NCBI RefSeq assembly: GCF_001677475.2
Contig: NZ_CP015229.1
Reading direction: 5' to 3' (one strand)
Length of the DNA stretch: 64,000 bases
Source of the DNA: Escherichia coli
GTDB taxonomy: Bacteria; Pseudomonadota; Gammaproteobacteria; Enterobacterales; Enterobacteriaceae
Shown here: piece after piece, positions 1-64,000 of the stretch
Layout: each line of letters opens with the position of its first letter
Position numbering within the stretch: position 1 is the stretch's first letter
Program-made: the position numbers and the translations under genes
The notes under the pieces: generated by a model
Seen by the model: the letters and a program-made list of their open reading frames with translations, nothing else
Told to the model about the DNA's origin: nothing
Database searches by the model: none

Positions 1-1322
1 TATACATGTTGGCAGTTGGCCCACCGAGATCGGAAATTACGCCCGTAAAACCTGGAACGGTGTCGCGGATCGCTTCGATCTCATTGATGATCGAATCTTC
101 CGAACGGCTCTGAATAATGCGCCCTTCATGCTCGGTAATAGAACAGAAAGAACAGCCACCAAAGCAGCCACGCATAATGTTGACCGAGAAACGGATCATT
201 TCGTAAGCCGGAATACGAGCATTGCCATAGGCCGGATGCGGCACGCGCTTGTACGGCAGCGCAAAAACGCTGTCCATCTCTTCGGTAGAAAGCGGGATAG
301 CAGGCGGGTTGATCCACACATAGCGGTCGCCATGTTTTTGCATCAATGCGCGGGCGCAGCCTGGGTTAGTTTCGTGGTGCAGAATACGCGAAGCATGGGC
401 GTACAGCACTTTATCGCCCTTCACTTTCTCGAAAGAAGGCAGCAACACGTAGGTTTTTTCCCATGGTTTCGGGCGCGGCGGCTGCACAGTTACAGCTTTA
501 GCTTCCTGCTTTTTCGGGGCCACCGGTTTGTTATCCGCGCACGGCAGATCTTCGCCATACGGATGCGGGATTGGGTCGATTTTCCCTGGGGTATCAAGAC
601 GGGTGGAATCCACACCGCTCCAGCCAGGCAGCGCCTCTTTTACGATAATTGCGGTATTACGCACATCGCGGATTTCACTAATCGGCTCACCCATCGCCAG
701 ACGATGCGCCACCTCCACCAACGGACGCTCACCGTTACCGAACATCAGCATGTCGGCTTTCGAATCCACCAGCACGGAACGGCGCACGGTATCGGACCAG
801 TAATCATAATGCGCGGTACGGCGCAGACTAGCCTCAATACCGCCGAGGATCACCGGCACATCTTTCCACGCCTCTTTACAACGCTGGGTATAAACCAGTG
901 TGGCGCGATCCGGTCGCTTACCCGCGACGTTATCCGGCGTGTAGGCATCGTCATGACGTAAACGGCGATCGGCAGTGTAACGGTTGATCATCGAATCCAT
1001 GTTGCCAGCAGTAACACCAAAAAACAGATTCGGTTTACCCAGACGCATAAAGTCGTCTTTGCTGCTCCAGTCCGGCTGGGCGATGATCCCGACGCGAAAG
1101 CCCTGCGCTTCCAGCATACGACCGCAAATCGCCATCCCAAAGCTTGGGTGATCGACATACGCGTCGCCAGTAACCAAAATGATGTCGCAGCTATCCCAGC
1201 CAAGTTGATCCATCTCTTCACGAGACATCGGCAAAAACGGTGCCGGTCCAAAACAGGCGGCCCAGTACTGCGGCCAGGAGAACAGGTCGCGATCCGGTTG
1301 GATCAGGGAGATAGAGCTCATT
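1..1322 (-). CDS. ygiQ: Radical SAM protein YgiQ (UPF0313), N-terminal part only; gene runs off the window start
   Basis: Reverse-strand translation from 1322 reads [40 protein letters not shown]; open frame continues to position 1. Missing from the ORF track because it is truncated by the window edge. Confidence 0.8.
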
Positions 1323-1431
1323 TTGCTTCCAGAAATGATAAAAAAATAATCAAAGGCCGGGGATTATAAGCCGGAACGAAAGAGAAATCGAAAGGTATTC
1401 CATACTCGCCCTCCTCGGGCGAGTATGAAGA

Positions 1432-2844
1432 TTACGGTACCGGATTGACCAACAGTTGCCCAATCGAGCCACGGTCCGCCATTTCCAGCGTCTGACTGTT
1501 GAAGTAGAACGGGAAGTGCGCCCAGGAAGGCTGACCAAAATAAACAAGCAGCTCCACTTGTCCGTCAACCCAAACGGTATCTTTCCAGCCTCTGTCTTCC
1601 GGGAACGGCATCGCGCCATTCACGTTACGGATCTGGAACATCACGCCTTCAATATGGAACGCTTGCGGCTCGTCCGCGCGTACCGTCCAGCGTTCCCATG
1701 TTCCTTGCTGCGCGGTGACATCAATACGGTTGACGTCCCACAGCTGTCCATTAATACCCGGGTCATCACCCAGACTGATATCGCGACTGCGAATTGGCGA
1801 ACCAGCCATGATTTCAGTTGGCAGCAAGCGCATCGGAAGACTGTCTGTGACCAGCGGCAGAAGGCCGGTTGGGCGCAGCGTTAGCACCAGGGTAGAAACC
1901 AGAATGCTGGATGGCTCAAAGAAGCCACGAATACGATCAACAATGCTCGCCGCTTCGCCACAGGTGATCGACACTTCATCACCGTTGCTCATATCCACCA
2001 GAATCTCGCGGCGCTCGCCCGGTGCCAGCGAAAGTTGCTTCACCGATACAGGAGCAGGCAGGAATCCCTGATCGCCAGAAATCACATGTAACGGGCGACC
2101 ATCGCTCATCTGTAGTTGATAGCGACGAGAGTTCGACGCGTTCAGCAGTCGCAAGCGCACCCAGCCGCGCGAGACTTCAACGTACGGGCTTTGTACACCG
2201 TTAACCAGCAGCGTATCACCAACAAAGCCGCCGCTTCCCGGTTCGTTGTATTCTGGCGTACCAAAGTTATCCAGCCGTTTATCCTGGATAATGACCGGAA
2301 AATCATCCACACCATAATGGTTGGGGATAGGCAGCGACTTGCTGACTTCATCTTCCACCAGCCACATTCCGGCAAGGCCGTTATAGACCTGCTGAGCCGT
2401 GCGGTTGGGAGTATTGGCGTGATACCACAGAGTAGCTGCGTTCTGGCGAATAGGCAGTACGGGTGCCCAGTCAGCGTTTGGCGACATCATCCGTGCCGGA
2501 CCGCCCATCAGCGGGCCTGGTACCTGTAGCCCGGACACCGTCATTGAGACATTTTCTGTCAGGCGGTTGCTGTAAATAAGCTTAACATCGTCGCCTTTCC
2601 AGACGCGGATAGTCGGCCCCAGGTAACGACCATTGATTCCCCAAACCGACGCGCGTGTCCCTGGCGTAAATGACCAGTGCGCACGTTGTACAGTCATAAA
2701 CAGCGGTTGCCCACGGCGAGATTCAAGCAGCGGCGGAACGGGTAGCGGTTGCTGTTGCCCGGCTGCGCTGGCCTTCAGGGGAACAGCGCCTGCACAAAGT
2801 GCAATCCCCGATGCCTGAATGAACTGACGCCGACTGAGTGACAT
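1432..2844 (-). CDS. ftsP: Cell division protein FtsP (SufI), Tat-exported multicopper-oxidase-like
   Basis: 470 aa; N-terminal twin-arginine signal (SRRQFIQASG); position next to plsC/parC. Confidence 0.9.
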   Translation of the reverse strand: MSLSRRQFIQASGIALCAGAVPLKASAAGQQQPLPVPPLLESRRGQPLFMTVQRAHWSFTPGTRASVWGINGRYLGPTIRVWKGDDVKLIYSNRLTENVSMTVSGLQVPGPLMGGPARMMSPNADWAPVLPIRQNAATLWYHANTPNRTAQQVYNGLAGMWLVEDEVSKSLPIPNHYGVDDFPVIIQDKRLDNFGTPEYNEPGSGGFVGDTLLVNGVQSPYVEVSRGWVRLRLLNASNSRRYQLQMSDGRPLHVISGDQGFLPAPVSVKQLSLAPGERREILVDMSNGDEVSITCGEAASIVDRIRGFFEPSSILVSTLVLTLRPTGLLPLVTDSLPMRLLPTEIMAGSPIRSRDISLGDDPGINGQLWDVNRIDVTAQQGTWERWTVRADEPQAFHIEGVMFQIRNVNGAMPFPEDRGWKDTVWVDGQVELLVYFGQPSWAHFPFYFNSQTLEMADRGSIGQLLVNPVP

Positions 2845-2918
2845 ATTTGCTCCATGTAAAACTGGCTAAAGTAATACCGTGCAGGAAAGTGTTCCCCGCA
2901 AAAATACAGATTGCCGAC

Positions 2919-3656
2919 TTAAACTTTTCCGGCGGCTTCGCGCTCTGCGACTTCTTTATCGAGCTCGGCGATTTTTTGTTCCATTATCGAACGACAATGG
3001 GCAGCCAGCTCACGAACCTGATCTTTGCCATACTGACTGACGTCAATTGGCGGCAGCATTTCGACAATCACCAGACCGTTGTGCAGTCGATTAAGATTAA
3101 TCTTATTCGAAGTTGTAGAGACACACACGGGAATAATCGGGACGCCCGCCGCAATTGCCGCGTGAAATGCCCCGGTCTTGAACGGTAGCAGGCCGCGACC
3201 ACGGCTGCGGGTACCTTCCGGGAACATCCAGATGGAAATACGGCGTTTTTTGAAGTGATTCACTACTTCCGCAATAGTGCCGTGAGCTTTAGTGCGATTA
3301 TTTCTGTCGATCAATAAGTTGCCGGTTAACCAGTACAACTGCCCGAAGAAGGGGATCCACAGCAAGCTCTTTTTACCTACCGTCACCGTCGGCGGTTGCA
3401 CAATGTTCGATGCTGTCACCATGTCATAGTTGTTCTGGTGGTTAGCGATATAGATAGCATTGCCGTAGCTTTCAGCGTCTGCAGGTTTGCGGCACTCAAC
3501 TTTCAGGCCGAACAGCGGCGCAAGACGGCCAAACATATGCCCAAAGGTGGCCACATGTTTCGGGTTACGCGGGCTGAAAAGGCAGTAAATGGAGCCGAAT
3601 ACACAGACTAAGATGCTGTAAATCACGGTAATAATAAGACGAAAGATATATAGCAT
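2919..3656 (-). CDS. plsC: 1-acyl-sn-glycerol-3-phosphate acyltransferase
   Basis: 245 aa; NHQNNYD acyltransferase motif region; conserved position upstream of parC. Confidence 0.9.
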   Translation of the reverse strand: MLYIFRLIITVIYSILVCVFGSIYCLFSPRNPKHVATFGHMFGRLAPLFGLKVECRKPADAESYGNAIYIANHQNNYDMVTASNIVQPPTVTVGKKSLLWIPFFGQLYWLTGNLLIDRNNRTKAHGTIAEVVNHFKKRRISIWMFPEGTRSRGRGLLPFKTGAFHAAIAAGVPIIPVCVSTTSNKINLNRLHNGLVIVEMLPPIDVSQYGKDQVRELAAHCRSIMEQKIAELDKEVAEREAAGKV

Positions 3657-3888
3657 AACACCCTCTGAAGGTCTGAGAGACTGGCATTGTACGTCACCTG
3701 AAATCAGGTTAGGGCATTGTTAAAAGCCGCTCTCTGGAAAAGCGTATTGTTAATCGCAACGCATGAATAAACAACGGTTTCAAGGGAATTTTTATCGTTT
3801 CCGGGGGTTGAATACGCTGCCGGATGACGACTTAACGTTTCATCCGGCGTTCCTTGCAAGCGGGAGGAAACAGGCCCTCCCCGGCATA

Positions 3889-6147
3889 TTACTCTTCGCT
3901 ATCACCACTGCTGGCACGGCGAGGAGAGTCGATCTCAACACGATCGATACGCTGCAAACCGCGCATCAACGTACCGCGGCGTCCACGTTCGCCAGTGACT
4001 TTCTGTAGCTCTTCCGGACGCAGTTTAATTTTGCGTTTCCCAACATGAATGGTCAGCGTGCTTTGCGGCGGCAGAACGTACAGTTGCGCAAGACCATCTT
4101 CTCCACGCGCGGCTTCTGCCGATGGAATGTTGATAATCTTGTTGCCTTTGCCCTTCGACAGCTGCGGCAGATCGCTTACCGGGAACATCAACATACGGCC
4201 TGCCTGAGTGATTGCCAGCAGCATATCGGAAGCATCTTCAATCACCACCGGCGGCATAACATGGGCATTTTCCGGTAAGGTGATCAAAGCTTTACCTGCA
4301 CGGTTACGCGCCACCAGATCGTTAAAGGTGCAGACGAAACCGTAACCCGCATCGGAAGCCATCAGCAGTTTCTGATCGTCGCTTTCCATCAGCATATGGT
4401 CAACGGTCGCCCCAGGCGGCAACGTTAATTTGCCGGTGAGCGGTTCGCCCTGACCACGCGCCGACGGCAGCGTAATCGGGTCAATGGCATAGCTACGACC
4501 GGTGGAATCAACAAACACTACCGGTTGGTTGCTCTTACCTTTCACCGCCGCTTTGAAGCTATCACCCGCTTTATAATTCAGGCCCGGCGCGTCGATATCA
4601 TGGCCTTTAGCGCTGCGTACCCAGCCCATCTGCGACAGCACAATAGTGACAGGTTCAGACGGCAGCATGTCGTGCTCGCTCATCGCTTTCGCTTCTTCGC
4701 GTTCCTGCAACGGCGAACGACGATCGTCACCGTAGGCTTGCGCGTCTGCCTGCAGTTCTTTCTTCAGCAGGTTATTCATTTTACGCTCGGAAGCCAAAAT
4801 GCCCTGCAACTGGTCGCGCTCTTTTTCCAGCTCACTCTGCTCACCGCGAATCTTCATCTCTTCCAGTTTGGCAAGATGACGCAGTTTCAGTTCGAGGATC
4901 GCTTCCGCCTGGGTTTCCGTAAGGCCAAACCGCGACATCAGCGCCGGTTTCGGTTCATCTTCATTACGAATGATCTCAATCACTTCGTCGATATTGAGAA
5001 ACGCCACCAGCAAACCTTCGAGGATATGCAGGCGCTTGAGGACTTTCTCCAGACGATAGTTCAGTCGGCGGCGCACGGTATCGCGGCGGAACACCAGCCA
5101 TTCAGAGAGGATTTCCAGCAGGTTTTTCACCGCCGGACGACCATCCAGACCGATCATATTGAGATTAATGCGATAGCTCTTTTCCAGATCGGTGGTAGCG
5201 AAGAGGTGGTTCATCACCTGATCCATATCCACGCGGTTGGAACGCGGCACAATCACCAGACGGGTCGGGTTCTCGTGGTCAGATTCATCGCGCAGATCGT
5301 CAACCATCGGCAGCTTTTTGTTGCGCATTTGCGCAGCAATTTGCTCCAGTACGCGCGCACCTGAAACCTGATGCGGCAATGCGCTGATAACCACCGCACC
5401 ATCTTCTTTCTTCCACACCGCGCGCATACGCACTGAACCACGTCCGTTCTCGTAGATTTTACGGATCTCGGCGCGCGAAGTGATAATTTCCGCTTCAGTC
5501 GGATAATCCGGCCCCTGCACGATATCCAGCAGCTGATCGAGCGTGGTTTTCGGCTGGTCGATTAATGCGATTGCCGCCTGAGCCACTTCACGCAGGTTAT
5601 GCGGTGGAATATCGGTCGCCATGCCGACGGCAATACCGGTGGTACCGTTAAGCAAAATGTTTGGCAGACGGGCAGGTAGCATTTTCGGCTCCTGCAAAGT
5701 GCCGTCGAAGTTTGGTACCCAGTCAGCCGTCCCCTGCCCCAGCTCGCTCAATAGCAGCTCGGAATATTTCGACAACCGGGATTCGGTGTAACGCATTGCC
5801 GCGAACGATTTCGGATCGTCCGGCGCGCCCCAGTTCCCCTGACCATCAACCAGCGGATAACGGTAAGAGAACGGCTGCGCCATCAGGACCATCGCTTCAT
5901 AACAGGCGCTATCGCCGTGCGGATGGTATTTACCCAGTACGTCACCGACTGTACGGGCCGATTTTTTAAATTTGGCGCTGGCATTCAGGCCCAGCTCAGA
6001 CATCGCATACACAATGCGGCGCTGAACAGGTTTCAGACCATCACCAATAAACGGCAACGCACGGTCCATGATCACGTACATGGAGTAGTTTAAGTAGGCG
6101 TTTTCCGTAAATTCATGTAGCGCAAGGCGCTCTGCCATATCGCTCAT
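3889..6147 (-). CDS. parC: DNA topoisomerase IV subunit A
   Basis: 752 aa; GyrA/ParC N-terminal signature ([17 protein letters not shown]). Confidence 0.95.
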
Positions 6148-6284
6148 TAATTCTGATTCCTCAACTTATTCGCCAGCCTTCAAAGGGGCAATATTGCCGG
6201 AGATACTACATTATCTGCCGCGTCGAGTCACAGGAGATCAGCGTGAATAGCGCCGCCGGACGTGCTCCGACGGCGATAAAGGCA

Positions 6285-7892
6285 TCAATGTGCCTTGATA
6301 TACAACTCTTTGCTGTAGACATAATCCTGGGGATTATGCAGCGGAAAACCGCCAACGTAGGGTTTAAGCAGTTTGATTAACGGCTGATAGTAGATAGGAA
6401 TCAGCGGTGCCTGTTGGTTGATGATCACTTCTGCCTGCTGATACAACGCATTACGCTTTGTCGCATCAGTGATCTGCGTGGCCTGGTTTAGTAAGGCGTC
6501 ATACTGCGCATTTTTCCAGTGACCGACGTTTTCTTCACTATCGCTTTTGAGCGTGTTCAGGAAGCTGGAAGCATCATTGTACGTCGTATCCCACGACTGC
6601 CGAGACAGCATGAAATCACCGGCTCGTCGGGCATCAAGATAGGTTTTCCACTCCATTGTACGCAGCGTCACCTGTGCACCCAGCCATTTTTTCCATTCGG
6701 AAGACAACGCTATCGCGGTCTTTTCATGCAGATCGTACTTGTTGTAGAACAGCTCAAAGCGTAGCGGATGAGAGGCGTCGTATCCCGCCTGTTTCAGCAA
6801 GGCTTTTGCCATCGCGACGCGCTCACTCATTGGCTTTTGCAGTTCATCGAACGTCGTCGTGCTAAAGCCTTTTACCTCTGGCGGCGTCAGCGTGGTTGCG
6901 GGCGTTCTCAACCCCAGTACCTTTTGCGCAATAAGCTGTCGATCAACCGTAAGATATAGCGCCCGACGCACTCGCACATCGTTAAATGGCGGTTTCTCAA
7001 GGTTAAAGTTGTAATATTCGCTGTTCAGACGCGGGATAATTCGTAGCTCGCCAGGCAGTGATTTTTCAATGGCAGGAATTTGCTGCGCCGGAACCCAGGT
7101 GAGATCGACCTCTCCCGCGCGATAGCGGTTATAGCCGGTGACCGAATTATCCAGCGCCAGATACTCAACTTGTTGCAATACTGTATGTTGCGCATCGCGG
7201 TACTTTGGATTTTTGCGTGCAGTAATCTTTTCGTTAACTACCCACTGTTCAAGCACAAAGGCACCGTTGTAAACCATGTTCTCTGGCTTACTCCAGCTAT
7301 CGCCATGTTTAGCGATGACATGATGAGGAACCGGGAACAGCGTCGGCCAGGCGAGCATCGTCGTGAACCAAGGAACCGGCTGCTCAAGCGTAACTTCAAG
7401 AGTACGATCATCCGTCGCTTTGACACCCAGCGATGTAACATCTGCTTTACCCGCAACAATAGCCGCGGCATTGTTAATGTGCGCCTGTGCCAGATAGCCA
7501 GCAAAAGGGCTTGCCGTTTTCGGGTCAACCGCGCGCTGCCAGCCGAGGACAAAATCCTCTGCCGTCAAAGGCTGACCGTCTGACCACTGCAAACCGCTAC
7601 GCAGATGGAAAATATAGCGCTTGCCGCCGTCCAGTATCTCCCAGCGTTCAGCCTGAGCGGGCTGCACCTGGCCTTCACCGTCCATCCATACCAGACCTTC
7701 AAACAGATCCAGCACAATCTGCGCGGCAGTATTCTCCTCCACCTTTTGCGGGTCGAGCGTACCTGGGTCGCTATGATTGTTGTAACGAAAGACTTGTTGC
7801 GGGGCGAGCGGTGTGTTGGCGGGAACGTCAGCAGCGTAGAGAGGTGCCGCACTTACCAGGCTGACCAGCCATAATAAATTTCGCGTATACAT
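6285..7892 (-). CDS. ygiS: Periplasmic solute-binding protein of an ABC transporter (family 5, oligopeptide-type)
   Basis: ORF 6285-7955; likely start at the internal Met preceding a signal peptide (MYTRNLLWLVSLVSAAPLYA). Confidence 0.8.
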   Translation of the reverse strand: MYTRNLLWLVSLVSAAPLYAADVPANTPLAPQQVFRYNNHSDPGTLDPQKVEENTAAQIVLDLFEGLVWMDGEGQVQPAQAERWEILDGGKRYIFHLRSGLQWSDGQPLTAEDFVLGWQRAVDPKTASPFAGYLAQAHINNAAAIVAGKADVTSLGVKATDDRTLEVTLEQPVPWFTTMLAWPTLFPVPHHVIAKHGDSWSKPENMVYNGAFVLEQWVVNEKITARKNPKYRDAQHTVLQQVEYLALDNSVTGYNRYRAGEVDLTWVPAQQIPAIEKSLPGELRIIPRLNSEYYNFNLEKPPFNDVRVRRALYLTVDRQLIAQKVLGLRTPATTLTPPEVKGFSTTTFDELQKPMSERVAMAKALLKQAGYDASHPLRFELFYNKYDLHEKTAIALSSEWKKWLGAQVTLRTMEWKTYLDARRAGDFMLSRQSWDTTYNDASSFLNTLKSDSEENVGHWKNAQYDALLNQATQITDATKRNALYQQAEVIINQQAPLIPIYYQPLIKLLKPYVGGFPLHNPQDYVYSKELYIKAH

Positions 7893-8000
7893 GGTATTCC
7901 TTACCGGAGAAATTATAAGCCCAATAACAATACGCCTGTGGCATTGTTCGCTCAAACTTATCGCGAGTGATTTGGCTCACACTCCGGTAAAGATTCCCCA

Positions 8001-8483
8001 TCACGCTAACGGTACATAAACATCCGTTTCCAGTCGCTGCTCTGTCACCCCTTCGGCAAGATTGGTGTAGTGAAACAGAATCGGTGCTTTACGCATTTTC
8101 TCGCCGCTTGCAGGCAGCCAGTGGCGAATAATGCCCCATATCGTGTGTGAAATATCGTCCAGCTCGCCAACATGGCGGGTAACAGCATAACGCCCACCGG
8201 TAAGTTCGCCATTACTCACGCCATAACGATTATCGGGGATCGGTTCGCTAACGCTGCCGCAGATATCAAAGCGAAACGCTTCCGGTGCGGTGGTGGCAGG
8301 GTCGTCCCAGGCGACGCCAAAAGTCTGGCTTTGGTTAACAGGAGAAAGCCCCGTCTCTTTACGCCACATGATAAATTTCGCCACGCTGTAGTTGAGCAAC
8401 TCAGGGCTACAGCGGTGCGGCAACATCGCCACAGGGATTGATGGGAAATCGATAATATTTACATCCAGTGTCAGGTTTGTCAT
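8001..8483 (-). CDS. ygiV: GyrI-like small-molecule-binding domain protein / transcriptional regulator
   Basis: 160 aa; sequence and position between ygiS and ygiW. Confidence 0.7.
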   Translation of the reverse strand: MTNLTLDVNIIDFPSIPVAMLPHRCSPELLNYSVAKFIMWRKETGLSPVNQSQTFGVAWDDPATTAPEAFRFDICGSVSEPIPDNRYGVSNGELTGGRYAVTRHVGELDDISHTIWGIIRHWLPASGEKMRKAPILFHYTNLAEGVTEQRLETDVYVPLA

Positions 8484-8535
8484 TTTGCCTCCCTGCGAAA
8501 TTATTCCCGGGAACGCGTCCCGGGAGCGGTAACAA

Positions 8536-8928
8536 TTACGGATTTACTTTGCGGATCTGTTTGACGTCAATTTCAACAGAATTCCAGTCTTTATCGACTT
8601 CCCCCTGAATCTCAACCGTATCTTTCGGCGTCACCGTCACGCCGTTCCAGCGTTTGTGGTCGATATCAACATTGATAGTACCGCTGGCATCTTTGAACAC
8701 GTAGAGATCGTCAGAGATGCGTTCAACGATATTGCCGCGCAGGGTTACCCAGGTGTCGTCACGCAGGGATTTTGCGCTTTCTACAGTCGTTACGCTGCCA
8801 TTCGGCCCCTGGAATCCTCCGGCCTGACTTTGCGTTGCCGATGGGCCAGAAAAACCGCCCTGCTCTGCTGCCATCACCGGTGCGCTGCACAGGGCCATTA
8901 CTGCGATTACTGCTGCGAATTTTTTCAT
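8536..8928 (-). CDS. ygiW: Periplasmic OB-fold (BOF family) stress protein
   Basis: Signal peptide MKKFAAVIAVMALCSAPVMA; ATG at 8926-8928; divergent from qseBC. Confidence 0.75.
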   Translation of the reverse strand: MKKFAAVIAVMALCSAPVMAAEQGGFSGPSATQSQAGGFQGPNGSVTTVESAKSLRDDTWVTLRGNIVERISDDLYVFKDASGTINVDIDHKRWNGVTVTPKDTVEIQGEVDKDWNSVEIDVKQIRKVNP

Positions 8929-9079
8929 GTTTATTACTCCCTTTAATGTCTGTTTCCGAGCATTTAACAAGATAGTCCTTAACAACTTCTTAAGGGAAAA
9001 AAATAAAATTTAATGCTGTACAGAGCGCGTTACAACACGGTTTACTGGCAGCAAATACGGTTATCGCAGGGATGAAAAA

Positions 9080-9739
9080 ATGCGAATTTTACTGATAGAA
9101 GATGACATGCTGATTGGCGACGGCATCAAAACGGGCCTTAGTAAAATGGGTTTTAGCGTCGACTGGTTTACACAAGGTCGTCAGGGAAAAGAGGCGCTAT
9201 ACAGCGCACCTTATGATGCGGTGATCCTGGATTTAACCTTACCAGGCATGGATGGTCGCGATATTTTGCGCGAATGGCGAGAAAAAGGTCAGCGTGAGCC
9301 GGTATTGATCCTGACCGCGCGCGATGCGCTGGCGGAACGTGTAGAAGGGCTGCGTCTGGGAGCTGACGATTATCTGTGTAAACCTTTTGCGTTGATAGAA
9401 GTCGCCGCCAGGCTAGAAGCTCTGATGCGCCGAACCAACGGCCAGGCCAGCAACGAGCTGCGCCACGGCAACGTCATGCTCGACCCCGGCAAACGTATCG
9501 CCACACTGGCTGGCGAACCCTTAACGCTGAAACCAAAAGAATTTGCCCTGCTGGAATTACTGATGCGTAACGCTGGTCGGGTACTGCCGCGCAAACTGAT
9601 TGAAGAGAAACTGTATACCTGGGACGAAGAGGTCACCAGTAATGCCGTTGAAGTGCATGTGCATCATCTGCGACGCAAACTCGGCAGTGATTTTATTCGT
9701 ACCGTTCATGGTATTGGCTACACATTAGGTGAGAAATGA
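9080..9739 (+). CDS. qseB: Two-component response regulator QseB (OmpR family)
   Basis: 219 aa; receiver domain (MRILLIEDD) plus winged-helix C-terminus; 4-nt overlap with downstream kinase gene. Confidence 0.9.
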
Positions 9740-11085
9740 AATTTACCCAACGTCTTAGTCTGCGAGTCAGGCTGACGCTAATCTTTTTAATTCTGGCCTC
9801 GGTGACCTGGCTGCTTTCCAGCTTTGTCGCCTGGAAACAAACAACGGATAACGTCGATGAGTTGTTCGACACCCAACTGATGCTGTTTGCCAAACGGTTA
9901 AGTACGCTCGATCTCAACGAAATCAACGCGGCAGATCGCATGGCACAGACGCCAAATAAATTAAAACACGGTCATGTTGATGACGATGCGCTGACCTTTG
10001 CCATCTTTACCCACGACGGCAGAATGGTCCTTAACGATGGCGATAACGGAGAAGATATTCCCTATAGCTATCAGCGGGAAGGTTTTGCTGACGGGCAACT
10101 GGTCGGTGAAGACGATCCCTGGCGTTTTGTCTGGATGACCTCACCTGATGGCAAATATCGCATCGTTGTTGGTCAGGAATGGGAATACCGCGAAGACATG
10201 GCGCTGGCGATTGTTGCCGGGCAATTGATCCCGTGGCTGGTCGCACTGCCGATTATGTTAATCATCATGATGGTACTACTGGGTCGTGAACTCGCGCCGC
10301 TGAACAAACTGGCGCTGGCACTACGTATGCGTGACCCTGACTCGGAAAAACCACTAAACGCGACGGGCGTACCTAGCGAAGTGCGTCCACTGGTTGAGTC
10401 GTTGAATCAACTGTTCGCCCGCACACATGCGATGATGGTTCGTGAACGACGCTTTACCTCCGACGCAGCTCACGAACTACGTAGCCCGTTAACGGCGCTG
10501 AAAGTGCAAACCGAAGTTGCGCAGCTCTCTGACGATGATCCGCAGGCGCGGAAAAAAGCGCTGCTTCAATTACATTCCGGAATCGATCGCGCTACTCGTC
10601 TGGTTGATCAACTGCTCACGCTATCGCGGCTGGACTCACTGGATAACCTTCAGGACGTCGCGGAGATCCCGCTTGAAGATCTCCTGCAATCGTCGGTGAT
10701 GGATATTTACCACACGGCGCAGCAGGCGAAAATTGACGTGCGACTGACACTCAATGTCCAGGGCATCAAACGCACCGGACAACCGCTATTGCTAAGTTTG
10801 TTGGTGCGAAACCTTCTGGATAACGCCGTGCGTTACAGTCCACAGGGTAGCGTGGTAGACGTCACGCTGAATGCCGATAATTTCATCGTGAGGGATAACG
10901 GCCCCGGTGTGACGCCAGAGGCACTGGCGCGAATTGGCGAACGCTTCTATCGCCCACCCGGGCAAACCGCTACCGGCAGTGGACTTGGGCTATCGATTGT
11001 CCAGCGAATCGCCAAATTGCATGGCATGAATGTTGAGTTTGGGAATGCGGAACAAGGTGGATTTGAGGCGAAGGTAAGCTGGTAA
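9736..11085 (+). CDS. qseC: Sensor histidine kinase QseC
   Basis: 449 aa; two TM segments, H-box (AAHELRSPL), ATPase domain; translationally coupled to qseB. Confidence 0.9.
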
Positions 11086-11194
11086 GGGTAAGACTTTTGC
11101 TAAATTCGCAAAAGACTTTGCACATTTTGCTAATTTCACCGTACCGCTCTGTGACGTACTATAGTCGACAAACGTCTCACCTTGAGGTTAAAAA

Positions 11195-11776
11195 ATGAGC
11201 AACATCCTGATTATCAACGGCGCGAAAAAATTCGCCCACTCCAATGGTCAACTGAACGACACCCTGACCGAAGTCGCGGATGGCACACTGCGCGACCTCG
11301 GGCATGATGTCCGCATCGTTCGCGCCGACAGCGACTACGATGTCAAAGCGGAAGTACAAAACTTTCTCTGGGCTGATGTGGTGATCTGGCAGATGCCAGG
11401 CTGGTGGATGGGCGCGCCGTGGACAGTGAAAAAATACATTGATGATGTATTCACCGAAGGTCACGGGACTCTGTATGCCAGCGATGGTCGTACCCGCAAA
11501 GATCCGTCGAAAAAATACGGCTCCGGCGGCCTGGTACAGGGCAAAAAATATATGCTTTCTCTGACCTGGAACGCACCAATGGAAGCCTTCACCGAAAAAG
11601 ATCAGTTCTTCCACGGCGTTGGCGTTGACGGTGTGTATCTGCCGTTCCATAAAGCAAACCAATTCCTCGGTATGGAACCGCTGCCGACATTTATCGCTAA
11701 TGACGTGATAAAAATGCCTGATGTTCCCCGCTATACTGAAGAATATCGCAAGCATCTTGTGGAAATTTTTGGTTAA
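11195..11776 (+). CDS. mdaB: NADPH:quinone oxidoreductase MdaB
   Basis: 193 aa flavodoxin-like; MSNILIINGAKKFAHSNGQLN. Confidence 0.85.
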   Translation: MSNILIINGAKKFAHSNGQLNDTLTEVADGTLRDLGHDVRIVRADSDYDVKAEVQNFLWADVVIWQMPGWWMGAPWTVKKYIDDVFTEGHGTLYASDGRTRKDPSKKYGSGGLVQGKKYMLSLTWNAPMEAFTEKDQFFHGVGVDGVYLPFHKANQFLGMEPLPTFIANDVIKMPDVPRYTEEYRKHLVEIFG

Positions 11777-11806
11777 CTAGAGCTCAGGCTTTAGAAGGAG
11801 TTAACC

Positions 11807-12121
11807 ATGCTTACCGTAATCGCAGAAATCCGTACTCGTCCTGGTCAACATCACCGTCAGGCGGTATTGGATCAGTTTGCTAAAATCGTTCCAACCGTAC
11901 TGAAGGAAGAAGGTTGCCACGGCTATGCGCCGATGGTGGATTGCGCTGCTGGCGTGAGTTTCCAGTCTATGGCGCCGGACTCTATCGTGATGATTGAGCA
12001 GTGGGAAAGCATCGCGCATCTTGAAGCGCACTTGCAGACCCCGCACATGAAAGCGTACAGCGAGGCCGTAAAAGGCGATGTGCTGGAGATGAATATCCGC
12101 ATCCTGCAACCGGGGATTTAA
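11807..12121 (+). CDS. ygiN: Quinol monooxygenase YgiN (ABM domain)
   Basis: 104 aa; follows mdaB with RBS GGAG. Confidence 0.8.
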   Translation: MLTVIAEIRTRPGQHHRQAVLDQFAKIVPTVLKEEGCHGYAPMVDCAAGVSFQSMAPDSIVMIEQWESIAHLEAHLQTPHMKAYSEAVKGDVLEMNIRILQPGI

Positions 12122-12165
12122 CATTCCTGAAAAGAGGCCGGTGTTGCTACCGGCCTCAGGTCAGA

Positions 12166-13053
12166 TTAGCCATTCTTTCTTCCCGTTTTCAAACCCCGAT
12201 GGAAATCGTTAATTCGCTTAATGGTTTTAACCGCACGCTGCGGCATCGCGGAAGCCACCGACCAGACAATCATTTCCAGGCACAACAATACCGTACCATG
12301 TAGTGGCGTTTTCCCCTTTTCATCCCCGCGCGGAACATGAATCACGATACTGGCGTCTTTGCTAAAACGTGAATCCAGCGCGTTTGTCAGCAAAATAACA
12401 GGGATCCCCAGCCGCCTCGCCTCACGAAGCGTTGTCAGCCCTTCCCGGTGCGCAGATTTTTGCGCCATCATGATCAGAACATCGCCACGTTGAAGCGCGA
12501 TCAGTTGCTCGGCAAGGCCAATACCCGTACGGTTTAGTGCCGTGGCAGGCAAACCTATGCGGTTGAATAGTCGTGCGGTATAGTCCGCCAGAATACCCGA
12601 AGCGCCAATGCCAAAAATTGCGACTTGCCGTGCCTGCACCAACAACGCTACCGCTTGCGCAAGCGCGTGGCGGTTTTCAGGCTCTGACAGGACATTACAA
12701 GTATACAAATGCCCTTCAAGAACAAAGTCGATTGCGGTGTTAACATCGCTCGTCAAGTTACTCACCGTCGTAGACATCTTTTCGCTGGAACTAAGGGCTG
12801 GACCAAGCCACTGTTCCAGAGTGCGTCTCAGATCACGCAGCCCGGCAAACCCCAGAGCCTGTATAGCCCTGATAACTGTGGCATCGGAAGTGTTCAACGT
12901 GGCCGCAATTTCCATCGCCGTTTGCTCGAGTACCACTTCACGATGCTCATTAATGTAGCTTGCGACAGCTCTTAACCCAGGCGTTAACTGACTCGCGCGA
13001 GTGCGAAAACGCTCACCATAAATATCAACCCGCGTTTTGTCTTTCTGGATCAT
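12166..13053 (-). CDS. RpiR/MurR-family transcriptional regulator (HTH + SIS domain)
   Basis: 295 aa; N-terminal HTH and SIS-domain-like core; start codon overlaps stop of upstream binding-protein gene. Confidence 0.65.
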   Translation of the reverse strand: MIQKDKTRVDIYGERFRTRASQLTPGLRAVASYINEHREVVLEQTAMEIAATLNTSDATVIRAIQALGFAGLRDLRRTLEQWLGPALSSSEKMSTTVSNLTSDVNTAIDFVLEGHLYTCNVLSEPENRHALAQAVALLVQARQVAIFGIGASGILADYTARLFNRIGLPATALNRTGIGLAEQLIALQRGDVLIMMAQKSAHREGLTTLREARRLGIPVILLTNALDSRFSKDASIVIHVPRGDEKGKTPLHGTVLLCLEMIVWSVASAMPQRAVKTIKRINDFHRGLKTGRKNG

Positions 13054-13997
13054 TTAGCCTCCGGTAGAGGTCGTCCCGCAATTTGTGATTGTATCTGCGC
13101 AGCCATCAGCCCCAGAGATGCAAAGGAGTTAGAAATCGCCTCTTCACGAGAAATCAGCACATAGCGCCCGGAACGACAGGCCGTCAGAAACTGACACCAT
13201 CCCGGCATGACTTTTTCCATTGCTGCCAGCTCATCCTGAGGTTTACCACCGGTGTCACCGCGCCAGGTTGCAAAAACAAAATCGGCATCCAGTTCAGGTA
13301 AACGCTCTGCGCTCACATCCATTCGCCCACCTTCAGGAATGCTCTCAATCAGCGGCGGAAAGCGAAAACCAGCATCGCGTAATACCCGCCCCAGCGAATG
13401 ATAGCTATGCATCACATTAATTTTTCCCTGATTTGCCTGAATCACCGATACCGTTATTTTTTGGCTGTCCAGCGTCGCCTTCAGCGCATTGATTTGTGCC
13501 TGATAGCGGCGTTCAAGTATCGCCAGCTGCGACTGCGTTCCTGTAAGTTCTGCCAGCTTGCGGTAGATTTCTGGCGCGCCTCCTTTGAGATGATCAATGC
13601 TCACCGTGGGCGCAATTTTTTCCAGTTGTTCAATGGGCGTATTACGGGTCGGTTCTGTGATGATCAGGTCAGGCTTTGCCGCCACAATCGCTTCAATATC
13701 AATATCAGCGGTGCCAATAAAAGCGATCGATGAATTATCAAAGTCGACACCTGTCAATAACGCGCCTGATCGAATGAAATGGCTACCGTCAGGCCGGGTT
13801 CGCCCGTGGCTGGCGACAGGAGGTACACCGAGCTCAATCAGAGGAATAGTGATATCAAGATCGTGTAAAGAGACAATTCTCTTTGGATGAGCAGGAACAG
13901 TGACTTTGCGCCCTAAATCATCAGTAAAGACCTGAACAGGTTCTGTCGCGCGGGCAAAGAATGACAACAGTATCAGCAGAGAAAAAAATAAACGCAT
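13050..13997 (-). CDS. Periplasmic substrate-binding protein, siderophore/cobalamin type (FecB-like)
   Basis: ORF 13050-14060; probable start at Met preceding signal peptide MRLFFSLLILLSFFARA. Confidence 0.7.
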   Translation of the reverse strand: MRLFFSLLILLSFFARATEPVQVFTDDLGRKVTVPAHPKRIVSLHDLDITIPLIELGVPPVASHGRTRPDGSHFIRSGALLTGVDFDNSSIAFIGTADIDIEAIVAAKPDLIITEPTRNTPIEQLEKIAPTVSIDHLKGGAPEIYRKLAELTGTQSQLAILERRYQAQINALKATLDSQKITVSVIQANQGKINVMHSYHSLGRVLRDAGFRFPPLIESIPEGGRMDVSAERLPELDADFVFATWRGDTGGKPQDELAAMEKVMPGWCQFLTACRSGRYVLISREEAISNSFASLGLMAAQIQSQIAGRPLPEAK

Positions 13998-14007
13998 ATA
14001 ACTCCCA

Positions 14008-15057
14008 TTAAAAACTGTTCCTGCGCTGCCAGAGCAGTAGCAAAAAGAATGGTCCACCAATCAATGAAATAATGATTCCGGCAGGCAGTTGCAAAGGCAA
14101 AAAAGCCAAACGACCAATGCTATCCGCCAGGATGACTAACAACGCCCCCGATACGGCGCTCCCCAGCAGTAATGTCGTCTGCCCGCCACGTAGAATAAAA
14201 CGTGATATATGGGGTGCTATCAATCCGACAAAACCGATGTTACCAACACACGAAACGCAGACGGCTGTCAGGATTATTGGTGCGGCGACACGTAACAACG
14301 CCAGACGAGAACTATTCACCCCTAACCCGGTTGCAACCTGATGACCAAGCAGAGCGATATCCGCCGTCCTGGCGGTGAACAGCAATAAAAGAGCGGCTGG
14401 CAACATCCAACAGGCTGAAATACCGACTAACATCCAGTTAGCTGCATGCAGGCTTCCCGATAACCACATCAATGCAGTTTGTACATCTCGAACATCTGCA
14501 GTGGTCATAAATACACCGATACCGGCGGCGAAAAACCAGGAAACACCAATACCAATCAGAACAAATCGCGGGCGGGAAATATCGCGTGCACAAAAAATCA
14601 CGATTAAAGCCACCAACAAGCCACCAGCAAGACCAGCCACTGGACGCCAGAACATTCCCAGCATTGGAAACTGGAAGATCAGCCACAGCACCGCCACGCT
14701 ACATCCTTCTTTGACGCCGATTAAACCAGGATCGGCAAGGCCGTTACGCGCAATGGATTGCATCGCGGCCCCCGCCATACCTAACATGGCTCCGCATAGC
14801 AATGCCATGATGACTCTCGGCAAGCGAATATCCTGCACAATATAACGTGCGTCTGTGCTTACGTTTTCTGGAGCAAACAACGCTCGTCCTACTTCCGATG
14901 CCGGGACAGAAAAAGAACCATGCATCAGACCGAATATCAGTATTCCAACCGCAAACAGAAACAGCCCACCAAGCAACACCAGATTTTTAGGGCGTACCAG
15001 TGTCGAAAACTTACCAACACGTAGTGGACGTAGCCCGACGTTCATTATCCGACTCAT
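14008..15057 (-). CDS. ABC transporter permease, FecCD family
   Basis: 349 aa polytopic membrane protein. Confidence 0.75.
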   Translation of the reverse strand: MSRIMNVGLRPLRVGKFSTLVRPKNLVLLGGLFLFAVGILIFGLMHGSFSVPASEVGRALFAPENVSTDARYIVQDIRLPRVIMALLCGAMLGMAGAAMQSIARNGLADPGLIGVKEGCSVAVLWLIFQFPMLGMFWRPVAGLAGGLLVALIVIFCARDISRPRFVLIGIGVSWFFAAGIGVFMTTADVRDVQTALMWLSGSLHAANWMLVGISACWMLPAALLLLFTARTADIALLGHQVATGLGVNSSRLALLRVAAPIILTAVCVSCVGNIGFVGLIAPHISRFILRGGQTTLLLGSAVSGALLVILADSIGRLAFLPLQLPAGIIISLIGGPFFLLLLWQRRNSF

Positions 15058-16037
15058 TTGAACATCCTCGTCGCCATAATGACAAAAACAGGCGCACCAA
15101 CTAACGCCGTCATGACACCGGTCGCTAACTCATGGGGCGTGAAAAGCGTCCGAGCAATAATATCTGCCAGTAATAACAAAAGCGCGCCGACACAAGCTGA
15201 AAGAGGGAGCAGAACGCGCAGATCCGCTGATACCAGACGCCTGACAATCTGCGGTACTAGCAGGCCGACAAAACCAATGGGGCCAGCAATCGATACGGCT
15301 GCGCCACAGAGCAACGCGATCGCAAGCAGAGTGAATGTTCGCGTGCGGAGTACCGAGACGCCCAGCCCCTGCGCCATGCGATCACCCAGTGCCAACATGT
15401 TAAGAGAGGGCGCAAGGTAAATGGCTAACACAACCCCCCCCAGAGAAAACCAGGCGGACGTACCCAGCGTCGCCCAATCCTGCCCCGCTAAATCACCTGC
15501 TAGCCATGTCCGCATCGCCAGCAGTGTTTGTTCGTCAAGAATCAGGATTGCAGCCGTTATTGAGGACACGAACGCCGATAGCGCCACGCCGCATAAAGTA
15601 ACTTTCATTGGCGTTAACCCTGAACGCCCTGCGGAGGAAAGCAGCAATATCAACAGGAACAATAACGCGCCCCCCGTAGATGCCAGCAGTGGGCGTCCAA
15701 CCGGAAAGGCCAGTCCAAGCGCACTGGCGGCAACGACAGCAAGAGCGGCTCCGGCATTTAAGCCTAAAATATGTGGCTCCCCCAATGGGTTACGAATGAC
15801 AGCCTGCAACAAAGCACCAGCAACTCCAAGAGAAGCACCGGTAAGCAATGCTGCCGCTAAACGCGGCAAACGGAGTCTTACAATTACGTTGTGATCGAAG
15901 TTTTGCGGTTCAAAATGAAGAAATGCCTGCAACACCGTTTGTGGTGCAATAAATCGGGCACCAATCCCTGGATATACCACGCATCCCACCAGCAGTAAGG
16001 CGAGGAAAATTACAGTAACCAGCCCTGTGCGCATCAT
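15054..16037 (-). CDS. ABC transporter permease, FecCD family
   Basis: 327 aa polytopic membrane protein; overlaps neighbouring genes by 4 nt. Confidence 0.75.
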   Translation of the reverse strand: MMRTGLVTVIFLALLLVGCVVYPGIGARFIAPQTVLQAFLHFEPQNFDHNVIVRLRLPRLAAALLTGASLGVAGALLQAVIRNPLGEPHILGLNAGAALAVVAASALGLAFPVGRPLLASTGGALLFLLILLLSSAGRSGLTPMKVTLCGVALSAFVSSITAAILILDEQTLLAMRTWLAGDLAGQDWATLGTSAWFSLGGVVLAIYLAPSLNMLALGDRMAQGLGVSVLRTRTFTLLAIALLCGAAVSIAGPIGFVGLLVPQIVRRLVSADLRVLLPLSACVGALLLLLADIIARTLFTPHELATGVMTALVGAPVFVIMATRMFK

Positions 16038-16843
16038 ACTTTTTCTACACCACGAAACGGCATGAAGAACGGCTTTCCCGTCAGAGGATTTATTGATGCG
16101 TGAACATCAACGTCAAAGACAGCTTTTACCAGCTCAGGCGTGCAATGCTCCCCCTCATTCAACACACGCACCACTTTCCCCTGGCGTAAAAATATCAACG
16201 TATCGCCATAATTGACGGCAAAATTCAGATCATGCAACACCACGACGACTGTACGCCCGTGATGACGCGTTAAGTCATGTAATAACTCAAGAATTTCAAC
16301 CTGATAACGTAAATCAAGCCAGGTTGTGGGTTCATCCAGCAGGATATAAGGCGTCTTTTGCGCCAACACCATCGCAATCCAGCAACGCTGGCGCTGCCCA
16401 CCAGAGAGTTTTTCAACCGGTAAATGTGCAAACTCCTGCGTACCGGTTAATTTCAGGGCCTCTTCTACCGCCTGCTCGTCGGCGTCGCTCCATTGACGTA
16501 TGAAATTTTGCCAGGGAAAACGCCCACGCGACACCAGTTCATAAACGGTTAAGCCCTCCGGCAATAATGGCGACTGCGGCAAGATCCCAAGTCTACGGGA
16601 TAACGCTTTCGTTGGTTGCTCGTGAATCGCTTTACCATCCAGCAATATAGAGCCGCCCATAGGCTGCAAGATACGTGCAATGGTGCTGAGCAACGTCGAC
16701 TTTCCACAGCCGTTTGCCCCAACCAGAACGGTCATTTTTTCTGTGGGAACGGAGAAAGAAACACCATCAACAATGATCTTCTTGTGATACCCGGCAGAAA
16801 CATTGTCGAGGATCAGCCCCTGCCCTTTTGCGTTATGTGCCAC
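16034..16843 (-). CDS. ABC transporter ATP-binding protein (FecE-like)
   Basis: 269 aa; Walker A GANGCGKST, signature LSGGQRQR, Walker B ILLDEP. Confidence 0.8.
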   Translation of the reverse strand: MAHNAKGQGLILDNVSAGYHKKIIVDGVSFSVPTEKMTVLVGANGCGKSTLLSTIARILQPMGGSILLDGKAIHEQPTKALSRRLGILPQSPLLPEGLTVYELVSRGRFPWQNFIRQWSDADEQAVEEALKLTGTQEFAHLPVEKLSGGQRQRCWIAMVLAQKTPYILLDEPTTWLDLRYQVEILELLHDLTRHHGRTVVVVLHDLNFAVNYGDTLIFLRQGKVVRVLNEGEHCTPELVKAVFDVDVHASINPLTGKPFFMPFRGVEKV

Positions 16844-17216
16844 GTGTACGCCAACTTAATCAAAGACAAACAAAAATAAAACTCATTCTCTTTTGAGAGT
16901 TTGACGCCACAAAATGTAGTAGTCAAGAAGTTAAAATCCATACAAAAACAAGGTAAATAACAGGTGAAATATTTTTAAAGATAAAAATAAAATCATTAAA
17001 TATTAATAAATTACCATCAATTAAATTGCATTAACCTCTCATAAAAACACATGTAGCAATTTTTTGTTATTTCTCATTTACTACTACATTACCGCATGGT
17101 TGAATGATTCTCAATTACATATCCGATGGTGAAATAACAAACGGATAGTGCTTAGTGAGCAACAAGAAACAATTTTCACTCACGACAATCCGTGAGTTTT
17201 TGGGATAACAGACTAA

Positions 17217-19358
17217 ATGGCTAAGTTCACACCTTCATTCTCAGGAATCAAAGGTCGGGCGCTCTTTTCACTGCTCTTTGCAGCACCGATGATTCATGCA
17301 ACCGACACTGCAACGACCAAAGATGGCGAAACAATCACTGTTACAGCGGATGCAAATACCGCAACTGAGGCGACCGATGGTTATCAACCTCTGAGCACCT
17401 CCACGGCGACATTAACCGATATGCCGATGCTGGATATCCCGCAAGTGGTCAATACGGTTAGCGATCAGGTTCTGGAAAATCAGAATGCGACGACGCTGGA
17501 TGAGGCACTTTATAACGTCAGTAACGTGGTACAGACCAATACATTAGGCGGAACTCAGGACGCCTTTGTACGTCGTGGGTTTGGTGCTAACCGGGATGGC
17601 TCCATCCTGACCAACGGTCTGCGAACCGTACTTCCTCGCAGCTTCAACGCTGCAACAGAACGTGTGGAAGTGCTAAAAGGCCCGGCCTCCACGCTGTATG
17701 GCATTCTTGATCCTGGCGGACTGATTAACGTCGTGACAAAGCGCCCGGAAAAAACATTCCATGGTTCTGTATCAGCCACGTCCTCCAGTTTTGGCGGAGG
17801 CACTGGGCAACTGGATATCACAGGTCCCATTGAAGGCACTCAGCTGGCATACCGCCTGACGGGGGAAGTGCAGGATGAAGATTACTGGCGGAATTTCGGT
17901 AAAGAGCGCAGCACATTTATTGCCCCATCACTCACCTGGTTTGGTGATAATGCAACAGTAACCATGCTCTATTCACATCGGGATTATAAAACGCCGTTCG
18001 ATCGTGGAACGATTTTCGACCTTACGACGAAACAGCCCGTAAACGTTGATCGAAAAATACGTTTCGACGAACCGTTTAATATTACAGATGGTCAGTCCGA
18101 TCTGGCGCAACTCAACGCAGAATATCATCTCAATAGCCAGTGGACAGCGCGCTTTGATTACAGCTACAGCCAGGATAAATACAGCGATAATCAGGCTCGT
18201 GTTACCGCGTATGATGCAACGACAGGAACGCTGACACGGCGTGTTGATGCAACTCAGGGATCTACCCAGCGTATGCATTCTACTCGTGCGGATCTACAAG
18301 GGAATGTTGATATTGCTGGATTCTATAATGAGATTCTGGGTGGGGTGTCATATGAATATTATGATCTTCTGCGGACAGATATGATCCGCTGTAAAAACGC
18401 TAAAGATTTCAATATCTACAACCCTGTTTATGGCAATACCAGCAAATGCACAACGGTCTCGGCGTCGGACAGCGATCAGACGATCAAACAAGAGAGCTAC
18501 TCAGCATATGCGCAAGATGCGCTCTATCTGACCGATAACTGGATTGCCGTCGCTGGGATCCGCTATCAGTATTACACGCAGTATGCGGGTAAAGGCCGTC
18601 CTTTTAATGTCAATACTGACAGCCGCGATGAACAATGGACGCCCAAACTGGGGTTGGTCTACAAACTGACGCCATCGGTATCCTTATTTGCCAATTATTC
18701 GCAAACATTTATGCCGCAATCGTCAATTGCCAGCTACATTGGCGATCTTCCACCGGAATCATCTAATGCTTACGAAGTCGGGGCAAAAGTCGAGCTGTTC
18801 GATGGTATAACCGCAGATATTGCGCTGTTTGATATCCATAAACGTAACGTGTTGTATACCGAAAGTATTGGTGATGAAACCATCGCCAAAACGGCAGGCC
18901 GCGTTCGTTCAAGAGGGGTAGAAGTCGACCTTGCGGGAGCATTAACTGAAAACATTAATATCATTGCCAGCTACGGCTATACCGATGCTAAGGTTCTGGA
19001 AGATCCTGATTATGCAGGGAAACCATTGCCGAATGTTCCTCGTCATACCGGTTCGCTATTCCTGACCTATAACATTCATAACATGCCAGGCAATAACACA
19101 CTGACGTTTGGCGGTGGTGGACATGGCGTAAGCCGTCGTTCGGCAACCAATGGGGCTGACTATTATCTGCCAGGCTATTTCGTTGCCGATGCCTTCGCCG
19201 CATACAAAATGAAATTGCAGTATCCGGTCACACTGCAATTAAACGTCAAAAACCTATTTGATAAAACGTATTACACCTCTTCCATCGCCACAAATAATCT
19301 GGGGAATCAGATTGGCGATCCGCGTGAAGTGCAATTCACGGTGAAAATGGAATTTTGA
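17217..19358 (+). CDS. TonB-dependent outer-membrane receptor
   Basis: 713 aa; signal peptide, TonB-box-like ETITVTA, plug domain, C-terminal aromatic residue (ends MEF); divergent from the ABC operon across an AT-rich 370-bp region. Confidence 0.8.
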   Translation: MAKFTPSFSGIKGRALFSLLFAAPMIHATDTATTKDGETITVTADANTATEATDGYQPLSTSTATLTDMPMLDIPQVVNTVSDQVLENQNATTLDEALYNVSNVVQTNTLGGTQDAFVRRGFGANRDGSILTNGLRTVLPRSFNAATERVEVLKGPASTLYGILDPGGLINVVTKRPEKTFHGSVSATSSSFGGGTGQLDITGPIEGTQLAYRLTGEVQDEDYWRNFGKERSTFIAPSLTWFGDNATVTMLYSHRDYKTPFDRGTIFDLTTKQPVNVDRKIRFDEPFNITDGQSDLAQLNAEYHLNSQWTARFDYSYSQDKYSDNQARVTAYDATTGTLTRRVDATQGSTQRMHSTRADLQGNVDIAGFYNEILGGVSYEYYDLLRTDMIRCKNAKDFNIYNPVYGNTSKCTTVSASDSDQTIKQESYSAYAQDALYLTDNWIAVAGIRYQYYTQYAGKGRPFNVNTDSRDEQWTPKLGLVYKLTPSVSLFANYSQTFMPQSSIASYIGDLPPESSNAYEVGAKVELFDGITADIALFDIHKRNVLYTESIGDETIAKTAGRVRSRGVEVDLAGALTENINIIASYGYTDAKVLEDPDYAGKPLPNVPRHTGSLFLTYNIHNMPGNNTLTFGGGGHGVSRRSATNGADYYLPGYFVADAFAAYKMKLQYPVTLQLNVKNLFDKTYYTSSIATNNLGNQIGDPREVQFTVKMEF

Positions 19359-19359
19359 T

Positions 19360-19400
19360 CAAAAAAGCCCGGTATACACTTGTATACCGGGCTATGTTTT
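19360..19400. terminator. Bidirectional hairpin terminator between receptor gene and parE
   Basis: Stem-loop AGCCCGGTATACACTTGTATACCGGGCT flanked by A-run and T-rich run. Confidence 0.55.
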
Positions 19401-19421
19401 ATTCTTCTGGCGGGAGGATTA

Positions 19422-21317
<1,896 letters not shown>

Positions 21318-21342
21318 TTAAGTTAGCAATTCGAGTTGATCG

Positions 21343-21924
21343 TCAGAGATGGTGCAGACCAAGAAAATCGACGATCGGGTTGAAATAATCTTCGAAGCCC
21401 GTGAATGCGTGGTTGCCGCCTTCTATGACAGTCTGGCGGCAGGAAGCGTAGTACGCCACCGCCTGGCGGTAATCCAGCACTTCATCTCCCGTCTGTTGCA
21501 GCAGCCAGATCAAATCCGGCGCTTCCAGCGGGTCAATCTGCATGACTTTGAGATCGTAAATATGGCGTGACTCTAGCACATATTGCTGCCCGGTGTAGGG
21601 GTTCTCGTTCTGACCGAGATAGTCCGTCAGCAGTTCAAACGGGCGTACCGCCGGGTTTACCACCACTGCGGGCAGCATAAAACATTGCGACAACCAGGTG
21701 GCGTAATATCCCCCCAGTGACGAACCGACAATACCCAGCGAATCGCCGCCATGTTCCAGGACAATGGATTCCAGCAGTTCTGCCGCGTCGGAAGGATACG
21801 GCGGCAACTGCGGAATGATCATCTCTACGTCAGGGTGATGTTCCGCCAACCAGTTTTTTAACAAGCTCGCTTTTGCAGAGCGCGGCGAGCTGTTGAAACC
21901 GTGTAAATAAAGAAGCGTAGACAT
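21343..21924 (-). CDS. yqiA: Esterase YqiA (alpha/beta hydrolase)
   Basis: 193 aa; GSSLGG nucleophile elbow; conserved parE-yqiA-cpdA order. Confidence 0.8.
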
Positions 21925-22751
21925 CAGTAGCCTTCTGAAGCGGTATCAGGTTGGAAACGTGTGTCCGCCAGGCGATGCACCTCGGTGGTCAGCGTGCCAT
22001 CAGCATGTAACTCGAGAGTACGCCAGCCGGGCGCGATGGTGTCCAGCGTAAAGTTGGAACAGTGCGGCTTAAACTGCACACAGGTCGACGGTGTTGCCAG
22101 CAGGCGGCGACCGTTCCAGTCGAGATCCAGCTCCTGATGAATATGACCGCACAGCAAGTATTTGACGTGCGGAAACTTCGCCAGCACGGTATCCAGTTCG
22201 CCCGCATTACGCAGGCTGTGTTGGTCAAGCCAACTACAACCCGCAGGTAGCGGATGATGATGCAGCAGCAGCAACGTATGGCGTTCTGGCGCATCGGCCA
22301 GTTTACGTTCCAGCCACTCAAGCTGAAACTCGCTCAGCTCACCGTGCGGCACGCCAAACACCTGGCTATCCAGCAACAGGATTTGCCATTGCTCACCAAT
22401 AAACACCCGCTTCGCCGGGGAGATACCCGCATCCTGTAACGCGCTGTACATCGCGGGCTGGAAATCGTGGTTGCCCGGCAGCCAGACGCAGGGCGCACGA
22501 AAACTTGCGATGCCTTCAGCGAAATGCTGATAGGCCGCAGAGGATTGATCCTGCGCTAAATCACCTGTCGCGACAATCAGGTCGAATTCGTGCTGGTGTG
22601 GCCGAATCGCCTCCAGCACCGCCTGGTAGCTTTCCCAGGTGTTTACCCCTAACAGGGCTTCGTGCTTTTGCGCAAACAGGTGAGTGTCGGTAATTTGTAA
22701 AATCCTGACTCTGGCCTCACCAGCCAGAGGAAGGGTTAACAGGCTTTCCAA
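21924..22751 (-). CDS. cpdA: 3',5'-cyclic AMP phosphodiesterase
   Basis: 275 aa metallophosphoesterase (GDLAQD, GNHD motifs). Confidence 0.85.
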
Positions 22752-22775
22752 ATGGTGTCCTTAGGTTTCACGACG

Positions 22776-23198
22776 CTAGTAAACCGGAATCGCCATCGCT
22801 CCATGTGCTAAACAGTATCGCAACCAGTCCGCTAGAAACTGATTAATTTGATGCTTTTCGTCGCGTTGATGCAACTTTTTATTAGGATAATCATACCGCG
22901 CTTTGAAGCGAAAAATCTGCTGGCTTGAACACACTTCAGCCACCATCGCGTCATGATACAGACGCACCGTCATTGACGGAAGGCTCCAGTAACTGATAGC
23001 GGGCGCAGTCTGTTCTATTGTCACCAGGGTAGTGTATCGGGTCGATTCCACAATCGTTAGCCGATATTGTGCGTTTGCCACCTGATAGCTTACAGTTTCG
23101 CCGGGTGCGTCATTGCGCGGCAACAAACGGCGCAATTGTGAAAAGTTCATCTCGCACAGGCGCATCATTTCAGGAAAGTCAGGTGTGTAACGCTTCAT
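22776..23198 (-). CDS. yqiB: DUF1249 protein YqiB
   Basis: 140 aa; conserved position. Confidence 0.7.
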
Positions 23199-23828
23199 TT
23201 ATGCCCACTCATTTTTTAACGCTTGATGATGCAGCTGCAGCCATTGCAAAGCGATGACCGACGCTGCGTTGTCGATTTTCCCCTCTTCTACCCACTGGTA
23301 TGCCTGTTCCCGGCTTACCACATGAACGCGAATATCTTCGTTTTCATCAGCCAGACCGTGAATACCGCTTGCGGTCGTGGCGTCCACTTCGCCCACCATA
23401 ATTGACGAACGCTCACTGGTGCCCCCCGGGCTTGCCAGGAAACTTAACACCGGTTTGGTCCGTTTGACTATCAGTCCCGCCTCTTCAATCGCTTCGCGAC
23501 GGGCAACATCTTCCACACTTTCACCCTCTTCAATCATCCCGGCAACCATCTCCAGTAGCCAGGGGGTTTCGCTGGTGTCGTACGCGGCAATCCGAATCTG
23601 CTCAATCAGCACAACTTCATCACGCACTGGGTCAAAGGGTAGCAAGACTGCGGCGTGACCGCGCTCAAAAATTTCCCGCCGTACCTCATGACTCATTTGC
23701 CCGTTGAATAGACGATGACGAAATCTATAAAGATCTAATGAAAAAAAGCCGCGATAAAGTGTTTCTCGTGCAATAATTTCTACATCGTTTTTGCCAAATG
23801 TAACGGGCAGGTTGTCTGGCTTAAGCAT
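23199..23828 (-). CDS. nudF: ADP-ribose pyrophosphatase (Nudix)
   Basis: 209 aa; Nudix box ([22 protein letters not shown]). Confidence 0.85.
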
Positions 23829-24032
23829 TGTTAATGTCCTGGCACTAATAGTGAATTAAATGTGAATTTCAGCAACGTTTGACTGCCGTTTGAGCAGTCA
23901 TGTGTTAAATTGAGGCACATTAACGCCCTATGGCACGTAACGCCAACCTTTTGCGGTAGCGGCTTCTGCTAGAATCCGCAATAATTTTACAGTTTGATCG
24001 CGCTAAATACTGCTTCACCACAAGGAATGCAA

Positions 24033-25514
24033 ATGAAGAAATTGCTCCCCATTCTTATCGGCCTGAGCCTTTCTGGGTTCAGTTCGTTGAGCCAGGCCGA
24101 GAACCTGATGCAAGTTTATCAGCAAGCACGCCTTAGTAACCCGGAATTGCGTAAGTCTGCCGCCGATCGTGATGCTGCCTTTGAAAAAATTAATGAAGCG
24201 CGCAGTCCATTACTGCCACAGCTAGGTTTAGGTGCAGATTACACCTATAGCAACGGCTACCGCGACGCGAACGGCATCAACTCTAACGCGACCAGTGCGT
24301 CCCTGCAGTTAACTCAATCCATTTTTGATATGTCGAAATGGCGTGCGTTAACGCTGCAGGAAAAAGCAGCAGGGATTCAGGACGTCACGTATCAGACCGA
24401 TCAGCAAACCTTGATCCTCAACACCGCGACCGCTTATTTCAACGTGTTGAATGCTATTGACGTTCTTTCCTATACACAGGCGCAAAAAGAAGCGATCTAC
24501 CGTCAATTAGATCAAACCACCCAACGTTTTAACGTGGGCCTGGTAGCGATCACCGACGTGCAGAATGCCCGCGCACAGTACGATACCGTGCTGGCGAACG
24601 AAGTGACCGCACGTAATAACCTTGATAACGCGGTAGAGCAGCTGCGCCAGATCACCGGTAACTACTATCCGGAACTGGCGGCGCTGAATGTCGAAAACTT
24701 TAAAACCGACAAACCGCAGCCGGTTAACGCGCTGCTGAAAGAAGCCGAAAAACGCAACCTGTCGCTGTTACAGGCACGCTTGAGCCAGGACCTGGCGCGC
24801 GAGCAAATTCGCCAGGCGCAGGATGGTCACTTACCGACTCTGGATTTAACGGCTTCTACCGGGATTTCTGACACCTCTTATAGCGGTTCGAAAACCCGTG
24901 GTGCCGCTGGTACCCAGTATGACGATAGCAATATGGGCCAGAACAAAGTTGGCCTGAGCTTCTCGCTGCCGATTTATCAGGGCGGAATGGTTAACTCGCA
25001 GGTGAAACAGGCACAGTACAACTTTGTTGGTGCCAGCGAGCAACTGGAAAGCGCGCATCGTAGCGTCGTGCAAACCGTACGTTCCTCCTTCAACAACATT
25101 AATGCTTCTATCAGTAGTATTAACGCCTACAAACAAGCCGTAGTTTCCGCTCAAAGCTCATTAGACGCGATGGAAGCGGGCTACTCGGTCGGTACGCGTA
25201 CCATTGTTGATGTGTTGGATGCGACCACCACGCTGTACAACGCCAAGCAAGAGCTGGCGAATGCGCGTTATAACTACCTGATTAATCAGCTGAATATTAA
25301 GTCAGCCCTGGGTACGTTGAACGAGCAGGATCTGCTGGCACTGAACAATGCGCTGAGCAAACCGGTTTCCACTAACCCGGAAAACGTTGCCCCGCAAACG
25401 CCGGAACAGAATGCTATTGCTGATGGTTATGCACCTGATAGCCCGGCACCCGTCGTTCAGCAAACATCCGCACGCACTACCACCAGTAACGGTCATAACC
25501 CTTTCCGTAACTGA
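24033..25514 (+). CDS. tolC: Outer-membrane channel TolC
   Basis: ORF 23994-25514; start at ATG 24033 (MKKLLPILIGLSLSGFSSLSQA signal peptide). Confidence 0.95.
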   Translation: MKKLLPILIGLSLSGFSSLSQAENLMQVYQQARLSNPELRKSAADRDAAFEKINEARSPLLPQLGLGADYTYSNGYRDANGINSNATSASLQLTQSIFDMSKWRALTLQEKAAGIQDVTYQTDQQTLILNTATAYFNVLNAIDVLSYTQAQKEAIYRQLDQTTQRFNVGLVAITDVQNARAQYDTVLANEVTARNNLDNAVEQLRQITGNYYPELAALNVENFKTDKPQPVNALLKEAEKRNLSLLQARLSQDLAREQIRQAQDGHLPTLDLTASTGISDTSYSGSKTRGAAGTQYDDSNMGQNKVGLSFSLPIYQGGMVNSQVKQAQYNFVGASEQLESAHRSVVQTVRSSFNNINASISSINAYKQAVVSAQSSLDAMEAGYSVGTRTIVDVLDATTTLYNAKQELANARYNYLINQLNIKSALGTLNEQDLLALNNALSKPVSTNPENVAPQTPEQNAIADGYAPDSPAPVVQQTSARTTTSNGHNPFRN

Positions 25515-25661
25515 TGACGATGACGGGGCTTCGGCCCCGTCTGAACGTAAGGCAACGTAAAGATACGGGTTATCTGCCGCATTCTTCCCCCTTCTCGCTT
25601 CAATTTCGACCAGCCATCCTCTATTCTGATGGGTATTTACCACTGGTCCCGGAAGACAAAA

Positions 25662-26333
25662 ATGAAACGGACAAAATCCATACGCCACGCATCGTTCCGC
25701 AAAAACTGGAGCGCACGCCATCTGACACCAGTCGCTCTCGCGGTTGCCACTGTTTTTATGCTGGCTGGCTGTGAAAAGAGTGATGAAACAGTGTCTCTCT
25801 ATCAAAATGCTGACGACTGTTCAGCTGCAAACCCAGGCAAAAGCGCCGAATGTACCACTGCGTACAACAATGCGCTGAAAGAAGCCGAACGTACTGCGCC
25901 GAAATACGCCACCCGTGAAGACTGTGTTGCTGAATTTGGTGAAGGTCAGTGCCAGCAGGCACCAGCCCAGGCTGGTATGGCACCAGAAAACCAGGCGCAG
26001 GCCCAGCAATCCAGCGGAAGTTTCTGGATGCCGCTGATGGCCGGTTACATGATGGGGCGTCTGATGGGCGGCGGCGCGGGATTTGCACAGCAGCCGCTGT
26101 TCTCCTCGAAAAACCCAGCCAGCCCGGCTTACGGTAAATATACCGACGCGACGGGTAAAAACTATGGCGCAGCGCAGCCAGGCCGCACCATGACCGTACC
26201 GAAGACGGCAATGGCACCAAAACCGGCGACCACCACCACCGTTACTCGTGGCGGTTTTGGTGAATCTGTTGCCAAACAAAGCACTATGCAGCGTAGCGCA
26301 ACCGGCACCTCTTCTCGTTCAATGGGTGGCTGA
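25662..26333 (+). CDS. ygiB: DUF1190 lipoprotein-like protein YgiB
   Basis: Likely start at ATG 25662 (MKRTKSIRH); C-terminal Gly/Met-rich region. Confidence 0.7.
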
Positions 26334-26338
26334 TACCG

Positions 26339-27499
26339 ATGGAAAGAGTCAGTATTACCGAGCGCCCGGACTGGCGCGAAAAAGCCCACGAATACGGTTT
26401 CAATTTTCACACCATGTACGGCGAGCCGTACTGGTGTGAAGATGCTTACTACAAGTTGACCCTCGCCCAGGTTGAAAAGCTGGAAGAAGTCACCGCCGAA
26501 CTGCACCAGATGTGCCTGAAAGTGGTGGAAAAAGTGATCGCCAGCGATGAGCTGATGACCAAATTCCGCATTCCAAAACACACCTGGAGTTTTGTGCGCC
26601 AGTCATGGCTGACTCACCAGCCATCGCTTTATTCGCGTCTTGATCTGGCGTGGGATGGCACTGGCGAACCTAAACTTCTGGAAAATAACGCCGATACGCC
26701 AACGTCACTATACGAGGCGGCGTTCTTTCAGTGGATCTGGCTGGAAGATCAGCTTAACGCCGGTAACTTGCCGGAGGGCAGCGACCAGTTTAACAGTCTG
26801 CAAGAAAAACTGATCGATCGCTTCGTTGAGCTGCGTGAACAGTATGGCTTCCAGTTGCTGCATCTCACCTGCTGTCGCGACACGGTGGAAGATCGCGGAA
26901 CCATTCAGTATTTGCAGGACTGCGCGACAGAAGCTGAAATCGCTACTGAATTCCTCTACATCGACGATATCGGTTTAGGCGAAAAAGGTCAGTTCACGGA
27001 TTTACAGGACCAGGTGATTTCTAACCTGTTCAAGCTGTATCCGTGGGAATTTATGCTGCGTGAGATGTTCTCCACCAAGCTGGAGGATGCAGGCGTACGC
27101 TGGCTGGAACCGGCGTGGAAGAGCATTATCTCCAACAAAGCGCTTCTGCCGCTACTGTGGGAGATGTTCCCGAATCACCCGAATCTGCTGCCTGCTTATT
27201 TTGCGGAAGATGATCATCCGCAAATGGAAAAATATGTGGTTAAACCGATCTTCTCCCGTGAAGGCGCAAACGTGTCGATCATTGAGAACGGCAAAACCAT
27301 TGAAGCAGCGGAAGGTCCGTATGGCGAAGAAGGGATGATTGTTCAGCAATTCCACCCGTTACCGAAATTTGGCGACAGCTATATGCTGATTGGTAGCTGG
27401 CTGGTGAACGATCAACCTGCCGGAATTGGCATTCGTGAAGACCGTGCATTGATCACCCAGGATATGTCTCGGTTTTATCCACATATTTTTGTTGAATAA
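26339..27499 (+). CDS. ygiC: Glutathionylspermidine-synthase-like ATP-grasp protein YgiC
   Basis: 386 aa; position after ygiB. Confidence 0.8.
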
Positions 27500-27536
27500 G
27501 CCATGATACCGGATGGCACTCGCCATCCGGTAATTA

Positions 27537-28325
27537 TTAGCCTATCAGCACCGACAACATACTTAAACTGCCCATTTCTATACCATCGACCGGAATGGTA
27601 ATTGGCTCCTGCCCATCCCACGCACCTAAGACATACAACAACGGCAGATAGTGCTCTGGCGTTGGGTTCGATAACGCGCCACCTTCATGGTCGAGATAAT
27701 TCACCAGAGGATGCTGCTCTACCGGCCCTTGCCACGTCAGATTCGCTTTCACATACTCATTAAACGACGTCGCCCACGGATACGGTGAACTATCACCGTG
27801 CCACTTCACTGTGCGCAGGTTATGCACCACGTTACCGCTGGCGACCAACATTATTCCTTCATCCCGCAGCGCTGCCAGTTTGCGCCCCATTTCGAAATGC
27901 CAGGCAGCAGGTTTGCTACTGTCGATACTCAACTGCACCATCGGGATATCGGCGTCAGGATACATCTTAATCAGCACGCCCCACGAGCCGTGGTCAAAGC
28001 CCCAGGCTTCTTTATCCAGCGTCACCGGGACCGGCGCTAACAGCTCAACCAGATGCTGTGCCAGCGCAGGCGAACCCGGAGCAGGATAATGCGTGTCGTA
28101 CAGCGCCTGCGGGAAGCCACCAAAGTCATGAATCGTGGGCGGCGTCTCCATCGCGGTCACTCCTGTTCCACGGGTAAACCAGTGAGCCGAAACCACCACA
28201 ATCGCTTGCGGGCGTGGCAATGTCATCCCCAACTTCTGCCAGCTGCGGGTATACAAATTATCTTCCAGCACGTTCATCGGACTACCGTGACCTAAAAACA
28301 ATGCTGGCATACGTGTTGAAGACAT
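27537..28325 (-). CDS. ygiD: Extradiol (DOPA-type) ring-cleavage dioxygenase YgiD
   Basis: ORF 27537-28352; HGSP motif near N-terminus; start placement uncertain. Confidence 0.75.
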   Translation of the reverse strand: MSSTRMPALFLGHGSPMNVLEDNLYTRSWQKLGMTLPRPQAIVVVSAHWFTRGTGVTAMETPPTIHDFGGFPQALYDTHYPAPGSPALAQHLVELLAPVPVTLDKEAWGFDHGSWGVLIKMYPDADIPMVQLSIDSSKPAAWHFEMGRKLAALRDEGIMLVASGNVVHNLRTVKWHGDSSPYPWATSFNEYVKANLTWQGPVEQHPLVNYLDHEGGALSNPTPEHYLPLLYVLGAWDGQEPITIPVDGIEMGSLSMLSVLIG

Positions 28326-28467
28326 GATGATATCCTTAACTAAAGGTGTCATTTTGATATCCTCACAATACGCTTGTTTGGCGGAGTAAGAACCCGGATA
28401 ACAATGATGATGATCATCAGTTATTTTGACGATCTGCCTGAAGGTGAAGATTTATAAGGAGTTGTCG

Positions 28468-29241
28468 ATGTCAGTACCTCTCATTCTGACCATACTGGCG
28501 GGGGCAGCCACGTTTATTGGCGCGTTTCTCGGCGTTCTCGGGCAAAAACCCTCGAACCGCTTACTGGCGTTTTCGCTAGGATTTGCGGCGGGGATCATGT
28601 TGCTCATCTCATTAATGGAAATGCTTCCTGCCGCACTAGCAGCTGAAGGAATGTCGCCTGTGTTGGGTTATGGAATGTTTATCTTCGGTCTGCTTGGCTA
28701 TTTTGGCCTGGACCGCATGTTGCCACATGCGCATCCGCAGGATTTAATGCAAAAATCGGTGCAGCCGTTGCCAAAATCGATCAAGCGCACAGCCATTCTG
28801 CTCACTCTCGGCATCAGTCTGCATAACTTCCCGGAAGGGATTGCCACCTTTGTCACGGCGAGCAGCAACCTGGAGCTGGGCTTTGGCATCGCACTGGCCG
28901 TTGCGTTACACAATATTCCTGAAGGTCTGGCGGTTGCAGGCCCGGTTTACGCGGCAACGGGGTCTAAACGCACCGCGATTCTTTGGGCGGGGATTTCTGG
29001 ACTGGCAGAAATTCTTGGTGGTGTGCTGGCGTGGTTAATCCTCGGTAGCATGATTTCCCCGGTGGTCATGGCGGCAATCATGGCGGCGGTTGCAGGAATT
29101 ATGGTGGCGCTCTCGGTTGATGAATTAATGCCGCTCGCCAAAGAGATTGACCCTAATAATAACCCCAGCTATGGCGTACTATGTGGAATGTCAGTGATGG
29201 GATTCAGTTTAGTGCTGCTACAAACGGCGGGAATTGGTTAA
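28468..29241 (+). CDS. zupT: Zinc transporter ZupT (ZIP family)
   Basis: 257 aa from ATG 28468 ([16 protein letters not shown]); histidine-containing TM helices. Confidence 0.85.
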
Positions 29242-29298
29242 AAGCAACATCAGAAGTTGTCCAGCGCATGGACAACTTCTGCCAGCTTCACTAAAGCC

Positions 29299-29469
29299 TT
29301 ATTCTACCTTTTCGGCTGTCTCTTCTCTCGTACTGTTTAAGTATTTGTTCCGCGCTTCAAGCAGTGCGTCTCTGTCCTGGCGAAACGCCCGACAATAACG
29401 TTTCAAATGCAGGAAATAACCCACAACAACAAGAGCAATCAATACAATCCAGTACCAGGCGATAAACAT
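29299..29469 (-). CDS. Small single-pass membrane protein (hypothetical)
   Basis: ORF 29299-29493; hydrophobic N-terminal helix then charged tail; start uncertain. Confidence 0.35.
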   Translation of the reverse strand: MFIAWYWIVLIALVVVGYFLHLKRYCRAFRQDRDALLEARNKYLNSTREETAEKVE

Positions 29470-29730
29470 CCTTTTACCCTTAATATTTAACAATACTAAA
29501 CATTTAGCGCATAAATTTCACATATCCTTTTTCGGATATATTCATATGGTCGCATAATAACGGAACAATTATATGATTTTGATCATAATGAAAAAGAATG
29601 CCTGATATTAATGAAATTTTCTCATAGAAAGAGAAGCGGAATTAACATCTTGCATAGCAGGGAAAAATAAAAACCGAAGCCTGCTACAACTTCGGTTTCT
29701 TGATTAAGGCAGTAAATTAAGCAGCGGTTT

Positions 29731-30384
29731 TCAGCTGGCTTTACGCTCATGTGCCTGACGATATGCCACCAGGTCTTCAATAGTCACGAGCGCCATATTG
29801 TGTTTATTGGCAAACTCAATGCACTCTGGTGCACGCGCCATCGTGCCATCGTCATTAGTCAGCTCACACAGCACACCAGCCGGTTTAAAGCCTGCCAGCG
29901 TCATTAGATCAATAGTTGCCTCAGTATGACCGCCACGCGTCAGTACACCACCAGCCTGAGCGCGGAGTGGGAAAACGTGGCCCGGGCGATTCAGATCAGA
30001 AGGTTTTGCGCCATCGGCAATCGCTGCGCGAACGGTCGTAATACGGTCAGCGGCAGAAACACCGGTAGTCACACCTTCAGCCGCTTCAATGGTCACGGTA
30101 AAACCGGTGCCATAGGCGCTGGTGTTATTTTCTACCATCATTGGCAGATCGAGTTGTTTACGGCGATCTTCAGTAATGCACAGGCAAACAATACCGCTAC
30201 CGTGGCGAATGGTCAGCGCCATCTGCTCAACGGTCATGGTTTCTGCCGGGAAGATCATATCACCTTCGTTTTCACGGTCTTCATCATCAAGCACCATCAC
30301 ACCGCGTCCTTCACGCAGTGCAGCCAGTGCATTTTCAACACGTTCGAAAGGCGTACCAAAAGAGGAAAGTAGCGTCTGATTCAT
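29731..30384 (-). CDS. ribB: 3,4-dihydroxy-2-butanone-4-phosphate synthase
   Basis: 217 aa; RENEGD motif. Confidence 0.9.
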
Positions 30385-30419
30385 GGTAAAAAAACCTCAC
30401 TAAAATTATGGTTACCAGA

Positions 30420-30645
30420 ATCAGGGCAGTCTTAGGAGTGGCGGCATATAGCCAAAATAACGTGAGCGGGTCCATGCCCGACAGAATCGTTACTCTCTCC
30501 CATCCGGACTCTAACCGTCGGCCCCGGAATTACACCGGATCTGCTGTCCTTTGAGTTCGCACCCAAAGCGCTCGCGGGCTTTCAACTGAGTTGATTTACC
30601 GCCGGTGGGGAATTTCGCCCCGCCCTGAGAATAAGCGGATTCACT
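30420..30645 (-). promoter_or_regulatory. FMN riboswitch (RFN element) in the ribB leader
   Basis: Reverse strand contains GGGGCGAAATTCCCCACCGGCGGTAAA ... CCGGGGCCGACGGTTAGAGTCCGGATGGGAGAG, the conserved RFN aptamer blocks, just upstream of ribB. Confidence 0.8.
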
Positions 30646-30757
30646 ATAACGCTAATGATTAGCGGCAGCAACGCATAGCTTCACATAATTCTGGTTTATG
30701 ACTTACCCTTATCGCACTACAATGGCACTCAACACCTATCAGTACAGGGAAACTACA

Positions 30758-31057
30758 ATGATTGACCCGAAAAAAATTGAGCAAATCGCTCGCCAGGTTC
30801 ACGAATCAATGCCTAAAGGAATCAGGGAGTTCGGGGAAGATGTGGAGAAAAAAATCCGCCAAACCCTACAAGCACAGCTGACGCGTCTCGATCTGGTGAG
30901 CCGCGAAGAATTCGACGTACAGACGCAAGTCCTGTTACGGACTCGTGAAAAACTAGCTTTACTGGAGCAGCGCATCAGTGAACTGGAAGCGCGCAATAAT
31001 TCGGTAGCAGATCTTCAATCTCCTCCGGCTATCCCGCCTATTGATAAAGCAGAATAA
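30758..31057 (+). CDS. ubiK: Ubiquinone biosynthesis accessory factor UbiK (YqiC)
   Basis: Start at ATG 30758 ([16 protein letters not shown]); coiled-coil small protein. Confidence 0.75.
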
Positions 31058-31065
31058 AGCAACAC

Positions 31066-31088
31066 AAAAACGGGCCAGACGGCCCGTA
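31066..31088 (-). terminator. Rho-independent terminator downstream of glgS
   Basis: Reverse strand CGGGCCGTCTGGCCCG followed by TTTTT. Confidence 0.55.
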
Positions 31089-31091
31089 ATA

Positions 31092-31292
31092 TCAGTGTTC
31101 TAATTCAAGTTCTCTGGTTTGCATCATCTGTTGACAATACCAGGCATAACGTGCGCAAAACCAGGTTCTATGTTCTTCATCCATGTTACCAGTAACGGCC
31201 AAAATATCGACCGGGCGACCTTCTGCGTGCATTCTGGCAAAACTACGCGCGAGAAAATCGAAATTATTTAAAGAATTAAGACTATGATCCAT
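31092..31292 (-). CDS. glgS: Surface composition regulator GlgS
   Basis: 66 aa [21 protein letters not shown]... Confidence 0.85.
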
Positions 31293-31560
31293 AAGCACAT
31301 CCTCCGGTTATTGCATACCTTTTAAGGCCATATGCTTTTTCTGATTTCAGTATTCCCCAATCAGTGTAGTGCCTTTAAACATAACGTGCGTAAATATATT
31401 GTCCCCGATCACACTTTTTAGTGAAAAATAAAAAACCATATTAAAAGACTTTCTCTTCCAGAACTTCTCTAACATGTGTTATTATTAACAAAGATAAATG
31501 TAAGCAAGGAAACTATCCCAAAGTAAATATTGCGTCACTAAATGGACATTGGAGTGACAT

Positions 31561-32190
31561 ATGATTTTATTCGCCGACTATAATACCCCTTATCTTTTCG
31601 CTATTTCCTTTGTACTGTTGATCGGCCTTTTAGAAATTTTAGCGCTTATCTGCGGTCACATGCTCTCCGGTGCTCTTGATGCACATCTTGACCATTATGA
31701 TTCCATAACCACAGGTCATATTAGCCAGGCACTTCATTATCTCAATATCGGAAGATTGCCAGCTCTCGTCGTTCTATGCTTGCTGGCTGGTTTTTTTGGT
31801 CTTATTGGCATCCTGTTGCAGCATGCCTGCATCATGTTCTGGCAATCACCACTGTCGAACCTGTTCGTGGTTCCTGTCAGTTTTCTGTTTACGATTATTG
31901 CGGTGCATTATACCGGTAAAATAGTTGCGCCCTGGATTCCACGCGACCATAGTTCAGCTATTACAGAAGAAGAATATATTGGTAGCATGGCGTTAATTAC
32001 CGGTCATCAGGCCACTTCAGGTAATCCCTGCGAAGGAAAACTCACCGATCAATTTGGCCAAATACATTATTTACTACTGGAGCCTGAAGAAGGAAAAATT
32101 TTCACTAAAGGAGACAAAGTGTTAATTATTTGCCGACTTTCTGCAACGCGATATTTGGCGGAAAACAATCCCTGGCCCCAAATATTGTAA
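31561..32190 (+). CDS. yqiJ: Inner-membrane protein YqiJ (DUF1449)
   Basis: 209 aa; multi-TM; upstream of the flotillin-like gene. Confidence 0.75.
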
Positions 32191-32216
32191 TTTATTAATC
32201 AAAAGGAAATTTAATA

Positions 32217-33878
32217 ATGGATGATATTGTTAATTCTGTGCCCTCCTGGATGTTTACCGCAATTATTGCCGTATGCATTCTGTTTATTATTGGAATTATT
32301 TTCGCCAGGCTCTATCGTCGCGCTTCGGCAGAGCAAGCTTTTGTTCGTACTGGTTTAGGTGGGCAAAAAGTGGTAATGAGCGGTGGCGCAATCGTGATGC
32401 CGATCTTTCATGAAATAATCCCCATCAATATGAATACCCTGAAGCTGGAAGTCAGCCGCTCAACCATTGATAGCCTGATTACGAAAGATCGTATGCGCGT
32501 CGATGTAGTAGTCGCTTTCTTTGTGCGGGTAAAACCTTCAGTAGAAGGGATTGCCACCGCCGCCCAGACGCTGGGGCAACGCACCCTGTCGCCTGAAGAC
32601 TTACGTATGTTGGTTGAAGATAAATTTGTCGATGCCCTCCGTGCAACAGCTGCGCAAATGACCATGCATGAGTTACAGGATACCCGCGAGAACTTCGTGC
32701 AGGGAGTACAAAATACCGTAGCTGAAGATCTGTCGAAAAACGGCCTGGAACTGGAAAGCGTTTCACTTACCAACTTTAACCAGACGTCGAAAGAACATTT
32801 CAATCCTAACAACGCCTTTGACGCCGAAGGTTTAACCAAGCTGACGCAGGAGACGGAGCGCCGTCGTCGCGAACGTAACGAAGTTGAACAGGATGTAGAA
32901 GTTGCGGTGCGTGAGAAAAACCGTGATGCGCTTTCGCGGAAGCTGGAGATTGAACAACAAGAAGCGTTTATGACGCTTGAACAGGAGCAGCAGGTTAAAA
33001 CCCGTACCGCTGAGCAGAATGCGAAAATTGCAGCTTTTGAGGCCGAGCGTCGTCGGGAAGCAGAGCAGACGCGTATTCTGGCTGAACGACAGATTCAGGA
33101 AACAGAAATCGACCGCGAACAGGCCGTCCGCTCAAGAAAAGTTGAAGCTGAACGTGAAGTTCGCATTAAAGAGATCGAACAGCAGCAGGTCACCGAAATC
33201 GCTAACCAGACGAAATCGATCGCTATTGCCGCCAAATCGGAACAACAGTCCCAGGCAGAAGCGCGTGCTAATCTCGCACTTGCAGAAGCGGTAAGCGCCC
33301 AACAAAACGTAGAAACCACTCGCCAGACTGCCGAAGCCGATCGTGCTAAACAAGTTGCCCTAATCGCTGCCGCGCAGGATGCAGAAACCAAAGCGGTTGA
33401 ACTGACCGTGCGGGCGAAAGCAGAAAAAGAAGCCGCAGAGATGCAGGCGGCGGCTATCGTTGAGTTAGCCGAAGCTACACGTAAAAAGGGTCTGGCGGAA
33501 GCAGAAGCACAACGTGCGCTGAACGATGCTATCAACGTACTTTCTGATGAACAAACCAGCCTTAAATTCAAACTGGCCTTGTTGCAGGCGCTACCTGCGG
33601 TAATAGAGAAATCCGTTGAGCCGATGAAGTCTATCGACGGCATCAAGATTATTCAGGTCGATGGATTAAACCGAGGTGGTGCTGCGGGGAATGCGGCATC
33701 AGGCAGCGTTAGTGGCGGAAACCTGGCAGAACAGGCATTGTCTGCCGCCCTTTCTTACCGCACACAGGCACCACTGATTGACTCCTTGCTCAATGAAATC
33801 GGTGTTTCAGGCGGCTCACTGACGGCATTGACCTCACCCTTAACCTCAACAACTCCCGTCGAAGAAAAAGCAGAGTAA
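32217..33878 (+). CDS. yqiK: Flotillin/band-7 (SPFH) family protein YqiK
   Basis: 553 aa; N-terminal TM, SPFH domain, long Ala/Glu-rich coiled coil. Confidence 0.8.
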   Translation: MDDIVNSVPSWMFTAIIAVCILFIIGIIFARLYRRASAEQAFVRTGLGGQKVVMSGGAIVMPIFHEIIPINMNTLKLEVSRSTIDSLITKDRMRVDVVVAFFVRVKPSVEGIATAAQTLGQRTLSPEDLRMLVEDKFVDALRATAAQMTMHELQDTRENFVQGVQNTVAEDLSKNGLELESVSLTNFNQTSKEHFNPNNAFDAEGLTKLTQETERRRRERNEVEQDVEVAVREKNRDALSRKLEIEQQEAFMTLEQEQQVKTRTAEQNAKIAAFEAERRREAEQTRILAERQIQETEIDREQAVRSRKVEAEREVRIKEIEQQQVTEIANQTKSIAIAAKSEQQSQAEARANLALAEAVSAQQNVETTRQTAEADRAKQVALIAAAQDAETKAVELTVRAKAEKEAAEMQAAAIVELAEATRKKGLAEAEAQRALNDAINVLSDEQTSLKFKLALLQALPAVIEKSVEPMKSIDGIKIIQVDGLNRGGAAGNAASGSVSGGNLAEQALSAALSYRTQAPLIDSLLNEIGVSGGSLTALTSPLTSTTPVEEKAE

Positions 33879-34039
33879 ACCCTCTTCTAGGAATAATCCC
33901 TGGCCCAAAAAGCCGGGGATTTTTTATATCTGCGTTCCGCTAAAAAGTGTAAATGATCAGGTTGTTGCAGCGTTTTGCGTGACTGCTCGGGGAAGGCAAA
34001 ACTGCATCAGAGAAAGCATTGCGCGGGGTCTGGCGCTCA

Positions 34040-34190
34040 TCAACAATCGGGGAGTCAGTAAGGGGCTGAAACGGGAAAGCCCCTCCCGAAGAAGGGGCCT
34101 TATAGAAGGAAAGGGTTATGATGAAGTTCGTCATCATACTGATTGTGTTGTTACTGTTAAGTTTCCCGACTTACTAACAACTCATCAGAG
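34040..34190 (-). ncRNA. Sib-type antisense sRNA (antitoxin) overlapping the ibs ORF; boundaries approximate
   Basis: Inferred from the ibs ORF and flanking hairpins; ends cannot be fixed from sequence alone. Confidence 0.4.
34118..34177 (+). CDS. Ibs-type type I toxin peptide (19 aa, MMKFVIILIVLLLLSFPTY)
   Basis: Short hydrophobic ORF with upstream GGAAAGGG RBS; hallmark of ibs/sib loci in the yqiK-hldE intergenic region. Confidence 0.65.
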   Translation: MMKFVIILIVLLLLSFPTY

Positions 34191-34296
34191 GGGGGAGAAA
34201 TCCTCCCTTACCCTTGTTCCTTTACTTTAGGTTGAAAAAAAAACAGCGTCAATAGATCTGCCTGCTACGAAGCGAGATCTGTGAAGCGCTTTCCGG

Positions 34297-35730
34297 TTAG
34301 CCTTTTTTATCCTGTTGGATCTTCTTGATAATATTAGTGGTCGAGCAACCGTCTTCAAAGTTGAGCACCAACACTTCGCCGCCGTTGGCCCAGACTTCTT
34401 TACTCCCGGCAATCTCTTCTGGTTTATAATCGCCGCCTTTCACCAGCAGGTCTGGCAGGATACCGGCGATCAAGCGCTGCGGCGTGTCTTCTTCAAACGA
34501 CACCACCCAGTCGACCGCTTCCAGTGCGCCCAGCACAATCATACGCTGTTCGAGCGGGTTAACGGGGCGGGAATCCCCTTTCAGCCGTTTGGTGGAGGCA
34601 TCGCTGTTGACGGCGACAATCAAACGGTCACCCAGTTTACGGGCATTTGCCAGATAAGAGACGTGTCCGGCGTGCAGGATGTCAAAGACGCCATTGGTCA
34701 TCACCACTTTTTCACCGCGTTTACGCGCTGCCGCTACAGCAAGCTTCAGTTCCTCTTCGGTCATCACGCCAAAGCCGGTATCTGCACGTCCACGTACTGC
34801 GTTTTCCAGCTCGATCGGCGAAACCGTGGATGTCCCCAGTTTGCCGACCACCACACCAGCCGCCGCATTGGCAAAGAAGCAGGCTTCTTCCAGCGAATTA
34901 CCCGCTGCCAGCGTTGCCGCCAGGACACCAATCACCGTGTCGCCCGCACCGGTAACGTCATACACTTCCTGCGCCTGAGTTGGCATATGCAGCGGTGCTT
35001 TACCCGGTTGCAGCAGCGACATACCCTGTTCGGAACGGGTCACTAACAGAGCCGAGAGTTCGTAATCGGCAATCAGTTTCATGCCGCGCTCAACAATCTC
35101 TTCTTCGGTCTTACATTTACCGACAACAGCTTCAAATTCCGAGAGATTCGGCGTTAACAGCGTAGCGCCGCGGTAGCGCTCAAAATCGGTACCTTTTGGA
35201 TCAATCAGCACCGGAACACCCGCTTTACGCGCCAGTTGGATCATCTGCTGTACGCTTGCCAGCGCACCTTTGGCGTAGTCAGAAAGCACCAGCGCGCCAA
35301 TCGAACTCAGTGCCTGATTAATCCGCTCGTGCAGCGGCTGCGGATCAACCCCTTCAAAACCTTCTTCGAAATCCAGGCGGATCAGCTGTTGGTTACGGGA
35401 AAGCACTCGCAGTTTGGTAATAGTCGGATGCGTCGGTACAGAAACGAAGTCGCATTTTACGTTGACGTCCGCCAGTGATTTACTCAGCGCACGCGCCGCA
35501 TCATCAATACCGGTCAACCCGACCAGGCGAGCGTTAGCACCAAGAGAAGCGATGTTCATCGCCACGTTGGCTGCGCCGCCCGGACGTTCTTCAATGGTAT
35601 TAACTTTAACCACGGGCACCGGCGCTTCCGGCGAGATACGGCTGGTGGGACCGTACCAGTAACGATCCAGCATCACATCACCAACCACCATCACTCCTGC
35701 ACGTTCAAACTCTGGCAGCGTTACTTTCAT
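34297..35730 (-). CDS. hldE: Bifunctional heptose 7-phosphate kinase / heptose 1-phosphate adenylyltransferase
   Basis: 477 aa; N-terminal sugar kinase and C-terminal cytidylyltransferase-like domains. Confidence 0.9.
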
Positions 35731-35777
35731 TCCTGTCTCCTGAGAGATTCAAAATTTGCGCGCGATAATATCACACT

Positions 35778-38618
35778 TCATTCTTCCACCAGCCACTTCT
35801 GCCAGCTTGCCCGCACCAGTTCACGCTCTGCGGTGAAGCAATCCTCCGACACATGGCCCGGCAATTCCTGTAATGCCAGATGATGAAGTTCATCGCGCAG
35901 CGTCGTGTAAGCACGGGTCAGCGCCATCGCTTCCTGCTCTTCCATAATGTCGTTTTGCGCCAGTAGTTCCAGAATGCGCACGTTGTCTGACCAGCGCGTT
36001 AACTTCGGTTTTTCATGAGCGTAGCGCAACACCAGATATTGAGTAATAAATTCGATATCGGTAATTCCGCCTTCATCGGCTTTGATATCAAAGCGATCGC
36101 GATGTTTATTGCCGAGATGGGCACGCATTTTCTCGCGCATTTCCCGCACTTCTGTTTGCAGGGTTTTGCCTTCGCGCGGCAGCATCATAATTTCCCGACG
36201 CACCGCGTCAAAGTGCGCAGTGAGCTGTGGATCGCCATACACTACCCGCGCACGCACCAGCGCCTGATGCTCCCACGTCCAGGCCTCGTTTTTCTGATAA
36301 TCAGCAAACGCTTCAGCGGATGTCACGAGCATTCCCGCCGCCCCGGACGGACGCAGCCGCGCATCCACTTCGTACAAAATGCCGGAAGAAGTACGCGTAC
36401 TGAACAGATGCATAATGCGTTGCGCCAGACGCAGATAAAATTGCCGCCCGTCGATTTCCCGCTCGCCGTCGGTCATCACATCCATCGGGCAATCATGGAG
36501 GAAGATCAGGTCAAGATCGGAACTGTAACCTAACTCCCAACCGCCCAGCTTGCCGTAGCCGACCACCGCAAAACCACGGCCTTCGCGTTCGTTCAGGTGA
36601 TTTGGCTTACCGTAGCGGGCAACCATTTGAACCCACGCCTGCTGAACGACGGCGTCAATCATGGCTTCCGCCAGCCAGGTTAAGTGATCGCTCACTTTCA
36701 TCACCGGTAGCGTACCGGCGATATCCGCTGCCGCAATACGTAACAGTTGCGCCTGTTTGAACTGACGCAGCGCCTCAAGCTGTTGTTCTTCGTCATCTTC
36801 CGGCACGCGCAGTAAATACTGGCGCAGTTCATCACGGTAGGCATCCGTCGCCGTCGGCTGGTAGAGAGTGTTTGGATCGAGCAGTTCATCCAGCAATAAC
36901 GGATAACGCGCCAGTTGGCTGGCAATCATCGGCGATGCGGCACACAGAGAAATCAAATGTTTAAGCGCCGCGGGGAATTCACTGAGCAATTCTAAATAGG
37001 TGGTGCGGGTAACAATCCCCACCAGCAAGGCGGTAATGCGCGACAGCGTAACGGCAGCGTCTTCACGCGCACAGACATCACTTAGCAAATGTGGCATCAG
37101 ATGGTCGAGCACCTGACGTCCTCGCGGCCCGATGGTGCGCTTATCCAGCTCTTTGCGGAAATCGGCAATCAGCGTTAGCACCTGTTTGCGATCATCCTCG
37201 CTAAGATGCGCCAGCACTGGCGTGGTGTCATCTTCCTGCAACGCATCCTGCCACAGCTCACGCCACTGTTCCGACAGCGACTCTTCCTGAGTTTCGCTTT
37301 CGTCGTCGCCAATCAATTCGTTAAACACCCGGCGCACATTGGTCATATGTCCGGTCAGCTTCCCTGTTAGTTGCGACCAGTCAGCGAAATCCATTGCCCA
37401 CGCCAGCCGCGCACGATTAAGCTCATCAGAAGGAAGCGTCTGGGTTTGTTCGTCGTTAATGCTTTGCAGCAGGTTTTCCAGACGCCGCAGGAACAGATAC
37501 GCCACTCGCAATTGTTCAGCATCGTTTTCAGAAAGCAGATGCAGCGCGGCAATAGCGCTGAGCGTTGGTAGTAAAGAGCGCGATTGCAGCGACGGTTCAC
37601 GCCCGCCGCGAATAAGCTGGAATACCTGGACGATAAATTCAATTTCTCGAATGCCACCCGCGCCAAGTTTGATGTTGTCGGTCAAACCACGTCGACGCAC
37701 TTCGCGGGCAATCATCCCTTTCATGTTGCGCAGCGACTGGATGACGCTGAAATCGATGTAACGACGGAAAACAAACGGGCGCAGCATCGCACGCAACTCG
37801 TTAGCATAGACGCCTTCGCTATCGCCCATAATCCGCGCCTTGACCATCGCGTAACGCTCCCAGTCGCGCCCCTGCTCCTGGTAATAATCTTCCAGTGCCG
37901 CAAAGCTCAGCACCAGCGGGCCACTTTCGCCAAACGGACGCAGTCGCATATCCACGCGATAGACGAAACCATCCTGCGTTGGTTGATCCAGCACTTTAAT
38001 CAGCCGCTGCCCCATGCGGGTAAAAAACTGCGCGTTATCCATTTCCCGGCGTCCGCCCTGGGTACAACCATGTTCCGGCCAGGCAAAAATCAGATCGATA
38101 TCAGAGGAGAAATTCAGTTCCCCGCCGCCCAGCTTACCCATGCCTAAAATCAGCAGCGGTTGCGCTTCGCCCTGCGCATTGCACGGCGTTCCCCATTCGC
38201 GGCAGCAGGCGTCATACAGCCAGTCACGCGCCGCAACAATCAGCGTCTCCGCCAGATGACTGAGCTGCTGCAAAATGCTCTCTTCAGTAACCAGTGCCAG
38301 CGTTTGCGCCCAGGCGATGCGCACCATAATGCGCCGCCGGAATAGCCGCAGCTCGCGCATTACCCCGGCTTCGTCACTCACATTACTGAGCGCCTCCTGC
38401 AACCAGGCAGCGTAATGCTGCCATTCGTCGGCCTGCGGCGGTTGGCTTTCCAGTTCCGTCAGCCACTCTGGATGCGCAATCACGCTGTCCTGCACAAAAT
38501 CACTGAAAGTAAGTACTGACTTCGCCTGTGCGCTAAGTGATTCCTCGGCTAAAGGCTCTGGCAGCCGCTCAACAACGGTCTGCCAGTACTGCTGTAACGG
38601 TGAAGAGAGCGGCTTCAT
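35778..38618 (-). CDS. glnE: Glutamine synthetase adenylyltransferase/adenylyl-removing enzyme
   Basis: ORF 35778-38822; probable start at internal Met ([12 protein letters not shown]), giving about 946 aa; two nucleotidyltransferase domains. Confidence 0.9.
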
Positions 38619-38640
38619 TAGCGATTTTATCCTTGCCTGA

Positions 38641-39942
38641 TTAACGTTTTCCGCTGTGCAACCAGAACGGTTCCTGATTGTTTGCCTCATTACGGAAATG
38701 TTCAATTTCAATGCGTTGACCGGTCGCAATAGCGTGATGCAGCCCCTGCCAGTTCTCCAGCCAGGCTTGCGCGACGACAGGATTGTAGTAACCCGCCAGC
38801 AACAATATCGAATCAATATCACGCGTCAGGCGTGGCAACTGGTCATGGTAGCGATCGCCTAACGGCTGGCAGAAAACGCTTTTCAGTTCCGCGGCATGGC
38901 GGGAAAGATGGATATCGGCAAAGCGTTTGAAGGAATCGCTGATTTTGCCCTGCGCTTTGGCATCTAAAAACGGCTGCCAGGCTTTGCTTACCAGCCATTC
39001 GGTCAACGCCAGCTTCGCCATCGCCGTTTCGGTAGAGTAGACCGCCGTTACGGCAGACACCGCAGAAGCGATGGTCGCTTCGCATTGAGTCAGTAAATCA
39101 CGTAAGTGAGTGCTCGCTTTACGCGGCACAATGCCACCGAACAGCATCAGCGTATGGCGAACAAGGCCAATGGCTGCCAGCACCTGCTCTTTCGCCGCAT
39201 CGTTGCCGCGTACCCACAGTTCTTCATGATACTGCCATTGCGCTAACGCCAGCTCGAGCGCCGCTTCCAGCCCCTGTTCCACATCAGCTTTTGCCGCAAC
39301 ATGCAAAATGGTGGTCGGTTTGATTTCACGCGCGGGATTGCCCTGCGCCAGATGATAGCCACGCGCCGCTTTGCTCAGGCTGCCCTGGCGTAATCCGGTT
39401 TGCGATACCAGTTGGTTCGCCAGTTTCAGCACCGCGCGCGTGTCGCCGCTAAGCAGTTCCAGTTCCAGCTCGCAGATAGGTTCAGCAAATTCACCCGCTT
39501 TCACTTCCCCCTGGTCGAGGGCGATTTCAATTTGGCTACCATCAACCTCTACCAGCCACTTTTCGCGATAAAAATCGGTGCTGAACAGCGGTTGTACGCG
39601 GGAAGCAAGATCGGCAGGCAATTCGCCGTTCGGCCAGACTTCCGTCGGTAACTGCGCCAGGTCGAGCGTCGGTTCGCTCAACGCCACGTTATATTCCGGG
39701 CGCTGGTGTAAGCCGCCTGTCACTCTTCCTGCAACTTTCATGGTCATCTCATAGCGACCGTTTTCGCCACGAATACGCAAGCCCATGTCGTGCCCACGCA
39801 GCCAGTTATCCGGCGTTTCGTAGTAAATATTCAGCAACTGCACGGGGTCATGGTGCTCGCCGCCCAGCGTATTGAGATGGTCACGCAACGCCTCAACGGC
39901 ACTGTGATTAACAATAAACTTTAATTCGATTTCCTGAGCCAT
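38641..39942 (-). CDS. ygiF: Inorganic triphosphatase (CYTH domain) YgiF
   Basis: 433 aa; N-terminal EIELKF CYTH motif. Confidence 0.85.
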
Positions 39943-40183
39943 AGCCTTTACTTATCGGTTATGTCACATAAGTGACGATGAACGGCGAACTTAATGCGAT
40001 CTTTTTTGTCAGTAGATAGTATTTTGCGCCAAATTGCCATGCAACGGGCAATTTGACGGGCGTAAAAGTTTGAAGCAGTGGCAAGACCTGACACAGAGGA
40101 TTCCGATTGATGTCGAATGCTTTGCGTAGCGACACTGATGCCACTACTATCGTTCCACTTTCCATGACAATAACGACAGCCTG

Positions 40184-40804
40184 ATGCCAAAATTACGCCT
40201 GATCGGATTAACTTTACTCGCACTTAGCGCCACTGCCGTCTCACACGCTGAAGAAACGCGCTATGTTTCTGATGAACTGAATACCTGGGTCCGTAGCGGT
40301 CCGGGAGATCATTATCGCCTCGTGGGCACGGTTAACGCCGGCGAGGAAGTGACCTTATTACAAACTGACGCCAACACCAATTATGCCCAGGTGAAAGACA
40401 GCTCTGGCCGTACCGCCTGGATCCCGTTGAAACAACTTAGCACAGAGCCAAGCCTGCGCTCCCGTGTGCCAGATCTGGAAAATCAGGTCAAAACCCTGAC
40501 CGATAAGCTCACCAATATCGATAACACCTGGAATCAGCGCACCGCAGAAATGCAGCAAAAAGTGGCGCAGAGCGACAGCGTGATCAACGGGTTAAAAGAA
40601 GAAAATCAGAAACTGAAAAACGAGCTGATTGTCGCGCAGAAAAAGGTCGATGCCGCCAGCGTACAGCTGGATGACAAACAGCGCACCATCATCATGCAGT
40701 GGTTTATGTATGGCGGCGGCGTGCTGGGGCTTGGCTTGCTGCTCGGTCTGGTACTGCCGCACCTGATCCCAAGCCGCAAACGCAAAGATCGCTGGATGAA
40801 CTAA
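40184..40804 (+). CDS. ygiM: SH3-domain membrane-anchored protein YgiM
   Basis: 206 aa; signal peptide, coiled coil, C-terminal TM. Confidence 0.75.
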   Translation: MPKLRLIGLTLLALSATAVSHAEETRYVSDELNTWVRSGPGDHYRLVGTVNAGEEVTLLQTDANTNYAQVKDSSGRTAWIPLKQLSTEPSLRSRVPDLENQVKTLTDKLTNIDNTWNQRTAEMQQKVAQSDSVINGLKEENQKLKNELIVAQKKVDAASVQLDDKQRTIIMQWFMYGGGVLGLGLLLGLVLPHLIPSRKRKDRWMN

Positions 40805-40867
40805 ATCGCCTTCTTCGTTGCACTGTCTTATTATTAGGAATTGTGTATTTGACGAAGGGATGATGGC

Positions 40868-42106
40868 GTGAAGATTTATCTGGTCGGTGGTGCTGTTCGG
40901 GATGCATTGTTAGGGCTACCGGTCAAAGACAGAGATTGGGTGGTGGTCGGCAGTACGCCACAGGAGATGCTCGACGCGGGCTACCAGCAGGTAGGCCGCG
41001 ATTTTCCTGTTTTTCTGCATCCGCAAACGCATGAAGAGTATGCGCTGGCACGTACTGAACGGAAATCCGGTTCCGGTTACACCGGTTTTACCTGCTATGC
41101 CGCACCGGATGTCACGCTGGAAGATGATCTTAAGCGTCGCGATCTGACCATTAATGCGCTGGCCCAGGACGATAACGGCGAGATTATCGACCCGTACAAC
41201 GGTCTGGGCGATCTGCAAAATCGTCTGTTGCGCCATGTTTCCCCCGCTTTTGGCGAAGATCCGTTACGCGTATTGCGCGTGGCGCGTTTTGCTGCGCGTT
41301 ATGCCCACCTCGGTTTTCGTATTGCCGATGAAACTCTGGCACTGATGCGCGAGATGACCCATGCGGGTGAACTGGAACACCTGACGCCTGAACGGGTATG
41401 GAAAGAGACGGAAAGCGCCCTCACCACCCGCAATCCCCAAGTCTTCTTCCAGGTACTGCGCGATTGTGGTGCACTGCGCGTTTTATTCCCGGAAATTGAC
41501 GCCCTGTTTGGCGTTCCGGCCCCTGCCAAGTGGCATCCGGAAATCGACACGGGTATTCATACCTTAATGACGCTCTCAATGGCGGCGATGCTGAGTCCGC
41601 AGGTCGATGTCCGTTTCGCAACGCTATGCCACGATCTCGGTAAAGGACTGACGCCGCCAGAACTTTGGCCGCGTCATCATGGTCATGGCCCGGCGGGTGT
41701 TAAGTTAGTGGAACAACTCTGCCAGCGTCTGCGTGTGCCAAATGAAATTCGCGATTTAGCCAGACTGGTGGCTGAGTTTCACGATCTCATCCACACCTTC
41801 CCAATGCTGAACCCAAAAACCATCGTCAAATTATTTGATTCCATCGATGCCTGGCGTAAACCGCAGCGTGTCGAGCAACTGGCGCTGACCAGCGAGGCTG
41901 ACGTGCGCGGCAGAACCGGTTTTGAATCGGCGGACTACCCGCAAGGCCGCTGGTTGCGCGAAGCCTGGGAAGTGGCACAGTCAGTGCCGACAAAAGCCGT
42001 CGTTGAAGCGGGATTTAAAGGTGTGGAGATTCGCGAAGAGCTGACCCGACGGAGGATTGCGGCGGTAGCCAGCTGGAAGGAACAACGTTGCCCAAAGCCT
42101 GATTAA
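40868..42106 (+). CDS. cca: tRNA nucleotidyltransferase (CCA-adding enzyme)
   Basis: 412 aa; GGAVRD nucleotidyltransferase motif plus HD domain; GTG start. Confidence 0.9.
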
Positions 42107-42137
42107 CTTTTTAAATTCAGTATATTGCAGAAATCCT

Positions 42138-42176
42138 TTAGGTCGGATAAGACGCACAAGCGTCATATCCGACACT
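42138..42176. repeat. REP-like palindromic element between cca and uppP
   Basis: GTCGGATAAGACGC...GCGTCATATCCGAC imperfect palindrome. Confidence 0.4.
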
Positions 42177-42185
42177 ATCTCTCAA

Positions 42186-43010
42186 TCAAAAGAACACAAC
42201 GTACACCGCAGCTGCCACAATAAAGCGATAAATGGCGAACGGGATAAACGAAATGCGCTTAATCAGTTGCAGGAAGGTTTTAATCGCTATCAGTGCCACC
42301 ACAAAAGCGGTGATAAACCCAACGGCAAACATCGGGATATCGCCGGTTGTCAGGAAGCCCCAGCTTTTGTAGAGATCGAGCGCCGTTGCGCCCATCATCA
42401 TCGGCACCGCCAGCAGGAACGAGAACTCGGAAGCAGCGTAACGGCTCACGCCCATCAGCATCCCACCTGAAATGGTCGCCCCGGAACGGGAGAAACCCGG
42501 CCACAGCGCCAGACACTGGAAACAGCCAATCATAAACGCCTGACGATAGGTCATATCATCAAGACCCGGCGCACGCGGCTCTTTCGGCTTCAGGCATTCG
42601 GCGGCAATCAGCAACAAACCGCCAACGACCAGTGCATACATCACATTTATCGGGTTAAACAATGACTTAATCGTGTCGTGGAACAACAGCCCCAGTACCA
42701 CCGCCGGAATCATCCCCAGCAAAATGTGGATCAGCGTTAAACGACCTTTGCTTTCTCCTTCGTGCTGCAACGGGCGGCCAAAGTGGATGCCAATCAGGCC
42801 AAACAGACGCCGCCAGAACATCACTACTACCGCCAGAATTGATCCTAACTGGATCACAACTTCAAAGGTTTTCGCCGTGTCGCCCTCAAACCCCAACAAG
42901 TGACCGACAATAATCATATGGCCCGTGCTGGATACCGGCAGAAATTCTGTCAATCCTTCGACCACACCCAATATTGCCGCTATCAGCAGCGAGTGCATAT
43001 CGCTCATCAA
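42186..43010 (-). CDS. uppP: Undecaprenyl-diphosphate phosphatase
   Basis: 274 aa polytopic membrane protein (BacA family). Confidence 0.9.
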
Positions 43011-43097
43011 TAAACCCCTAAATTATTAAAATGTACCGCTTGTCCGAACTACTGCAGTATGACCAGGTTATAACCATTTGGTTTAACAGCTGTAAAA

Positions 43098-43466
43098 TTA
43101 ATTATTTTCTTTCAGATTATTGCCACGCTCAATGATTACGCCAACATTCGCCGCCCGCGCCACTGCGCCTGGCTTGCTGAGTTTGATACGCACCCACGGC
43201 GAGTTGAAGCGTGCTAACAGCAGCTCCGCCACCTCTTCAGCCACGCGCTCCACCAGCGCAAAACGCGCCCCCTCGACGTGGCTGACCACCGTTTCTGCAA
43301 TGTCAGCGTAACTGAGGCAATCCGCCACATCATCACTTTTCGCCGCTTTACGGTTATCCCATGCCATTTCGATATCGAACACTAACTTCTGTTCGATGGT
43401 CTGTTCCCAGTCGTAAACACCAATAGTGGTGATTACCGAAAGTTGCTCTATAAATACAATATCCAT
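43098..43466 (-). CDS. folB: Dihydroneopterin aldolase
   Basis: about 122 aa; MDIVFIEQLSVITTIGVYDWEQ. Confidence 0.85.
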   Translation of the reverse strand: MDIVFIEQLSVITTIGVYDWEQTIEQKLVFDIEMAWDNRKAAKSDDVADCLSYADIAETVVSHVEGARFALVERVAEEVAELLLARFNSPWVRIKLSKPGAVARAANVGVIIERGNNLKENN

Positions 43467-43570
43467 CACGTCCTGCCTGCTTTTTGGCTAACCGGATACC
43501 ACTTCCGGCGAAATGTGCGTATTATCCACAGATTCATCGTTGAACACGAATTTTCAAAACGGAACAGCTT

Positions 43571-44188
43571 ATGAGTGCAATCGCGCCTGGAATGATCCTC
43601 ATCGCGTACCTCTGCGGCTCCATTTCCAGTGCCATTCTGGTTTGCCGCTTGTGTGGGCTGCCCGATCCGCGAACCAGCGGCTCCGGCAATCCAGGCGCAA
43701 CCAATGTGTTACGTATCGGTGGCAAGGGAGCAGCCGTAGCAGTACTGATTTTCGACGTTCTGAAAGGAATGTTGCCCGTCTGGGGCGCGTATGAATTAGG
43801 TGTCAGCCCCTTCTGGCTAGGCTTAATTGCCATCGCCGCCTGTCTTGGACACATCTGGCCCGTTTTCTTCGGATTTAAAGGAGGAAAAGGCGTTGCTACC
43901 GCTTTTGGTGCCATCGCACCAATTGGCTGGGATCTCACCGGAGTAATGGCGGGAACCTGGTTACTGACCGTGCTATTGAGCGGATACTCGTCGCTGGGAG
44001 CGATTGTCAGCGCACTGATTGCTCCGTTTTATGTCTGGTGGTTTAAGCCACAATTCACCTTCCCGGTTTCGATGCTCTCTTGCCTGATCCTGCTGCGTCA
44101 TCATGACAACATCCAGCGTCTGTGGCGTCGTCAGGAGACAAAAATCTGGACGAAATTCAAAAGAAAGCGCGAAAAGGATCCCGAGTGA
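43571..44188 (+). CDS. plsY: Glycerol-3-phosphate acyltransferase PlsY
   Basis: 205 aa membrane protein; divergent from folB. Confidence 0.85.
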
Positions 44189-44200
44189 TTTCTGGTGGAT

Positions 44201-45133
44201 CTACATAACCTGATAGCCTTCGTCGGGCTTGCCCAGCCGTTGCTGGCACCATGCCGCCAGAAATTCCACGCAGACACGTAATTTCATGCTGCGATAGAGC
44301 GGCTCCCGGTAAACAGCCCAGATATTGGCGCTTTGTGCATACTCCGGCAATACTCGCACCAGTTTGCCACTCTCCAGAAACGGCAACACATCCCACTCGG
44401 AACGCAACATAATCCCTTTGCCCTCCAGCGCCCATTGCAACACTATCTCGCCGCTATTGGAGGAAAGATGCCCGCTTACCTTCACCGATTTTTTCTCCTG
44501 ACCGTTCCCCAACTCCCATATTCCGTGAGTCATATCGCGCTCTTTGGTCACCAGACAATCATGACGACTTAATTCCTGTAAGGATTGTGGCTGCGGATAT
44601 TTTTGCAGATACTCAGGTGCTGCGCATAATATTCTTTTATTTTTCGTTAACAGATGCGCAATATAATAATCAGGAATTTCGTCATTAATACGAATATCCA
44701 GATCAATATTATCCTGCACTAAATCAATTTGCCGATCGAACAATTCAAAATGCACCTGTAACTCAGGATAATTGCGCATCAGTTCGGTAATGGCTGGCGC
44801 AATATGGCTGCGCCCAAAACCAAAACTGCAACCAATACGAATCATCCCCTCCGGGCGCGTTTTGATTTGCGTGACGTCATCGACCAGTCGCTGATATTGG
44901 GTGAGGATTTCCAACGCATGTTCGTAACAACGTTGGCCACTTTCAGTCAGCGCCACGCCGCGAGCGGATCGGTTCAGCAGCGTTGTTGCCAGCGTATTTT
45001 CAAGGATTTGGATCCGCTTGGTGACAAATGCAGGCGTCTGCCCAAGCGTCGCCGCTGCGGCGCTAAAACTCTCGCTGTGGACGATTTCTACCAGTACCTG
45101 CAAATCTTTGGCTAAAGGCCAGCTATTCAGCAT
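44201..45133 (-). CDS. ttdR: LysR-type regulator of tartrate utilisation
   Basis: 310 aa; N-terminal HTH; divergent from ttdA. Confidence 0.8.
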
Positions 45134-45339
45134 CGTTAATTATCCGCAGTTGTGATAAGCGCAGTGTATTTCGCAAAACATTGCCATTCCCTGCTCTGGC
45201 GCAATATTCATTCTTATTTTCGCGTTGATTCACGAACTGTGAATTACATATTCACGGCGGCAAAAAATATAAAACCACATTTTTAGTGGTAGTTTGTGGC
45301 GGTGAATTTTTCCAGACAAATACATAAACTGGAGTTGCC

Positions 45340-46251
45340 ATGATGAGCGAAAGTAATAAGCAACAGGCAGTGAATAAGTTGACGGAGATTATCGCTAACT
45401 TTACCGCCATGATTTCTACCCGAATGCCCGATGACGTGGTGGACAAACTAAAACAGCTAAAGGATGCCGAAACGTCGTCGATGGGGAAAATCATCTACCA
45501 CACGATGTTCGACAACATGCAAAAAGCAATCGACCTGAATCGCCCGGCCTGCCAGGACACCGGCGAAATCATGTTTTTTGTTAAGGTCGGTTCCCGTTTC
45601 CCACTGCTTGGCGAGCTGCAAAGCATTCTTAAGCAAGCCGTGGAAGAGGCAACCGTCAAAGCGCCACTGCGTCACAATGCGGTAGAAATTTTTGACGAAG
45701 TGAACACCGGCAAAAATACCGGCAGCGGCGTACCGTGGGTCACCTGGGATATCGTCCCCGACGGTGACGATGCGGAAATCGAAGTTTACATGGCAGGCGG
45801 CGGCTGCACGTTGCCTGGTCGTTCGAAAGTGTTAATGCCGTCGGAAGGCTACGAAGGCGTAGTGAAATTCGTCTTCGAAAATATCTCCACCCTCGCCGTA
45901 AACGCCTGTCCACCGGTACTGGTAGGCGTGGGCATCGCCACCTCGGTGGAAACCGCCGCTGTGCTCTCACGTAAAGCCATTTTGCGCCCAATTGGCAGCC
46001 GCCACCCCAATCCGAAAGCGGCAGAGCTGGAGCTACGCCTGGAAGAAGGACTCAACCGTCTGGGGATTGGTCCACAAGGGCTGACTGGCAACAGTTCAGT
46101 GATGGGCGTACATATCGAATCTGCCGCCCGCCATCCGTCAACCATCGGCGTTGCTGTTTCTACAGGCTGCTGGGCGCATCGTCGCGGCACACTGCTGGTT
46201 CATGCCGATCTCACCTTTGAAAATCTGTCTCACACCCGGAGCGCGTTATGA
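45340..46251 (+). CDS. ttdA: L(+)-tartrate dehydratase alpha subunit
   Basis: 303 aa Fe-S hydro-lyase alpha chain. Confidence 0.85.
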
Positions 46252-46853
46252 AAAAGATCCTGACAACCCCGATCAAAGCTGAAGATCTGCAAGATATTCG
46301 CGTCGGCGATGTGATCTACCTGACCGGTACGCTGGTGACCTGTCGTGACGTTTGTCACCGTCGCTTGATCGAACTGAAACGTCCGATCCCTTACGATCTC
46401 AACGGCAAAGCGATTTTCCACGCTGGCCCCATCGTGCGCAAAAACGGCGACAAATGGGAGATGGTATCCGTCGGTCCGACAACCAGTATGCGTATGGAAA
46501 GTTTTGAACGTGAATTTATCGAACAGACCGGCGTGAAACTGGTGGTCGGCAAAGGCGGAATGGGGCCGCTGACCGAAGAAGGCTGCCAGAATTTCAAGGC
46601 GCTGCATGTGATTTTCCCGGCAGGCTGCGCAGTACTGGCGGCAACCCAGGTGGAAGAGATTGAAGAAGTGCACTGGACAGAACTCGGGATGCCGGAGTCG
46701 CTGTGGGTCTGCCGGGTCAAAGAGTTCGGTCCGCTGATTGTTTCTATTGATACCCACGGCAACAACCTGATAGCCGAAAACAAAAAGCTGTTCGCCGAAC
46801 GCCGCGATCCCATCGTGGAAGAGATTTGCGAGCACGTCCACTACATCAAATAA
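46248..46853 (+). CDS. ttdB: L(+)-tartrate dehydratase beta subunit
   Basis: 201 aa; 4-nt overlap with ttdA. Confidence 0.85.
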
Positions 46854-46901
46854 CCCTCCCGGAGAGGCTCACCCCCTCTCCTTTTTCGCAGGCATAACAC
46901 G

Positions 46902-48365
46902 ATGAAACCTTCCACTGAATGGTGGCGATACCTTGCGCCGCTGGCGGTCATCGCCATTATTGCTCTAATTCCGGTTCCCGCAGGGCTGGAGAGTCATACC
47001 TGGCTCTACTTTGCCGTTTTTACTGGCGTGATCGTTGGGCTGATCCTCGAACCCGTGCCGGGTGCCGTGGTGGCGATGGTGGGTATCTCCATTATCGCCA
47101 TTCTCTCGCCGTGGCTGCTGTTTAGCCCCGATCAACTCGCCCAGCCAGGCTTTAAGTTCACCGCCAAATCCCTCTCCTGGGCAGTTTCTGGTTTTTCTAA
47201 TTCGGTTATCTGGCTGATTTTCGCCGCCTTTATGTTTGGCACAGGCTATGAAAAAACCGGGCTGGGGCGACGTATCGCGCTGATTCTGGTGAAAAAGATG
47301 GGGCATCGCACGCTGTTTCTCGGCTATGCGGTGATGTTCTCCGAGCTGATCCTGGCACCTGTAACACCGTCCAACTCGGCGCGTGGTGCGGGAATTATCT
47401 ATCCCATCATCCGTAACCTGCCACCGCTCTATCAATCACAACCAAATGACAGCAGTTCACGCAGCATTGGCTCGTACATCATGTGGATGGGGATTGTTGC
47501 CGACTGCGTGACCAGCGCCATTTTCCTGACGGCGATGGCACCAAACTTGCTGTTAATTGGACTGATGAAAAGTGCATCTCACGCCACGCTGAGTTGGGGC
47601 GACTGGTTCCTCGGGATGTTGCCGCTCAGTATTTTACTGGTGCTGCTGGTTCCCTGGCTGGCTTACGTGCTGTACCCGCCGGTACTGAAGTCTGGCGATC
47701 AGGTGCCGCGCTGGGCAGAGACGGAACTGCAGGCAATGGGCCCGCTCTGTTCGCGTGAAAAACGGATGCTGGGGCTGATGGTAGGCGCGCTGGTGCTGTG
47801 GATTTTCGGCGGTGATTATATCGATGCCGCGATGGTCGGTTACAGCGTGGTGGCGCTGATGCTGCTTCTGCGCATTATCAGTTGGGACGACATTGTCAGT
47901 AATAAAGCGGCGTGGAACGTTTTCTTCTGGCTGGCCTCGCTTATCACCCTCGCTACCGGACTCAACAACACCGGTTTTATTAGCTGGTTTGGCAAACTGT
48001 TAGCAGGCAGCTTAAGCGGTTATTCGCCGACGATGGTGATGGTGGCGTTGATTGTGGTCTTTTATCTGCTGCGCTACTTTTTTGCCAGCGCCACGGCGTA
48101 TACCTCCGCCCTCGCACCGATGATGATTGCCGCTGCGCTGGCGATGCCGGAAATCCCGCTGCCGGTGTTCTGCCTGATGGTTGGTGCGGCAATTGGTCTG
48201 GGGAGCATTCTTACACCATATGCCACCGGCCCCAGTCCGATTTACTACGGCAGTGATTATCTGCCAACGGCGGATTACTGGCGACTGGGGGCGATTTTTG
48301 GGCTGATATTCCTCGTATTGCTGGTGATTACCGGCTTACTGTGGATGCCCGTGGTGTTGCTTTAA
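46902..48365 (+). CDS. ttdT: Tartrate/succinate antiporter (DASS family)
   Basis: 487 aa polytopic transporter. Confidence 0.85.
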   Translation: MKPSTEWWRYLAPLAVIAIIALIPVPAGLESHTWLYFAVFTGVIVGLILEPVPGAVVAMVGISIIAILSPWLLFSPDQLAQPGFKFTAKSLSWAVSGFSNSVIWLIFAAFMFGTGYEKTGLGRRIALILVKKMGHRTLFLGYAVMFSELILAPVTPSNSARGAGIIYPIIRNLPPLYQSQPNDSSSRSIGSYIMWMGIVADCVTSAIFLTAMAPNLLLIGLMKSASHATLSWGDWFLGMLPLSILLVLLVPWLAYVLYPPVLKSGDQVPRWAETELQAMGPLCSREKRMLGLMVGALVLWIFGGDYIDAAMVGYSVVALMLLLRIISWDDIVSNKAAWNVFFWLASLITLATGLNNTGFISWFGKLLAGSLSGYSPTMVMVALIVVFYLLRYFFASATAYTSALAPMMIAAALAMPEIPLPVFCLMVGAAIGLGSILTPYATGPSPIYYGSDYLPTADYWRLGAIFGLIFLVLLVITGLLWMPVVLL

Positions 48366-48407
48366 GTAAGGACGGTGCCGGAAGTAACTCTCCGGCACCC
48401 GATAGTT

Positions 48408-49421
48408 TTACGCAGCCGGTAACTCCGCCAGCGGCCAGCGCGGACGCACGCTAACGCCGAGATCCGCCGTCGCGCCTGCTTTAAACCGCACCATTCCGGC
48501 ATAGGCGATCATCGCACCGTTATCGGTACAAAACTCCGGACGCGCGTAGAACACTTCGCCGCGGCGTTTTTTCATCATTTCAGCCAGCTTCGCCCGTAAC
48601 GTGCGGTTAGCACTCACGCCGCCTGCCATGACCAGTCGCTTAAAGCCAGTCTGATCCAGCGCTCGCTTACACTTAATCATCAACGTATCGACCACCGCAT
48701 CTTCAAAGGCACGGGCGATATCAGCACGCGTCTGGTCGTCGGTGCCGTTGTCACGAATGGTATTTGCCGCGAAGGTTTTCAGGCCGGAGAAGCTGAAATC
48801 CAGCCCCGGACGGTCGGTCATCGGACGCGGGAAGACAAAGCGCCCGGCAGTACCCTGAGCCGCCATTTTCGACAGCAGCGGCCCGCCTGGATAATCCAGC
48901 CCCAGCAGCTTCGCGGTTTTATCAAACGCTTCACCAGCGGCATCATCAATGGACTCGCCGAGCAGCTCATACTGACCAATGCCGGTAACGCTGATTAACT
49001 GCGTATGACCGCCGGAAACCAGCAGCGCGACAAACGGAAATTCCGGTGGGTTATCTTCCAGCATCGGCGCTAACAGATGCCCTTCCATATGGTGTACCGG
49101 GATTGCCGGAACGTCCCAGGCAAATGCCAGAGAACGCCCCACGGTCGCGCCAACCAACAGCGCGCCGACTAATCCAGGGCCTGCGGTATAGGTCACTGCG
49201 TCAATGTCTTTTGCCGTTAAACCAGACTCCTTTAGCGCCGCCTGGATCAACGGTACGGTTTTACGCACATGATCGCGGGAGGCCAGCTCAGGCACTACAC
49301 CGCCGTAGTCAGCGTGCAATTTCACCTGACTATACAATTGGTTGGCTAACAAACCTTTTTCATCGTCGTAAATGGCGATGCCGGTTTCATCGCAGGAAGT
49401 TTCAATACCCAGTACACGCAT
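48408..49421 (-). CDS. tsaD: tRNA N6-threonylcarbamoyladenosine synthase TsaD
   Basis: 337 aa; [19 protein letters not shown]. Confidence 0.9.
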
Positions 49422-49619
49422 GACTTGTTTTACCTCGCTTTATTACCGCGCAGTGTAGGACCAATGCGGGTTGATGTAAAACTTTGTTCGCCCCTGGAGA
49501 AAGCCTCGTGTATACTCCTCACCCTTATAAAAGTCCCTTTCAAAAAAGGCCGCGGTGCTTTACAAAGCAGCAGCAATTGCAGTAAAATTCCGCACCATTT
49601 TGAAATAAGCTGGCGTTGA

Positions 49620-49874
<255 letters not shown>

Positions 49875-49984
49875 TTCCCCGAGAGCGTTGCTCTCCGATC
49901 AGACTGAGTTGTAGTTGTAAGGCCGTGCTTCCGAAAGGAATGCGCGGCTTATTTTCGTTTATGAATTGCTAAAAATCGGGGCCT

Positions 49985-51730
49985 ATGGCTGGACGAATCC
50001 CACGCGTATTCATTAATGATCTGCTGGCACGCACCGACATCGTCGATCTGATCGATGCCCGTGTGAAGCTGAAAAAGCAGGGCAAGAATTTCCACGCGTG
50101 TTGTCCATTCCACAACGAGAAAACCCCATCATTCACCGTTAACGGTGAGAAACAGTTTTACCACTGCTTTGGATGTGGCGCGCACGGCAACGCGATCGAC
50201 TTCCTGATGAACTACGACAAGCTTGAGTTCGTCGAAACGGTCGAAGAGCTGGCAGCAATGCACAATCTTGAAGTGCCATTTGAAGCAGGTAGCGGCCCCA
50301 GCCAGATCGAGCGCCATCAGCGGCAAACGCTTTATCAGTTGATGGACGGTCTGAATACGTTTTACCAACAATCTTTACAGCAACCTGTTGCCACGTCTGC
50401 GCGCCAGTATCTGGAAAAACGCGGATTAAGCCACGAGGTTATCGCCCGCTTTGCGATTGGTTTTGCCCCCCCTGGCTGGGACAACGTCCTGAAGCGGTTT
50501 GGCGGCAATCCAGAAAATCGCCAGTCATTGATTGATGCGGGCATGTTGGTCACTAACGATCAGGGGCGCAGTTACGACCGTTTCCGCGAGCGGGTGATGT
50601 TCCCCATTCGCGATAAACGCGGTCGGGTGATTGGTTTTGGCGGGCGTGTGCTGGGCAACGATACCCCCAAATACCTGAACTCGCCGGAAACAGACATTTT
50701 CCATAAAGGCCGCCAGCTTTACGGTCTTTATGAAGCGCAGCAGGATAACGCTGAACCCAATCGTCTGCTTGTGGTCGAAGGCTATATGGACGTGGTGGCG
50801 CTGGCGCAATACGGCATTAATTACGCCGTTGCGTCGTTAGGTACGTCAACCACCGCCGATCACATACAACTGTTGTTCCGCGCGACCAACAATGTCATTT
50901 GCTGTTATGACGGCGACCGTGCAGGCCGCGATGCCGCCTGGCGAGCGCTGGAAACGGCGCTGCCTTACATGACAGACGGTCGTCAGCTACGTTTTATGTT
51001 TTTGCCTGATGGCGAAGACCCTGACACGCTGGTACGAAAAGAAGGTAAAGAAGCGTTTGAAGCGCGGATGGAGCAGGCGATGCCACTCTCCGCATTTCTG
51101 TTTAACAGTCTGATGCCGCAAGTTGATCTGAGTACCCCTGACGGGCGCGCACGTTTAAGTACGCTGGCACTGCCATTGATATCGCAAGTGCCGGGCGAAA
51201 CGCTGCGAATATATCTTCGTCAGGAATTAGGCAACAAATTAGGCATACTTGATGACAGCCAGCTTGAACGATTAATGCCAAAAGCGGCAGAGAGCGGCGT
51301 TTCTCGCCCTGTTCCGCAGCTAAAACGCACGACCATGCGTATACTTATAGGGTTGCTGGTGCAAAATCCAGAATTAGCGACGTTGGTCCCGCCGCTTGAG
51401 AATCTGGATGAAAATAAGCTCCCTGGACTTGGCTTATTCAGAGAACTGGTCAACACTTGTCTCTCCCAGCCAGGTCTGACCACCGGGCAACTTTTAGAGC
51501 ACTATCGTGGTACAAATAATGCTGCCACCCTTGAAAAACTGTCGATGTGGGACGATATAGCAGATAAGAATATTGCTGAGCAAACCTTCACCGACTCACT
51601 CAACCATATGTTTGATTCGCTGCTTGAACTGCGCCAGGAAGAGTTAATCGCTCGTGAGCGCACGCATGGTTTAAGCAACGAAGAACGCCTGGAGCTCTGG
51701 ACATTAAACCAGGAGCTGGCGAAAAAGTGA
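49985..51730 (+). CDS. dnaG: DNA primase
   Basis: 581 aa; zinc-binding CCPFHNEKTPSF, TOPRIM domain. Confidence 0.95.
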   Translation: MAGRIPRVFINDLLARTDIVDLIDARVKLKKQGKNFHACCPFHNEKTPSFTVNGEKQFYHCFGCGAHGNAIDFLMNYDKLEFVETVEELAAMHNLEVPFEAGSGPSQIERHQRQTLYQLMDGLNTFYQQSLQQPVATSARQYLEKRGLSHEVIARFAIGFAPPGWDNVLKRFGGNPENRQSLIDAGMLVTNDQGRSYDRFRERVMFPIRDKRGRVIGFGGRVLGNDTPKYLNSPETDIFHKGRQLYGLYEAQQDNAEPNRLLVVEGYMDVVALAQYGINYAVASLGTSTTADHIQLLFRATNNVICCYDGDRAGRDAAWRALETALPYMTDGRQLRFMFLPDGEDPDTLVRKEGKEAFEARMEQAMPLSAFLFNSLMPQVDLSTPDGRARLSTLALPLISQVPGETLRIYLRQELGNKLGILDDSQLERLMPKAAESGVSRPVPQLKRTTMRILIGLLVQNPELATLVPPLENLDENKLPGLGLFRELVNTCLSQPGLTTGQLLEHYRGTNNAATLEKLSMWDDIADKNIAEQTFTDSLNHMFDSLLELRQEELIARERTHGLSNEERLELWTLNQELAKK

Positions 51731-51924
51731 TTTAACGGCTTAAGTGCCGAAGAGCGATCGGGAAGCCCCCGACAGCCGCACTGAGAGGCAGCGGCAAATA
51801 TATAAGTACGCCCTCGTAATTATCGTTGGCGGTAAACAACCGTTGGATTTCAGCGTTAACGGCTGAAGGACATCGGGTCAATCGCCCAACACCAACCTCA
51901 TGAAATAAGTGTGGATACCGTCTT

Positions 51925-53766
<1,842 letters not shown>

Positions 53767-53844
53767 TCGGTAGGCCGGATCAGGTGTTACGCCGCACCCG
53801 GCACTAGTCCCTCCGCACAAACGCTACCTTTTCGGTGGCGTTTT

Positions 53845-54351
53845 TTATCGCCCACGCACTACCAGCGCCTGGTCCAGCTCGCGATACGCTTCAACCAGTT
53901 TCTCCAGTGAAACGCGACTTAAACCGCTGGGATTTGGCAGCACCCAAATCTGCGTCGAACCAATGGTGAGCGTTTGTTTCCCCCACTGTGCACCGCGCTG
54001 GCTGAATCCCTGTTCATATGCTTGTTTGCCCAGAATCGCCAACGCCTGCGGCTGATAATCTTCAATTTTTTCAATCAGCTTACGCCCGCCTGCGTGTAGT
54101 TCTTGCTTTGAAACTTCATTGGCTTGCACCGTTGGACGGTCTACCAGTTTGGTGACGCCACAACGATAATCCAGCAGATGCTGTGCCTCCTGCGGCTTCA
54201 ACTGACGGTCGGTAAACCCGGCCTGATATATCACCTTCCAGAAGCGATTTGCCGGATGAGCAAAGGGAAAACCAGTCCCGGCGGATGAAAGCCCAGGGTT
54301 GATACCGCAAAACACGACCCGTAACCCTGGAGCCAAAATATCCTCAACCAT
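53845..54351 (-). CDS. mug: G/U mismatch-specific uracil-DNA glycosylase
   Basis: 168 aa; GINPG motif. Confidence 0.9.
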
Positions 54352-54475
54352 ATTTACTCCTTTCTAACATCACCAGGAAAAGTATAACGAATTGAAAATA
54401 CATTGTTTATAAAAACAGCAGGCGCGCGGTAATGGCTGGATTGCGACACGGAGTTACTTTATAATCCGCTACCAT

Positions 54476-54551
54476 GGCCCCTTAGCTCAGTGGTTAGAGC
54501 AGGCGACTCATAATCGCTTGGTCGCTGGTTCAAGTCCAGCAGGGGCCACCA
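54476..54551 (+). tRNA. ileX: tRNA-Ile2 (anticodon CAU, lysidine-modified), ileX-type
   Basis: 76-nt cloverleaf GGCCCCTTAGCTCAGTGGTTAGAGCAGGCGACTCATAATCGC...GGGGCCACCA with CAT anticodon and encoded CCA; differs from both Met tRNAs. Confidence 0.85.
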
Positions 54552-54765
54552 GATTTCAATGAATTACAGATGTATCCAAACTATCTTGCTTTACCAGGAT
54601 ACTTATAGGATACCTCTGAGAAGTATTAACAAGTAAGAATTGGCTCATGCCTACAGAACAGTTGGGTCGTAGCAGCCGTTCACCTGCGAACAAGAAAGTG
54701 CTACGGGTCTGAACTTTTGCCCCCAACTCTCCAAGAGACCGGCAAAAACCCTGACGGAGGTATCA

Positions 54766-54909
54766 ATGGATACTTTAAGAAAGGGCTCAGACCTGCTGTC
54801 TGCACGTGTGATTGCCGTTACAGGTTTAATCGCAGCACTTGGCAATTTAGGTCTATGCCCAATAGCCGTAGTGCTAGTATGTATAGCTTTAGTTATCATG
54901 CTGAAGTAA
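54766..54909 (+). CDS. Candidate 47-aa small membrane peptide (MDTLRKGSDLLSARVIAVTGLIAALGNLGLCPIAVVLVCIALVIMLK)
   Basis: ATG preceded by GGAGG at correct spacing; followed by GGCCCAGCtttcGCTGGGCC hairpin; rare codons (TTA, AGA, CTA, ATA); below the ORF-track size cutoff. Confidence 0.35.
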   Translation: MDTLRKGSDLLSARVIAVTGLIAALGNLGLCPIAVVLVCIALVIMLK

Positions 54910-55652
54910 TGACAGCGTAACAAGCTCGGCCCAGCTTTCGCTGGGCCTCCCATTTCTACCTCCCAAAATCTATTAGAAACAATAAGCCACTAAAGAAAGA
55001 GCTTTTGCTGGCTACAATACTCACATACAAACAATTTTTATTTTTCGCGGGCGTAAAAAAACGATGGGGCTGGCAGTCCGGAAGACGTCAGGGTACAGAG
55101 ATTTGTACCCGCCTCTCCCTGTGCATGAGCACAATAAGTAACCGAAGGCGGAATTCCGCCCTCGGTACTCACATATGAGAAACGATATTTCTTCCACCGA
55201 TACCCTTTATTTGGGTATCGCGAGTAAGCCCCAAAATCTGGGTGTTACTCTTACTACCCAAACTACGGGTAGTTTCCGTAGTTTCATGGTCGAGTTGCAG
55301 ATCTGCAACTCACCCACCAGCCAACGCAATTTTGCGTTATCGGGAATATCAGCAAGTTACCGCCGCAGTCGTTCCGGCTTCTTCCACTGGTAAGTATTTT
55401 TCGCGCTCTCCCTCCGTTGTTGAGAACGGCGACGGTATGCCAGCAACTCAAGGACTCTGATCCGTATGTCGCGCATATCCACGCCGTTAAGCTCGATACC
55501 GTCACGGCGCATCATCTCTGCCACCACACGCGCGTAATTTTCGGCTATCACGCTGTCCGGCTGCGTGGCCTCCTATTTGCTTGATGGTTGTTTGATTCCG
55601 GTAACGCGGCGGATTAATCCCAGCAATTCAGATTCTGTCATAGTGCGCTACG

Positions 55653-55992
55653 TTACTTGTCTTTATTCGGCTGCAACTTATCCGGCACATTTCCGGTAGT
55701 TTCCATCAGGTAATCAGCCAGTATCTGTGGGAGGTTGTCGGCAACTCTGGCACTGGCATTACAGGCTTTAACCACTTCCCTTTTAAGCCCATCCAGCATA
55801 GCGGGGGTAATGTGTGGGAAGCTCCTTTGCATAGTAAGCGGGAGGCTGTCCATGATTGATGAAATCTGACTCGCCAGTTTTGAAAGCGCGTACATGCAAA
55901 ACTCTGTATCAATCACGTCACCGCGATCGCGCTCGTTTTTAAGTTCCTGCGCCTCCGCCTGTGCTGTCAGTAATCTGATCCTGACTCGTAAG
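55653..55992 (-). pseudogene. Nu1-like small terminase subunit, C-terminal fragment (gene split by IS insertion)
   Basis: Translation ...LLTAQAEAQELKNERDRGDVIDTEFCMYALSKLASQISSIMDSLPLTMQRSF... resembles the lambda Nu1 C-terminal half; frame is open up to the IS boundary. Confidence 0.7.
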
Positions 55993-56085
55993 TATGAGAC
56001 GACAATAACTCAGTCCGCCTGGCGCCGATTATTCTGGCCGGTTTTGTAACCTGAGTGTCATTTACATGATCCAACAGGAAATGGC

Positions 56086-57465
56086 GTGACGCTCAATACT
56101 TCTCAGGTCAGTTACTATATGACTCAGCGTAAGAAAGGTATAACTCAGCATATCTCGGCCATGAAGGCTGGTATCTCAGTCCGTTCTGGTCGTCGGATCG
56201 AAAAAGGAGAGTGGGCAAAAAACAGTGTTCGGCACTGGCGCACACGCAAAGATCCTCTGGAAGCTGTGTGGGACAGCATGCTTGTTCCTCTGTTGAAAGA
56301 GAGGCCGGCTCTGACACCAACAACTCTACTGGAGATGCTACAGGATAAATATCCCGGCCAGTACCCCAACAGCCTTCGAAGAACAATGCAACGGCGGGTT
56401 CGCGAATGGAAACTACAGTATGGTACAGAGCAGGAGGTCATGTTCCGCCAGCAACATCAGCCCGGCCTGCGAGGCCTGTCGGACTTTACTGAACTGAAAG
56501 GTGTAGTTGTCACCATCGCCGGTAAGTTGTTGGCGCATAAGTTGTATCACTTCCGTCTGGAATGGAGCCACTGGAGCTGGATGCGGGTTGTTCTGGGTGG
56601 TGAGAGCTTCTCTGCTCTGGCTGAAGGCCTGCAGGAAGCCCTCGGACAACTGGGCGGAGTGCCGGTAGAACATAAAACGGACAGCCTGAGGGCAGCATGG
56701 AAACAACAGGGCGAAGATGGACGCCGCGAGCTGACTGAGCGTTATGCTACTCTCTGTCAGCACTACGGAATGCAGGGCGTACACAATAATGCCGGTCGGG
56801 GCCACGAAAATGGCTCGGTTGAAAGTGCCCACGGACATCTGAAAAGGCGTATCTGTCAGGCGCTGATACTGCGGGGCAGTAACGACTTCAGCACCATAGA
56901 AGAATATCAGGCCTTCATCACTCAGCAGGTTATGCGGCACAACCGTAACAATCAGGATCTGGTCAAGGAAGAACGTCTTCATCTGAAACCGCTGCCGCTT
57001 CGTCGCAGTGCTGACTATGATGAGCTGACTGTGAGGGTTAGTCGCAGCAGTACCATCAATGTGAAGCACGTCGTCTACAGCGTACCTTCCCGGCTTGTAG
57101 GTCAACTGTTACGGGTCAGGTTATGGGACGATCGTCTGAGCTGTTACGTTGGCAGCAGCGAGGTCATGAGCTGCCCTCGCGTCAGACCAGAAAAAGGGAA
57201 GACGCGGGCCCGTCGTATCGACTTCCGACATGTGATCGACAGTCTGGCAAAAAAGCCCGGTGCGTTCTGCCATGCAACGCTGAGAAATGACATCCTGCCG
57301 GACGATGAATGGCGGAGGCTGTGGCGTCGCTTATGTAATCATCTGGAGCCCGATATGGCAGGAAGGCTGATGGTACATGCCGGGAAACGTGGATCTGCAC
57401 CGGCTGATGCGCTTCCTGGGTATAAAAGAAAAGGCGTTGCCGGTAGTCAATGTGATACAGCATAA
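56086..57465 (+). CDS. istA: IS21-family transposase IstA
   Basis: 459-aa ORF (GTG 56086; ATG at 56119 also possible); N-terminal HTH-like region and DDE-type catalytic core typical of IstA. Confidence 0.8.
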   Translation: MTLNTSQVSYYMTQRKKGITQHISAMKAGISVRSGRRIEKGEWAKNSVRHWRTRKDPLEAVWDSMLVPLLKERPALTPTTLLEMLQDKYPGQYPNSLRRTMQRRVREWKLQYGTEQEVMFRQQHQPGLRGLSDFTELKGVVVTIAGKLLAHKLYHFRLEWSHWSWMRVVLGGESFSALAEGLQEALGQLGGVPVEHKTDSLRAAWKQQGEDGRRELTERYATLCQHYGMQGVHNNAGRGHENGSVESAHGHLKRRICQALILRGSNDFSTIEEYQAFITQQVMRHNRNNQDLVKEERLHLKPLPLRRSADYDELTVRVSRSSTINVKHVVYSVPSRLVGQLLRVRLWDDRLSCYVGSSEVMSCPRVRPEKGKTRARRIDFRHVIDSLAKKPGAFCHATLRNDILPDDEWRRLWRRLCNHLEPDMAGRLMVHAGKRGSAPADALPGYKRKGVAGSQCDTA

Positions 57466-57510
57466 CCTGAGCAGTTATGAGCAACTACTGCGTGGCAAGG
57501 GAGGTTCGCA

Positions 57511-58266
57511 GTGAGCAATATCCATCACCTTGAACATAGCCTGCGTAAACTACGCCTGACACGAGTTGGAGCTGAATGGCACGCTCTGGAAAAACGAGCG
57601 CTGGCAGAAGGCTGGACACCATCGCGCTATCTTCTGACGCTATGCAATGAAGAACTCCTGTGGCGCGAGAGTGAAAAACTGCGTCGTTATAAAAAGGAGG
57701 CCCGGTTGCCAGTTGCCAAAACGCTGAGCGAATACGACTTCAGTCAGGTGCCGGAACTGAATGGAGCTCAGTTCCGGCAACTCTGTGAAACGACAGACTG
57801 GGTTGATGCAGGAGAAAACGTTCTGCTGTTCGGAGCCAGCGGGTTGGGGAAAAGCCATCTGGCGGCAGCGATCGTGGATGGCGTAGTAGGTCAGGGCTAC
57901 CGGGCCCGGTTCTACAGCGCAGGAGAGCTGTTGCAGGAACTACGTAAAGCCAGAGCTCAGTTGAAACTGAATGAGCTGCTACTGAAACTGGATCGCTACC
58001 GGGTGATAGTGGTGGATGATCTTGGCTATGTCAAACGCGATAGTGCCGAAACGGGTGTGCTGTTCGAGTTAATAGCGCATCGCTATGAACGTGGGAGCCT
58101 GGTGATAACCAGTAACCATCCGTTCAGCATGTGGGGCAGCATCTTCGTGGATGAGACTATGGCGGTGGCTGCGGCAGACAGGCTGATCCATCACGGATAT
58201 ATGTTCGAACTGAAAGGGGAAAGCTACAGGAAAAAGACAGCGAAGGCAGTAACAAGCGCGACTTGA
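57511..58266 (+). CDS. istB: IS21-family helper ATPase IstB
   Basis: 251 aa; Walker A FGASGLGKSHLA and Walker B VIVVDDLGY; GTG start with GGAGG RBS. Confidence 0.85.
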   Translation: MSNIHHLEHSLRKLRLTRVGAEWHALEKRALAEGWTPSRYLLTLCNEELLWRESEKLRRYKKEARLPVAKTLSEYDFSQVPELNGAQFRQLCETTDWVDAGENVLLFGASGLGKSHLAAAIVDGVVGQGYRARFYSAGELLQELRKARAQLKLNELLLKLDRYRVIVVDDLGYVKRDSAETGVLFELIAHRYERGSLVITSNHPFSMWGSIFVDETMAVAAADRLIHHGYMFELKGESYRKKTAKAVTSAT

Positions 58267-58331
58267 TGTCGCCCTGAAGGGTGCGGCCAGTATAGTTGGC
58301 GCGAGTCGGCAAAACTAGTTGACGTCTAATA

Positions 58332-58544
58332 TCGTAAGAGTTCATCATCATCAATCTCGCCTTTGTCGTTTGTAAGCTGGCTAATTGCATTGTTAACCCT
58401 ATTGTCTATCACGCTGGCAACATCATAAAACGCCTCACGGCCTTTACGTTCAACGGGAGTCACTCCCCACTTGTCGAATGCTGTAGCACTTACCCGGCAG
58501 CTTTGCGCCATGGTTTTTTTGTTCATCAGGTGCGATTTCATCAA
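58332..58544 (-). pseudogene. Nu1-like small terminase subunit, N-terminal fragment (gene split by IS insertion)
   Basis: MNKKTMAQSCRVSATAFDKWGVTPVERKGREAFYDVASVI... resembles lambda Nu1 N-terminal winged-helix region; frame runs into the IS and stops two codons inside it. Confidence 0.7.
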
Positions 58545-58639
58545 TATCCCAACTTGGTCAAGGTTTCAGGTTGGTGTGTTGGTGTTATCTTTCCCTTTTT
58601 ATTCATGGAGATAGAGCAAACAACAAAACCACCACCACC

Positions 58640-58725
58640 CCCCTGAAAAAGCTCATAAATAGCGAAAAACCGCGAGGTCGCCGCCCCGTAACGGGTCCAT
58701 ATGCCGGAAAGGACCCGTAAAAAAA
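58640..58725 (-). other. Lambda-type cos site (cosQ-cosN-cosB); cosN 12-nt cohesive-end sequence at 58675-58686
   Basis: Reverse strand reads ACGGGTCCTTTCCGGCATATGGACCCGTTACG-GGGCGGCGACCT-CGCGGTTTTTCGCTATTTATGAGC, near-identical to the lambda cos region as recalled; lies immediately upstream of the Nu1-like gene as in lambda. Confidence 0.7.
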
Positions 58726-58741
58726 GCCGGATTTCTCCGGC
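58719..58741 (-). terminator. Rho-independent terminator after the capsid operon
   Basis: Reverse strand stem GGCCGGAGAAATCCGGC followed by TTTTTTT. Confidence 0.5.
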
Positions 58742-58747
58742 CTTGTC

Positions 58748-59161
58748 TCAGATGGTTTTCAGTATGCGATCGATGTCGCCATCATCGCCCGGGTTTCTGC
58801 CAGCGTATGCCATACCAGCTGATACGGCTTTCGGGCTGTGCATGTCCATAAAGTTTTCAAAGGCTGCGGTAAGCTCTGGTGCAACCTTCTGGCGTTCCTG
58901 CTCTATGGTCATGCTAAGGATGCTTTTAGCCGTACCAACATCGATACAAGGCACGTTTGCCATTGCACGTAACAGCGGCTGATAGTCGCCAGATTCATCA
59001 AGCGCCATAATCGCATCAGAGCGCGGCTTGTCCTTCTCTTCCAGGCTGTTAAGTTGATATACGGCCTCGTAGGTTGATAAACCTCTGTCAGCCATTGCCC
59101 GCGCTTCGGCCTTAAATTTACTCGCCAGCGGTAGCGTCATGATGCTTTCATTCGTTGCCAT
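58748..59161 (-). CDS. Hypothetical 137-aa protein, last gene of the capsid operon
   Basis: Tightly packed 12 nt downstream of the D-like gene; no family recognised. Confidence 0.5.
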   Translation of the reverse strand: MATNESIMTLPLASKFKAEARAMADRGLSTYEAVYQLNSLEEKDKPRSDAIMALDESGDYQPLLRAMANVPCIDVGTAKSILSMTIEQERQKVAPELTAAFENFMDMHSPKAVSAGMAYAGRNPGDDGDIDRILKTI

Positions 59162-59173
59162 CGTTCCCTCTGC

Positions 59174-59509
59174 TTATCGGGCCAGTGGCTGAACGGATAC
59201 GCCAGAACCCGCAAAGGCGGCGCATTTTTTCGCATCGGTGTCGACGCTCTCAGGCCAGTTAACGGCGGCGATATTAAATATCCCCGTCTTATAGCACTGT
59301 GCTGATTTCTGCGTCGACGTGTCAACGGGGTACGAGGTCAGATAAACAGCCTTGCCAGATTCCTGACCATCCCACGGCTTAAACTCGCCATTTTCCGCCA
59401 GCATCAGCGGGGTAAATTCCTGAATAACTCCAGCATCAGCGGCAAAATGTACCAGCGTCGTGGATACCTGCTGACTGCCTGCAAATAACTCAATGTATGG
59501 AGTGTTCAT
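59174..59509 (-). CDS. Head decoration protein, lambda gpD-like
   Basis: 111 aa; shared blocks with lambda D as recalled (TPLML, WDG, YKxGxF, WPE, KKxAAFAG); size matches (lambda D 110 aa). Confidence 0.7.
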   Translation of the reverse strand: MNTPYIELFAGSQQVSTTLVHFAADAGVIQEFTPLMLAENGEFKPWDGQESGKAVYLTSYPVDTSTQKSAQCYKTGIFNIAAVNWPESVDTDAKKCAAFAGSGVSVQPLAR

Positions 59510-59520
59510 AGAATCCCCCG

Positions 59521-60576
59521 TTAAGCAATTTTGACGGTAACAAATTTGCGAATATCTGCCGGTACCGGCTGCGGTGCGCTGTGCGTCTGCACGTACTCAA
59601 TCGCCGGATCGCCATCCTCAATCCAGTTTTTCGGGTAGTACATGTTTTGCGTTGCGCCAGTTCTTACCGCTTCCGGATCCATAATCGCACCATAGGCCAC
59701 CAGCCCTTTATTGTTAGTGTTGCCCAGGACAAGCAAATCAGGCTCAAGGAAATATTTTTCGGTGCCATCGCTGTCGGTGTATTTGCCGGAATAGACGATA
59801 AGGGCCAGATCACCCAGATAGCCTTTAAAGCTCACCACTTCGCCCAGGTTTTTACAGGCCAGCTCTGCGGCGGATTCTGAACCACGGGAAAGATCGTACA
59901 GTTCACGGAATTTTTTAAAGCTGCGTAACGTGCGCCATACCTCAGCGCCCATAATCATGACGTTGGCGGGGCAACCAGCCTGATCGGTGTATAGTTCGAT
60001 GTCATAGATTGGATCGTGTGTTTCCTTATCTGCCTCAGACCACTTTTTGCCCGATCCCTGCGTAATGATGTTTTTAGTCGGGATTTTCCAGTCGATTTCG
60101 TATCTATTTATTCCTTCGCCCTCAATGATGTTTTTTCCGGTCGTGACCGCATTCACCGCCAGCCATTCTATGCGAGCTTTAATAGCGTTTACCTGGCGGC
60201 GCATGTTGCCAGTAATCAGGCGCATACGGCGATAAGTTGGATCGTTAAGCTGTGCCGGATCTTCTCCAGCCATGCGCATGATGGTTTTTGATGGATCGAT
60301 TTCGTGTTTTGGTTTCATATAGCCAGGGCGGATAGTGCTTGTTTCGTACCCTTTATCGCGCTGAACCTGACTCCCCACCATAGGCGAACAAAAAGCCGAC
60401 ATGGTGACTTCTTCAATATCCAGGGTATCTAACATGATGTCCTGCGTGTTGAAGGTTGCCACGTTCGGGAAAAACAGCGACGTAAACAGCGGACTGAATT
60501 TAAATTCCGAAATATCCCCACGATTCAGGTACGCGAAAAGCTGGTTAGTGTTAAGTGCCGTTGCTTTGCCTGTCAT
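59521..60576 (-). CDS. Major capsid protein, lambda gpE-like
   Basis: 351 aa; blocks FKFSPLFTSLFF and PGYMKPKHEIDP, YPKNWIEDGDPA, SAPQP match lambda E motifs (FKFDPLFLRLFF, PGYVKPKHEVNP, YPKNWVTTGDPA, SAPLM) as recalled; similar length. Confidence 0.85.
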   Translation of the reverse strand: MTGKATALNTNQLFAYLNRGDISEFKFSPLFTSLFFPNVATFNTQDIMLDTLDIEEVTMSAFCSPMVGSQVQRDKGYETSTIRPGYMKPKHEIDPSKTIMRMAGEDPAQLNDPTYRRMRLITGNMRRQVNAIKARIEWLAVNAVTTGKNIIEGEGINRYEIDWKIPTKNIITQGSGKKWSEADKETHDPIYDIELYTDQAGCPANVMIMGAEVWRTLRSFKKFRELYDLSRGSESAAELACKNLGEVVSFKGYLGDLALIVYSGKYTDSDGTEKYFLEPDLLVLGNTNNKGLVAYGAIMDPEAVRTGATQNMYYPKNWIEDGDPAIEYVQTHSAPQPVPADIRKFVTVKIA

Positions 60577-60782
60577 TATTCACCCCCATGAGTCTGATTC
60601 ATGCCCAGCGCCGCGCGTAAATAGGCGCGTACCTGCCAGCCTGTTGACGGCTCAACCATCGCCAGCGGCTCAAGTCCTGCCGCAATGCCTGCTTTTACGT
60701 TCTGCTGGTGGCGTTCCTTGAGCGCCTCCACGATGTCTGGGCTTATGTAAACTGTCACCCCGCCTTTTTTCTCTTCTGCCAT
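60576..60782 (-). CDS. Hypothetical 68-aa protein, first gene of the capsid operon, translationally coupled to the capsid gene
   Basis: ORF 60576-60815 from GTG; better start at internal ATG (MAEEKKGG) with AGAGGA RBS; stop TAA overlaps capsid ATG by 1 nt. Confidence 0.45.
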   Translation of the reverse strand: MAEEKKGGVTVYISPDIVEALKERHQQNVKAGIAAGLEPLAMVEPSTGWQVRAYLRAALGMNQTHGGE

Positions 60783-60820
60783 AGTCGGAAATTCCTCTTT
60801 GACGTTAAAAATCACAACTG

Positions 60821-60852
60821 GATGTTCATCCAGTTGTGATTATAATCATGAT
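60821..60852. promoter_or_regulatory. Perfect 14-bp-arm palindrome upstream of the capsid operon (candidate operator; contains CTG-N10-CAG)
   Basis: AATCACAACTGGATG-TTCA-TCCAGTTGTGATT about 40-70 bp upstream of the operon start. Confidence 0.4.
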
Positions 60853-60993
60853 TTCATTTTACGCAATAATGTTGAGTTGTGTTGCAAATTGTGAAATGAT
60901 TTCCGGCAACAGTAGTCACCATACTGTTAGATAAAAGCCTCATATGCAAAAGCCCGATAAGACCCTCTGACCTTATCGGGCTTTTTTTGGGGC

Positions 60994-61018
60994 ATAAAAA
61001 AGCCGGACTTCTCCGGCT
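60994..61018 (-). terminator. Rho-independent terminator after the SSB-like gene
   Basis: Reverse strand AGCCGGAGAAGTCCGGCT followed by TTTTTT; adjacent second hairpin (60952-60988) with T-run on the + strand. Confidence 0.5.
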
Positions 61019-61033
61019 TCTGTTACTCGTTGC

Positions 61034-61456
61034 TTAAAACGGTATGTTATCCCCGTACGGATCATCGTTACCCGCCTGTTGTTTTGCCCTGTTCAGTGCG
61101 TCAGTAGCCTGCCCTTGCTGGCCTTTTTTGCCGCCCGGTCGCGCCGTTCTCGCACTGATTACGCTGTCTGCGATAACCTGCCAGCCCTGCCGCGTTTCGC
61201 CGTTCTGGCCTGTCCACTGGCTTACCTGCATGTTACCCGCCACGCTCACCAGTTCGCCTTTGTGGTGTTTTGCCAGTGCGTCGGCCTGTCTGCCAAACGC
61301 CAGGACGGATAACCACATCGTCGCCGTTCCGTCATCTGCCTGGCTGCACGGAAGGGGGACCGCCATACTAGCCATCGTCATTTGTGTACCCTTGCTGGTG
61401 GTCTTTAACTGCGGGTCAGCCACCAGCCGCCCGTAAGCCGCTATCTGTGCTGTCAT
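61034..61456 (-). CDS. SSB-like single-stranded-DNA-binding protein (divergent OB fold with conserved acidic C-terminal tail)
   Basis: 140 aa; Gly/Gln-rich linker and C-terminus DDPYGDNIPF resembling the SSB tail (DFDDDIPF). Confidence 0.55.
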   Translation of the reverse strand: MTAQIAAYGRLVADPQLKTTSKGTQMTMASMAVPLPCSQADDGTATMWLSVLAFGRQADALAKHHKGELVSVAGNMQVSQWTGQNGETRQGWQVIADSVISARTARPGGKKGQQGQATDALNRAKQQAGNDDPYGDNIPF

Positions 61457-61698
61457 GCTGTCTGCTCTCCGGTTTTAACGTTGATGGTTGTCACCTGTTC
61501 CGCTTCGGCAATCTCCCGTTCTGTCAGCGTGGCAAAGTTTGCAGCTGCCGTTGTCATGAATGCGCTAATCAGTTCGGGATGTGCTTTCGCATATCCTTCC
61601 CCGGCGTTGCGGTCGATGATTTTTATCGACACCCTTAACCAGTGTTCCGTCAAATCAAGGGCGTGCGATTGTGATTTTTTTGTGTGCTTCGCTGTCAT
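61453..61698 (-). CDS. Hypothetical 81-aa protein, 4-nt overlap with the SSB-like gene
   Basis: ORF begins just downstream of the iteron array and overlaps the SSB-like start; no family recognised. Confidence 0.4.
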   Translation of the reverse strand: MTAKHTKKSQSHALDLTEHWLRVSIKIIDRNAGEGYAKAHPELISAFMTTAAANFATLTEREIAEAEQVTTINVKTGEQTA

Positions 61699-61740
61699 AG
61701 GCTTTATCTCACAGCAGTAAATTAAAATTTTTGCGTTTTA

Positions 61741-61980
61741 ACCCTTCACCTGTTCACCTTTTGATATTTTCCATTTAAATTCATACTGTTAAGGGGTGAA
61801 CAGTTTCACAAAAACTATTCACCAACTGTTCACCACTGTTCACCCTTGAAGCTCAATAAACAACCAAAAAGGTGAACAGTGAATAGTTTGGTGAATAGTT
61901 CATAAATAACTGTTCACCCTATAATATACTGATATAAAAGATATTTATGACAGGGTGAACAGTGGTGAACAGTTATTCCA
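61741..61980. repeat. Iteron array: at least 8 perfect copies of TGTTCACC (both orientations) plus degenerate copies; candidate replication origin
   Basis: Direct reading: CCTGTTCACC, GGGGTGAACAGT, ACTGTTCACCACTGTTCACCC, AGGTGAACAGT, ACTGTTCACCC, GGGTGAACAGTGGTGAACAGT in AT-rich context between the helicase and SSB genes. Confidence 0.75.
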
Positions 61981-61985
61981 TAAGT

Positions 61986-63818
61986 TTAATTTTTGCTATC
62001 GTCATTAGTGACTGATACACATGATGGCATCCAGTCTTCTGATTCCTCCGTCAGTGTCACGTTTGAACGTAAACCGTGCTTCGTTTTCCGTTTTATATAC
62101 TCCCTGCCATATTCCGCCATTGCCCCAGGCATATCTTTACCGAAGCGCGTCAGTGTTACAGGTTTACCAAACCCATGAGCCCTCATATAAGCCAGATAGG
62201 CATGATAGAGATACCTGCGCGGGCTGAATGGCACAATTTCAGCATTACCCACTAACAGGCCATCACACATTACCGACGCCATGAGATAGCCGCAGAAGTC
62301 CACCAGCGAATCCCCCTCTCGCTTTATCGCCAGTGCTTCTTCAGATTTCTGCTGCTCATATAACAGGCGTCTGGCTTCGTCCTGGTCAGCAAACCTTGTA
62401 AGCAGATGGCGAATCACTACCGCCAGCTCACCTTCTATTTTTTCCGCCAGCATCGGATCGCGTTCGTTCTCCGGTACAACTTCCGAAAAATTGAATATCA
62501 CCCGACGACGTGAGATCCCCCCGCTGCGGTCACTGAATGACATGGCGTTATTGTTAACCGCCAGCACTACTGCCGGAATACGCGTTGAGTAGGGGGCTTT
62601 GTGTTTCGGGTCAATTGCCACCTTGTCACCGCCTGTAATGGCCTTAATTCCTGCCCCATCACCAGCGTAGCGGGTCATATCCGGCATGATAATCAGCGAA
62701 AAGCCAACCACTAACGCGCGTTCCCTTGCATCTTCCAGCGCCTTCATGCTTGCCGATACTGTGTTGGCCTTACCCGCCAGCATGGTGCAAATCTCCGCCA
62801 TCACGCTTTTACCACTTCCCCCTGGACCTGTTACCTCAATGAATAACTGCCAGTCGTACCGGTTCGCCAGCACCATGAATAATGCAGCCAGTACGCGATC
62901 CGCCTTGCGGTCATTCTCAGCCACCGAACGGCGTAACCACTTCCAGAAATTCGGCGCATGTGTTGCCAGCGTTTCCCCCTCTGCTGGTGGGCTGAAAGGT
63001 AATTCACTGGCAATTAACAACCAGTCGTTTTTGTTATGCTCCCGAAAATTACCTGTTCTGGTATCAAATACCCCGTTACTGAATCCAATCAGGTTACGGG
63101 CTGTATTCCCCATTACAGGCAAACTTAACTTCATGGTATCGACCGCCGATTTAATGGCGTTCTGCGAATAGCTGATCTCCGCATCAATGAAAATCTGCGC
63201 CATAGCACGCTGTAACTCTTTATCCTGAACCGGCTCCCATACAACGCCGTTGTAATGGTGAACAGTGTCAGAGTCAGCATGAATCGCCAGTTCACCGCCA
63301 TAATGTGCCAGGAGAACTTCGCCGCGTTGACTTGCTCCCATCTGGTTAAGCGCCAGTGATGAAGCGTTATCGTCTTTTACCCGCTCTTTTTTCTTTACAG
63401 GCAGTTCAACTACCTTTTTCTTTTCCGCCAGCTCTGCCCGTTCACGTTCCAGATATTCGCGCCAGTTCTCCCGTTTCTGGCTGTGCATTCCTTCAGGATA
63501 ATAATCAGCATCCCTGACACCTGCCGCTGCCAGTTTCTGCCCGATGGTATTAACAAGCCCCGGACGCAATAACCCCGCCTGGTAGAGACGCACACGATAG
63601 CGTCCGTCCGGTACGATTTGCAGGTTGTCCAGTTCGGCAAGTTGTTGCTCTCCAAGCCAGACAGGAGGCACGTTATCGCCAGCCAGTCGCCCGTCCTGTT
63701 CCTGCCACTGCTTCGCATGTGCCCACGCATCACTACCCGCAAAAATGATGACTTCCGTCATTTTGTCACGTGGCTGGTGTTTTAAATTTGGCGCTTTTTT
63801 CATTTCTGCTCTCTCCAC
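61986..63818 (-). CDS. Replication initiator/helicase, SF3 (D5-like) family, P4 alpha-type
   Basis: 610 aa; Walker A GPGGSGKS in a D5/SF3-helicase-like core; sits next to the iteron array; start may be at a downstream Met. Confidence 0.75.
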   Translation of the reverse strand: MERAEMKKAPNLKHQPRDKMTEVIIFAGSDAWAHAKQWQEQDGRLAGDNVPPVWLGEQQLAELDNLQIVPDGRYRVRLYQAGLLRPGLVNTIGQKLAAAGVRDADYYPEGMHSQKRENWREYLERERAELAEKKKVVELPVKKKERVKDDNASSLALNQMGASQRGEVLLAHYGGELAIHADSDTVHHYNGVVWEPVQDKELQRAMAQIFIDAEISYSQNAIKSAVDTMKLSLPVMGNTARNLIGFSNGVFDTRTGNFREHNKNDWLLIASELPFSPPAEGETLATHAPNFWKWLRRSVAENDRKADRVLAALFMVLANRYDWQLFIEVTGPGGSGKSVMAEICTMLAGKANTVSASMKALEDARERALVVGFSLIIMPDMTRYAGDGAGIKAITGGDKVAIDPKHKAPYSTRIPAVVLAVNNNAMSFSDRSGGISRRRVIFNFSEVVPENERDPMLAEKIEGELAVVIRHLLTRFADQDEARRLLYEQQKSEEALAIKREGDSLVDFCGYLMASVMCDGLLVGNAEIVPFSPRRYLYHAYLAYMRAHGFGKPVTLTRFGKDMPGAMAEYGREYIKRKTKHGLRSNVTLTEESEDWMPSCVSVTNDDSKN

Positions 63819-64000
63819 GCGGCAATCATGTTTTTCAGTTCCTGTAGTTTTTTATCAACATCCATACATGACACATGGTTATTTCTGGAAGGCGGGATTT
63901 CCCGCCGGAATCTGCAAATAAAGATCTCCACGTTCAGCGAGCTATGAAATGAATAGCCATCACGAATAAAATACACACGGTCAAACATTATCGATTTTAC

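Follow-up and report, generated by a model that had tools for sequence, protein, structure and literature searches.

The closest described counterparts of the locus analysed here come from phage satellites and temperate phages. Operon I of the SaPIs of S. aureus is described as LexA-controlled (Ubeda et al. 2007, as cited in PMC6092414 and PMC6739421). SOS boxes also lie on control genes of temperate phages and satellites, for example on the tum-type antirepressors of 186/Fels-2-like phages (PMC12527982, the PSOSP survey), and a heterology index (HI) of 5–7 is typical of validated SOS-dependent prophages (PMC12527982, Table S4). Transcription in Gram-negative phage-inducible chromosomal islands (PICIs) is unidirectional, the island EcCICFT073 is induced via helper-dependent AlpA with alpA being SOS-independent, and deletion of c1499 or c1500 from this island gave no phenotype (PMC6092414). 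In the searchable literature, which lies outside subscription journals, LexA is tied to E. coli PICIs only through the SaPI citation, and no role or regulation is reported for the capsid-like genes c1499 and c1500. Here we propose, with a probability of about 80%, that the inner 20 bp of a long palindrome in front of such a capsid cassette constitute a functional LexA operator (SOS box) on the sigma-70 promoter of the cassette.

The window (the whole 64,000-nucleotide stretch of E. coli DNA that was analysed) contains an element which, judged by its genes, is a PICI of the EcCICFT073 type (Table 1). The set comprises int, an HTH/alpA-like gene, an icd-like gene, DUF4222, a D5-type primase, origin iterons, ssb, a capsid cassette, a lambda cosN and a Nu1-like rpp. 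EcCICFT073, which adjoins phoPQ in CFT073, has the same architecture and the same promoter. Because of this match, what the first-pass annotation had called a capsid operon can be described as a terminator-bracketed four-gene PICI cassette; its genes lie on the minus strand, a point absent from that annotation. Upstream of the cassette, two hairpins with a joint folding energy of −41 kcal/mol (T1 and T2) follow the ssb-like gene, and about 100 bp of promoter region remain between T2 and the palindrome. Downstream, the intrinsic terminator behind the gene for the 137-aa protein is the probable end of the transcription unit, the extent of which we infer. The rpp gene, which brings about packaging redirection and interference (PMC6739421), is located beyond both this terminator and cos, and the terminator suggests that rpp is a separate unit. 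By its exact match to lambda cosN, GGGCGGCGACCT is the cos site of the island, and the GGTGAACAGT iteron cluster is the presumed replication origin.

In this copy of the island the Nu1-like terS/rpp gene is apparently cut by an IS21-family element after 72 codons; the copy is therefore probably defective for packaging redirection. One of the island copies of E. coli strain A33 is identical to this region of the window. The A33 locus (L001, NZ_CP028742.1 4256597–4281077) holds at least three tandem copies of a ~10.6-kb island with many frameshift-flagged genes, which reflects either a real array or an error-prone assembly. Of 5426 complete E. coli genomes, 462 (~8%, counting the region and not the box) have matches of 80–99% identity to the region around the box, and 362 of them cover at least 80% of it.

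Table 1. Features of the island segment around the cassette promoter, in window coordinates and ordered along the minus strand.
Feature	Position	Strand	Remarks
D5-type primase gene	61986–63818	minus	
Origin iterons	61750–61977		direct and inverted GGTGAACAGT cluster, flanked by the primase gene and the following ORF
81-aa ORF and SSB-like gene	61034–61456	minus	
Terminator hairpin T1	60996–61021	minus	GCCGGAGAAGUCCGGC + U6, just after the ssb-like gene
Terminator hairpin T2	60948–60985	minus	strong; between the ssb-like gene and the promoter
ATTGCA-N5-TGCAAT repeat, upstream copy	60881–60897		degenerate; upstream of the −35
Promoter-like site P2	60866–60895	minus	alternative upstream site, TTCACA-18-CATTAT; would transcribe through the palindrome
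ATTGCA-N5-TGCAAT repeat, downstream copy	60851–60867		degenerate; over the −35; 30 bp from the upstream copy
−35 hexamer of P1	60861–60866	minus	TTGCGT, 3/6 matches; 16-bp spacer
−10 hexamer of P1	60839–60844	minus	TATAAT; the palindrome begins with its last 3 nt (AAT)
Perfect palindrome	60810–60841		15-nt arms, 2-nt centre; chance expectation ~7 × 10⁻⁴
Putative LexA (SOS) box	60816–60835		20-mer AACTGGATGAACATCCAGTT (minus-strand reading), HI 6.81
CTG-N10-CAG skeleton	60818–60833		CTGGATGTTCATCCAG
T-run right after the palindrome	60807–60811	minus	5 T; 6–7 in most relatives; flagged as a terminator tail in CFT073
RBS of orf68	60794–60799	minus	AAGAGG, read from the sequence
orf68	60576–60782	minus	first cassette gene, 68 codons, ATG at 60782; phrog_3255, weak ribbon-helix-helix hints
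Lambda gpE-like major capsid protein	59521–60576	minus	PF03864, E 3 × 10⁻⁵²
Lambda gpD-like head decoration protein	59174–59509	minus	PF02924
137-aa protein	58748–59161	minus	phrog_1999; weak match to the Nu3-like C-terminal part of a head maturation protease
Intrinsic terminator	58719–58741	minus	GCCGGA-GAAA-UCCGGC + U7, directly 3' of the 137-aa gene
Lambda cosN	58675–58686	minus	exact GGGCGGCGACCT, between the terminator of the 137-aa gene and the Nu1-like rpp
rpp remnant	58326–58544		
IS21-family element	56086–58266		istA 459 aa, istB 251 aa

The perfect inverted repeat AATCACAACTGGATGTTCATCCAGTTGTGATT reads, on the minus strand, AATCAC AACTGGATGAACATCCAGTT GTGATT followed by TTT, and its 3' end lies 27 nt from the ATG of orf68. 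The first-pass annotation had reported a perfect palindrome in front of the cassette. This sequence is indeed present and perfectly palindromic, while the coordinates given for it (60821–60852) were wrong, being shifted by +11; its description as 14-bp arms around TTCA is equivalent to 15-nt arms around a 2-nt centre, and the CTG-N10-CAG skeleton to which it drew attention was also found. At the base composition of the window, ~6.6 × 10⁻⁴ perfect inverted repeats with arms of at least 15 nt and spacers of at most 10 nt are expected per 64 kb, and none equally long appeared in 100 shuffles of the window. Extra copies of the half-site, as a regulon would have, do not exceed the chance expectation in the window.

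The skeleton is embedded in a 20-bp quasi-palindrome, the inner part of the inverted repeat. For scoring this site we recovered the LexA HI matrix by linear regression on 145 published sequence/HI pairs (rms error 2 × 10⁻⁵) from the list of every CTG-N10-CAG site of E. coli K-12 (PMC12527982, Table S1). The recovered matrix returns the published values exactly, including 4.31 and 9.19. The HI of the window 20-mer AACTGGATGAACATCCAGTT, computed in this way, is 6.81. On the same scale, one listed box, which we take to be that of recA, has an HI of 4.31, TACTGTATATTCATTCAGGT (presumably the uvrA/ssb box) has 6.98, and CGCTGGATATCTATCCAGCA, a verified CTGG/CCAG box that we assign to ruvAB, has 9.19. 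The window box is thus close to uvrA and better than CGCTGGATATCTATCCAGCA, and the second-best of the 32 skeleton sites in the window (HI 14.2) is ~7 units worse. Among experimentally tested boxes, 19 of 19 with an HI of at most 12.6 bind LexA and 5 of 5 with an HI of at least 15.5 do not; CGCTGGATATCTATCCAGCA, with its CTGG...CCAG skeleton, is one of the validated LexA-bound boxes (PMC12527982). By chance, 0.002 sites scoring 6.81 or better are expected in 64 kb and 0.14 in 4.6 Mb. Scoring against a LexA weight matrix had been suggested by the first-pass annotation, which counted a poor score as evidence against its reading; the result is good, inside the range in which every tested box binds.

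The position of the site relative to the predicted promoter hexamers would fit a role as operator. The minus-strand promoter P1, TTGCGT-(16 nt)-TATAAT, received no call in the consensus promoter scan because its −35 hexamer is weak (3/6 matches) and the scan needs 4/6. Both hexamers are conserved among 43 distinct upstream variants, the −10 as TATAAT or TAAAAT in 39 and the −35 as TTGCxx in 38. The LexA box begins 3 nt past TATAAT. By the usual distance of 7±1 nt from the −10, the start of P1 is predicted to fall in the left half of the inner 20-mer, and the box would span roughly −3 to +17 relative to this start, so that a bound LexA dimer would block RNA polymerase. The −10 of the alternative site P2 is poorly conserved among the upstream variants; its EcCICFT073 version (TTCATA-18-TATCAT) was called by the scan 25 nt upstream of the hairpin. 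A phage origin of the promoter found no support: a blastn search of the promoter region against 50,697 phage records returned no match.

From these data we infer a simple scheme. In undamaged cells, a LexA dimer sitting on the box would keep RNA polymerase from P1, and once SOS sets in, RecA-stimulated self-cleavage of LexA would lift the repression. By this sequence-based prediction, SOS is the probable trigger of cassette expression. Since SOS also induces lambdoid helper prophages, cassette expression would coincide with helper induction.

Conservation of the box was computed over 85 distinct promoter-plus-orf68 regions, the sources being IMG/VR, complete E. coli genomes and contig look-ups anchored on proteins. 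It is kept in 76 of the 85, from E. coli, Salmonella and Pluralibacter, with HI values of 5.41–9.86 (median 6.81); the 20-mer of the EcCICFT073 prototype is identical to that of the window. Across ~600 kb of island loci there is no other box with an HI of at most 11 except one unrelated site. Because two scans of species-representative genomes, with orf68 and with capsid alignments, gave no relatives, the cross-genus evidence consists of one Salmonella and one Pluralibacter lineage found by protein look-ups. Taken with the HI of 6.81 and the overlap with the −10 and the predicted start, this conservation supports, at the sequence level, the original reading of the palindrome as a LexA-like operator.

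The pattern of variation within the palindrome points in the same direction. Four of the six pairs of the CTGGAT/ATCCAG core are invariant over the 19 distinct 32-mers, and the other two each deviate in one variant; mismatches between the arms fall mostly in outer positions. Two core substitutions recur in E. coli, CCAG to ACAG (HI 5.41) and ATG to ATA (HI 6.27), and both approach the LexA consensus while breaking the hairpin. The Salmonella island has lost complementarity of the outer arms and retains a box (HI 9.86). The Pluralibacter gergoviae box (HI 8.44) lies 12 bp further downstream from the −10, and the palindrome is reduced to the 20-mer. A near-constant core, free flanks and asymmetric changes towards the consensus argue for a site read by a sequence-specific protein and not for a structural hairpin.

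The box is absent from seven 'type-B' variants, which have the −10 TAAAAT and a distinct orf68 allele, and from one other lineage, L093; in one further contig it is interrupted by a 1-nt insertion. The existence of this sister promoter lineage (the type-B variants and L093) indicates that the control is dispensable. The Orf68 allele (MAEEKK... or MGTQK...) tracks presence or absence of the box. PICIs that share the ssb module and carry other late modules yielded no box either. A general PICI feature is thereby ruled out, and LexA control would belong to this promoter/cassette variant. In three such islands (L174, L178 and L190) the ssb-like gene is 97–100% identical and the late modules are entirely different: a 381-aa uncharacterised protein in L174, a different gpE-like capsid gene without orf68 in L178, and a basic 174-aa protein with a Nu1-like terS in L190. 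By sequence comparison, these loci show modular shuffling at the junction between ssb and late module.

Some promoters bear traces of rearrangement. In Pluralibacter (L087/L088, 3940–4000) a relic of the left arm, AATCAGAACTG, is followed by 12 inserted bases and then by the full LexA box. Type-B E. coli promoters (L016/L094–L096) look similar in layout, as if their box had decayed. This arrangement suggests small rearrangements as a route by which the box may be gained or lost. In one IMG/VR locus (L063), the central 4 nt are inverted, GTTC instead of GAAC, with the rest unchanged, as if the centre had flipped.

The palindrome could also act mainly as RNA, namely as a hairpin with a U-run that terminates or attenuates transcripts arriving from upstream, be it read-through from the replication module or P2 transcripts. 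In that role it would either insulate the capsid cassette or make its expression subject to antitermination. We consider this function unlikely as the main one. As RNA the full element folds with −20.1 kcal/mol (z = −6.0) and is followed by U5–U7, and a simple scan calls the EcCICFT073 copy terminator-like (14 pairs, tail TTTTAAGT), with a call for P2 upstream of the hairpin. The terminator scan of the window did not flag the palindrome, in which only 4–5 of 14–15 pairs are G-C. Rfam gave no match at the palindrome; sub-threshold matches fell only on the upstream terminators. These are T1 and T2, much stronger structures that already stand 100–180 nt upstream. In addition, the left arm overlaps the conserved −10, P1 transcripts would omit most of it, and the −10 of P2, from which transcripts through the whole hairpin would start, is the poorly conserved one. 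The outer stem does show modest covariation: four pairs have changes on both sides, and 2 of 500 shuffles reach the covariation score, by a control that is lenient for related sequences. The core of the stem, however, is nearly invariant and does not covary, 9 of 19 variants lack pairing at outer pair 6/27, and substitutions that open the stem while bettering the LexA match are tolerated. Beyond E. coli, only a 7-bp stem is left, which is the LexA box. Termination, the alternative raised by the first-pass annotation, may be a secondary role of the element, to which we assign a minor probability.

The two functions might also be combined, with a LexA operator placed inside a leader terminator. 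The precedent is lambda PR'-tR', a late promoter and terminator with Q antitermination. Early in their course, transcripts from P2 would meet the −10-like TATAAT, which might act in the manner of lambdoid PR' as a sigma-dependent pause signal, and then the hairpin with its U-run. The cassette would be read only if SOS removes LexA and/or if a Q-like antiterminator of the helper modifies RNA polymerase. If true, the satellite would be tapping the late-gene antitermination of its helper. The resemblance to PR'-tR' concerns the layout only: a promoter-like P2, a consensus −10-like hexamer and a hairpin with U-run ahead of late genes. It differs in that the promoter region matches none of the phage records in sequence, a Q-binding element is not in evidence, and P2 is poorly conserved. 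We regard such a double control as distinctly unlikely.

The LexA operator itself leaves two properties of the palindrome unexplained, namely perfect complementarity that exceeds the LexA 20-mer by 6 bp on each side and the two-sided changes at four outer pairs. The excess would fit the operator of another dimeric regulator, either encoded by the island, such as Orf68 as an autorepressor, or a repressor or activator of the helper phage. Perfect 32-bp palindromes occur in three E. coli variants that differ in their outer arms (CAC/GTG, CAT/ATG and TAT/ATA), and a fourth type of outer arm, CAGGAC/GTCCTG, is complementary throughout, the only mismatch being at the innermost pair. Orf68 could, according to structure prediction, be a DNA binder: a strand-helix-helix (beta-alpha-alpha) layout is predicted (AF2 pLDDT 71), and Pfam comparison gives weak, non-significant matches to RHH_1/BrnA (E 0.1–0.2). 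Fold searches with the Orf68 model returned nothing significant. Against Orf68 as the palindrome binder, its putative reading strand is constant, in contrast to the variable outer arms. Overall we hold a regulator other than LexA to be very improbable as the explanation of the palindrome. Specifically, a lambdoid CI/Cro operator, another possibility raised at the outset, found no support: the best match to the TATCACCGC-type 17-bp half-site consensus is 9/17, compared with 11–15 for the six lambda operators, and the spacing of the half-sites is also wrong.

A different element of the promoter is a better candidate target for an Orf68-type DNA binder. The inverted repeat ATTGCA-N5-TGCAAT is present in two degenerate copies (Table 1). 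Type-B islands carry the motif in perfect form (ATTGCAAAAAATGCAAT), and L093 has two copies of it. Its conservation covers E. coli, Salmonella and Pluralibacter and takes in lineages that have no LexA box. These repeats are candidate sites for a second regulator, possibly Orf68.

Judged by the variation, the conserved element is limited to the inner 20 bp and does not include the outer arms. These arms probably arose incidentally, perhaps by quasipalindrome correction, or have a secondary role as a hairpin. In quasipalindrome correction, template switching during replication introduces concerted, seemingly compensatory changes without selection. That the whole palindrome is a non-functional accident of this sort, as the lineages without it and the lack of a reported phenotype for cassette genes (PMC6092414) might suggest, has a nearly negligible probability, given that chance would yield ~7 × 10⁻⁴ such palindromes and 0.002 sites with such an HI, and given that the box core is kept in three genera and no variant leaves the HI range of LexA binding. 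Two further roles were ruled out by position, since the exact cosN lies elsewhere, which excludes a cos site or packaging signal, and the iterons are separate, which excludes a replication origin.

If the inner 20-mer is the LexA operator that we propose, the locus can be compared with three known systems. SaPI operon I is likewise a morphogenesis/packaging-side operon downstream of ori in a phage satellite, with a host-type LexA box at its promoter. Its expression is tied to SOS, the signal by which helper prophages are induced as well; for the window cassette this coupling is predicted from sequence. The LexA motifs differ, being CGAAC-N4-GTTCG in S. aureus and the E. coli type CTG-N10-CAG in the window. 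The genes are unrelated as well, namely terS/cpm/pti there and lambda gpE/gpD/Nu3-like genes here. Furthermore, the window cassette is insulated by terminators on both sides, with rpp (terS-like) apparently outside, and the box is missing in PICIs with a shared ssb module but other late modules. Chromosomal E. coli boxes such as the LexA-bound CGCTGGATATCTATCCAGCA (HI 9.19) have the CTGG-N8-CCAG skeleton in common with the window box, which is nearer the consensus, belongs to a mobile element and has complementarity longer by 6 bp on each side. With tum-type phage boxes the locus shares the principle that a host LexA site within a mobile element would sense DNA damage without a cleavable repressor of its own. 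In contrast to these, the window box precedes structural (capsid-like) genes and not a gene of the lysis-lysogeny switch, and the induction switch of the island, alpA, is reported to be SOS-independent (PMC6092414).

On our best reading, by analogy, this would be a LexA operator comparable to that of SaPI operon I, for which the searchable literature contains no report in Gram-negative PICIs. If this is true, the box, which is of the high-affinity type, would let part of the island respond directly to host DNA damage, independently of AlpA, and the parallel with SaPI operon I would be an apparent convergence of unrelated satellites. The box also gives a hint as to when the unexplained capsid genes may be expressed, a prediction that is testable in the EcCICFT073 model and that makes these genes worth studying under SOS conditions.

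What the first reader, a model, noticed from the sequence alone, without database searches (positions are those of the whole stretch)
61034..61698. SSB-like protein with a conserved C-terminal tail, plus an overlapping 81-aa ORF, between origin and capsid operon
The 140-aa protein ends in DDPYGDNIPF, resembling the acidic SSB tail (D-x-IPF) that recruits host replication and repair proteins, but its N-terminal region is divergent and short. A satellite-encoded SSB mimic could divert host or helper SSB partners toward satellite replication. The upstream 81-aa ORF overlaps it by 4 nt and is of unknown function.
Basis: partly seen in the sequence, partly recalled or inferred. Interest (0 to 1): 0.5.

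Follow-up and report, generated by a model that had tools for sequence, protein, structure and literature searches.

The report
Ordinary SSB gene in a PICI
This is a genuine but small single-stranded-DNA-binding protein gene in the replication module of a well-known type of E. coli phage satellite; it is already annotated and common, so it is ordinary, although nobody has tested what it or its 81-aa partner does.

Summary
A 140-aa ORF (61034-61456, minus strand) ends in DDPYGDNIPF. An 81-aa ORF (61453-61698) overlaps its start by 4 nt (ATGA). Both lie between an iteron origin (61720-61985) and a capsid operon.

The 140-aa protein is a real SSB, not a mimic. It matches Pfam PF00436 (E 6.7e-16) and scores above the curated TIGR00621 cut-off. 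Its AlphaFold model has pLDDT 93-98 over residues 1-100, and the best structural matches are all solved bacterial SSBs. The OB domain is complete. The protein is short because its linker has 26 residues, against 56 in E. coli SSB.

The tip [YFW]-x-D-x-IPF is conserved in relatives down to 35% identity.

The island is an EcCICFT073-type PICI. The identical protein is RefSeq WP_000126655.1, named "single-stranded DNA-binding protein". The prototype's c1497 was labelled "ssb" in a 2018 supplement, and a 2023 paper places SSB in the PICI replication category. The gene pair occurs in 31% of complete E. coli genomes.

Most likely role: an accessory replication SSB that links satellite forks to host partner proteins through the tip. 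This is inferred, not shown. I found no evidence that it diverts partners from the helper. The 81-aa protein remains an orphan with a predicted helical hairpin.

The parts
61034..61456 (-). SSB gene, 140 aa, identical to RefSeq WP_000126655.1. Stop codon at 61034-61036.
   Evidence: ORF. TIGR00621 61.1 bits against a cut-off of 53.95. PF00436, E 6.7e-16; phrog_44, 1.4e-39; 100% DNA match to TUM1886, where the CDS is named single-stranded DNA-binding protein.
61145..61456 (-). OB-fold domain of the SSB (residues 1-104). W48, F54 and W81 align with E. coli SSB W54, F60 and W88. Ends in the subfamily motif SAR[TS]xRP.
   Evidence: AlphaFold pLDDT 93-98 over residues 1-100; the 50 listed Foldseek matches in the PDB are all bacterial SSBs, probability 1.00, target TM-score 0.66-0.84; alignments.
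61067..61144 (-). Short basic linker (residues 105-130; pI 11.1, 5 K+R). It lacks the Gly/Pro/Gln-rich repeats of the E. coli SSB linker.
   Evidence: composition; pLDDT 59-70; the length-variable part of the alignment.
61037..61066 (-). C-terminal tip DDPYGDNIPF (residues 131-140), an SSB-Ct-type docking motif.
   Evidence: [YFW]-x-D-x-[IL]-P-F is conserved to 35% identity, with D136 and F140 invariant. It aligns with DFDDDIPF of E. coli SSB.
61453..61698 (-). 81-aa ORF (RefSeq WP_000125507.1, hypothetical protein; phrog_1231; counterpart of EcCICFT073 c1496). Variable basic N-terminus, nearly invariant C-terminal 50 residues, predicted helical hairpin.
   Evidence: 164 homologue clusters, all enterobacterial among those that carry an organism name, none of the 120 listed has a Pfam domain; no Pfam match; pLDDT 68.5, helices 6-32 and 41-77; no match in PDB sequences, PADLOC or PDB folds.
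61453..61456 (-). ATGA stop/start overlap coupling the 81-aa ORF to the SSB gene.
   Evidence: The same 4-nt overlap between the SSB gene and whatever gene lies upstream is seen in L001, L004, L006, L007, L009-L014; the upstream gene was not called in L008.
61720..61985 (.). Iteron field, the putative island replication origin: GGTGAACAG/CTGTTCACC repeats flanking AT-rich DNA, immediately 3' of the primase gene.
   Evidence: The layout matches that described for Gram-negative PICI origins in PMC6092414.
61986..63818 (-). P4-family primase/helicase (Pri-Rep) of the island.
   Evidence: TIGR01613, 3.5e-27; phrog_864, 6e-192; named 'DNA primase family protein'.
60944..61021 (-). Two tandem terminator-like hairpins with U-runs just after the SSB stop codon. 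They close the replication transcription unit ahead of the capsid operon.
   Evidence: minimum free energy -43.8 kcal/mol, z = -4.87, 1 of 200 shuffles folds as well. The simple pattern scan missed them.

Best explanation
The 140-aa gene encodes a genuine bacterial-type single-stranded-DNA-binding protein that belongs to the replication module of an EcCICFT073-type phage-inducible chromosomal island (PICI).

Shown: it has a complete OB fold with the family's DNA-stacking aromatic residues, a short disordered linker and a conserved SSB-type C-terminal tip. It always lies directly downstream of the island's replicase and origin. Its start overlaps the stop of the preceding gene. Here it is followed by terminators that separate it from the capsid operon.

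Inferred: when a helper phage induces the island, the replicase opens the iteron origin and unwinds DNA. The island's own SSB, made together with the replicase, coats the exposed single strands. Its ...D-N-I-P-F tip docks host SSB partners, such as the chi subunit of DNA polymerase III and PriA, so that host polymerase works on satellite forks while helper and satellite replication compete for the limited host SSB.

It is an accessory factor, not an essential one, because pri-rep plus ori alone replicate a plasmid in E. coli. The 81-aa protein is most likely a small helical cofactor of the same module, acting on the SSB or the replicase. My confidence in that last point is low.
For: Family membership:
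- TIGR00621 scores 61.1 bits against a curated cut-off of 53.95.
- PF00436 has E 6.7e-16 over residues 5-99, covering model positions 4-101 of 104.
- phmmer finds 27 solved SSBs with E <= 0.001, the best being T. maritima 1z9f at 3.5e-10.
- The AlphaFold model has pLDDT 93-98 for residues 1-100, and the 50 listed Foldseek matches are all SSBs.
- W48, F54 and W81 align with E. coli W54, F60 and W88.

Tip: conserved across close and distant relatives.

Position in the replication module across island types:
- P4-type primase here and in TUM1886.
- RepA-family helicase in an O157:H7 PICI.
- D5_N/DUF5906 primase in capsid-forming PICIs.
- DUF927 protein in another island.
- A replication-initiator-like gene in a distant island.
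- A 4-nt start overlap with the upstream gene wherever that gene was called.

Other support:
- An iteron origin lies next to the pair and terminators follow the SSB gene.
- The pair is found in 1669 of 5426 complete E. coli genomes, with 2219 of 2222 places chromosomal.
- EcCICFT073 c1497 is labelled 'ssb' between c1496 (85 aa) and c1498/c1499 capsid (PMC6092414 supplement).
- 'Primase, SSB and DUF5906' are placed in the Replication category (PMC10111431).
- pri-rep plus ori are sufficient for plasmid replication (PMC6092414).
- SSB partners dock on the SSB C-terminal tip (PMC10164576 abstract).
- From my own recall, in vitro replication driven by the P4 alpha protein needs host SSB and Pol III holoenzyme.
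Against: - No experiment on this protein, or on c1497, was found in the library.
- ssDNA binding, oligomeric state and tip-partner binding could not be tested here.
- The tip is less acidic than the host's: PYGDNIPF has one acidic residue in its last eight, against four in DFDDDIPF. His55 of E. coli SSB, which I recall as important for tetramer stability, is Leu here. Partner range and assembly may therefore differ.
- Host SSB evidently suffices for basal pri-rep/ori replication, so the benefit of a second SSB is an assumption.
Confidence: 0.7

Rival explanations
1. Conflict role. The satellite SSB exists mainly to manipulate others. It might soak up or redirect host SSB-interacting proteins (or helper proteins that dock on the SSB tip, such as lambda Red-beta-type recombinases) away from the helper. 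Alternatively it might act as a decoy, shield or trigger for defence systems that sense foreign SSBs.
For: - The tip is host-like but consistently different from the host's at positions -4 and -6.
- The lineage is restricted to islands and absent from 50,697 phage records, where the best match is 31% identical.
- Foreign SSBs are sensed by Retron-Eco8 and DARNA (PMC13402713 and bioRxiv 10.64898/2026.02.22.705581, abstracts).
- Phage SSB tails cooperate with phage recombinases (PMC11846896).
- c1496 and c1497 were never included in the published interference screen.
Against: - Deleting c1503 alone fully restored lambda plaquing on EcCICFT073 carriers, so ssb is not a major anti-lambda factor there.
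- The protein keeps a complete, well-conserved DNA-binding OB fold, which a pure decoy would not need.
- It is placed and co-translated with replication genes, not with the interference and packaging genes.
- It has no PADLOC match.
Confidence: 0.12
2. Recombination or ssDNA-protection role. The SSB protects or processes single-stranded intermediates of the island outside origin-dependent replication, for example during concatemer formation by recombination-dependent or rolling-circle synthesis, cos-end handling, or establishment after injection.
For: - SSBs of temperate phages and conjugative plasmids work with recombinases or protect incoming ssDNA (PMC11846896; the plasmid ssf gene complements an ssb mutant, PMC3334931).
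- The gene lies at the border between the replication and packaging modules.
Against: - The island shows no recombinase or annealase gene.
- PICI DNA enters cells as double-stranded DNA in phage particles (my own knowledge).
- The gene is tied to the replicase in every island type examined.
Confidence: 0.1
3. Functionless passenger. The SSB gene and the 81-aa ORF are hitch-hiking remnants with no selected function in the island.
For: pri-rep plus ori replicate without them. This copy of the island is already damaged by an IS21-family insertion in its TerS/Rpp-like gene.
Against: - The intact pair is kept in 31% of complete E. coli genomes, across PICIs and capsid-forming PICIs with three different replicase types.
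- The tip and the DNA-binding residues are conserved down to 35% identity.
- The C-terminal 50 residues of the 81-aa protein are nearly invariant.
Confidence: 0.04

Closest known systems
EcCICFT073 c1497 ('ssb', 136 aa) and c1496 (85 aa), and their orthologues in EDL933 (Z1845) and Sakai (ECs1587) islands, now called capsid-forming PICIs
   Same: Same position (replicase - origin - small ORF - ssb - 68-aa ORF - 351-aa capsid - decoration) and matching gene sizes. The 136-aa allele cluster P0080 is 84% identical and sits in capsid-forming PICIs with the same 4-nt overlap.
   Different: This allele has 140 aa because of small linker differences. The small ORF has 81 rather than 85 aa, with a different N-terminus. 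I did not align the CFT073 sequence itself.
E. coli chromosomal SSB (178 aa)
   Same: OB fold; W54, F60 and W88 equivalents; a disordered linker; a tip ending D-x-I-P-F with an aromatic residue at position -7.
   Different: - Only 25% identity over the OB domain.
- Shorter L23 loop with no W40 counterpart, and His55 replaced by Leu.
- The linker has 26 residues and is basic, against 56 residues rich in Gly, Pro and Gln.
- The tip has fewer acidic residues.
- Whole-protein pI is 8.9 against 5.4.
SSBs carried by other mobile elements: F-plasmid Ssf, SSBs of temperate phages such as 80alpha, and SsbB of the gonococcal genetic island
   Same: An extra SSB copy supplied by a mobile element. Ssf complements an E. 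coli ssb mutant, and SsbB is a stable ssDNA-binding tetramer (PMC3334931). The 80alpha SSB uses its last 7 residues to work with a partner protein (PMC11846896).
   Different: - tblastn with this SSB found no enterobacterial conjugative-plasmid or coliphage SSB among the listed matches at E <= 1e-5.
- From my own recall, Ssf is a close paralogue of host SSB and lies in the plasmid leading region.
- SsbB does not complement an ssb mutant and belongs to a separate family linked to ParA/ParB/TopB.
- The present lineage is tied to the replicase and origin of integrase/AlpA islands.
Short-linker SSB subfamily on small integrative elements of other bacteria (for example P0250 in L004 and P0260 in L006)
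   Same: 125-150 aa, 35-57% identity, the SAR[TS]xRP motif after the OB fold, tips of the form PFDDxIPF/LPF, and a start overlapping the upstream gene in an integrase-bearing element.
   Different: The upstream partners are different and not homologous: a 66-aa ORF, which looks like a ribbon-helix-helix protein by eye (not tested), and a 253-aa initiator-like protein. These elements show no capsid genes.

Membership tests
Bacterial SSB family (Pfam PF00436 / NCBIfam TIGR00621) | The family profile matches across the whole OB domain, above the curated threshold. | tested here: met
   TIGR00621 61.1 bits against a cut-off of 53.95. PF00436 E 6.7e-16, model positions 4-101 of 104. phrog_44 1.4e-39.
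Bacterial SSB family (Pfam PF00436 / NCBIfam TIGR00621) | Three-dimensional OB fold like that of solved SSBs. | tested here: met
   AlphaFold model with pLDDT 93-98 over residues 1-100. The 50 listed Foldseek PDB matches are all SSBs, probability 1.00. phmmer matches 27 solved SSBs with E <= 0.001.
Bacterial SSB family (Pfam PF00436 / NCBIfam TIGR00621) | Aromatic residues that stack on ssDNA (E. coli W40, W54, F60, W88). | tested here: met
   W48, F54 and W81 align with W54, F60 and W88. F54 is invariant and W48 nearly invariant in the 45-sequence alignment. W40 has no counterpart because the loop is shorter. Three of four are present.
Bacterial SSB family (Pfam PF00436 / NCBIfam TIGR00621) | Disordered linker followed by an acidic C-terminal tip ending in [IL]-P-F. 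| tested here: met
   The tip is DDPYGDNIPF. The pattern is conserved in close and distant relatives, and pLDDT is low after residue 105.
Bacterial SSB family (Pfam PF00436 / NCBIfam TIGR00621) | Homotetramer that binds ssDNA; can replace E. coli ssb. | not testable with these tools
   Needs purified protein (SEC-MALS, EMSA) and a plasmid-exchange complementation test. Leu replaces E. coli His55.
Gram-negative PICI of the EcCICFT073 type (the element that carries the gene) | Gene order int - alpA-type regulator - pri(-rep) - origin - morphogenesis/packaging genes, about 10-15 kb, at a fixed chromosomal site. | tested here: met
   The TUM1886 copy is 99.9% identical to window 58332-64000 and 100% over 60900-61800. 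It is bounded by an integrase and a tRNA, spans about 11 kb and has this order. Gene sizes match c1496-c1500. The window holds only the part from the tRNA to just beyond the primase gene, at the window end.
Gram-negative PICI of the EcCICFT073 type (the element that carries the gene) | Iteron origin immediately 3' of the replicase gene. | tested here: met
   two sets of GGTGAACAG repeats around AT-rich DNA at 61720-61985. The layout is as described in PMC6092414.
Gram-negative PICI of the EcCICFT073 type (the element that carries the gene) | Induction, replication and high-frequency transfer by a helper phage. | not testable with these tools
   This is experimental. The copy here also has an IS21-family insertion in the TerS/Rpp-like gene.
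SSB-tip mimic or decoy (a protein that carries the tip without being an SSB) | No functional OB-fold DNA-binding domain. | tested here: not met
   A complete, confidently modelled OB fold with conserved DNA-contact residues is present.

The most novel reading that the evidence does not exclude
The 81-aa ORF and the SSB form a portable two-protein cassette restricted to satellites. E. coli PICIs and capsid-forming PICIs keep it whatever replicase they use. In this reading the SSB does more than coat DNA. Its host-like but systematically altered tip (PYGDNIPF against DFDDDIPF) and its basic linker would give it a distinct partner set. That could include direct coupling to the island's self-loading primase-helicase, competition with the helper for host SSB partners, or evasion or triggering of SSB-sensing defences. 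The 81-aa helical protein would be a new SSB or replicase cofactor.
Probability: 0.12. Interest if true: 0.5.

Novelty: already known. Interest (0 to 1): 0.18.

Why it matters
The finding matters little as it stands. The gene is correctly annotated in RefSeq, is present in about a third of complete E. coli genomes, and PICI papers already list it as ssb and as part of the replication module. What remains open is experimental: why satellites that can replicate with host SSB keep their own copy, and what the always-attached 81-aa protein does. If the island SSB tunes access to the host SSB partner network during helper infection, it would add a replication-level layer to satellite-helper conflict. 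It would also bear on defence systems that sense foreign SSBs. The data here do not require that reading.

Tried and rejected
- **Locating EcCICFT073 in CFT073 by guessing coordinates.** Both stretches were a lambdoid prophage and core genes, not the island. I used the paper's supplementary table instead.
- **A literature search with min_terms=1.** It returned only generic SSB papers.
- **A wrong assumption about the 2019 interference screen.** I first assumed it had cloned every gene after the origin, so that c1497 had been tested. The plasmid and primer tables start at c1499, and c1496/c1497 never occur. I withdrew that claim and kept only the inference from the c1503 deletion.
- **The simple terminator scan.** It missed the hairpins after the SSB gene. 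Folding the strand showed them.
- **Function of the 81-aa ORF.** I found no Pfam match, no NCBIfam match, only an unknown-function PHROG, no PADLOC match and no significant PDB sequence match (best E 0.4). The model has pLDDT 68.5 and gave no fold match (best E 3.2). All of this is uninformative.
- **A conserved partner upstream of the SSB gene in other islands.** The 257-aa ORF upstream of the SSB in DUF927 islands is not related to the 81-aa ORF (BLASTP E 2.9). The 66-aa and 253-aa upstream ORFs of more distant islands gave, respectively, no PHROG match and only weak replication-initiator matches. The pairing is therefore specific to the E. coli PICI set.
- **Per-segment conservation among close homologues.** It did not separate OB domain, linker and tip (0.83-0.92 identity to the query for all). 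The distant alignment was the informative one.
- **Rfam scan of 54000-64000.** It found only the tRNA.
- **Not examined.** The plus-strand ORFs that overlap the pair (61044-61436, 61384-61638, 61481-61720) were not looked at further. The minus-strand ORFs carry the family matches and the RefSeq annotation.
Full report
**What is there**

The ORF list and the sequence confirm the finding's coordinates. A 140-aa ORF lies on the minus strand at 61034-61456 and ends NDDPYGDNIPF. An 81-aa ORF lies at 61453-61698. The two share four bases, which read ATGA on the coding strand. A GGAG sits 10 nt before the SSB start codon.

Upstream in the direction of transcription is a P4-family primase gene at 61986-63818 (TIGR01613 3.5e-27, phrog_864 6e-192). 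Between it and the 81-aa ORF, 61720-61985 carries about 13 copies of GGTGAACAG/CTGTTCACC in both orientations around AT-rich DNA.

Downstream of the SSB stop codon the transcript can form two strong hairpins followed by U-runs, at about 60944-61021. The fold has a free energy of -43.8 kcal/mol and a z-score of -4.87 against shuffles. After these comes a separate operon with a small ORF, a lambda-E-like major capsid gene, a head decoration gene and a 137-aa ORF.

**The 140-aa protein is a real SSB**

- It scores 61.1 bits on NCBIfam TIGR00621, above the curated cut-off of 53.95.
- Pfam PF00436 matches residues 5-99 at E 6.7e-16, covering model positions 4-101 of 104.
- phmmer against PDB sequences finds 27 solved SSBs with E <= 0.001, the best being Thermotoga maritima 1z9f at 3.5e-10.
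- An AlphaFold model built on 45 sequences has pLDDT 93-98 across residues 1-100 and 59-70 afterwards.
- Foldseek against the PDB returns only bacterial SSBs in its 50 listed matches (probability 1.00, target TM-score 0.66-0.84).

Identity to E. coli SSB is only 25% over the OB domain. In the alignment, W48, F54 and W81 stand at the positions of E. coli W54, F60 and W88. The loop that holds W40 in E. coli is shorter here, and His55 is replaced by Leu.

That is not so. The OB domain is complete. What is short is the linker: 26 residues, basic (pI 11.1), against 56 Gly/Pro/Gln-rich residues in E. coli SSB.

**The tail is a conserved motif, not a coincidence**

Among the 120 best clusters of close homologues, the last ten residues are DDPYGDNIPF (49), DDPYGDGIPF (18), DDPYEDEIPF, DDPYGDDIPF, NEQWGDDIPF, DDPFSDDIPF and similar variants.

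A full HMMER scan of 1.84 billion cluster representatives found 7198 relatives at E <= 0.001 and 330 at E <= 1e-10. Those at 35-57% identity are mostly 125-150 aa long. Typical endings are PFDDEIPF, DFDDAIPF and PFDDELPF, and the commonest tips are IPF (24), LPF (14) and VPF (5).

In the 45-sequence alignment that includes E. coli SSB, D136 and F140 are invariant, and an aromatic residue usually stands at position -7, as in E. coli DFDDDIPF. The protein therefore belongs to a broad subfamily of short-linker SSBs that keep the canonical partner-docking tip. This island's tip is less acidic than the host's: it has N at -4 and G at -6.

**The element and what is already known**

The region is 100% identical over 901 bp to E. 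coli TUM1886. There RefSeq annotates the two genes as WP_000126655.1 "single-stranded DNA-binding protein" and WP_000125507.1 "hypothetical protein".

In TUM1886 the island is about 11 kb. Its gene order is integrase, helix-turn-helix regulator, Icd-like, DUF4222, primase, 81-aa ORF, SSB, 68-aa ORF, major capsid, head decoration, 137-aa ORF and "terminase small subunit". It is bounded by a tRNA gene next to mug.

This is the architecture of Gram-negative phage-inducible chromosomal islands of the EcCICFT073 type. The supplement of Fillol-Salom et al. 2018 (PMC6092414) lists c1496 (85 aa), c1497 labelled "ssb" (136 aa), c1498 (68 aa), c1499 capsid (351 aa) and c1500 head decoration. It also lists c1497 orthologues in EDL933 (Z1845), Sakai and other strains.

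Mageeney et al. [quoted passage not shown]

The gene is thus known and named. The main texts of the PICI papers I read do not discuss it, and I found no experiment on it.

**Distribution and context**

- The pair is found in 1669 of 5426 complete E. coli genomes, with up to six places per genome; 2219 of 2222 places are on chromosomes. Nearly every listed hit carries the annotation pair "SSB | hypothetical protein".
- The 756 homologue clusters come, where the listed ones are named, from Escherichia, Shigella, Salmonella and Citrobacter, and are all named SSB.
- No record among 50,697 phage genomes holds a relative above 31% identity. The best matches are Gram-positive phages.
- Plasmid hits above 60% identity are few.

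The lineage is therefore an island lineage and is not shared with the helper phages.

The SSB keeps the same place in several island types:

| Island type | Gene before the SSB pair | Upstream ORF | After the SSB |
|---|---|---|---|
| This island and TUM1886 | P4-type primase | 81 aa | terminators, then capsid operon |
| O157:H7 PICI | RepA-family helicase | 83 aa | PerC |
| Capsid-forming PICIs | D5_N/DUF5906 primase | 85 aa | PerC, then HK97-type capsid, portal, HNH, TerS, TerL |
| DUF927 islands | DUF927 protein | unrelated 257-aa ORF | ProQ, PerC |
| Distant integrase/AlpA island | (not identified) | replication-initiator-like 253-aa ORF | other ORFs |

In every case where the upstream gene was called, the SSB start overlaps its stop by 4 nt. 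This constant attachment to the replicase, together with the terminators that follow the SSB gene here, places it in the replication transcription unit and not in the packaging or interference unit.

**Most likely mechanism**

Shown: the fold, the conserved DNA-contact residues, the conserved tip, the position and the translational coupling.

Inferred: after helper-phage induction the island's replicase opens the iteron origin and unwinds DNA. The co-expressed SSB coats the single strands. Its tip docks host partners, as SSB-interacting proteins do on the host SSB C-terminal tip (PMC10164576 abstract). This would let host polymerase III and restart proteins act on satellite forks at a time when helper and satellite replication both draw on the host SSB pool.

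From my own recall, replication driven by the related P4 alpha protein in vitro needs only alpha, host SSB, Pol III holoenzyme and gyrase. That fits a primase-helicase that depends directly on an SSB.

The role must be accessory, because pri-rep plus ori alone maintain a plasmid in E. coli DH5alpha (PMC6092414). I put this explanation at about 0.7.

**Rival explanations**

- **Diversion or conflict.** This idea cannot be excluded, because c1496 and c1497 were not among the genes cloned in the 2019 interference screen: the plasmid tables begin at c1499. However, deleting c1503 (rppA) alone fully restored lambda plaquing (PMC6739421). A decoy would not need an intact OB fold. The gene travels with replication genes. 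Foreign SSBs are sensed by Retron-Eco8 and DARNA, and phage SSB tails cooperate with phage recombinases (PMC11846896), so a conflict-related side role is conceivable. I put it at about 0.12.
- **Recombination or ssDNA protection.** The island lacks a recombinase gene. I put this at about 0.1.
- **Functionless passenger.** This is contradicted by the wide conservation of the intact pair and of the tip. I put it at about 0.04.

**The 81-aa ORF**

It belongs to phrog_1231 (unknown function). It has 164 homologue clusters, all enterobacterial among those that carry an organism name, and none of the 120 listed has a Pfam domain. Its N-terminus is variable and basic. Its C-terminal 50 residues (GEGYAKAHPELISAFMTTAAANFATLTEREIAEAEQVTTINVK) are nearly invariant.

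AlphaFold gives a two-helix hairpin at modest confidence (pLDDT 68.5). PDB sequence, PDB fold and PADLOC searches gave nothing.

My best guess is a small cofactor of the replication module, co-translated with the SSB. This rests only on position and coupling.

**Verdict**

"Mimic", "short N-terminus" and "diversion" are not supported. The gene is already annotated and listed in the PICI literature, so novelty is low. The open questions are experimental ones.

Noticed in passing
window 55993-58331 (istA 56086-57465, istB 57511-58266); flanks 55652-55992 and 58332-58544: An IS21-family element is inserted with a 7-bp target duplication (TCGTAAG) into the island's 'terminase small subunit'/Rpp-like gene. 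That gene is intact in strain TUM1886. This copy of the island is probably unable to direct its own packaging.
   Followed up: partly
window 54476-54551: A tRNA gene with anticodon CAT borders the island next to mug. ARAGORN calls it Met; RefSeq calls it tRNA-Ile. The integrase end of the island lies beyond the window end.
   Followed up: partly
window 58748-59161 (minus strand): A 137-aa ORF (phrog_1999, unknown function) weakly matches the C-terminal end of the head-maturation protease family phrog_53 (1.3e-8). It lies next to lambda-E-like capsid and D-like decoration genes. It may be a Nu3-like scaffold protein of the satellite.
   Followed up: no
L007 9636-9908; L008-L010 9467-10196; L011-L014 about 9421-9693: In other E. 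coli islands the SSB gene is followed directly by PerC-family and/or ProQ-domain genes. These are absent from this window's island, where terminators follow instead.
   Followed up: no
L004 (metagenome contig, 23 kb): The contig repeats the same gene set with a period of about 9.6 kb: integrase, a 66-aa ORF that looks like a ribbon-helix-helix protein by eye (not tested), a short-linker SSB, an AAA_25 helicase and Dam. This looks like a tandem or circular small element carrying a 55%-identical SSB.
   Followed up: no
window 60576-60815 (minus strand): The first gene of the capsid operon is a small ORF: 79 aa from a GTG start, or 68 aa as annotated in RefSeq. It is the counterpart of EcCICFT073 c1498 and belongs to phrog_3255, of unknown function. 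A weak sigma-70-like promoter site lies upstream at 60895-60866.
   Followed up: no
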